Part shown: piece after piece, positions 1 through 33,565 of the stretch
Numbering within the stretch: position 1 is the first letter of the stretch
How the letters are laid out: every line of letters begins with the position of its first letter
From: Octopus sinensis
Lineage: Eukaryota
DNA: 33,565 nucleotides
NCBI RefSeq assembly: GCF_006345805.1
Contig: NW_021831982.1
Coordinates: 1 to 33,565, forward strand
Direction: 5' to 3'
Notes under the pieces: model-generated
What the model saw: only the letters and a program-made list of their open reading frames with translations
Databases searched by the model: none
What the model was told of the DNA's origin: nothing
Made by a program: the position numbers and the translations under genes

Positions 1-727
1 TGGATGGTGTAGTATGTGGTAGTATTGATGTGCAGTGTATTAAGTTTCTCATGTATAGTAGTGTTAGTTTGCAGTGTATTGTAGTATTAAGCTTTTGCCT
101 AGATGCCTTAGTGTATTGTGTATCAATATATATTAATTTTTGCATGACTGTGTTTTGTACAGTGTGGTTCTAGATTTTGTGAGATGTGTCATGTGTGTTA
201 GTATTACCAGCTGATAGTATATTATATAGAAGTAATTTTAAAGATTCTTCGAATACTTTATTTCATTAATATTTGAGATAACGATAATTACAATTTGAGA
301 TCTGTACCCTTAAGATATCATGAAATATATTTTTTTTTTAATATAATCAAATTAATTTCCAGAGATATAAATTCTGAATACAGTCACTCTGTAATATCAA
401 AAGACATAGTAACTATTTAAATTACATGTTGTGAGATGGCATGTATTACTTTATATGGGAACGAATAGTAAGAATTAAGGTGTACATTATGCCAACTGCG
501 ACTGAAATGGAAATAGGGTATCTAAAATAAAGGAATACAATTAACGACAACTGTAAGAACACAACAGTACCAAACCTAATAACAAGTATATGATCTAAAA
601 CAACATTTACAACAATAAAGGTTGTACAAGTCTAGTATTTTATGAAGTGCATACATCTCCTTGAATTAAACTCACTGTAACGCAATTATTTCCTTTGTGG
701 AACTAGGGTGACAAAACTTAGGTACAC

Positions 728-880
728 CTTGCAGCAATTTTGACGTGAAAATCGCAAAAGAACACAACTAAATCTGACTGCAAGTCCATCAGAATGAATC
801 TTTACGAAACTGTACGATAAGTATTCAAGAATCACAGGATAGAATTGAGGGACTTCATCTTGACAGCCCGAACGCATAAT
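728..880 (-). CDS. Candidate internal coding exon of an unidentified host gene (IMRSGCQDEVPQFYPVILEYLSYSFVKIHSDGLAVRFSCVLLRFSRQNCCK)
   Basis: Acceptor ttttAG (882-881) and donor AAG|GTGTAC (727-726). 153 nt, phase 0/0, one open frame, unique non-repetitive sequence. No family recognised. Confidence 0.4.
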
Positions 881-1080
881 CTAAAATATATATTCTGAAT
901 ATCAAACACATACAAGGAAATTATCTAGTATACGAATACGTGGTCAACATCCGTAACATTAAATACAGTTATAACGTAACGATAATTTCCCCTACGGGAC
1001 TCATTGTATACATTGAAATGTCAATAAAATAAACACACCAGATTGTTCATTTATAAAATCGAATAATGTAGAGAAAAATA

Positions 1081-1195
1081 TTATTATTATCATTATATTA
1101 TTATTATTATTATTATTATTATTTATTATTATTATTATTATTATTATTCTTATTATTATTATTATTATTATTATTATATTATTATTAGTATTATT

Positions 1196-1232
<37 letters not shown>

Positions 1233-1266
1233 CCATCATCATTATCATTATTATTATTATTTTTAT
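1081..1266. repeat. Compound (ATT)n/(CAT)n microsatellite
   Basis: Direct reading. Confidence 0.95.
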
Positions 1267-1546
1267 TGAGTGAAAGAGCAGTGCATGTCATCAAAATGAC
1301 ACTGGGGGTAAAATATACGAAGCCCAGTATACCCATCATGACTACCCGTCTAGGCACATGCATCACAGCTATAAGTGCGTGACATGGTGATCTCATATCA
1401 AGATAAAAAAAAAAAAAAACCATGACTTTGCAGTCAGACTTTTCTTCTGGTCGAGCAGCCCATCCCGCTCAAAAGGTCACTGAATAAGGGTTGTTTAGGG
1501 ATGCTGAACGAAACTCTCGTCTGTAGAGGTGAATTATTCAAACACC
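1267..1546 (-). mobile_element. Truncated copy of an interspersed retroposon-like repeat with (AAT)n tail
   Basis: Clearly aligns with 12683-12978 (e.g. GGTAAAATATACGAAGCCCAGTATACCCATCAT, GACATGGTGATCTCATATCAAGATAAA). Both copies end in an (ATT)n run on the left. Confidence 0.8.
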
Positions 1547-1766
1547 TAAGGCCTTCACATGTAGAAAAGCCTTAGGGAGCTAGTTAGGTATTTTGCATGT
1601 GAAGCCCTTTGGGGATAAATTGGAGTCAGTTTAGCAAACATACCCTGCTTTTTTTGTTCAAAAAGTAAAATGGTGAATGGGGTTTATTCTTCCGCTGAAA
1701 ATATGAGTCAGTTAACCGTAGAACAGAACAACGAAATTGTAAGTCATTATCAGCTGTAGTAACAGT

Positions 1767-1957
1767 GGAGGCGCAATGGCCCAGTGGTTAGGGCAGCGGA
1801 CTCGCGATCGGAAGATCGCGTCTTCGATTCCCGGACCGAGCGTTGTGTGTGTTTATTGATCGAAAACACCTAAAGCTCCACGAGGCTCCGGCAGGGGGTG
1901 GTGGCGACCCCTGTTGTACTCTTTCGTTCCAACTTCCTCTCACTCTTTCTTACTGCG
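1767..1957 (+). mobile_element. tRNA-derived SINE (5' part)
   Basis: Head GGAGGCGCAATGGCCCAGTGGTTAGGGCAGCGG (A box) and TTCGATTCCC (B box), continuing into a non-tRNA body. Confidence 0.8.
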
Positions 1958-2025
1958 ACTTCCTACGACTTTCTTCCCCGACTTCCTCCGCAACCGCTGA
2001 GCCTGGATGCGCATTCATCCATCCT

Positions 2026-2310
2026 CATTTCGATCTTTGGTAGACCAAAATGGGCTCATGGTACTCGAGCCCGAACAGATTCGTGTGGCATTTCAGCAAC
2101 GCTTTGCTAAACTATTTGGAACGAATGGTAATCTGGAACGCAGGAATGAACTTCAGTGCCTACCTCTACGGTATGCCATGATTTTGACAAGTGGAGCAAA
2201 GTGTTGTAAAATGATAAAACAATTGCGGAAATACGGGATACAATGATGGGTTGCACAGTAGGGTAGGGGTATCAACTGCAGTCTCAATAACTGGTTTGGA
2301 TAGTCAGAAA
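2026..2310 (+). mobile_element. Degenerate L1/Tx1-like LINE ORF2 fragment
   Basis: FRSLVDQNGLMVLEPEQIRVAFQQRFAKLFG resembles the EN-RT linker. A decayed 'PGLDG' (ACTGGTTTGGATAGT) follows. Confidence 0.5.
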
Positions 2311-2787
2311 TATATATTGTTGCTGTTCTTGTAGAATTAATATTTGTGTGATAGCGGAAGCGGTGTCTGTTGTTTGGGTTAGTGTGGAGGTCGTTTTGGG
2401 GTCACTTTTCGTTTATTCCCGATCGTTACTGCTATGGCTGCTTCTGTTGCTGTTTTTTGTTTTCTCTCTCTTTTTTTTTTCTTTTTTGTCTTTGCTGATG
2501 TATCTGTGATTTGTGTGTCGACCATATCAGTTATTGGTAGGAAAATAATGTTTAATGACTGTTCCAACAGCTGTCTCTTCCCCCGATTTTGGGAAGCCTT
2601 GTTATAATTTTTTGTTTTGAAATATAAAAATCTAATTTCTAAAGATCAAAATATTCGCACCTAAAGGGCAAATTTTTAGCTAAACCAGTTCTGTGTAAGC
2701 AAAGCGAGAGAGCTTATTTAGTAACAATCCAATAAAAATTCCAATACCAAATGATAAAAAACAAATTTCAAAGAAACTTAAGAGCCT

Positions 2788-2917
2788 AATAATAATAACG
2801 ATAATAATAACAAAAAAACACAACAACAACAACAATAATGATAACAATAATAATAACAATAATAATAACAATAATAATAATAATAATAATAATAATATAA
2901 AATAATATAATATTATA

Positions 2918-2956
<39 letters not shown>

Positions 2957-3019
2957 AGAAGAAGAAGAAGAGAAAGAAAGAAGAATAACACAATAATAAT
3001 AATTAAAATAATAATAATA
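2788..3019. repeat. (AAT)n/(AAC)n/(GAA)n microsatellite
   Basis: Direct reading. Confidence 0.95.
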
Positions 3020-3333
3020 ATAGGAGCACTAGGAATGATCAAGAAGGAACCGAAAATTATATGAGAATGATCCCTGGCTTACTTTCCCTGCAAGAAGTGC
3101 AAAAGATTGTCTTAACTGGTACATCACACTTATTGAGAAGAGCATTGTCGTTGTGAGAACTATTTCTACCCATGTATTTTAATTTAACTTTTTTTCTATC
3201 ATAAAAAAAAAATGAACGAACTAGTGAGTTTAGTTTAATGGCCTACCAATGTATACTATGAGTTTCTTTGCCTTAGGAGTCGGAAAGACACTCGGCAAGA
3301 AATGGAAGCAAATTTGAAAGAAGAAGAAAAACC
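3020..3333 (+). mobile_element. 3' end of an RLE-type non-LTR retrotransposon (R4/Dong-like)
   Basis: IGALGMIK..ENYMRMIPGLLSLQEVQKIVLTGTSHLLRRALSL* (one frameshift, stop at 3154-3156), then a 3' UTR running into (AAT)n. (TAA)n lies on both sides. Confidence 0.75.
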
Positions 3334-3400
<67 letters not shown>

Positions 3401-3401
3401 T
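3334..3401. repeat. (AAT)n microsatellite
   Basis: Direct reading. Confidence 0.97.
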
Positions 3402-3627
3402 TCCTTCAAACGGCAGCAGCAGCAGCAATATTGATAGTAGCAGTTGTACTAATATGAGCTATTATTTCTGGTTGTGTTAGTTGTGGATAAAGTGGATGCG
3501 ATGGTTTTGTTGCAATGCCGATATGGGTAGCATTGGATGTTCCGTTAATTGTTCTTTGTAAGTACTTAAGTAGCATATACTTCATGAGACTCCGGAATGA
3601 ACATCACTTTTAATTATTATTGCTGCG

Positions 3628-3642
3628 GCTACTACTACTACT

Positions 3643-3703
<61 letters not shown>

Positions 3704-3853
3704 GATGGTGGTGGTGTTGGTGTTGGTGGTAGTTGTAGTAGTAGTAGTAGTAGTGGTGGTGGTGGTGGTGGTGGTGGTAGTAGTAGTAGTAGTGGTGATG
3801 GTGATGGTGTTAGTGGTGGTGGTGGTAGTACTAGTAGTAGTAGTAGTAGTAGT
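3628..3853. repeat. (TAG)n/(TGG)n microsatellite
   Basis: Direct reading. Confidence 0.95.
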
Positions 3854-4106
3854 GTCATTATTATCTCCCCATTCGCAAACACAATCACTATACGTTTCTT
3901 TGATGAACAAGAAAAAACTTTCAAACGTATTGTACGTATAAATTGATTGAATGTTAAGTATCTTACAGCAACGAAAGAATGGTTCACTATGACGGCTACC
4001 AAAATAATGATGCTGAGTGGGTGGAAAATAGAAATATACTGTAAATGAATGAATATGTACTCAGGTATATTTATATATATATATATATGTATATATATAA
4101 ATGTAG

Positions 4107-4138
<32 letters not shown>

Positions 4139-4619
4139 TTACATAGAGATAGAGTGTGTGGGACTTATCCCTTTGCTGCGTTTCTACTTCCTTCCATACA
4201 AAAATCTTCAATGCTGAACACTAATTGATTGAAAAAGTCTCAGACGTAAGTATCGCAAATATTTTACCATTATATAATTCAATATATGTTTTGCAATGAC
4301 CTACAACTACCCTTTTTTATTATTGGTATTTTCGTGGTCTTGTTATATGATATTTTGCTTTGTTTTGTTGTTTTCATTATAACACTATTGTGGTGAACAA
4401 ACTGAGAACTTTCAAATATCTTTTCTCTTTCCTTGTTGGTTATTACTTTACGCGTTCCTTTATTTTGACGTGAAGTTTATCTACTAAATAGTTCTTGTCT
4501 TTTTTATATTTTATATCCAGTATGTGGTTATTTCATGCTGCTATTTCTCTCTCCATTATTTTTTGTTTCGAATAAATACGCATTTATCTCAAATCAGACG
4601 AACAATTTTAGGTTGGATG

Positions 4620-4875
4620 ATACGGAAGTATGCAAAATAATGCAATCGAGGGGTTCAGATATCGTGTCGAAAGGTGTGACGAAAGGGGAGAAAGCTGGTA
4701 AAGAGGAGTGTGCAAGCGAGAAGAATGGATGCGTGGTCATTTGCTAAGTTTTAAAGGAGAATTGTGTTAATCGCATTGCAGGAAAAGTTGAATCGAGTAT
4801 TAAAGTCTATACTATAGAACAGGCACTAGATTGAAAACAACACTTTAGGTGTCCGAGGGTTGTGACGATTGCATT
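4620..4875 (+). mobile_element. Possible highly decayed Penelope-like GIY-YIG fragment
   Basis: Short peptides EGFRYRVE and EWMRGHLLSFK loosely resemble PLE endonuclease motifs. A hammerhead-like motif follows at 5040. Confidence 0.3.
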
Positions 4876-5039
4876 TTCTTTTCTTAACTAGACTGCCGTT
4901 CTTTCTGCTTTCTTGCTTATCTTTCATTTTTCTCTTTTTTCTTTCTCGTTATTTTTTCTGTCTATCACTTTCTTTTTATCTCTGTTTATTTCCCTTTCAA
5001 AATGCCCAACTTCAAGCATTACATGATACAATTAAGTTG

Positions 5040-5135
5040 TTCCTCCGATGATCGATTGCTATCCATTATTCAATTGCTATTGGAGGTTCACTGCAGATGA
5101 TGCAAATGGCCTCAATCGTGAAACGTGCGTAGGAA
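5040..5135 (+). ncRNA. Hammerhead ribozyme-like motif (type I, long stem II, U4C variant)
   Basis: TTCC-T-CCGATGA-T-CGATTG...CAATCG-T-GAAAC-GTGC-GTA-GGAA. Confidence 0.6.
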
Positions 5136-5176
5136 ACAAATGATAGCCACATCTTTTGTTTCTCATATTTTTACTA

Positions 5177-5262
5177 TATATGTATGTACATATATACCTG
5201 TATTTATAGACACGTATATCCGTATATAAATATGTGTATATATATGTATGCACACACACACG

Positions 5263-5326
<64 letters not shown>

Positions 5327-5412
5327 TACATGTATATATATATATATATAAATATAATATATATGCATTATATATCTATATATCTATATATCTATATATA
5401 CATATATATATG
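5177..5412. repeat. (TA)n/(CA)n microsatellite region
   Basis: Direct reading. Confidence 0.9.
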
Positions 5413-5417
5413 TATTA

Positions 5418-5826
5418 TTACTCTCTTTACTCTTTTACTCTTTACACTTGTTTCCGTCATTTAACTGCGGCCATGCTGGAGCACCGCCTTTTAGTCGAGC
5501 AAATCGACTCCAGGACTTATTCTTTGTAAGCCTAGTACTTATTCTATCAGTCTTTTTTTGCTGAACCACTAAGTTACGGGGACGTAAACACACCACCGTC
5601 GGTTGTCAAGCAATGATGGGGGGACAAACACAGACACACAAACATATACACACATTCATATATACGACGGGCTTCTTTCAGTTTCCGTCTACCAAATCCA
5701 CTCACAGGTTTTGGTGGGCCCGAGGCTATAGTAGAAGACACTTGCCTAAGGTGCCACGCAGTGTGAATGAACCCGGAACCATGTGGTTGGTAAGCAAGCT
5801 ACTTACCACACAGCCACTCCTGCGCC
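5418..5826 (-). mobile_element. Full-length tRNA-derived SINE
   Basis: Head GGCGCAGGAGTGGCTGTGTGGTAAG...GGGTTCATTC, internal (TG)n, 3' end GGTGCTCCAGCATGGCCGCAG...GAAACAAGT plus an AAAGAGT-like repeated tail. Homologous copies at 13688, 16803 and 33452. Confidence 0.9.
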
Positions 5827-5829
<3 letters not shown>

Positions 5830-5863
<34 letters not shown>

Positions 5864-5877
5864 GTACATATATATAA

Positions 5878-5928
<51 letters not shown>

Positions 5929-6006
5929 AATCTGCCTATCTATAAATATATATATATATATAAAGATAGATATGTATATATATATATTATATATATATAT
6001 ATATAT

Positions 6007-6038
<32 letters not shown>

Positions 6039-6040
6039 GC
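5830..6040. repeat. (TA)n/(TATC)n microsatellite
   Basis: Direct reading. Confidence 0.95.
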
Positions 6041-6248
6041 ATACACGTATTGATGCATTCAGAATCACCTTCTTAGTCCTGCATGCATATGTGCACCATA
6101 ACTCGTGTATGTGTGTATATCACTATATATGCGTTTGAATGCGCGCATTTCAGAAAACTTATGAGTTGATTCATGTCTGCATGCATATAGATTTGTATGT
6201 GTCTGTAATATATATGTGTACATGGTATAGCCCAAAACTCTAACAAAG

Positions 6249-6455
6249 GTGTGTGTTTGCATGTATGTGTGTGCGGGTGGGCGGGCGTGTGTCTGTGCGT
6301 ATGCGTGCGTGTGTGTGTGTGTATGTATGTACGTATATATGCAAGCATGTATATATGTGTGTGAGTGTATGTCTATGTGTGCGTCTGCTTGTTTATGTGC
6401 ATGTGTGTATGTGTGTATGTTTATGCTTGTATGTAAATGCTTTTGTGCATGTATT
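6249..6455. repeat. Degenerate (TG)n/(TATG)n repeat
   Basis: Direct reading. Confidence 0.85.
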
Positions 6456-8284
6456 TGTTTTCGTATAACATTTCACGTCTGCTAAATGCAGATGAATACA
6501 TACGCATGTGAGTGCTTTTGTGAGTCTGTGATTCATGGTTATCTTGTTTAGTGTGCTGGGCAGAAAATAATTCAGCATAGTCTAATATTTTGCATCACAT
6601 CGATTTTTCGTGACTGCCAATATTTAGTCGGAAATGAAAGCACACAGATGTAACCTCAACGTCTTGACTTTAGTCACGGAACCTCTCTTCCACATATCAG
6701 TTTACCTTGTCTCAACGTTTAAATCATGCAGAAGAGATGGGTACTTAAAATAAAATAGACCGACCAAGAAACGTTATGAGTACACGTACTAGATACACAC
6801 AATGCAATAAATTATTTATGTCATGAAGAAGTGAAGTATAACGTTTCGGAGAAAATCTATTTGTCAGAAAGGGAGAACTGTTACCCGGTATTGAAAAATA
6901 TATAAATTTATATTATTGTGAGAAGGGGAGAGCGAGGAAAATAGATATTAGTGGAGAGAAGTTGCAAGTTTAGAGCAAGGACAAAACAAATGCATCGCAA
7001 GTAAATCTCATATTGAGGAGAACAGCATATGTTAACACCATAGAAGTGGTATACAAAGGTGACGTACACATACTCACGTACACACACATACAGTAAAGTA
7101 TAAAGACCAATTTGCATTCCTTAATACTTTTGTAAGAGTGAGATTTAATATTAAATTACTGGCCTGTTAACCATGTTTAATTTCATTATTATAATAACCT
7201 ATAGAACATAACTATAGCCTTTTAGACAAAACTGTTACTATCGTAAATAGTTTGGCTGTACAATATGTGTGCAAATTTTGAAAGATAATCTTAACCTCTA
7301 ATAGTTGTGGGTTTCGGGAATATATATGCGATTACTTAAAGCTAGTATAGAATTGCTGACAAAAATTCCCAAAACAATCGAAATCTACATATAGTATTCT
7401 CCCTTTAAATGTCCGTGTACATATCGTATAGATGAAACGTTTACAGTCGTCGCATCATACAATGTTGGCTAAAAAACCAACTCAGGAAATCGGATTGAGA
7501 TGTTTAGTGCGTCTAGATAATCATCCCTTCGTCACATTTTAAAGAAAATTGCACAAGTGAAACCCGAAACAGGAGTTCGATAAAGCGACGGAGTATTTTA
7601 CAAAGAAGAGTGATGTAAAAAGATTCCTATCCACAAAATAAAAGGTTCTCTGACATTGCCTACTAATGACCAATATTTCAATCTTTCTTTCCAATATTTT
7701 CGTTTCTATGAAATTTAAATTGTCTCTTCACCCACTGAAGAAAACTGATTCTAACAAATACAAAAGGAAACATTTCAAATCAACATGTTTGCTGATTAAA
7801 GATTTTCTTTAGTAGTACTGATAATGAGTGAAAGAAATAAAGGTATTCTTGTTTACCCTTTCAAATTTTAGGCCAATTTTGGATTACATTAGAAAATGTT
7901 AACGTAACTCTTTCATCGGAATAGTATTATCAAACTGAAATAATTAATCACCGATAAGTTTAATTTCAGATGTTTCGACATTAGCTGAAAAAAATGTAAC
8001 AATTGAATAACAATAAAAGAAAAGAGAAAACAAAGATAGTGAAAGAAGTGAACACATTATTAGTCGTAGTTTTAATCCAATTTCCTTGATGGAGAGGCTA
8101 ATGAGAAGAAAGAGAAGTAAATGAAAATAAATTATGTATAAAAAGATTAAAGAATAGGAGATTAAATAAAAGATACAAGTAAAACTAATAATAAAAATGA
8201 GACTGTAGGGGAAAATGATGATACTGACCGTGTTGGAAATGATGTCGACATATAATGCTGGTGCTACTGCCCCTATCGATATTG

Positions 8285-8476
8285 GCGACGATAACTATGA
8301 TGGTGATGATGGTGATGACGACGACGACGATGATTACGATGACGACATCGACTACGACGATGATGATTATGATAAAGATGACGACGACGACGGTGATGAT
8401 GATGAGGTGGACGATGATGTTACTGTTGATGACAACGATTTCGACGTTGTCCATATTGATGTTGTTGATGTTGTTG
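8285..8476. repeat. Degenerate (GAT)n/(GAC)n trinucleotide repeat
   Basis: Direct reading. Confidence 0.85.
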
Positions 8477-8979
8477 CACTACCACATTAAGTGTAAACAG
8501 TGAAAGCAAAAAGGGGGAAGTGAACTCTGGTGTATGATGACAAAAACAAAACGTTTTATGTTACTTTGCAGTAAACTCCTGCTAAAAATTGTTCTGTTTC
8601 AGGAACGATGTTAAATATAATTTCCCGCCTATAAGAGACTATTAGTCACTTGGTGTTAGGTATTAAAGTACTTTAAACTGAAAATATCTTGAAAACTATT
8701 TTATAACCAGCTTTATAAAACCAATTTTGAGGAAGCAGGTATCGAAATGTTCAGCTTCCCAGAAATATGAATGCTCAGAAATAAGATATAATTAATCTTG
8801 GAGAACTTTTCAGCGTATGTTCATATTAAGTTTAAATTATTTGTGACAACGAAATTAAATCTATAGCGTGAAAGAATAAACCGAAATGGCCAACTTCTGA
8901 CATAAGACGCATTGAAAACGCTCGATCTCACCCGGTAGCAAATCTTTTGCTACAGAACGTTCTATTTTCAAAACTGTCC

Positions 8980-9580
8980 TACGTCAGGTAGTTTGAGAAA
9001 AACAAGATTCCTTTAACCATCAATTTATGGTCAATTGAGAATTATAAGCAGTTATAATAATGCACACATTATCGATGTCACATACGAACCACTCATTGGC
9101 TACTGGATGGCGTCAGAGGTAATAATTCATTTGAGTTATCGAATCTATTTTAACACTTGGTGACGTAAAAGGACTTCTCCCTCTGACTCCATTTCGCAGC
9201 CAATGTACGCATAAAGAGAATACATACGGTATATGACATCGGCAATGTTTATATTATTTGAATAGTTATAATACAAAATTTAATTCTGTTTAGCCTGTGC
9301 GGTTGTATTGCATATCAGCAAATGCAAAATAAAGAATTAGCATATAAGTCTCAGACGAGCAATTGCATTTCGTTCCGCGATGACTCGAGTACACGAGGAC
9401 CATGAGGCCGATGCAAAAGCAGAACTATCGACATTAACTGTACACGATTACTTACGGGGGGAGTTGTCTCACCTGATTGAGATTTTCTGTCTTTTAACTC
9501 TCGTTCTCTTAAAATAATTTCTCCATCTTTGACACTATTCCGCATCCAATGAGCGCATAGACCAAACTCATACGGTAAGT
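8980..9580 (+). promoter_or_regulatory. Candidate Pol II promoter and first exon
   Basis: AGCCAATG on both strands (9094-9101 -, 9198-9205 +), CRE-like TACGTCA/TGGCGTCA/TGACGTAA (8980, 9108, 9161), TATAAG 9343-9348, CpG-richer sequence, donor ACG|GTAAGT at 9575. Confidence 0.3.
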
Positions 9581-9806
9581 ATGTGAAACCCATAAAGTAT
9601 ATTTTATATTAAGCCAGTGAATACTGTCTATTGCGTATTTACGTGTATACATGTGTGTATGTATGTATTATGTATGTATCTATCTATCAGTCTATCTATC
9701 TATCAATCAATCTATCTAGCAGTCACTCTATTTCTCGCCACGCATACATATATATGCACGCGCGCGCGCGTGTGTGTAACTGTTAGTGACAGAAGGTGTA
9801 TTAATA

Positions 9807-10355
9807 CCAGAGGCAATTTTTACGTCCAACTTATTGTGCGTGCTTTATTAGAAAGGCAAATTTTGAGTTATTTCCTTTAGGAGGACTTCTCATATGCCTG
9901 CGTAGGGCATAGAAGCACACATTTATATCGCTGGTAGACAAGAGTCGTCTGCTACGGGCGCGGGAACTGTCGGATCACGCTCTACCGGTCACCTCAGTAG
10001 CTGACGAGCTATAGCGGCATACCAGCCGACAGAAGCAGTTTTATTTTTTAATAAACTTTGTGGCTATTTGCGACAACTGTGCCTGAAATGACACTGAAAT
10101 ATTATGTCACTGGCAAAGAGATTCAGCTGGTATACTGCTACCGGAGGTCTGCCGCTGAAAAGAAAAGATAGGTCAAAATCGCATGACCTGACAATTTCTG
10201 CTCCTGTAGCAGACGGTTCTAGTATGCAAGCCATATAAATATGAGTGCTTTTCTACGCCATGCGTTCAATGAGAGGTCCACTGAAGGCAAATAATGCAGT
10301 TTTAGGCTTTTTGACACAACATCCACGTTAAGTTAGAGATAAAATTACATTTTGC
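9807..10355. mobile_element. Old fold-back/MITE-like element with long imperfect inverted arms
   Basis: About 9811-9980 aligns to the reverse complement of about 10180-10348 (e.g. CGTCTGCTAC/GTAGCAGACG). Inner arms near 10012-10029 and 10123-10140. TA at both ends. Confidence 0.75.
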
Positions 10356-10379
10356 TATACACACACACATATATATATA

Positions 10380-10525
10380 TAGAAATATTATTATTTCTAA
10401 GTCTCTCTAAAGGAGACTACGGCAGCGGTACTGGATATAAATAATTATCACCAAGCTAACATGGCTGTCCAGGAAAATAGGACGAATGCTGCCATTGATT
10501 AGCTCCAAACTACCGTCGCCTCTAG
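10380..10525 (-). repeat. Partial copy of the non-coding element at 12026-12340
   Basis: Direct repeat of 12026-12171 (AGAAATATTATTATTTCTAA...CCAAGCTAAC...GATTAGCTCCAA...GCCTCTAG). Confidence 0.9.
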
Positions 10526-10567
10526 CGTACTATTTTCCTGTACTGCCATGTTAGCTTGGCGATAACT

Positions 10568-10598
10568 ATTATTATTATCATTATTATTATTATTATTA

Positions 10599-10629
<31 letters not shown>

Positions 10630-10630
10630 C

Positions 10631-10661
<31 letters not shown>

Positions 10662-10663
10662 AT

Positions 10664-10730
<67 letters not shown>
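10568..10730. repeat. (ATT)n-(TA)n-(GATA)n compound microsatellite
   Basis: Direct reading. Confidence 0.97.
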
Positions 10731-10731
<1 letters not shown>

Positions 10732-10739
10732 GAAAGTTG

Positions 10740-11395
10740 GTTTGTGAAAGCACGTGGGTGAATATATAGAAAAAAGTAAAGAGTGAAAAAACTACAGAAG
10801 GCTTAAATGTTAAAAAATATATATATTTGCGTCCATATGTCTGAATAATATTAGAAAATTAAAAAAAAAAATTTTTTCTCTTATAATGACATAATTTAAA
10901 AGAAAGACCGGTTTCGCGTGTAGCTTTTCAAATTTCTTGCGACGTTATGTTTATGTTGAATAGAGTTTTCGTTATGTTTATGTTCAGGAGAGTTCTAAAT
11001 AAGGGAAGGTAGTGAGTGATTTCTTCCGGTGTAAGGGAGATAATCGCTTAAAATTTTTTTCCTTTCCCTTGGTGTGAATTTCTCTGTATTAGTATGTTCG
11101 GATGGTTGAGTCTGGGCTTGTATTTTTCAATGAAGAATGTTTCCTTGTTTAGTCTAATTTGTGTTGATGATCCGAAAGCACATTGGTAAAATGGAAAGAT
11201 TAAAAATTGTGGTAGTAGTTGCTTTGCGCATTTTTCAATGTGCTCACTAAAAGGTATCATTCTATATTCTGGGAATGCAATCTGTTGTCGATGCAGTGTG
11301 CATCTACGTCTGAGTGATAGTCCCGTGGAACCCACGTAGTCTTGGTGGCAGCCCGAGCTCTTTATGACATAAATTATGTTTTCAGAGGCACAGGT
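10740..11395 (-). mobile_element. Penelope-like element 3' part: GIY-YIG endonuclease plus 3' UTR/pLTR
   Basis: CASENIIYVIKSSGCHQDYVGSTGLSLRRRCTLHRQQI...SEHIEKC...RLNKETFFIEKYKPRLN is a GIY-YIG domain of PLE type. A hammerhead motif lies downstream. Confidence 0.9.
10889..10950 (-). ncRNA. Type I hammerhead ribozyme, U3:A8 core variant
   Basis: ACATAA..AAGAAA-T-TTGAAAA-GC(TACAC)GC-GAAAC-CG-GTC|TTTCTT..TTATGT. Confidence 0.75.
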
Positions 11396-11693
11396 CTGCC
11401 AAAATTCATAAAAGTCAAATTATAAATGAAACCATTAAAAAATCACCAAAGACATACATACATACACCTAACCCGGGGGACCTAAAACTACGACCCATTG
11501 TAGCTGGCCCAACCTGTGAAACACACAGACTAAGTCTACTTATGGACATCCTCCTGAAACCCTTCCTTAAACATATCGATAGCCATATCAGAGATGACTT
11601 AGATATGTTAAACCACCTTCCAAAAAAAGCCAAGGAAGAAACAATCCTGGTTTCATTTGATGTAGTTAACTTATATACCAGTATACCTCATAA
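11393..11693 (+). mobile_element. Penelope-like element reverse transcriptase N-terminal fragment (inverted)
   Basis: GLP/KIHKS...DLKLRPIVAGPTCETHRLSLLMDILLKPFL...ILVSFDVVNLYTSIPH are PLE RT motifs. Confidence 0.9.
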
Positions 11694-11699
11694 TACCTC

Positions 11700-11812
11700 A
11701 TATATATATATATATATATGTATGTATATATATACATACATACATACATACATACACCACACACACACACATACACACACACACACAACACATATATATA
11801 TATATATATATA
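11700..11812. repeat. (TA)n/(TACA)n/(CA)n microsatellite
   Basis: Direct reading. Confidence 0.95.
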
Positions 11813-12025
11813 TTTCGTTCCTATATTTGGTTTGCAAGAGTCTTTATGTGAATTCATATATTGAAGCAATGACTTTTGAAGAGGTTGCAAGAAGCAATGA
11901 AAATTTTAGAAAAATAAATATATGTAAATGAGTGAAAACCGAACCGGTCAGTGTGTCAACTAATTAGACATTAAAATAGAATGACTCTCCTCAGACACAA
12001 TAAAACATATGTGTGTGTGCGTGCG

Positions 12026-12340
12026 TAGAAATATTATTATTTCTAAATCTCTCTAAAGGAGAGATACTGCAGCAGTACTGGGTATTAATATTTATCGCCA
12101 AGCTAACGTGGCAGTCCAGAGAAATAGGACGAATCCTGCCGTTGATTAGCTCCAACAAGCCATTGCCTCTAGATAGCTATGTGACTCACAACTCTGTGCC
12201 CATAAAACCTTCGAAATGGGGAGGTCATCAACAACGATTCAGCACCCACTGACCGGTTTCGGGATATTTGCCCCTTATCAATGTAGATTAGCTAAACCCA
12301 GCAGGCGTCGCTGTTGACCGTTTGTTCGAAGGTTTCTTTA
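12026..12340 (-). mobile_element. Non-coding hammerhead-containing repeat (PLE pLTR or retrozyme-like)
   Basis: Partial second copy at 10380-10525. Contains a complete hammerhead fold and no credible ORF. Confidence 0.65.
12205..12335 (-). ncRNA. Type I hammerhead ribozyme, U3:A8 core variant, long stem I
   Basis: ATCTAC-A-TTGATAA-GGGG(CAAATA)TCCC-GAAAC-CG-GTC|A-GTGGGT, with stem I extended by GTTTAGC/GCTGAAT, TCAACAGCGA/TCGTTGTTGA and AAACCTTCGAA/TTCGAAGGTTT. Confidence 0.8.
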
Positions 12341-12682
12341 TATATATTCAGTGGAACACATTCACTGATTTATCTTATCTCCAATCAACCTGTAAACCCT
12401 TCGTCCGAACATATAACAATGCAAATCTCAAACCATATCATTCAATCTGCTATAATGTACCCATAAAAACAAATAAAACATCCAATGGTATAACTTTTTT
12501 GACCTGAAGATATGCTCAACTCTTATCAATTTAATATTTACTTTTTTCTTCTTTTATATATATGTGTGTGTGTTTGGTAATTAGTAAGAGATTTCTTAAA
12601 GAGTTTACCTTTGTGCGTATGTTTGTCTATGTACCTACGTCCCCATACTTTTGTGGTTCGTAATAACCTTTATTATTATTAT

Positions 12683-13203
12683 TGAGTGAGAGTGCATGCC
12701 ATCAAAGTGAAACTGCGGTAAAATATACGAAGCCCAGTATACCCATCATTACTACCCATCTGATAAGGATACACTAGGCACATGCATCACAACCATATGT
12801 GTGCGACATGGTGATCTCATATCAAGATAAACAGCACATGACCTTGCAGGTGGAGCCCAGTTAGAACTTTCTTCAGGTCGGGTAACCTATCCCGCTCAAA
12901 AGGTCCCTGAATAAGGGTTGTTTAAGGATGTTGAAGGAAACACCTATTCTTCCAGAGGTGAATTATTCAAACCCCAAGGAATTCCTCTCAAAACATGACT
13001 GTGATACTCCCCCACTACTTCTGCTCATGATCAGAGATGCACATATCGTCAGCCACCAAGGGACATGCTCAACTGGTTACGGCCAAACAACTGACAAACA
13101 AATCTGTGGTATTGAGCAGAATATTTGCTGTAGCCCATCTTTTATACGAAGACAAAACAATGTACATGATAACACATCCAATCAGTTAAGATCAGAAGCC
13201 ATG
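12683..13203 (-). mobile_element. Interspersed retroposon-like repeat with (AAT)n tail (longer copy)
   Basis: Homologous to 1267-1546. The right boundary is approximate. Confidence 0.8.
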
Positions 13204-13507
13204 ACAGTATTCGTTTTTGCTTCGATAAAATGGCAAAATTGTGGGTGTTAAGTTCCCATGGAGGGGTCTTTCTAACTTGTAAGAAGATGAAATTTTATAA
13301 ATATTACTTCATGTGTGTCTAATATCTATGGTTAAAATTCCATCAACAGCAAAAATATATGAATTGTCATGGGGGTTATGGCCCTTATACGTAGAACATA
13401 ATTATACGTAGAACAATTTCATAAAGATTCATTCAGTACTTTTGACCTAGTTTTGGATCATAAAAGAAATGACTAAAATTTCGGAGTTAAGGCTCCCATT
13501 AGAGTGC

Positions 13508-13652
<145 letters not shown>

Positions 13653-13687
13653 CACACACATACAAAGATAAATTGATAGATACAACT

Positions 13688-14002
<315 letters not shown>

Positions 14003-14009
14003 ATATATA

Positions 14010-16694
14010 TTGTTGTTGGCATCCTTTTTGTCTCGGGAGACAATGGAGTTGCGCATAAAATAATCTGGTCCGGCTTTTACATTTCATGTCCTAATACACC
14101 TTCTGCTGTGGCTGTGTAGTCCTATCCTGAAAAAACACTCCCTCTGGCAGGTGCCGCAAATGTAGCGAAGACTTTGCCTGGCTGGTTGTAATGCCATAGT
14201 TTCTTGTTGACGTCTTTTCTTGTCTTTCTATTTCTCATCTCTCTCTATGTCACTCCTTTGTGTTCCCTCTTTTACGGTACGTCGCCAATCTCCACGGTTG
14301 CTGGTAACTGCTTCCCAGTTGCTAATATTGATGTTGCAGGCCTTCATGTCCCTTTTGCAAACATCCGTGTAACGTAAGAATGGTCTTCGCACAGACCTAG
14401 TGCCCCTAGCAAGCTCTCCGAAGAGTATGTCCATGGGGATTCTGCCATCTTCCATACGGCTAACATGTCCAAGCCATCTCATACGTCTTTGTGTGAGGAG
14501 TGCAAACATGCTTGGTATTCTTGCTTGCTTGAAGACATCTTTGTTGGGGACATGATTCTGCCATTTGATGCGAAGTATTTTCTAGAGGAAGCGCAGGTGA
14601 AAGATATTTAGGCGACGCTCCTGGCGTGTGTATGGCGTCCAAGTCTCACTTCCATACAGAGTGCTAAGTACACATGCCTGGTAAATTTCCATTTTTGTCA
14701 GCTTATTGTTGTCCCATGCCTGTTTGGAGAGTTGGGCCATCGCAGCAGCTGCCTTGCCAATGCGTATATTGAGCTCAGCATCAAGTGATATGTTGTAGGT
14801 GACGGTAGAGCCAAGATAGGTAAACTTCTCCACCTCCTGTAATCTGCGGTCTCCAATATGTATGTTTGGGATGTCCGATGTAGCCCGACCCATGATGTTG
14901 GTATTCTTGAGGCTGATAACTAAGCCAAAATCGTTACATGCTTGCTCAAAACAGTTGATGAGCTTTGTAGGGCTTCTTCTGTGTATGATACCAGAGCGGC
15001 ATCATCAGCAAATAGCATCTCCTTGATCAAGATGCTTCTGATTTTGGTCTTGACACGCAGGCGCGAGAGTTTTCCGTCACTTCTACTGTGCAGAAACACT
15101 CCATCATCTGATGTCTGAAAGGCATGTGAGAGCAGCAGCGAGAAGAAGATGCCAAATAATGTAGGAGCAAGGACACAACCTTGCTTTACCCCGTTTTTTA
15201 TTTGGAAGGCGGCTGATGTGGAACCATTATGCTGAATGGTGCCTTGCATATCATCATGGAAAGATTTGATGATCCTCAGCAGCTTTGGTGGACATTCGAT
15301 TTTTTGGATTCGGATGAAGAGGCATTTTCTACTTACCAAGTCAAAGGCCTTTGTCCGATCAATGAAGTCCATGTATAAAGGCATTTTCTGCTCTCTAGAC
15401 TTCTCCTGAAGTTGGCGTATGGAGAATATCATATCAATAGTTGATCTGCTTCTTCTAAAGCCACACTGCGTTTCTGGATAAATTCGAGAAGCAAGCAGTT
15501 GTAGCCTGGACAGGATAACGCGAGCAAAGACCTTTCCAACAGTGCTTAGAAGAGATATCCCATGGTAATTGTTACAATCACCACAGTCACCTTTGTTTTT
15601 GTAAAGCGTAATGATGTTAGCATCCCTCATATCCTGAGGGACTCTACCCTCCTCCCAGCACTGACACAGAAGCTCATGAAGGTGCCGAAGCACGATGGTG
15701 TTTTTGCCGGTTTTGATAATCCCTAAGGGGATGCCGTCTTTTCCCGGAACCTTGTTACTTGCTAGGGAGTCAATAACCTTGGTGAGCTCTGCTATAGATG
15801 GCAGACTGTCAAGTTCACACATGACTGGCAAGATCTTGACACCCTCTATTGCAGCCTCAGCAACCGTGGTCTCCCGTGAGTAGAGATCCTGGTAGTACTC
15901 CACCCATCTATCCATTTGCTTGCTTTGGTCCTTGATGAGATCTCCAGTAGTTGATTTCAGAAGGGCTGACTTGGTTGCGGATGGGCCGAGGGCCTTCTTC
16001 AAACCGGCATACATCCCACGGGTGTCGCCACTGTCAGCAGCTAACTGGATACTCTGATAGATTTCCTGCCAATACCTATTTGCACAGCCTGTGGCAGTCA
16101 GTTGGGTTTTATTTCTTGCCTTTCTGAGTTCTTCGAGTGACTTTGTAGAAGAATTACTCTTGTATTGCATCAGAGCAGCACGCTTTGCTTCGATAACTGT
16201 TTCTAGCTCTGAGAGCCCAGCACTGAACCAATCTGGGTTTTGCCTTTCTCTCATGCCGAAAATATCTATTGATGTGGTATACAAAGCTTCCCTGATATAA
16301 TTCCACCTACTTTCAGCAGAGGAGGTTGGGCAGCTACTGAGGGCAACCATGATAGAAACAGCAAAACATTTTCGCATTGTAGGGTCCGAGGTTCTGGCAG
16401 TGTTAATGCGTGGTCGGCCCATTTTCTTGGAGTGATAGACTTTTTTAGGTAGAATCCTCACCCTGCTACCTATTAGTGAATGATCTGTGTCACAATCCGC
16501 GATGTGGTAACTACGGCTCAGTTGAACAGAATTCAGAAAGGATCTTCGTGTAATGAGATCCAGCTGATGCCAGTGGTGAGATCTTGGATGTCTCCAAGAT
16601 GCCTTGTGGGATGTCTTTTTGGCAAAGAATGTGTTGGTGATGCACAGGTTATGGTATGTGCAAAAGTCAAGTAGTCTCTGACCATTGTCATTCA
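14010..16694 (-). mobile_element. RTE-clade LINE, 5'-truncated, ORF disrupted by frameshifts and a stop
   Basis: APE end (NDNGQRLL, SWRHPRSHHWHQLD, DCDTDH), RT (PGKDGIP, YKNKGD, QCGFR, KAFD, GVKQGCVLAPTLF, LFADD, FTYLGS), C-terminal RMRWLGHV and CGTCQRECFFRIGLHSH, (CAA)n tail. Confidence 0.95.
14920..16693 (-). pseudogene. Longest open segment of the RTE endonuclease/reverse transcriptase ORF
   Basis: 599-aa ORF whose first residues come from flanking microsatellite. It continues in other frames at 14582-14893 and 14228-14509. Confidence 0.9.
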
Positions 16695-16802
16695 AACACA
16701 TACACTTACATATATACATACATATATATATATATATATACGATTGATTTGTTTCAGTTGCTGTCTACGAAATCCTTACACACACACACACACACACACA
16801 AA

Positions 16803-17161
16803 GAGTGGGCAAACAAAAATATGAGACACTGCGTAGTGCTTTTTTAGATTTTGATAAGCCTGGTACTAATTCTATTTGTTTCTTATTGTGCAGTCAGTAA
16901 GTTATGGGGATGTAAATAAACGAACACCAGTTGTGAAGCAGTGATGAGAGAGAAACACAAAGACACACACATACACTTACATATATACATACATATACAT
17001 ACAATTGATTTCTTTCAGTTTCTGTCTACAAAATCCACTGACAAGGCTTTGGTTGATCTGAGGCTATAGCAGAAAACATGCCAAGTTACCACACAGTGGG
17101 ACTGAACTGAAAACCGTGTGTTTTGGAACCAAGTTTGTTACCACACAGCCACACCTGCACC
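16803..17161 (-). mobile_element. tRNA-derived SINE, same family as 5418-5826, 3' end missing
   Basis: Head GGTGCAGGTGTGGCTGTGTGGTAA...GTTCAGTCCCACTG. Confidence 0.85.
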
Positions 17162-17162
17162 T

Positions 17163-17376
17163 ATGTATGTGTGTGTGGGGTGAATGAGTATGTGTATATG
17201 GGTGTATATATGTATGCATGTATATATGTGTATATATATGTGTGTGCATATTACATGTACATCTATATATATATACATCTAGACATACATGTATATCTAT
17301 AGAAATACATCTATACATATACCTGTATACATATACAGCTATACATATACATGTATACATATACATGTATATATAC

Positions 17377-17438
<62 letters not shown>

Positions 17439-17440
17439 GA

Positions 17441-17472
<32 letters not shown>

Positions 17473-17523
17473 CATCCATATATATATACATGTATATATA
17501 TATATATACATCCATATACATAC
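17163..17523. repeat. (TA)n/(TACA)n/(TG)n microsatellite region
   Basis: Direct reading. Confidence 0.95.
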
Positions 17524-17579
17524 AATAGAGAAATGCTTTTGTTTCACTTTTTACCACGTATACTGAAATAGTGGAGAAG

Positions 17580-17753
17580 ATGTGATATTGCTGTGGGCTC
17601 GCCCTAGGCAAGAAGTTAAACATTTTTTTGCCCATGATACTACATCGACCCTAAGTAAGGCATGTGTATGAAATTGGTTGTGTAGTTCTCAAGTTTTAGG
17701 GATTCGCACAGCCAGACAGACAGACACACATTCACAGTTTTATATATATAGAT
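17580..17753 (+). mobile_element. Non-autonomous Helitron/Helentron-associated (HINE-like) fragment
   Basis: Ends in (CAGA)n...TTTTATATATATAGAT, a terminus typical of such elements. Short GGGC/GCCC palindrome near the start. Confidence 0.4.
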
Positions 17754-18791
17754 ACAAAAATATTCAATTATGTTCATAAAGGTGGAACAAGAGTTGTGTG
17801 GAAATTTTAAGATACTGCGCCGCTCTATATAATTACACCACCAAGGTCACCTTGAAAATGAAATGCTTGGTGATATTCAGGGAACTTACGAATCAGCATT
17901 TGAAGTTTCATGTGGCATTCAATGCATTTTATTGCTAGAACATTAGATTAATTCAGTTTAGCTGTTACTCGGAAATAATTTCAATGATAGTCAAATTGCA
18001 TAAGGTACCTTTGGAATTGATGAACAGTTCTTTTGCTTTACTTGTAATGTTATGATAACTTTTCAAACATTTAAAGGGCATATCTAGATTTCGAAGATAC
18101 TATTCTTTTTCTCTCGATGCATTTTCTATTCGTGGAGAATAAGCAAAAAATTTGCAGAGCGACATTTTAAAATATCAACTGCTAACCTATGCAGTAATAT
18201 TTGAAATATCAACGTATTACTTCTTAAATGTGGATTTTCATTGCTTTCTGAAACATAGCTTAACGCACGTCGCATTCACTATAGTTTTATTTAGTTTAAG
18301 CCTTCTTAAATGTTGTTTTACCACTCGACAAACCACAATAAATTCGGTCTCGAAGTAAGAAAAATGCGTATGTTTATATTAACCTGATCAGTATGTTCCA
18401 TAAAAATAATTCAAAATATATTAACAAAATTATCTACATGTTTACGGTGAGGTTACTGGACACTTTGAATTTTAATTCTATTTTAATAATATATAGTACA
18501 TAAAATATATGTATATTTGTTCCGTTCTAATACTTTTTGTGAGAATATTATATATACTAATATCTGGCCCGCGCTTTTATCTTTGCTTATGACATGGCTG
18601 GATTCAATTATCCAGTTAACACAACAAACGTGTATTTAAAACTTTATAATTCCAAAAAGCCTTTTTTTTATCTTTTCATCTGGAAAATATGTTATGAGTG
18701 AAAGCGTCTAAAATATTGATATGAATTCAATTTGGAATGGAGCATTTTCGATTCTTGTTAACTTTTGATGTTGACTCTTACTACTCCATTA

Positions 18792-19063
18792 CAGCTCTTT
18801 AACATCCTCCCTAAATGCCTGAGAGACTTGCATGGTGTGGATGTGGGTTTCTTTAAAGCTAAACTGGATCTCTTCTTGTCTGGAGTCCCAGATGAACCTA
18901 CCTCACGACAGGAGACACAGATGCGGGCAGCAGCATCGAAAACCCTTGTTGACCAAGTGCCACGTATCAGAGGTGGATTCACATATTAGTGTAGCTCATT
19001 CAGCGGTGGTGCCCCAGCATGGCCGCGGCCTTCGGGCTAAAACATTTTTAAGGATTTAAGGAT
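18792..19063 (+). mobile_element. 3' end of a CR1-group (APE-type) LINE
   Basis: QLFNILPKCLRDLHGVDVGFFKAKLDLFLSGVPDEP...RAAASKTLVDQ*, short 3' UTR with stem-loop, (TTTAAGGA)2 tail. Confidence 0.8.
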
Positions 19064-19592
19064 ATATCGATGCACGAAATCAATAAGAAACATCATCACA
19101 CAGCAATAGTTTAATTCACATCAAAACTCAGTGGTAACATATTTTGTATTCTCAAGTCAATTGTTTTCTCAATTGTGCGTGCTTTGTATAATAAACACAC
19201 GCCTAATTACACCTGGAATGGTAGGAAAATCACACTTCAATAAATGTGGTTTCTTTTGCCCTGTAGAAACTACCCTTATAGCCGTCATTATCATCAACAA
19301 ATATATATTATGCTGTTGTTACTGTCCATCTCCAGGTCAGTACCGAGGAAGCAAACGATGAACACTCATGTCAAAACCTTAGGCATCCCACTATATTTTT
19401 GAGATACAATATATCTAAAACTGGAATTACAATGGGTCGTTCCCTTTTTGTAAGATCGTGAATTGAGTTAAAATTGGTTACTATTTCTAGCATTGACTGA
19501 TTGACACTTGGCATGTATCGCTTAGTAAATTATACGAAAATTAAACACTGTTCGAATAATTTCTTATGCTTATAATTTGAATATCAAAATAA

Positions 19593-19827
19593 TACCTATT
19601 TCTTTATTACCCACAATGGGCTAAACATAGAGGGGACAAACAAGGACAGACATAGGTATTATGTCGATTACATCGACCCCAGTGCGTAACTGGTACTTAA
19701 TTTATCGACCCCGGAAGGATGAAAGGCAAAGTCGACCTAGGCGGAATTTGAACTCACAACGTAACGGCAGACGAAGTACCGCAAAGCATTTCGCCTGGTG
19801 TGCTAACGCTTCTGCTAGCTCGCCGCC
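19593..19827 (-). mobile_element. tRNA-derived SINE of a third family
   Basis: Head GGCGGCGAGCTAGCAGAAGCGTTAGCAC, B box GAGTTCAAATTCC, central GCCTTTCATCCTTCCGGGGTCGATAAATTAAGTACCAG resembling a conserved metazoan SINE core domain. Confidence 0.85.
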
Positions 19828-20049
19828 TTTATCAAAATAATACCATTTAATTATAGACTTTAGTACGACCTTTACCGAAAAGCACATAAATGTAAAACAA
19901 TATATGAAAATGACGTAAATTTCCATCAATTACAAGAAACATACTTATACATATGATGATTTTCTTCTTGTAGTACTTGTTGGCGTACACGATTCTCTTA
20001 TTTTTACGTTATGTTTTTCTTTCTTTTTTATCCGGGTTTGACTTATACT

Positions 20050-20640
20050 ACTTGGAATGTGCCCAGTATGTTGCCAGTTGCGGTAGACAGCTGCCAAGTC
20101 TGAAATTAACAGGTCTGGCATGAAACAATGAAATTTGCAAGGTAAGGCCCTCTGGTTCTGATGATTTGTTTCTCATCCAGCTACTTTAGCCACTGAAATC
20201 CTAGTACTTGCATCATCGGCCAAAAATCACGTACACATTCGAATTCGGTATAGAAGTCTACCAACTCATGTCTATCTCTCTTACATAGAGTAAGGCAATG
20301 TATTGCTGAGTAAAACTGCATGCATTTTCTTGAAATTGGAGAACACTTTCTCTGCTGTCAGCTAAAAGCAGGAATATGGATTTTTACTACGCTGCGCCCC
20401 GATCACTTGGACCCATCAAATAATTTCGCATTCTCATTTTTCAGGGCACGCACCTCACTAATAACCATCTAACCATTGAGTTTGATGACTAAAAACTGAC
20501 CAAAGGATATTGTCGCCACAAGTACTTCATAACTGATACTCCTCTGAGCCATTTTTAACCATTTGACAAATGCCTCCTCGACTCAACTCTCTACTTTCGC
20601 TTCTTTCATCTCTTTCGCAACATCTTTTTCCAAACTGACA
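20050..20640 (-). mobile_element. Probable highly decayed LINE RT fragment
   Basis: FLADDAS (YADD-like) near 20205-20226 within GC-richer sequence that has many stops. Confidence 0.3.
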
Positions 20641-21194
20641 GAATCGCTCTAATTTTCCAGTTTAGTAAGCATGTCCCCAAAACAAGCAAAGAACTAATCT
20701 GATAAGCCATTCCGAAGTATTTTAATGCTGTGAAAATACATATTCAGGACCCTGTCTATTTGTCTTATCGAAGATGATTGTATAGATCCGAATTGCCGGT
20801 CGCTGTAGCGAAGTACCCCCAAATGTAGACAACATACATTATTCTTATAGGTTAACCTCTTAAAATTTCTTAGCATAACAGGTTTATTTACTAATGTTTC
20901 CTAGAGTCCACATTCTGGAAATCTAAGTCATACCGTTGTTCAAAGTAGGCCAGTGGAATGAGGTGTAGAAATCGTTACTAGATAGAAGAGAAGCGAACAA
21001 ATGGCTTCAGAAAATTATGGTTTCGCTGATGGCTATTAAGTCCAGCTTTAATGACTTGATGTTATTCAGCATATTTACCTGCTCTCACTTTGATTCTAGT
21101 TCCCATTGCTTATTGCAAATATTTACATGCAAAAATGTTAAGAAAACAATGTCTTGTTTGAACACTTTGACAATCCATTGCTTTAGAACTGTGT

Positions 21195-21245
<51 letters not shown>

Positions 21246-21723
21246 AGTACGCAGACGTAAGCATCATCACACGTAACATTTCAGTTTTTCCAAAGCTCCT
21301 TCACAACATTTGTATTTGAAGTCTAAATTTGCTTTCACGTCCACCTCGTTTGTTTAATTTGAATGTTATGGAATTGATACCATGAAATCATTTTGCCCTT
21401 GAGACCAAATGTGAAATTGCCTTGTTGATCAATACTGTTGCTTTTGTGGATGATATTTATTTTTCTTATGGCAATTGTCTTCATATTTTTTGTAAATACT
21501 GTTCTTCTTGAGGTTCATGATGTAGGTGTTCTTTCTGCTGCTGTTACTGCTGTTTTTTTTTCTTAGTGTTGTTTCAATATCTGCATCTGATGTTGATATT
21601 GGTGATAACACATTTATCTTGTATACCACTAAATTTGTGGTATGCTTTATTCTATTCCTCCACCATTCACACACCGTAGATCACCGTATTTTACCTTTTC
21701 ATTTTATATTTCCTTCTCGTTCA

Positions 21724-21798
21724 TAAGTATAAATGCAAAAGAAGATAATTAAAAAAAAACTAAGTATAAATGCAAAAGAAAATAATAAAAAAAAAAAC
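21724..21798. repeat. Tandem duplication, 2 x about 37 bp
   Basis: TAAGTATAAATGCAAAAGAA(G/A)ATAAT..poly-A-C at 21724 and 21761. Confidence 0.9.
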
Positions 21799-22051
21799 TA
21801 AATTTTTTCTTGCATTCTCTCTTTAGAAAATAAGTGAAGCATGAATACGGAAAATTAGAACAAGGTCAGGTGGTTTGTGCGCGTGACCACATTGACCAGA
21901 AGACAATATACATACATGTATACACACGCAAACAGGCTCATACACATATGTATATGTATAGGTGTGTGTGTGTGTGTTTGTGCATATATATATATATATA
22001 TATATTTGCTTCAGGCAGGTTCTTCCGAGTGGTATTTATAATTGGAATTAT

Positions 22052-22093
22052 ACTACTACTACTACTACTACTACGACTACTACTACTACTACT

Positions 22094-22150
<57 letters not shown>

Positions 22151-22325
22151 ATACTAATACTACTACTACCATTACTACTGTTGATAATAATAATAATAAT
22201 AATAATAATGAGGAGGAGAAGGAGGAGGAGGAAGAGGAGAAGAAGAAGAAGAAGAAGAAGGAGGAGGAGGAGGAGGAGGAGAAGAAGAAGAAGAAGAAGA
22301 AGAAGAAGAAGAAGAAGAAGAAGAA
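22052..22325. repeat. Compound (TAC)n-(TAA)n-(GAG)n-(GAA)n microsatellite
   Basis: Direct reading. Confidence 0.97.
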
Positions 22326-23153
22326 AAAGAAGAATTTATGACCTTTTTCCTCCTTGTCAACCTCCATTTGATTACGCTGTCCCCACACAGAGTTGGTTTC
22401 ATTTAGGAAATGCCCAAAAGAAACAGAACATAGCGAGTGTTGACTGGGAGGATGTAACATACGCATATGCATGCATACATACACACACACACGCAATCTT
22501 ACATACATACATACATACATACATACATGCATGCATGCATACCGACAGACAGACAGACGCATATTCATATATATATATATATATATATACATTATTATAT
22601 ATTGGTAATATGTAAACAAATTCATTGTTTCATTTTATCCCTTCATCTTCTGTTTCCTTCTTAATTCTGTTATTTCTCTTTAGTTATAGCTCATCTGGGA
22701 AGAAAAACAAAAACAAAAAAAGACTAATTTTTAACGATTTTATCTAATATTTTCCAATTCTGAGGAAGAAATACCGTTTATATAAATTTTCACTTTTCTT
22801 ATCTTTTATTCGTCCCGTTCGTTTTATATCCGCTTACTGTGGTTTCATATCTCAAAAATAAATACAGTTATATATTGACTCTGTTTCATAATTCTAACTG
22901 ATGAACCGCAAACTAATCAATGAAATACCACACAAGATGTCTCGACATCTTAAAATATTGCTATCTTCATGTATCGGTGTATTATGTAGTGCTCTCTTTC
23001 TTGTATTTATCATGGCACTAATTGATGTATAGTTATGTTGCAACCTAGGTGTAAAATCTCTTGTTTAATTGGGACCTTGTCAAGTATATATTTCAATTTT
23101 CTACATACTTTATTCTTAGATATTCTTAAATTTTCGGTATCCACGCTCTTGAG

Positions 23154-23294
23154 TAGTGGTTCTCAACCGACGTCTATATCGGCTCTGAGGGTCCATACAG
23201 GAATTTTTCGGTGTCCATGCAACAAAATAGTTAACTGGGGATCCACAATAGTGTTTTGAGATCCCTTGAAAAAACTTTGCATTCTATGCATGTA
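23154..23294 (+). mobile_element. hAT (Charlie-like) non-autonomous element, one end only
   Basis: TAGTGGTTCTCAACC matches the CAGTGGTTCTCAA-type TIR. Subterminal GGTCCA-like motifs present. No partner TIR seen. Confidence 0.55.
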
Positions 23295-23357
23295 TTGATT
23301 GATTGATTGATTTTAGTTTCAGCTCATTGAGCTGTGGCCATGCTGGGGCACCGCCAT
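23295..23357 (-). mobile_element. Isolated LINE/SINE 3' tail with (TCAA)n
   Basis: GGCGGTGCCCCAGCATGGCCACAGCTCAATGAGCTGAAAC followed by an (ATCA)n tail. Confidence 0.75.
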
Positions 23358-23504
23358 TTGTAAGTTTTGCCAGAAACAACTGCGTTTCTTTCTCTAATAT
23401 CGTACGTAGTCCTATCTACATAAATTAATGTGCGAGAAACGTTAATGTTCGGCAAAAAAAAATAGATAGAATAGGTACCAGGCTTTAAGAAATTGGTTAC
23501 AGTA

Positions 23505-23671
23505 TAATCATCATCATCACCTTCTTTTTCTTCTTCTTTTTTCTTTTTCTTATTCTTCTTCATGTCCTTTTTCTTCTTTTCTTCTTCTTCTTCCACTTCT
23601 TCTTCTTCCACTTCTTTGTCTTCTTCTTCATGACCTCCTCCTCCTCCTGCTTCTTGTACACATCATCATCA

Positions 23672-23706
<35 letters not shown>

Positions 23707-23740
23707 TATTATTATTATTATTATTATATTATTATCATTA
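23505..23740. repeat. (CAT)n/(TTC)n/(ATT)n microsatellite
   Basis: Direct reading. Confidence 0.9.
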
Positions 23741-23959
23741 TAACCGCTCTTTCAAACCTTCTTACGTTGAAATCGTCCCTGGTGATTCTATCAGGATTTC
23801 TACCCTATTAGCAAATGAGGCTATCTTTAATAATCATTCCACATCCCATAAATATACCACTGAATTCTCCTGTTACCACATTCACCTAGTTCTGGTATCA
23901 CCTCGAGGGTTGAATAACATCAGACGTCCTCAACAGGACCACCAATCACATAATCTCTT

Positions 23960-24790
23960 TGTAAGCCGTCCAAAACCAGAAAGTGGAAAGTATTATGTTT
24001 CGTGTCACCACTCTTTCTTCGGGTTAAATCTTTCTCAGAGATATTTTTCAAAATCTTAAGCGGCATCTTCCCACTACATCATAAGTATTACCCTTTTCTA
24101 ATAACCCCTCAATTAAAACCCACTGTTCTACAACACCTCACCTAGGATCCACAATTGTTTCCTTTAGTAGCGCAAACTAAGCCGCCTTACTGTAGTTTCT
24201 ATAACCAATCCTCCTGGACCCGAAATCACCGGATAATAATAATACAACCCTCGAGAATCCTACTTGATTCTATAACATCAATCATGGCCCAACTCCACCA
24301 AATACTAGGAACCTGACTGCATATACCAGCGGGGACACTCTCTCCCAGCCAAACACTAGCAACGTTAAAACACCAGGTCCTTCTTTGAAGATAACAGACC
24401 ATATGAATCTGACCAGGCTTCTGTTTACGCTGTTATATAGCATATTTATGCCGAGTAATAACGTCATGTTCCCCCAGGCTGGAATCCACATTGGTGGCAT
24501 TTTTGATTTCAATCGCCACTACTGGACTCTCATGAATTCCTCAAATCTCGGAATATCCCCTATTGCTTAACCTGGTCTATACATTGCGAGGCTAACCCGT
24601 ACAATATTAACCTCTATGTTCGTATATTCAAATGTATCTCTCGCTATCCTTTGGCATTGTAATCCTCATTATCCAATAAGTTCTCAGCCGAAATCTTCAT
24701 GTAACACAAATTTTACTCCTCTTTTGCCCATTACGCAAAGTCTCTATGAATCCTCGTAATGATTAAGCTCCGTCTTAACCTTTAACTATG
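23960..24790 (+). mobile_element. Decayed Penelope-like element (linker and GIY-YIG C-terminus)
   Basis: RKWKVLCFVSPLFLRVKSFSEIFFKILSGIFPLHHKYYPF (about 23978-24097) and WSIHCEANPYN (about 24573-24605) resemble the PLE motifs RKIIWFNPPF..HFP..H and WxIL..A.PY. Confidence 0.6.
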
Positions 24791-25404
24791 CTGGCAGCAT
24801 ATTCCTTCTCTCTCTCTCTCCCTGTCTCCCCTCCTCTCTCTCTCCTTCTCTCTTCTCTCTCTTTCCCTCCCTATTCTCCTTTTACCTTTCTCCATATAGC
24901 AGCATATCTTCCTCCGCCGCTACTTCATACTCATTCCTTGAATTCTTTCCTTCCTTCCCGTTTTTATCTACAAACAGATCCCATCCTTAATTGTTTCAGT
25001 CTTCTCATTTTTAATTTTCCTGTACCTTCCCTCTATCTCTTTACCCAACCCAATTCTTTTATTTCCTCCCTTGCTTCTTTTTGCCTTTTTCTACAGCCAG
25101 AAACATCCCTGATTGATTTAACAACTGTTTAGCGACGTACCCAATCACCAGTGATGCCTCATTCCACCAAACTGACAAAGCTTTCCCCCTTTTCCTTCTT
25201 CACTCCGATTCTTCTATTTCTATTCTCTTCTCTGATTACTGACCTTCCCTCCGCTTGCTTGTATTTCTTTTTGCTCTTCCTCTACTCCGCTACTCCACCT
25301 CTCTAAGCCAACTAGATCCTCTCCCACCTTGCCTTTTACTCCTTTCTTTTCTTCTTCAATCATTAATTCTCTCGCATTATGATGTGAACTGCTATTTGCA
25401 AGTT

Positions 25405-25545
25405 TTCTTCTGATGAAAGAAGCCGGTCCTATGGTAATGTCTTTATGCGACGTTAGCATTTTCACACCTTTGACCTTATGACCATTCCATCTGCTAATTT
25501 CGATCGTATTTACATAATTCCGAGCTCATAGAAACAAGTATCGAG
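25405..25545 (+). ncRNA. Possible decayed hammerhead with long stem II
   Basis: CTGATGA (25410)..AGCCGG...CCGAGCT..GAAAC-AA-GTA. Stems are imperfect. Lies downstream of the PLE remnant on the same strand. Confidence 0.3.
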
Positions 25546-25677
25546 TTTAAAATAGTAAACATTCTCTCCTTAGTATTTTCTAATTTTTTTATGCTCCAGG
25601 TAAATGTAAATTTATTTTTCTTTATATGGGAATACTTATATACTTATACATAAGTGTTTATCTCCTGAATATATATT

Positions 25678-25717
25678 TATCTGTCTGTCTGTCTATATGC
25701 ACGTATGTATATGTGCG

Positions 25718-25765
<48 letters not shown>

Positions 25766-25830
25766 AATATGAAGATAAAACCAGATAGAGATAGAGGCAG
25801 AGAGAAGGAGAGAGAGAGAGGGGGAGAAAG
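25678..25830. repeat. (TCTG)n/(TA)n/(GA)n microsatellite region
   Basis: Direct reading. Confidence 0.9.
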
Positions 25831-27310
25831 GAATAGGCATATATATATAAATGGCACAAATATATAGATGTTTCAAAATTCGTCTCACATCACAGAATTC
25901 AAATATAAGACACCACAGTGCTTCATTTTGGACAAGTATCTTTTGATGTGACTTGTGTTTAACTCATGTGCCACGAGCTGAGTAGGACTACATGGAAGCA
26001 GCGGTTCAAAACATTATCTTCTCACACTCACTTACATTGATGTTGCCCAAGTTTTTGTAACAAATGTGATTACAAGTGAACAGTTTGGTCCTTATAGTAT
26101 ATAGAGACCAATAAAACACTCTGCAGTGTTTTCAATGATATATGAAAAAGAAGTCTCACTATATTGACGAAGAGTCCATCTTTTTCCTTGTACTATTCCG
26201 TCGTAATGTATAAATAGGACTATCAGATAGCTACACATGCTACATGGAAAGCCCTATGTATTATGTCTAAATCTCTTTAGTGAAATATATTCTGTTATAA
26301 ATATCAATTTAAAGCGCGTATTCTGTATGGCTTCCATTTTGTTAAATGCAATTTTCTAATTTGTTTTGAAAGATTGCAAAAAACGCGTTTCTTTTAGTTA
26401 ATTTTCACCTGATTAAATTCATATTCGATCTAATTTTTCAATTCTTTAAATTAGCTTATATGGAGAAGAACACCATAGATTTCAGTTTCCCATGAGAAAA
26501 CAGTGGCACTACGCGCGAAGAAAAAAATCTATGTGCAACTGAATACGTGAAAAGATCACGACCCGCATGCAATATTTTATACATTTCAACAATATGACTC
26601 TATAATTTAAGTAGACATATGTTATAAGTTATTGACGGAGAAAAGGGGTTTTATAAGTTACATCTAAAAGGGGAAAACGAAGAAAAGTGGACGCGTATAA
26701 TATCGATTTAGTAAAGTTTATATTTACGACTTAGATACTTAAGGTTATTGATTCAAAAAGGCATTTTCTTATTGTAGAAAGCTGTGTTGTAGAACATTTA
26801 CGTAATCGTGGGTTTGTATGTGTATATGTATATTTTTCTGTTGGAATCAATAACATTTTCTACACGCTTAAGTTTTTACTCCTTGTGTGTTTAAACTGCT
26901 TTAAAATTTTATTTTGTTATTGTTGCTCTTGTTGATGCACATCACACATAAGTTTTGATTTAACCGTCTTTCATAGATTTATACTCACTACCAGTTCCAT
27001 AAACAGTGACAACAACCAGTGCCGACCAAAACAACAATGGCAATAACAAAAGTAAGGCAAACGAAAAGAAGAGCAAGAATAACAAAAAGAAAAATGAAAA
27101 TAACAAAATAACGACGAAAACTAAAATAAGAAAATGAGAACAAAGAATGGTAAAAACCAAAATCAATTTACTCTTTCATCACACATACTAAGCCCAGCTA
27201 CAACACCACAAATATTTACTCCGACGCGTAAACTAGAGACACTCTAGAAATTGCAAACCTCGCGTAGACGGGTTTGCTAACTTCGTTCTCCTGATAAAAG
27301 AGAAAATATA

Positions 27311-28130
27311 TTATCGGTGGAAAAACATACCGAATAAGGATGGGTAAAATGTTTCATTAAACATACATAAATCCGTTCTGTAAGAAACCCGTCTCAAGTC
27401 TGTAGTATGCAAAACATAAGCAACAAAAAATAGAAAAACAGAGCAGACAACAAACATAGCAGCCAATCGTAAAAATGCCTCAGACTCATCTGGGATAACA
27501 AAATACGTGTAACCGGGGAGAAACAGTGGAGCACAGTAGAAGGGAGATTCCCTACAGAGGGTGAGGCTAGAGAGGACGCGGCAATAATTCCAGAATGACA
27601 GACTGACACTCATATCAGGCTGGTTCCTTACTGCTGGCGTCTTCCACATGGAGGAAAAATAACAATAACTAATATTATGCAGAAGATATGACTCAGACTG
27701 TTCCCGCCAATGTCAGGAGTCGATACCAGAGCATAGTTCCTCATAACGTTAATTAAACCTCATCAGAAATCTTGAACCGTTTTCACATCAACAATTTGTC
27801 CCACTTGCACAATACTGTGGACAACATTCAAGATGCTAAATGCCTAGTCTTGGTCCATCTTTGACACATGCCTGAAATACTGCCAGGGTGAAATGCTGTG
27901 GAATGACGTGTCGGATGAAAGATGCCCATACATGTTTACCCGAGTTTTCATTCACCGTTGATGATACCATCACAGTAATTTGGATATTTCTGCTAATGCG
28001 TGAGCTTCAACAGAAAATGGCATATCTCCAAGGAAACAATGTGGTGACCACCATGGAATAAACGGTGCCAAAAATAAATTTCTTGTCCATCAGAACCTGA
28101 TCTTTCTATAAGAATCACATAACTGTGCAT
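27311..28130 (-). mobile_element. Possible decayed Tx1-like LINE region
   Basis: Loose similarity of VNMYGHLS and FWNYCRVLSSL..ES..AFLRLAA to L1/Tx1 ORF2 segments. Not diagnostic. Confidence 0.25.
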
Positions 28131-28176
28131 CTCTCCCTCTCCCCCTCTCTCTCTCTCTCTATTTATATAGATATAT

Positions 28177-28930
28177 TATTTTATTCCTTCACTTGTTTCA
28201 GTAATGCAGCTGTGGTCATGCTGGAGCACCATTATGGTCTTTCTGATTTCCTCAGTCTGGGGTGATTCACATCACCACTCCTGTAGGTACCTTTGTCCCA
28301 GCTGTTCACCCGTTTGGTGTATGAGGAATTTTGATTACGCTGCCCCCCGTTGCATCTCATGTCGGTCTGTTGCTGGAGAAGAGGATGTCATGTTTCTCTT
28401 TTGAAGACATCTACTTCCACCTTATGCACATTCCTTAATTTTTGTGGCAGAGCAATGACGTGCTGTGGCCCTTTGAACCTTAGACTATTGCAGCACCTGG
28501 ACTTAAATTTAGATGGAGTGGGTAGTACCTTTGGTACAATACAATGGCGGCCAGCTCTGGCATTCGTTTAACACTCAATATCGAAGTTAAGTACTAGCCC
28601 TTCTAGGATTTTACATATGTATATTATTGCATATCTTTCTCGCTTCGCACCAGAAAGTAAAGCTGTGGTGTTCTCAACCTATCCATGTAGTTCATCTGCT
28701 GCACTATTTCAGTCTTTTTTGTGTTGTGGCGGTAGACTGAGTCAAGCTCCGCTGTTAGTTTGGCACTAAGTGGTGACCATAACACGGAGCAATAGTCCAG
28801 GCGGCTGAAAACAAAGATTCTCTGCAAGGTCAACATAGTTTCTTGCTCTTGGATCTCAGTATCCATCCTGTCAACTGTTAGCACTTTGCTTCTATCTTGC
28901 TAATGTGCATTTAAAATGATGTGTCAGTGC
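28177..28930 (-). mobile_element. Decayed CR1-group LINE 3' fragment with its 3' tail
   Basis: ETMLTLQRIFVFSRLDYCSVLWSP...NYMDRLR...KILEGLV...NSLRFKGPQ..LPQKLRNVHKVEVDVFK, ending GGTGCTCCAGCATGACCACAG...CTGAAACAAGT. Confidence 0.8.
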
Positions 28931-29139
28931 CTCCTATTTTAGAGCTGCAATATCAAAGAATGTATGTGTGTGTATATACATATGTATGTATATATATGTA
29001 GAGAGACAAACAGACAAACTGGCAGATAGAAAGAAAGACCGAGAGAGATGGGGAGAAACAGAAAGACAGAGGCAGAGAGCAAGAGAACAGGCTTGTTAAG
29101 ACATGGAGTCAAATGCAGGTGTTATTCAAATCATTTATA

Positions 29140-29228
29140 CTTTCAACATACGTTTCGAAAAATCATTGAGATTATCCCGGAAGTAATAAAAATGATGTAA
29201 AATAATGCAATCAATTCGTCAAGAAAAA
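29140..29228 (-). ncRNA. Degenerate hammerhead motif at a PLE 3' end
   Basis: TTTTC-TTGACGA-ATTGA..ATTATTT...GGATAAT-C-TCAAT..-GAAAC-GTAT-GTT|GAAAG. Confidence 0.5.
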
Positions 29229-30020
29229 AAGGAGCATAACACATCAAGAAACCATTTTAACCGAATGTGATTACCGCGTACGTAAGGAGAACTCTAGCGA
29301 GTTATTTTTTAAAAAGTCGTTAATAGATTTAACTTGAAAGGTGAATTAGAGAAAGAGGAGGAGAATGAAAGAAATTAACAAAAAATTAAGAGAGGAAAAA
29401 TATAATGTGATAAATGAATGGAATAAAATTTAAAAGCGTGGAAATAGATATATGTAGTGGAAATGAAATGTAAGAAGACAGTTAAAGTATCTAGATAGAA
29501 TTTTCCATTCTAAACCATAGTTTTTATTATGTTCCTCTAGAGAACAAATGAATTTACTAAGTCCAGTATTGAATAATGACAACTGAAACGAAGGGCTACC
29601 TATTAAAAAAAAATAAAACGTCATCAGAACCGGAAGAAATTTTACATTGATAATCAGAATTTCTAGTCTTAGAATTACAGCTAAGGAACGAATTCGATTC
29701 AAATTTATATCAGAAATATCAATATTGTTGTTATTATTGTTCACATAATGTTTAGCGTTAATAATATCAATGTTATTATTTTCATTAAGTAGATTTAATA
29801 ACTTATAGCTATGTGAAGAAATGATTTCTGAAAGGCTTTTGGTTTTTGAAAAAACTGTCCTAACTCGGTGTGAATTGTTAATGGGATGGTATCTGGAATT
29901 TTTTGGAAAATTCTTACCGATAGCTTCACGAAACAGATAAGGGAGGTTGGACTTGATTTTTTTATCAAATGGAATGATCAACCAAATTGTTTCACTAGAA
30001 CCTACCTTGTTATTTGTGTA
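29140..30020 (-). mobile_element. Penelope-like element 3' fragment (may extend to about 30480)
   Basis: IWLIIPFDKKIKSNLPYLFREAIGKNFPKNSRYHPINN..VFSKTKSLSEIISSH and TGLSKFICSLEEHNKNYGLEWKILSR are PLE linker/EN motifs. Confidence 0.75.
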
Positions 30021-30712
30021 ATTAACTTTAAAAGTCCTAGACAGAATTTATGACGTTTATATTACTTATGAGGTATTCTATATTTTTCAGCTAGAGTGAA
30101 TTTGGGTCTTAAGGGGGTGGTACAAACTTAGCAATGTGTGTTTTGTAGTGAAAATTTTCCATTCAAATGGTAATTACCAGATGATTTCTGTTTGAGTCTA
30201 ACCTTTTTCAGTCATAGTGGAAGCCTAACCTTAGTCGTAAATAAGCATACGAATATTGTATAAATTTTATTATTGAGAAATTTGCTATATTTTGTTCATA
30301 CCAGTATACCAGCCTGCGAGAGCAATAAAATAGGCTTGCGGGTGCAATTGCGCCCGTGCACAAGGGTTTTCCTGAAAGGGCGTAGATCCTCTTCAGATCT
30401 ACGATCCCTAGCTTTCTATTGAACTCTAGCTCTGAAAATTCCAGCGATTGCAAACATAAGTATAAATTGTTGGAAAAACTACATATTCTTGATTAAATTT
30501 CTGATATCTTTCAAGCCTTATAATTTAAGGTCTAAGGAGAATTACTCTTTTACATTGTTTCTGCTTTTTATTTTTGACATTTTAGGTTTTGTTTTTCATT
30601 TTCCATATCTCGTCTTCCGTTTTTTAAAACCCTCTGCATTTTCTATATGCAGCCTTTCCACGTTTTTCACGTTTCTTTCTTAAATTTTTTCTAGTTCGTT
30701 ATATGTGGTTTG

Positions 30713-30763
30713 TGCCTGAGGGATATGTTTTGAGATATTTCCCAACATATGAAACTATTAGCA
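30713..30763 (+). ncRNA. Degenerate hammerhead motif
   Basis: TGC-CTGAGGG-ATATGTT(14 nt)AACATAT-GAAAC-T-ATT-A-GCA. Perfect 7-bp stem II, A9 and cleavage triplet altered. Confidence 0.5.
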
Positions 30764-30863
30764 GTACTTAAATACATGTGTCCTTTAAATAAATACATTT
30801 ATCTCTCACTGGATGGAGTACATTTTTCTTGGATTTTCAATCACGGAACAGTGCATTATACTT

Positions 30864-31074
30864 ACATACATACATACATACATACAAACATACATACATA
30901 CATACATGCATGCATACATACATACATACAAACATACATACATACATACATACATACAAACATGCATACAAGACATACATACAAACATACAAACAAACAT
31001 ACATACATACAAACATACATACATACATGCATGCATACATACATAAATACATAAAAACATACATACATACATAT

Positions 31075-31159
<85 letters not shown>

Positions 31160-31170
31160 ATATATATGTA
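30864..31170. repeat. (CATA)n-(TA)n microsatellite
   Basis: Direct reading. Confidence 0.97.
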
Positions 31171-31389
31171 CTATGTATCACTCTCTCTCTCTGTAATATA
31201 TAATTAAGTCACAGTATCTGGATTCATCTAATCCGGTGGTACTCAGAAAAACTCCTTAATGTATCAATTCTACAAAATATAGACAATATACGATACAACA
31301 CAAAAGAAAAACATGTTAAAATATTATTTTTAACATGGATTTCTTTTAACCTGAAGAGCTGGCATAATATATGCATTAATTTAAAGATT

Positions 31390-31540
31390 ATATATATACA
31401 TACACATATATATATATATATGTATATATATATACATACACACACACATACAGATATATATATGTACAATCATACATACATATATACATACACATACATA
31501 CTTATATATATACGCACATATATATATATACATATTTACA

Positions 31541-31584
<44 letters not shown>

Positions 31585-31585
31585 C
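31390..31585. repeat. (TA)n/(CA)n/(TG)n microsatellite
   Basis: Direct reading. Confidence 0.95.
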
Positions 31586-31589
31586 GAGC

Positions 31590-32032
31590 GCAATTCAAGC
31601 TTCTCTGCTACTTCCTCAACTGCTAAGATGGAATTTTGTTCCACCAGGATTTGCAGGACATCCTCGTCGAGCTCTACAGGTCTTCCAGGTCGAGGCTAAT
31701 TTTCTAGGCTGTAGTTTTCAGCTCAGAATTTCTGGAACCGCAGTTAACACTGGCTTATGCTTCTTGGCCGATCCCCATGTACTGTATTAATATCCCTTGC
31801 ACTTTCTGTTGATTTTTTGCCTTTGTTGAACTCATAAAATAAAATATACCAAATATGATAATTTCTCATTTCCACTAACTGTTAAAATCGAAATGCGCTC
31901 TTCAAAACATGCACTAAGAATAAATACAAGGTAAAATTACTACCTGCAAGTTGATGCAAATACTTTATCCCATCACCGTCCGACTTCTATTTCATCCAAT
32001 TGAAAAACCGCATTATTTATGGGATGACCCAA
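31590..32032 (-). mobile_element. mariner transposon 5' fragment (TIR and decayed transposase N-terminus)
   Basis: TA|TTGGGTCATCCCATAAATAATGCGGTTTT terminus. HIWYILFYEFNKGKKSTESARDINTVHGD...FQKF*..PRPGRPVELDEDVLQILVEQNSILAVEEVAEKL is a mariner HTH region with stops. Confidence 0.9.
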
Positions 32033-32157
32033 TATATACACCTAAATGTATTTTTATCTTGCAAACCTACATACACACACACACACATATGCCCGCGCAC
32101 ACACACGTGCGCTCGCGCGCTGGAATATAGGTATGTATATGTATATATATACATATA

Positions 32158-32505
32158 TAATGCCAAATATGCCGAAATTAGACACATTGTCTATAACCAT
32201 ATATTTTTCATTATACGCACGCTACTCGAAAAAGGTCGACATAAATTTCTAAAAAATTCCATTATTACCATATCAGACCGATTTCAAGGTTAGCTCTTAA
32301 GAACTAATGTCAGTGATAAATGTGGCTAAGTATCTCATTTATTTCTTTGCCACATTTATCACTGACGAACTAACCCTGAAATCGGTCCGATATGGTAATA
32401 ATGGAATTTTTTAGAAATTTCTGTCTACCTTTTTCGAGTAGCGTGCGTATTGTGAAAAATATGTGGTTATGGACAATGTGTCTAATTTCAGCATATTTGG
32501 CATTA
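32158..32505. mobile_element. Fold-back/MITE-like near-palindromic element
   Basis: Arms 32158-32293 and 32370-32505 are near-perfect reverse complements. Inner 18-bp perfect arms at 32309-32326 and 32349-32366. Confidence 0.9.
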
Positions 32506-32642
32506 GAAATTTTTCCGTTTGCCCTTATTTATAAGTTGGTTATAAGATTTAACCTTTAGATGTATTTTTTAATATGCTGGCCATTGATAACATTTCTTTT
32601 CGAAATATTTTATCCTACATTAAATATAAAATAATATATATA

Positions 32643-32674
<32 letters not shown>

Positions 32675-33169
32675 CCTTCGAAAAGCGGAGTAGACGAAAC
32701 AGAGACAAAGAAGAAGAGGAATATTCTTTGTGTTGTATGTCTTATACTCTGCTTTTCATTGCTTGAAAAAAGTCCGTTTCCATGTTTTGCTTTTATGTTT
32801 TCGTTTCTCATTGCGTTCAACGTTTTTTTTTATATCCTGTACCCAAATATGCATGTATGTATAAATATAGATGTAAGTATGTGCATATATGCATATATTT
32901 ATATATTATTTATGTTATATATATATAGGAATATGTGATCGTTGATACAGTGTTTCACTTCGAACTGTGTAGCTGGTTATATAGTTTGCTGTTTATGTAA
33001 TTGTCTTAACCTAGAAATACCATTCATTTTCTCCCATGTACACATACATTCACTTACGCACTTATTTAACGATGTATATACATACATGTATACAGGGATA
33101 GATTAATTATTGAGGTCATACGAATTATATAATCTTTTGAGAGAATGATATTGTTCTTTTTTGGAATAC

Positions 33170-33318
33170 CTCGAAGCACAATAAAAATCAATACATAATA
33201 ACATGTAAATGTTAAATTGGAAAATCCTTTGGGATTGAAAAATGTGAAGGCTACCCGTGGAGCTGGAAACCACATCTTCTGTAGACATGACTGGCGTTCT
33301 ACCCACTGTATATAAAAT
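33170..33318 (-). CDS. Candidate exon of an unidentified host gene
   Basis: Acceptor tttttAG (33320-33319), donor GAG|GTATTC. 149 nt with two open frames (ILYTVGRTPVMSTEDVV... or FYIQWVERQSCLQKMWFPAP...). Confidence 0.25.
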
Positions 33319-33451
33319 CTAAAAATGATATAAAAGCCTTGGAGCGTACTATGAACTATACTGATGATTTCTTTACAAAAAATGATAAGAACAATAAAAT
33401 GAAAAAAATTACACAGTTGTGAATAAAATATAAGAATGGCACAAATTAATT

Positions 33452-33565
33452 GATGCAGGTGCGGTGTGTGGTAAGAATCTTGGTTCTTAACAGCATGGTT
33501 CTGGGTTCAGTTCCACTGTGTGGCACCTTAGCCAATTTTCTTCTACTATAGCCTCAGGACCAAAG
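33452..33565 (+). mobile_element. tRNA-derived SINE 5' part, same family as 5418-5826, runs off the window
   Basis: GATGCAGGTGCGGTGTGTGGTAAG...GGGTTCAGTTCCACTGTGTGGCACCTT...CTTCTACTATAGCCTCAGG. Confidence 0.85.

What the first reader, a model, noticed from the sequence alone, without database searches (positions are those of the whole stretch)
10889..10950. Penelope 3' UTR hammerhead with compensatory U3:A8 core
Seen on the minus strand, about 100 nt after the GIY-YIG stop: stem I AAGAAA/UUUCUU plus distal ACAUAA/UUAUGU across an internal loop, core UUGAAAA, 2-bp stem II GC/GC, then GAAAC-CG-GUC. Established: C3 and G8 form a Watson-Crick pair in the active hammerhead and U3:A8 is a tolerated compensatory swap. 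Canonical CUGANGA searches would miss it. Inference: a functional variant rather than decay, since both positions changed together.
Basis: partly seen in the sequence, partly recalled or inferred. Interest (0 to 1): 0.75.

Follow-up and report, generated by a model that had tools for sequence, protein, structure and literature searches.

The report
Penelope-element minimal hammerhead, U3:A8 core
This is a copy of the small hammerhead RNA motif carried in the tail of a very abundant Penelope-like jumping gene; its U-A core pair in place of C-G is fixed in the family and was already described for such elements in 2014, so it is a new example of a known kind, and whether it still cuts itself is untested.

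Summary
The motif is in the sequence as described (minus strand, 10938-10900; distal pairing out to 10950/10889), 98-110 nt after the stop of a GIY-YIG reading frame. It lies in a 634-bp, 5'-truncated 3' fragment of a Penelope-like element (PLE).

- **Missed detail:** one extra U lies between stem I and position 3.
- **U3:A8 is a family trait.** All 34 distinct close copies examined have it. So do 27 of 32 copies of an older subfamily, which has a clean 7-bp stem I and no extra U.
- **Sister families support the fold.** Two sister PLE families carry, in the 3' UTR on the coding strand, the same 2-bp stem II and GAAACCGGUC. Their core is A3:U8, and stem I differs from the older subfamily on both sides in 4 of 6 pairs. 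No copy of these families had CUGANGA (0 of 122).
- **Not new.** U3-A8 covariation in PLE minimal hammerheads was published in 2014 (PMC4209133), and this scan has met it in other genomes.
- **Doubts about this copy.** The window's subfamily has lost nucleotide 1.1, the distal helix is not supported, Rfam finds nothing, and cleavage could not be tested.

Verdict: a real, conserved, hammerhead-derived motif and a new member of a known kind. This copy is an inert fragment.

The parts
10900..10938 (-). 39-nt hammerhead-type motif: stem I 5' strand 10938-10933, extra U 10932, core U3-A9 10931-10925, stem II G-C/C-G 10924-10923 with 10917-10916, loop II 10922-10918, G12-A15.1 10915-10912, palindromic CCGG 10911-10908, U16.1 10907, C17 10906, stem I 3' strand 10905-10900
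   Evidence: Sequence; parse; only hit of the relaxed descriptor in the window; identical in 26 of 34 distinct close genomic copies
10905..10906 (-). Predicted cleavage site, 3' of C17 (between 10906 and 10905 on the minus strand)
   Evidence: Inferred from hammerhead numbering applied to the sequence; not tested
10931..10931 (-). Position 3 = U (canonical C)
   Evidence: no variant at 10% or more in contigs of four public runs
10926..10926 (-). Position 8 = A (canonical G)
10932..10932 (-). Extra unpaired U between stem I and position 3; in the older subfamily it is U2.1 paired with an A1.1 that this subfamily lacks
   Evidence: (loose ends at 10906)
10889..10950 (-).
   Evidence: Present in the sequence and in the MFE fold, but not beyond chance and not conserved in sister families
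10762..11395 (-). 5'-truncated 3'-terminal fragment (634 bp) of the Penelope-like element: end of the GIY-YIG domain plus 3' UTR
   Evidence: Shared with 29 other loci of the genome at about 87-98% identity (most 93-98%); more than 2,000 first-look candidates
11048..11419 (-). Open frame with a GIY-YIG-like endonuclease domain (C-terminus of the PLE protein), stop codon at 11048-11050
   Evidence: full-length relatives with RT plus GIY-YIG in L061 and L062
11481..11694 (+). Piece of the same element family's RT N-terminal region on the opposite strand (rearranged or inverted insertion)

Best explanation
The motif is the minimal type-I hammerhead motif of a young, abundant Penelope-like retrotransposon family, with the core C3-G8 pair replaced by U3-A8, and it would likely act, if at all, as a weak self-cleaving RNA that needs two copies to pair.

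**Shown**
- The motif has every hammerhead core base except positions 3 and 8: U4 G5 A6 A9 G10.1-C11.1 G12 A13 A14 A15.1 U16.1 C17.
- Helix III is the palindrome ACCGGU.
- It sits about 100 nt after the RT/GIY-YIG reading frame.
- It is fixed in its family.
- Sister families keep the same architecture while stem I and the 3:8 pair change on both sides.

**Inferred**
- Two transcripts, or two copies in one transcript, would pair their ACCGGU segments into a 6-bp helix III. Each core would then cut after C17 (10906/10905), trimming element transcripts, probably slowly and with help from the element's protein, as reported for other PLE hammerheads.
- The window's subfamily has lost nucleotide 1.1, which leaves a bulged U beside the core. 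Its activity is therefore likely lower than that of the older subfamily.
- The copy in the window is a 5'-truncated insertion with no function of its own.
For: **Anatomy and chance**
- Anatomy read from the sequence.
- 1 site against 0.035 expected.

**Element context**
- GIY-YIG frame.
- Relatives in L061 and L062 that span RT plus GIY-YIG (frames interrupted in both), each with an upstream inverted 3' fragment.

**Family fixation**
- 34 of 34 distinct close copies have U3:A8, and 26 of 34 are identical over the 39 nt.
- 126 exact 33-mers in the genome. Of the 100 listed, 98 are UUGAAAA, 2 are CUGAAAA (one inverted pair) and 0 have G8.
- The older subfamily F1a has 426 exact 19-mers and a 7-bp stem I with no bulge. 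27 of its 32 copies read UUGAAAA.

**Sister families**
- F2 has 31 of 32 copies and F3 17 of 24 copies with AUGAAUA (A3:U8). Both keep GC-loop-GC and GAAACCGGUC.
- F1a against F2: 4 of 6 stem I pairs are changed on both sides. F2 against F3: one more G-C to A-U change.
- The endonuclease regions of F1 and F2 are 58% identical over 95 aa.
- GCGAAACCGGUC is the longest identical block in the 3' UTR alignment of the four lineages.
- A more distant PLE family (48% identity in the endonuclease region) also has U3:A8, with a 5-bp helix II and palindromic CAUG.

**Other runs**
- Contigs of four public runs carrying four organism labels show no variant at 10% or more at 10931 or 10926, while loop II (10920) varies.

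**Literature**
- U3-A8 covariation, dimer architecture and low in vitro activity of PLE hammerheads: PMC4209133 (text parts 1-2 read).
- Dimer model: PMC6765202 (passages).
- A PLE hammerhead that cut only with protein added, with a C3G/G8C double mutant as partial rescue: PMC11167929 (passages).
Against: - No cleavage data of any kind. Only assembled contigs were on offer, no raw RNA reads.
- Rfam gives no match even at E <= 10.
- The fold is not more stable than shuffles.
- Helix II is only 2 bp with no unpaired base after A9. Published PLE minimal hammerheads have 6-8 bp and that extra base.
- The window's subfamily has an extra U beside position 3 because nucleotide 1.1 is missing. Yet it has at least 126 dispersed copies. 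Either the bulge is tolerated, or cleavage is not needed for spreading.
- In the one PLE tested in vitro, hammerhead mutants did not affect insertion, and no RNA-seq reads ended at the cut site (PMC11167929).
- The lineages that give the covariation are few: F1, F2/F3 and family A.
Confidence: 0.6

Rival explanations
1. The motif is a hammerhead-derived structured element that is kept in the master copies but no longer cleaves, at least in the window's subfamily. It would serve instead as a fold recognised by the element's RT/EN protein, or as another 3' UTR signal.
For: - The subfamily that lost nucleotide 1.1 and has the bulged U still made at least 126 dispersed copies, the sampled ones 97-100% alike.
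- Helix II is only 2 bp.
- PLE hammerheads have very low activity in vitro.
- In Anolis PAc, hammerhead mutants did not change insertion in vitro, and cleavage needed protein.
Against: - All invariant catalytic bases (U4 G5 A6 A9 G12 A13 A14 A15.1 U16.1 H17) are kept in four lineages whose 3' UTRs otherwise barely align.
- The 3:8 pair stays Watson-Crick through a double change. That is expected for catalysis-related constraint and is not required for a mere binding site.
- Natural hammerheads with inserted bases before position 3 (2a, 2b) are cited as variants presumed active (PMC7151607, passages).
Confidence: 0.32
2. It is neutral decay of a once-canonical hammerhead: two independent transitions (C3 to U, G8 to A) that happen to restore pairing, with no selection.
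For: - Both changes are transitions.
- All copies of one family inherit them from one master, so fixation within the family says nothing about selection.
Against: - Sister families have A:U, which needs transversions on both sides, and a third family has U:A again.
- Stem I covaries and the other core bases are intact in every lineage.
- Unpaired combinations occur only in single decayed copies: 2 GUGAAAA of 32, 1 GUGAAUA of 32, and 1 CUGAAUA of 24 among others.
Confidence: 0.05
3. It is a chance resemblance to a hammerhead in AT-rich sequence.
For: - The descriptor is loose: 7 of 200 shuffled windows give one hit.
- The fold energy is no better than shuffles.
- No Rfam match.
Against: - It sits at the place where PLEs are known to carry hammerheads.
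- It is conserved across lineages, with compensatory changes.
Confidence: 0.03

Closest known systems
Minimal hammerheads (min-HHRs) of metazoan Penelope-like elements, U3-A8 variant of the Cercyon elements of Schistosoma mansoni (Cervera and De la Pena 2014, PMC4209133)
   Same: Type-I topology; location in the terminal repeat / 3' region of a PLE with RT and GIY-YIG; tiny palindromic helix III that implies action as a dimer; G10.1-C11.1 kept; U3-A8 in place of C3-G8; copies often paired on opposite strands a few hundred bases apart.
   Different: Helix II here is 2 bp (GC/GC with a 4-5 nt loop), not 6-8 bp. There is no unpaired base between A9 and G10.1. Stem I is 6-7 bp, not 4-5 bp. The window's subfamily has an extra U before position 3.
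Small hammerhead variants of PLEs that cleave as dimers (Lunse, Weinberg and Breaker, RNA Biol 2017; seen only as a reference and through a review, PMC6765202; the paper itself is not held)
   Same: Short or absent stem III, PLE association and the dimer mechanism, as summarised in the review.
   Different: I could not check which core variants that paper lists.
Canonical type-I hammerhead in about 359-nt tandem repeats of the same genome (CUGACGA-GAGG..CCUC-GAAACCGGUC)
   Same: Identical GAAACCGGUC helix III segment and type-I layout.
   Different: C3:G8 core, 4-bp helix II, GC-rich unrelated flanks, short tandem units instead of a coding element. Homology to the PLE motif is not shown.
Poseidon PAc hammerhead of Anolis carolinensis (PMC11167929)
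   Same: A PLE hammerhead whose 3:8 pair was shown by mutation to need pairing, with C3G/G8C as a partial rescue. Its cleavage was seen only with the element's protein.
   Different: Canonical C3-G8. It overlaps the start of the ORF rather than lying after the stop.

Membership tests
Hammerhead ribozyme (type I) | Order stem I - 7-nt core - stem II hairpin - GAAA - stem III - U H - stem I, with open stem I | tested here: met
   Sequence parse. One extra U lies between stem I and the core in this subfamily; the older subfamily F1a has none.
Hammerhead ribozyme (type I) | Invariant core bases U4 G5 A6 A9 G12 A13 A14 A15.1 U16.1 and H17 | tested here: met
   All present in the window and in F1a, F2, F3 and family A.
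Hammerhead ribozyme (type I) | C3 and G8 | tested here: not met
   U3 and A8. A Watson-Crick replacement, reported before for PLE hammerheads.
Hammerhead ribozyme (type I) | Match to the Rfam covariance models (Hammerhead_1 and relatives) | tested here: not met
   No match at gathering score in the whole window, nor at E <= 10 in 10800-11050. Canonical hammerheads elsewhere in the genome do match RF00163.
Hammerhead ribozyme (type I) | Site-specific self-cleavage 3' of H17 | not testable with these tools
   Only contigs were available, no raw RNA reads.
PLE minimal hammerhead (min-HHR, Cervera and De la Pena 2014) | Lies in the terminal repeat / 3' region of an element with RT and GIY-YIG | tested here: met
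PLE minimal hammerhead (min-HHR, Cervera and De la Pena 2014) | Minimal, palindromic helix III (positions 15.2-16.2 and loop 3) allowing a dimer | tested here: met
   ACCGGU is its own reverse complement. Co-folding two copies predicts the intermolecular ACCGGU helix only for F3 and gives other pairings for the rest, so this prediction is weak.
PLE minimal hammerhead (min-HHR, Cervera and De la Pena 2014) | G10.1-C11.1 pair | tested here: met
PLE minimal hammerhead (min-HHR, Cervera and De la Pena 2014) | Long helix II (6-8 bp) and an unpaired base between A9 and G10.1 | tested here: not met
   Helix II is 2 bp and there is no extra base. Family A of the same genome has 5 bp.
PLE minimal hammerhead (min-HHR, Cervera and De la Pena 2014) | Consensus families with covariation and compensatory changes | tested here: met
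   F1a against F2: 4 of 6 stem I pairs changed on both sides. 3:8 is U:A against A:U. F2 against F3: G-C to A-U.

The most novel reading that the evidence does not exclude
In this PLE lineage the hammerhead has shrunk to about 37-40 nt with a 2-bp helix II. Its 3:8 core pair has switched between U:A and A:U in sister families that each made over a thousand candidate copies. That would be natural evidence that any Watson-Crick pair serves at 3:8. A natural A3:U8 hammerhead was not found in print in my searches (0 papers; the library is incomplete). In addition, the window's subfamily lost nucleotide 1.1 and still spread to at least 126 places, which would mean that hammerhead cleavage is dispensable for PLE transposition in vivo.
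Probability: 0.25. Interest if true: 0.5.

Novelty: new member of a known kind. Interest (0 to 1): 0.3.

Why it matters
For the finding as given, it matters little. U3-A8 hammerheads in Penelope-like elements have been in print since 2014, and this scan has already met them in several other genomes.

The comparison made here has some value for ribozyme specialists:
- One genome holds sister element families with U:A, A:U and, in a separate repeat, C:G at the 3:8 pair.
- These families have an unusually short 2-bp helix II.
- There is a natural pair of subfamilies with and without nucleotide 1.1.

Together these are ready-made natural variants for testing how much of the hammerhead core a retrotransposon really needs.

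Tried and rejected
- **Rfam:** searches of the window and of the region found nothing.
- **Stability:** single-strand folding shows no special stability. Co-folding two copies gave the expected intermolecular ACCGGU helix only for F3. Thermodynamics is uninformative for these AU-rich stems.
- **A first script timed out** and was replaced by a BLAST-based one.
- **Canonical Hammerhead_1 hits in the genome** have no PLE reading frame like ours within 1.5 kb (0 tblastn hits in 30 loci), so they gave no homologous comparison.
- **Same motif context with C/G at both 3 and 8:** the pattern found 2 sites, both G3/G8 and neither C:G. One of them led to family F3.
- **MAFFT** misaligned the 5' halves of the short motifs, so pairs were counted from a structure-anchored parse instead.
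- **RNA evidence:** no RNA holder was listed and all runs are contigs. The laid contigs show no joints and no places where molecules begin or end. Nothing can be said on expression or cleavage.
- **Loose ends at 10906** in the contigs looked at first like a break at the cut site. They turned out to be the subfamily with an extra A.
- **Distal helix:** not beyond chance.
- **Literature:** Lunse et al. 2017 is not held. The 2026 preprint on animal retrozymes says nothing on core variants. Searches for 'A3-U8' and 'C3U'/'G8A' gave nothing on natural A3:U8 hammerheads.
- **Earlier notes of the scan:** none for this genome.

Full report
**1. The observation**

On the minus strand the window reads ACAUAA-CGUCGC-AAGAAA-U-UUGAAAA-GC-UACAC-GC-GAAA-CCGG-UC-UUUCUU-UUAAA-UUAUGU, from 10950 to 10889.

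One detail was left out. A U at 10932 lies between the AAGAAA strand of stem I and the UUGAAAA core. AAGAAA/UUUCUU pairs as 6 bp only if this U is skipped; without the skip the register fails.

In hammerhead numbering the motif is: U3 (10931), U4, G5, A6, A7, A8 (10926), A9, G10.1-C11.1, C10.2-G11.2, loop II UACAC, G12 A13 A14 A15.1, CCGG, U16.1, C17 (10906). The predicted cut lies between 10906 and 10905.

A relaxed descriptor asked for any Watson-Crick 3:8 pair, helix II of at least 2 bp, a palindromic helix III, and stem I of at least 5 bp with at most one skipped base. It finds exactly this one site in the window on both strands. Dinucleotide shuffles give 0.035 sites on average, and 7 of 200 shuffles have a hit. 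So the motif alone is only modestly unlikely.

The fold is not unusually stable: -6.4 kcal/mol, z = 0.43. Rfam reports nothing at gathering scores, nor at E <= 10 in 10800-11050.

**2. Surroundings**

The frame 11048-11419 on the minus strand carries a GIY-YIG-like domain. It matches PF01541 at E 0.003 and 18.3 bits, below the curated 22.6. Its stop lies 98-110 nt upstream of the motif.

The stretch 10762-11395 is repeated in the window's own 2.7-Gb genome. A 201-nt query gave more than 2,000 first-look candidates, and the 40 scored were 97-100% identical.

Relatives in L061 and L062 that span the whole coding region show reading-frame pieces with reverse-transcriptase motifs followed by the GIY-YIG domain, on the order of 700-800 aa in all and interrupted in both copies. 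Upstream of each lies a 5'-truncated 3' fragment on the opposite strand. This layout matches published Penelope-like elements (PLEs), including the pairs of hammerheads on opposite strands a few hundred bases apart (PMC4209133).

In the window only the 634-bp 3' fragment is present (minus strand), next to a short RT piece on the plus strand at 11481-11694. The copy is a dead fragment.

**3. Is U3/A8 a property of the family?**

Yes.
- All 34 distinct genomic copies recovered around the best matches have U3:A8, and 26 of 34 are identical over the 39-nt motif. This sample is biased toward copies close to the window.
- A 33-letter pattern that leaves positions 3 (C/U) and 8 (A/G) open matches 126 places. 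Of the 100 listed, 98 read UUGAAAA, 2 read CUGAAAA (one inverted pair, so one event), and none has G8.
- Contigs of four public runs under four organism labels cover the motif. They show no variant at 10% or more at 10931 or 10926, while loop II (10920) and flanking bases do vary. Contigs drop rare variants, so this is weak support.

**4. The extra U is a derived loss**

Loose ends at 10906 in the laid contigs pointed to copies that read GGUC-AUUUCUU rather than GGUC-UUUCUU. That 19-mer occurs 426 times.

In these copies (F1a) stem I is AAGAAAU/AUUUCUU, 7 bp, directly abutting U3 with no bulge. 27 of 32 distinct copies have UUGAAAA.

The window's subfamily (F1b) therefore lacks nucleotide 1.1. 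Its partner U2.1 is left unpaired beside the core.

F1b nevertheless has at least 126 dispersed copies, the sampled ones near-identical to each other. Either the bulge is tolerated or cleavage is not needed for spreading. Natural hammerheads with inserted bases before position 3 (2a, 2b) are cited in PMC7151607 (passages).

**5. Sister families, the real test**

A Pfam GIY-YIG search of the genome gave 5,029 candidates, of which 150 were scored and 30 loci fetched. These showed several PLE families. I scanned the 30 loci on both strands for hammerhead shapes without constraining positions 3 and 8.

- **F2.** One locus, whose endonuclease region is 58% identical to ours over 95 aa, carries UGUAUC-AUGAAUA-GC-GAUU-GC-GAAA-CCGG-UC-GAUACA about 290 nt after its stop. 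This family has 1,261 candidates, and 31 of 32 distinct copies read AUGAAUA, that is A3:U8.
- **F3.** A third family with 3,248 candidates has AUAUC-AUGAAUA-GC-GAAA-GC-GAAACCGGUC-GAUAU. 17 of 24 copies read AUGAAUA, and the rest carry single mutations.
- **Compensatory changes.** F1a against F2 differ on both sides in 4 of 6 stem I pairs (U-A/C-G, A-U/U-A, A-U/U-A, A-U/U-A) and in the 3:8 pair (U:A/A:U). F2 against F3 differ by G-C/A-U at one more pair.
- **Conserved block.** Outside the motif the four 3' UTRs barely align. GCGAAACCGGUC is the longest identical block.
- **Family A.** The most common PLE family among the fetched loci (48% identical endonuclease region) has AUUU-UUGAUAA-GGUUC...GAACC-GAAA-CAUG-UA-AAAU. 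This is U3:A8 again, and closer to the published minimal type (5 loci).
- **No canonical core.** Among the 122 copies counted (34 + 32 + 32 + 24) none has CUGANGA. Unpaired 3/8 states appear only as scattered single copies.

Two caveats apply. The independent lineages are few. The copies for searches were collected with anchors that require an intact 3' half.

**6. A canonical relative in the same genome**

The pattern CUGANGA...GAAACCGGUC finds 118 sites, against 14 for the reversed control. Most belong to one repeat, CUGACGA-GAGG-loop-CCUC-GAAACCGGUC. It occurs in head-to-tail units about 355-360 nt apart and in inverted pairs. Its flanks are GC-rich and unlike the PLE 3' UTRs, so homology is not shown. 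It resembles the short tandem hammerhead repeats called non-LTR retrozymes in the literature (abstracts of PMC7229834 and of the 2026 preprint).

**7. How it most likely works**

- **Shown:** the anatomy, the position in the element, fixation in the family, and covariation between families.
- **From the literature:**
  - PLE hammerheads have a minimal palindromic helix III, are thought to act as dimers, and cleave poorly in vitro (PMC4209133; PMC6765202).
  - In the Anolis PAc element cleavage was seen only with the element's protein. The single mutants C3G and G8C abolished it and the double mutant partly restored it. Hammerhead mutants did not alter insertion in vitro, and no RNA-seq reads ended at the cut site (PMC11167929).
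- **Inferred for this element:** two ACCGGU segments pair into a 6-bp helix III, and each core cuts after C17 to process element transcripts. Activity is weak and probably protein-assisted. It is likely weaker still in F1b because of the bulged U and the 2-bp helix II.

I put about 0.6 on a catalytic role for the lineage and about 0.3 on a kept but non-cleaving structure. Decay and chance take very little.

**8. Comparison with what is known, and novelty**

The closest known thing is the U3-A8 variant of PLE minimal hammerheads. It was described for Cercyon elements of Schistosoma mansoni, with about 1,300 hits (PMC4209133). My search for 'U3-A8' with 'hammerhead' returns only that paper.

Differences here are the 2-bp helix II, the absence of the unpaired base after A9, a longer stem I, and the lost nucleotide 1.1 in this subfamily.

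Earlier notes of this scan list the same kind of U3:A8 PLE hammerhead among 9 notes from at least 5 genomes, the 8 shown all on other genomes and most filed as a known kind. I did not test those notes.

The finding is therefore a new member of a known kind. The A3:U8 families are the least expected item. I found no paper with 'A3-U8' and 'hammerhead', but the library lacks Lunse et al. 2017 and most subscription journals. I did not see the supplements of the 2014 paper. No claim of novelty in print can be made.

**9. Verdict**

Interest 0.3.

Noticed in passing
L081:2066-2102 (+), L094:1581-1617 (+), L174:1565-1601 (-); families F2 and F3 of the same genome: Two abundant sister PLE families carry the same tiny hammerhead shape with A3:U8 (AUGAAUA) rather than U3:A8 or C3:G8: 31 of 32 and 17 of 24 copies. 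I found no natural A3:U8 hammerhead in the paper library.
   Followed up: partly
L144:1480-1519 (+) and 426 exact sites genome-wide: An older subfamily of the window's element has an A after the cut site, giving a clean 7-bp stem I. The window's subfamily lost this base yet still has at least 126 copies.
   Followed up: yes
L070:2358-2402 (+), also L079, L083, L084, L085: The commonest PLE family among the fetched loci has a more typical minimal hammerhead (5-bp helix II, palindromic CAUG, 4-bp stem I), also with a U3:A8 core (UUGAUAA). It lies about 570-600 nt after its reading frame.
   Followed up: partly
L213:1495-1537 (+); e.g. G000:C4:158033903-158034647: A canonical hammerhead (CUGACGA, 4-bp helix II, same GAAACCGGUC) sits in head-to-tail repeats about 355-360 nt apart and in inverted pairs. 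It looks like the short tandem hammerhead repeats called retrozymes.
   Followed up: partly
L031-L060 (e.g. L035, L040, L042): Another abundant canonical type-I hammerhead family (GUAC-CUGAAGA-GACCC..GGGUC-GAAA-CAUGUG-UC-GUAC) is followed by AAUAAA. It matches Rfam RF00163, 8 sites over the cut-off. No PLE reading frame like ours lies within 1.5 kb.
   Followed up: partly
window 10943-10985 (-): A 15-nt direct repeat AACAUAAACAUAACG occurs twice, 27 nt apart, just upstream of the motif.
   Followed up: no
window 10522-10760 and 13473-14083: Long (TATC)n / (TA)n microsatellites flank the element fragment. The repeat family's similarity ends at 10762 in most copies but runs on to about 10576-10700 in some.
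   Followed up: no
window 14228-16764 (-): A long open frame (614 aa plus adjoining pieces) has reverse-transcriptase-like sequence of a different, LINE-like retrotransposon.
   Followed up: no

What the first reader, a model, noticed from the sequence alone, without database searches (positions are those of the whole stretch)
12205..12335. Second U3:A8 hammerhead with a long multi-helix stem I, in a non-coding repeat
Seen: core UUGAUAA, stem II GGGG/UCCC, GAAAC-CG-GUC, and four stacked stem I helices closed by a perfect 11-bp AAACCUUCGAA/UUCGAAGGUUU. The non-Watson-Crick pairs are G-U only when read on the minus strand. A bulge (CGCCUGCUGG) is placed where stem I-loop II tertiary contacts usually form. 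Its stems are unrelated to the 10889 motif, yet it has the same core variant. Inference: a separate non-autonomous ribozyme-bearing retroelement family (solo pLTR or retrozyme-like).
Basis: partly seen in the sequence, partly recalled or inferred. Interest (0 to 1): 0.8.

Follow-up and report, generated by a model that had tools for sequence, protein, structure and literature searches.

The report
Worn copy of a retrozyme family
This is a worn copy of a roughly 360-base, non-coding repeat family that carries a predicted self-cutting hammerhead RNA and is scattered in hundreds of copies with the insertion marks of Penelope-like jumping genes, so it is likely a new member of the known animal "retrozymes", with unusually clear sequence evidence that it is copied by borrowed Penelope enzymes and that its ribozymes work in pairs.

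Summary
The hammerhead motif is real (minus strand, core 12281-12275, predicted cut after 12251). It is a decayed copy (12026-12367) of a dispersed, ORF-less 356-364-nt repeat: 735 exact matches to a relaxed core pattern, control 0. The family has a canonical type I fold with compensatory changes. The four subfamilies use all four possible palindromes in loop III (93 of 100 listed matches), which points to cleavage as dimers. The unit closes on itself at one fixed point (59 joins, against 1 of the alternative kind), forms partial tandems up to trimers, stops at two fixed 3' ends about 50 nt apart, lands in simple repeats and often has an inverted 5' piece. Autonomous Penelope-like elements (PLEs) in this genome show the same two-end and simple-repeat signature. 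Best reading: a non-LTR retrozyme mobilised by PLE enzymes; not a solo pLTR. Corrections: the 'bulge' is a deletion scar of this copy, which also has an A.A mismatch at the cut site. U3:A8 is already known in nature. Cleavage, circular RNA and the partner PLE are not shown. A young sister family amplified with a mismatched C3.A8 core.

The parts
12026..12367 (-). One nearly full, 5'-truncated copy of the 356-364-nt retrozyme-like unit (family A, oldest ACCGGU subfamily)
   Evidence: 82% to natural copy L013, 72% to young unit L131; GC 0.43; end branch 0.11
12275..12281 (-). Hammerhead core U3-U4-G5-A6-U7-A8-A9
12261..12274 (-). Helix II (4 bp) and loop II CAAAUA
   Evidence: 92% of cells paired; G-C to A-U changes in 9 and 3 of 56 rows
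12251..12260 (-). G12-A13-A14, palindromic helix/loop III ACCGGU, C17; predicted cut after 12251
   Evidence: four palindromes in relatives
12246..12250 (-). 3' strand of proximal helix I; 12250 is A where the family has U (mismatch at the cut site)
   Evidence: 74 of 78 copies have U; helix I pair probability 0.45 here, 0.97-0.98 in most young copies
12282..12290 (-). 5' strand of proximal helix I and the conserved UAC internal loop (UAAU in this copy), likely tertiary partner of loop II
   Evidence: role in tertiary contact is recalled from canonical type I hammerheads, not tested
12298..12307 (-).
12325..12335 (-). 5' arm of outer stem I helix
12205..12215 (-). 3' arm of outer stem I helix
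12026..12083 (-). 'Tail' between the family's two preferred 3' ends (12083 and 12026); this copy stops at the second
12008..12025 (.). Short (CA)n-type simple repeat flanking the 3' end, likely the insertion target
   Evidence: family-wide enrichment
10386..10574 (-). Second, ribozyme-less 3' fragment of the same family (10526-10386) with an inverted 5' piece (10526-10574), flanked by (TA)n and (ATT)n
10762..11694 (-). Comparator, not part of the element: truncated young autonomous-type PLE (GIY-YIG end plus minimal hammerhead near 10900; inverted RT piece 11393-11694 on +)

Best explanation
This is a decayed copy of a dispersed, non-coding 356-364-nt repeat that likely works as a non-LTR retrozyme: a predicted self-cleaving RNA unit, likely copied into the genome by the reverse transcriptase and GIY-YIG endonuclease of autonomous Penelope-like elements. 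Shown: unit size, no ORF, canonical type I hammerhead fold with covariation, fixed end-to-start join, partial tandems to trimers, two fixed 3' ends, simple-repeat targets, inverted 5' pieces, successive subfamilies. Inferred: tandem copies are transcribed; two hammerheads swap their palindromic loop III and cut as a dimer; monomers are ligated to circles by a host ligase; a PLE protein nicks an AT-rich repeat, starts reverse transcription at one of two internal sites about 190 or 240 nt downstream of the cut site and runs a variable distance round the template, which gives copies of 0.3 to over 3 units. The window copy itself is likely inactive or weak.
For: Copy number: 329 matches within 3 mismatches of a 35-nt core pattern and 735 exact matches to a relaxed pattern, controls 0. 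Fold: 89.4% of 2528 cells pair; 50 cells change on both sides against 29.6 in shuffles (0 of 500), slid controls 29-42% paired. Loop III: of the 100 rows listed (contigs C1-C2 only; my tally) 93 are palindromes, ACTAGT 35, ACATGT 31, ACGCGT 21, ACCGGT 6, and they sort by subfamily (12 changes against 61 shuffled); monomer helix III probability 0.0 in 20 of 20 motifs folded, while the four palindromes self-pair at -4.6 to -8.3 kcal/mol. Template continuity: end2-to-start joins 27 (74 old loci) plus 32 (41 young loci), end1-to-start 1, other joins 12. Arrays: three hammerheads 361-365 nt apart in L131 and L140. 3' ends: 92 of 128 (old) and 65 of 72 (young) free ends fall at two sites; 51 of 92 and 59 of 65 are followed by simple repeats against 281 of 1887 and 177 of 991 background 40-mers. 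Inverted 5' piece in 33 of 74 and 25 of 41 loci. Same-genome control: of 18 ends of the 10889 PLE family, 9 stop at one site and 9 about 35 nt further, all before simple repeats (my tally). Free 5' ends do not pile up at the cut site (2 of 128, 0 of 72 within 3 nt). Longest ATG frame on the sense strand 21 codons; no tRNA gene in the units of 4 loci. Intact 775-781-aa RT-GIY-YIG frames exist in the genome.
Against: No PLE with a homologous pLTR or tail was found among 37 GIY-YIG/PLE loci (30 of 147 listed matches plus 7 stretches) or the 4 long loci of the 10889 family, so the partner is unidentified. The old subfamilies reach at most 1.6 units in 74 loci; classic retrozymes form longer arrays. 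In L131 and L140 two neighbouring units are identical and the third differs (3 and 5 mismatches), so part of those arrays may be later DNA duplication or assembly error. On control (a) the number of pairs with double changes (12) equals the shuffle mean (12.0), and copies are related, so covariation counts are not independent; the two outer helices show little covariation (1 of 13 and 1 of 10 pairs). RNAalifold found only a weak consensus, -0.74 kcal/mol. CG/TA and GC/AT loop III changes could each arise by two CpG-type transitions. The tree's bootstrap had not settled. An uncleaved tandem transcript explains the DNA data as well as a circle. No cleavage or circular RNA was shown.
Confidence: 0.8

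Rival explanations
1. The copies are truncated 3' stumps (solo pLTR plus tail) of an autonomous PLE, and the tandems come from the enzyme jumping between RNA templates.
For: Two 3' ends, inverted 5' pieces and simple-repeat targets are exactly what stumps of autonomous PLEs in this genome show. My PLE sampling was small.
Against: Both 3' ends are used about equally (44 vs 48; 30 vs 35), but only end2 is joined to the unit start (59 vs 1), always at the same point and in all subfamilies. PLE protein matches occur in 5 of 169 (partly overlapping) loci, none joined upstream of the unit start. PLE pLTR hammerheads here are minimal, without the CAAAUA loop.
Confidence: 0.08
2. It is a non-autonomous PLE-mobilised mini-element whose template is an uncleaved tandem transcript; the hammerhead is an RNA fold needed for protein binding or is rarely used, and no circle exists.
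For: In a lizard PLE, hammerhead mutants still insert in vitro and unprocessed RNA is the main substrate (PMC11167929). cDNAs cross the cut site freely. A young sister family spread with a mismatched C3.A8 core (15 of 46 exact matches, 97-99% alike).
Against: Core positions are the least changed, helices I and II are kept by double changes, loop III stays palindromic through four states: hard to explain without selection on a dimeric catalytic fold. Copies of non-integer length up to over 3 units fit a circle. Tested retrozymes of coral, mussel and axolotl are circular RNAs (PMC7229834).
Confidence: 0.25
3. It is mobilised by another retroelement (LINE or the N-terminal-endonuclease Naiad PLEs) or spreads as satellite DNA.
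For: A LINE-type RT frame lies in the window; Naiads also target (TA)n and carry tails and inversions (bioRxiv 2021.04.23.441226).
Against: No poly(A) or repeat tail of its own; internal fixed 3' ends and the tail are described as PLE-specific; copies are dispersed over all large contigs and mostly under 2 units. A Naiad partner would still be PLE machinery.
Confidence: 0.07

Closest known systems
Non-LTR retrozymes of animals (Cervera and de la Pena 2020, PMC7229834; Li, Clavereau and Pollet, bioRxiv 10.64898/2026.07.22.740005)
   Same: Non-coding unit in the 150-450-bp range (mussel 350-390, axolotl 330-350), GC under 50%, canonical type I hammerhead with short palindromic helix III, tandem and monomer copies, co-existence with PLEs.
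   Different: U3:A8 core; mostly dispersed partial tandems; clear PLE insertion marks (two 3' ends, inverted 5' pieces), which the sections I read do not report for retrozymes (there PLE mobilisation is proposed from co-occurrence and pLTR similarity); no homologous pLTR found here.
PLE pLTR hammerheads (Cervera and de la Pena 2014, PMC4209133)
   Same: Type I motif, palindromic helix III, proposed dimer cleavage; a U3-A8 variant with about 1,300 hits in Schistosoma mansoni.
   Different: Those are minimal motifs next to an ORF; this one has 6-bp helix I, 4-bp helix II, a conserved internal loop and a long enclosing stem, with no ORF.
Anolis Poseidon element PAc (Frangieh et al. 2024, PMC11167929)
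   Same: Two internal reverse-transcription starts that define the genomic tail; AT-rich targets; no ends at the hammerhead cut site.
   Different: PAc is autonomous; its starts lie in the ORF; here the signature is seen in a non-coding unit and only as genomic ends.
Natural U3:A8 hammerheads (Perreault et al. 2011, PMC3088659)
   Same: C3:G8 to U3:A8 covariation seen in nature and reported active in vitro.
   Different: The passages read do not describe an amplified mismatched C3.A8 lineage like family B.
Sm-alpha and newt satellite 2 hammerhead repeats
   Same: Canonical type I fold with loop-loop contact; dimer cleavage for newt-type motifs. That loop II and the UAC bulge match the Sm-alpha contact is recalled, not checked against a figure.
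   Different: Different sequence, core pair and insertion pattern.

Membership tests
Type I hammerhead ribozyme | Conserved core with a 3:8 pair, GAA, A15.1-U16.1, NUH | tested here: met
   U3:A8 in 92 of 100 rows (my tally; 6 C3.A8, 2 C3:G8)
Type I hammerhead ribozyme | Helices I and II form, with covariation | tested here: met
   family: 94.6% and 92.0% cells paired, double changes; window copy weakened
Type I hammerhead ribozyme | Loop I-loop II tertiary contact | tested here: inconclusive
   UAC bulge and CAAAUA conserved; contact itself not computed; match to the canonical motif is recalled
Type I hammerhead ribozyme | Self-cleavage | not testable with these tools
   needs an assay
Non-LTR retrozyme | Unit of 150-450 nt, GC under 50% | tested here: met
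   356-364 nt; GC 0.43
Non-LTR retrozyme | No protein-coding frame | tested here: met
   longest sense ATG frame 21 codons in array L131; one antisense frame of 97 codons; no PLE protein match in the unit
Non-LTR retrozyme | Tandem copies with a hammerhead in each unit | tested here: met
   young subfamily: L131, L140 (three), L132, L133 (two); the window copy is a monomer and old loci reach 1.6 units
Non-LTR retrozyme | No LTR, PBS or PPT; no tRNA head | tested here: inconclusive
   no flanking LTR-like structure in the locus maps; no tRNA in units; PBS and PPT not searched
Non-LTR retrozyme | Expressed as linear and circular RNA | tested here: inconclusive
   only contigs of runs guessed to be RNA were available; they cannot show strand, ends or circles
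PLE-type insertion | Two 3' ends with a tail between | tested here: met
PLE-type insertion | Partial tandem and inverted 5'-truncated piece; AT-rich or microsatellite target | tested here: met
Solo pLTR of an autonomous PLE | RT-GIY-YIG ORF joined upstream in some copies, or homology to a pLTR | tested here: not met
   (limited sample of PLE families)

The most novel reading that the evidence does not exclude
This genome holds a long-lived lineage of circular-RNA retrozymes whose insertions prove PLE-driven rolling reverse transcription from two fixed internal start sites, whose hammerheads cycled through all four self-complementary loop III palindromes (each subfamily pairing only with its own kind), and one young branch of a sister family spread with a mismatched C3.A8 core, a natural test of whether cleavage is needed for retrozyme mobility.
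Probability: 0.45. Interest if true: 0.65.

Novelty: new member of a known kind. Interest (0 to 1): 0.45.

Why it matters
Which enzymes move animal retrozymes is open: the papers read name PLEs as candidates from co-occurrence and pLTR similarity. This family carries the PLE insertion signature itself, next to autonomous PLEs of the same genome that show the same marks, and it names two exact priming sites that can be tested with a purified PLE protein. The four-way palindrome series is clean natural evidence for dimeric hammerheads, and the C3.A8, U3:A8 and C3:G8 relatives offer a natural series for core function. The window copy itself is a fossil, and both the retrozyme class and the U3:A8 pair are known, which caps the interest.

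Tried and rejected
Rfam: no hammerhead match in the window or 4 copies. Expression: no RNA holder listed. Contigs of 4 runs guessed to be RNA cover the family, and 2 of them bridge the end-to-start point; a 387-nt contig of run X3 overlaps itself by 27 nt on a 360-nt unit by my count, short of the 30-31 nt I would expect (recalled assembler behaviour) for a closed loop, and it fits inside an ordinary 1.2-unit genomic copy, so it was rejected as evidence of a circle. Its nearest genomic copy matched only 23 of 34 alleles. One search (2 guessed-RNA and 2 unlabelled runs) showed U at the cut-site pair but did not list all differences, so core integrity of that contig is unknown. Circular-fold z-score of the young unit was as strong on the antisense strand (-7.2) as on the sense (-6.8), so it does not show strand. 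My idea that 12380-12800 is a decayed PLE RT was not supported by tblastn. Partner search: PF26215 not in the library; PF01541 loci showed no pLTR homology; no solved-structure match for a PLE frame. A pile-up of 5' ends at the cut site was looked for and not found; six copies start 5-10 nt upstream in loop III, too few to interpret. Literature: searches (hammerhead ribozyme + octopus, 4 of 5 listed; none of 15 listed of 4,965 held 'retrozyme'; retrozymes + mollusc, 5 of 6 listed; 2 of 3 listed; core variants, nothing relevant) showed no description of this family; these are listings only. Lunse et al. on PLE hammerhead variants was not held and the supplement of PMC7229834 could not be read; both, the unsearched file 1 of PMC4209133 and the closed bioRxiv supplements may already list these motifs or the C3.A8 variant. 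Earlier findings by place and sequence: none.

Full report
Setting. The window is the whole of contig C8453 of a 2.72-Gb animal assembly, rich in simple repeats. That the host is probably an octopus is my recollection from genome features and was not tested.

The observation. The motif is on the minus strand as described: core 12281-12275, helix II with loop CAAAUA, GAA-ACCGGU-C with the predicted cut after 12251, and an 11-bp outer helix. The minus strand folds at z -3.49, the plus strand at -1.26. My descriptor finds only this hit in the window; 200 shuffles gave no strict hit. Rfam does not recognise it. Two details are wrong. The pair beside the cut site is A.A, where 74 of 78 copies have U. 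The CGCCUGCUGG 'bulge' is an arm whose partner strand lost about 9 nt in this copy; in relatives that helix is paired in 88.8% of cells. The conserved internal loop is UAC/U, six pairs from the core, and the window copy has a change in it too. Helix I has pair probability 0.45 here against 0.97-0.98 in most young copies. So the copy is decayed.

The family. A DNA search gave 776 candidates, 40 scored, at 74-89% identity. A 35-nt core pattern has 329 matches within 3 mismatches, and a relaxed pattern 735 exact matches; reversed controls gave 0. In 74 distinct old-type loci (52 of the first 64 and 22 of the next 30 after removing overlaps) copies are a median 85% alike to one natural copy. The unit is about 356-358 nt and covers window 12026-12367; a second, ribozyme-less fragment with an inverted piece lies at 10386-10574. 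Younger subfamilies are homologous over the whole unit (75%) with a 364-nt period. A tree of 129 of 166 motif-bearing stretches (37 short or unrelated rows left out; bootstrap not settled) puts the window copy in an ACCGGU group with long end branches (about 0.1) and the ACGCGU group with many end branches of 0-0.02.

The ribozyme. On 56 aligned copies the hand-drawn structure pairs in 89.4% of cells, with 50 double-changed cells against 29.6 in shuffles; slid controls pair 29-42%; but the count of pairs with double changes equals the shuffle mean, copies are related, and the two outer helices covary little. RNAalifold alone gave a weak consensus. Core positions deviate in 12 of 616 cells against 718 of 6320 elsewhere, and 2 of 110 against 97 of 1137 in the 10 rows chosen by the 3' half only. 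Loop III is the strongest signal: of the 100 rows listed of 735, 93 are palindromes and all four possible central pairs occur (my tally). They sort by subfamily. A monomer helix III has probability 0.0 in all 20 motifs folded, while the palindromes self-pair at -4.6 to -8.3 kcal/mol. This fits the dimer model described for animal type I hammerheads (PMC4209133; PMC6765202). Two of the switches could be paired CpG-type transitions, but single-change forms are rare (7 of 100). U3:A8 is known in nature and reported active (PMC3088659; PMC4209133) and is also the core of the autonomous PLE hammerheads here.

How it is inserted. Free 3' ends fall at two sites about 50 nt apart in 92 of 128 old and 65 of 72 young cases, and are followed by simple repeats in 51 of 92 and 59 of 65, against 15-18% background (sequences). 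Head-to-head inverted 5' pieces occur in 33 of 74 and 25 of 41 loci. These are the tail, target and inversion marks of PLEs (bioRxiv 2021.04.23.441226), and the tail has been traced to two internal reverse-transcription starts (PMC11167929). Autonomous PLEs in this genome behave alike: 9 and 9 of 18 ends of the 10889 family stop at two sites about 35 nt apart (my tally), and intact 775-781-aa RT-GIY-YIG frames exist.

Not a pLTR stump. The unit's second end runs on into its own start at one fixed point 59 times; the first end does so once, and 12 joins are of other kinds. Both ends are used equally, so template jumping would give both joins. The continuity is therefore in the template, a circle or a tandem transcript. 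Free 5' ends are spread along the unit and do not stop at the cut site (2 of 128, 0 of 72), so a cleaved linear monomer is not the usual template. Old loci reach 1.6 units; young ones include arrays with three hammerheads (L131, L140), though two units in each are identical and may be later duplications. No PLE coding sequence is joined upstream in 169 partly overlapping loci, and the unit has no DNA similarity to the 10889 PLE or to 37 other PLE-type loci except one inserted piece in L230. The partner is not identified.

Mechanism. Shown: anatomy, fold conservation, fixed join, PLE-type ends. Inferred from PMC7229834 and PMC11167929: transcription of tandem copies, dimer cleavage, ligation to circles, internal priming by a PLE protein at an AT-rich nick, and variable read-round. 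I give 0.8 to a PLE-mobilised retrozyme-type element; within that the circle is likely but unshown, and an uncleaved tandem template remains a real rival (0.25). The RNA-guess contigs decide nothing.

Comparison and novelty. It meets the sequence features of non-LTR retrozymes that could be tested; expression and cleavage could not be. Mussel retrozymes of the same size are known, and a 2026 preprint argues for PLE origin from co-occurrence and pLTR trees in vertebrates. My searches listed no description of this family or of tails on retrozymes, but key supplements and Lunse et al. were unreadable. Papers as seen: PMC4209133 parts 1-2 of 4 and passages of one supplement; PMC7229834 parts 2-4 of 6; PMC11167929 parts 1-2 of 4; bioRxiv 2026.07.22.740005 parts 1-3 of 5; passages only for bioRxiv 2021.04.23.441226, PMC6155905, PMC6765202 and PMC3088659.

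Beyond the finding. A second 360-nt family (B) shares only the hammerhead core and the architecture. Of its 46 exact pattern matches 31 are U3:A8, 15 C3.A8 and none C3:G8 (my tally); the 5 C3.A8 loci compared are 97-99% alike, with partial tandems up to about 2.5 units, though helix I folded poorly (0.01) in the two C3.A8 loci tested. Either C3.A8 works, or spread does not need cleavage.

Verdict. Real feature, new member of a known kind, with better than usual sequence evidence on two open points (PLE mobilisation and dimer action). Interest 0.45.

Noticed in passing
L195:3126-3799, L196, L197, L208-L210 (C3.A8); L199, L202, L206, L211, L213 (U3:A8): Young 360-nt sister family B with the same two-end, partial-tandem, inverted architecture; 15 of 46 exact core matches have a mismatched C3.A8 pair, 31 U3:A8, 0 C3:G8.
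   Followed up: partly
L189:1501-1531, L198:3022-3052: Rare, more distant relatives with the canonical C3:G8 core and the same CAAAUA loop and UAC bulge (2 of 100 rows).
   Followed up: no
L244, L247, L248, L250 (e.g. G000:C19:35625500-35631500): A young endonuclease-bearing PLE family has an upstream ORF (up to 444 codons from the first Met) overlapping the 781-aa RT-GIY-YIG frame; a U-UUU-UUA heptamer sits in the -1 register 22 codons before the upstream stop in 4 copies, with only weak downstream structure and an in-frame ATG nearby. Possible programmed frameshift; canonical EN+ PLEs are described as single-ORF.
   Followed up: partly
window 10762-11694: Truncated copy of a young PLE family (96-98% to 40 scored copies) with a U3:A8 minimal hammerhead, an inverted RT piece and the longer of two 3' ends; the linker has a CxxxxCxxC motif as in Neptune/Nematis.
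   Followed up: partly
L221, L230, L233-L236, L242, L243, L247: pLTR hammerheads of another PLE family: U3:A8, long helix II, ACAUGU palindrome, two 3' ends before (TA)n. U3:A8 looks general for PLE-type hammerheads of this genome.
   Followed up: partly
L040:1848 and 2091: A further U3:A8 hammerhead family with ACCGGU and a GUA cut site, as an inverted pair next to a family A copy.
   Followed up: no
window 11814-12005: Another dispersed repeat (77-86% to pieces of L051, L195, L206, L231) that contains an ACCGGT palindrome but no hammerhead core by my descriptor; covered by contigs in the 4 runs laid.
   Followed up: no
window 12670-13208: A ~540-nt repeat (85-93% in L018, L053, L060, L088, L093, L135, L154), often near these insertions; no PLE protein match.
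   Followed up: no
window 14920-16764 (-): 613-aa open frame with an RVT_1 domain (E 3.8e-22), probably a LINE-type element.
   Followed up: no
L105, L108, L118, L120, L122, L151: Six copies begin 5-10 nt upstream of the cut site, inside GAAA/loop III; possibly reverse transcriptase stalling at the ribozyme core.
   Followed up: partly
L091, L095, L096, L112: Inversion joins sit in the outer stem I helix, as if the fold guides the template switch.
   Followed up: no
runs X5, X6, X8, X9: Words of this stretch are held by runs under four organism labels (shares 0.20-0.50); X5 and X9 were laid and hold many family variants, which suggests the family predates several related species.
   Followed up: partly
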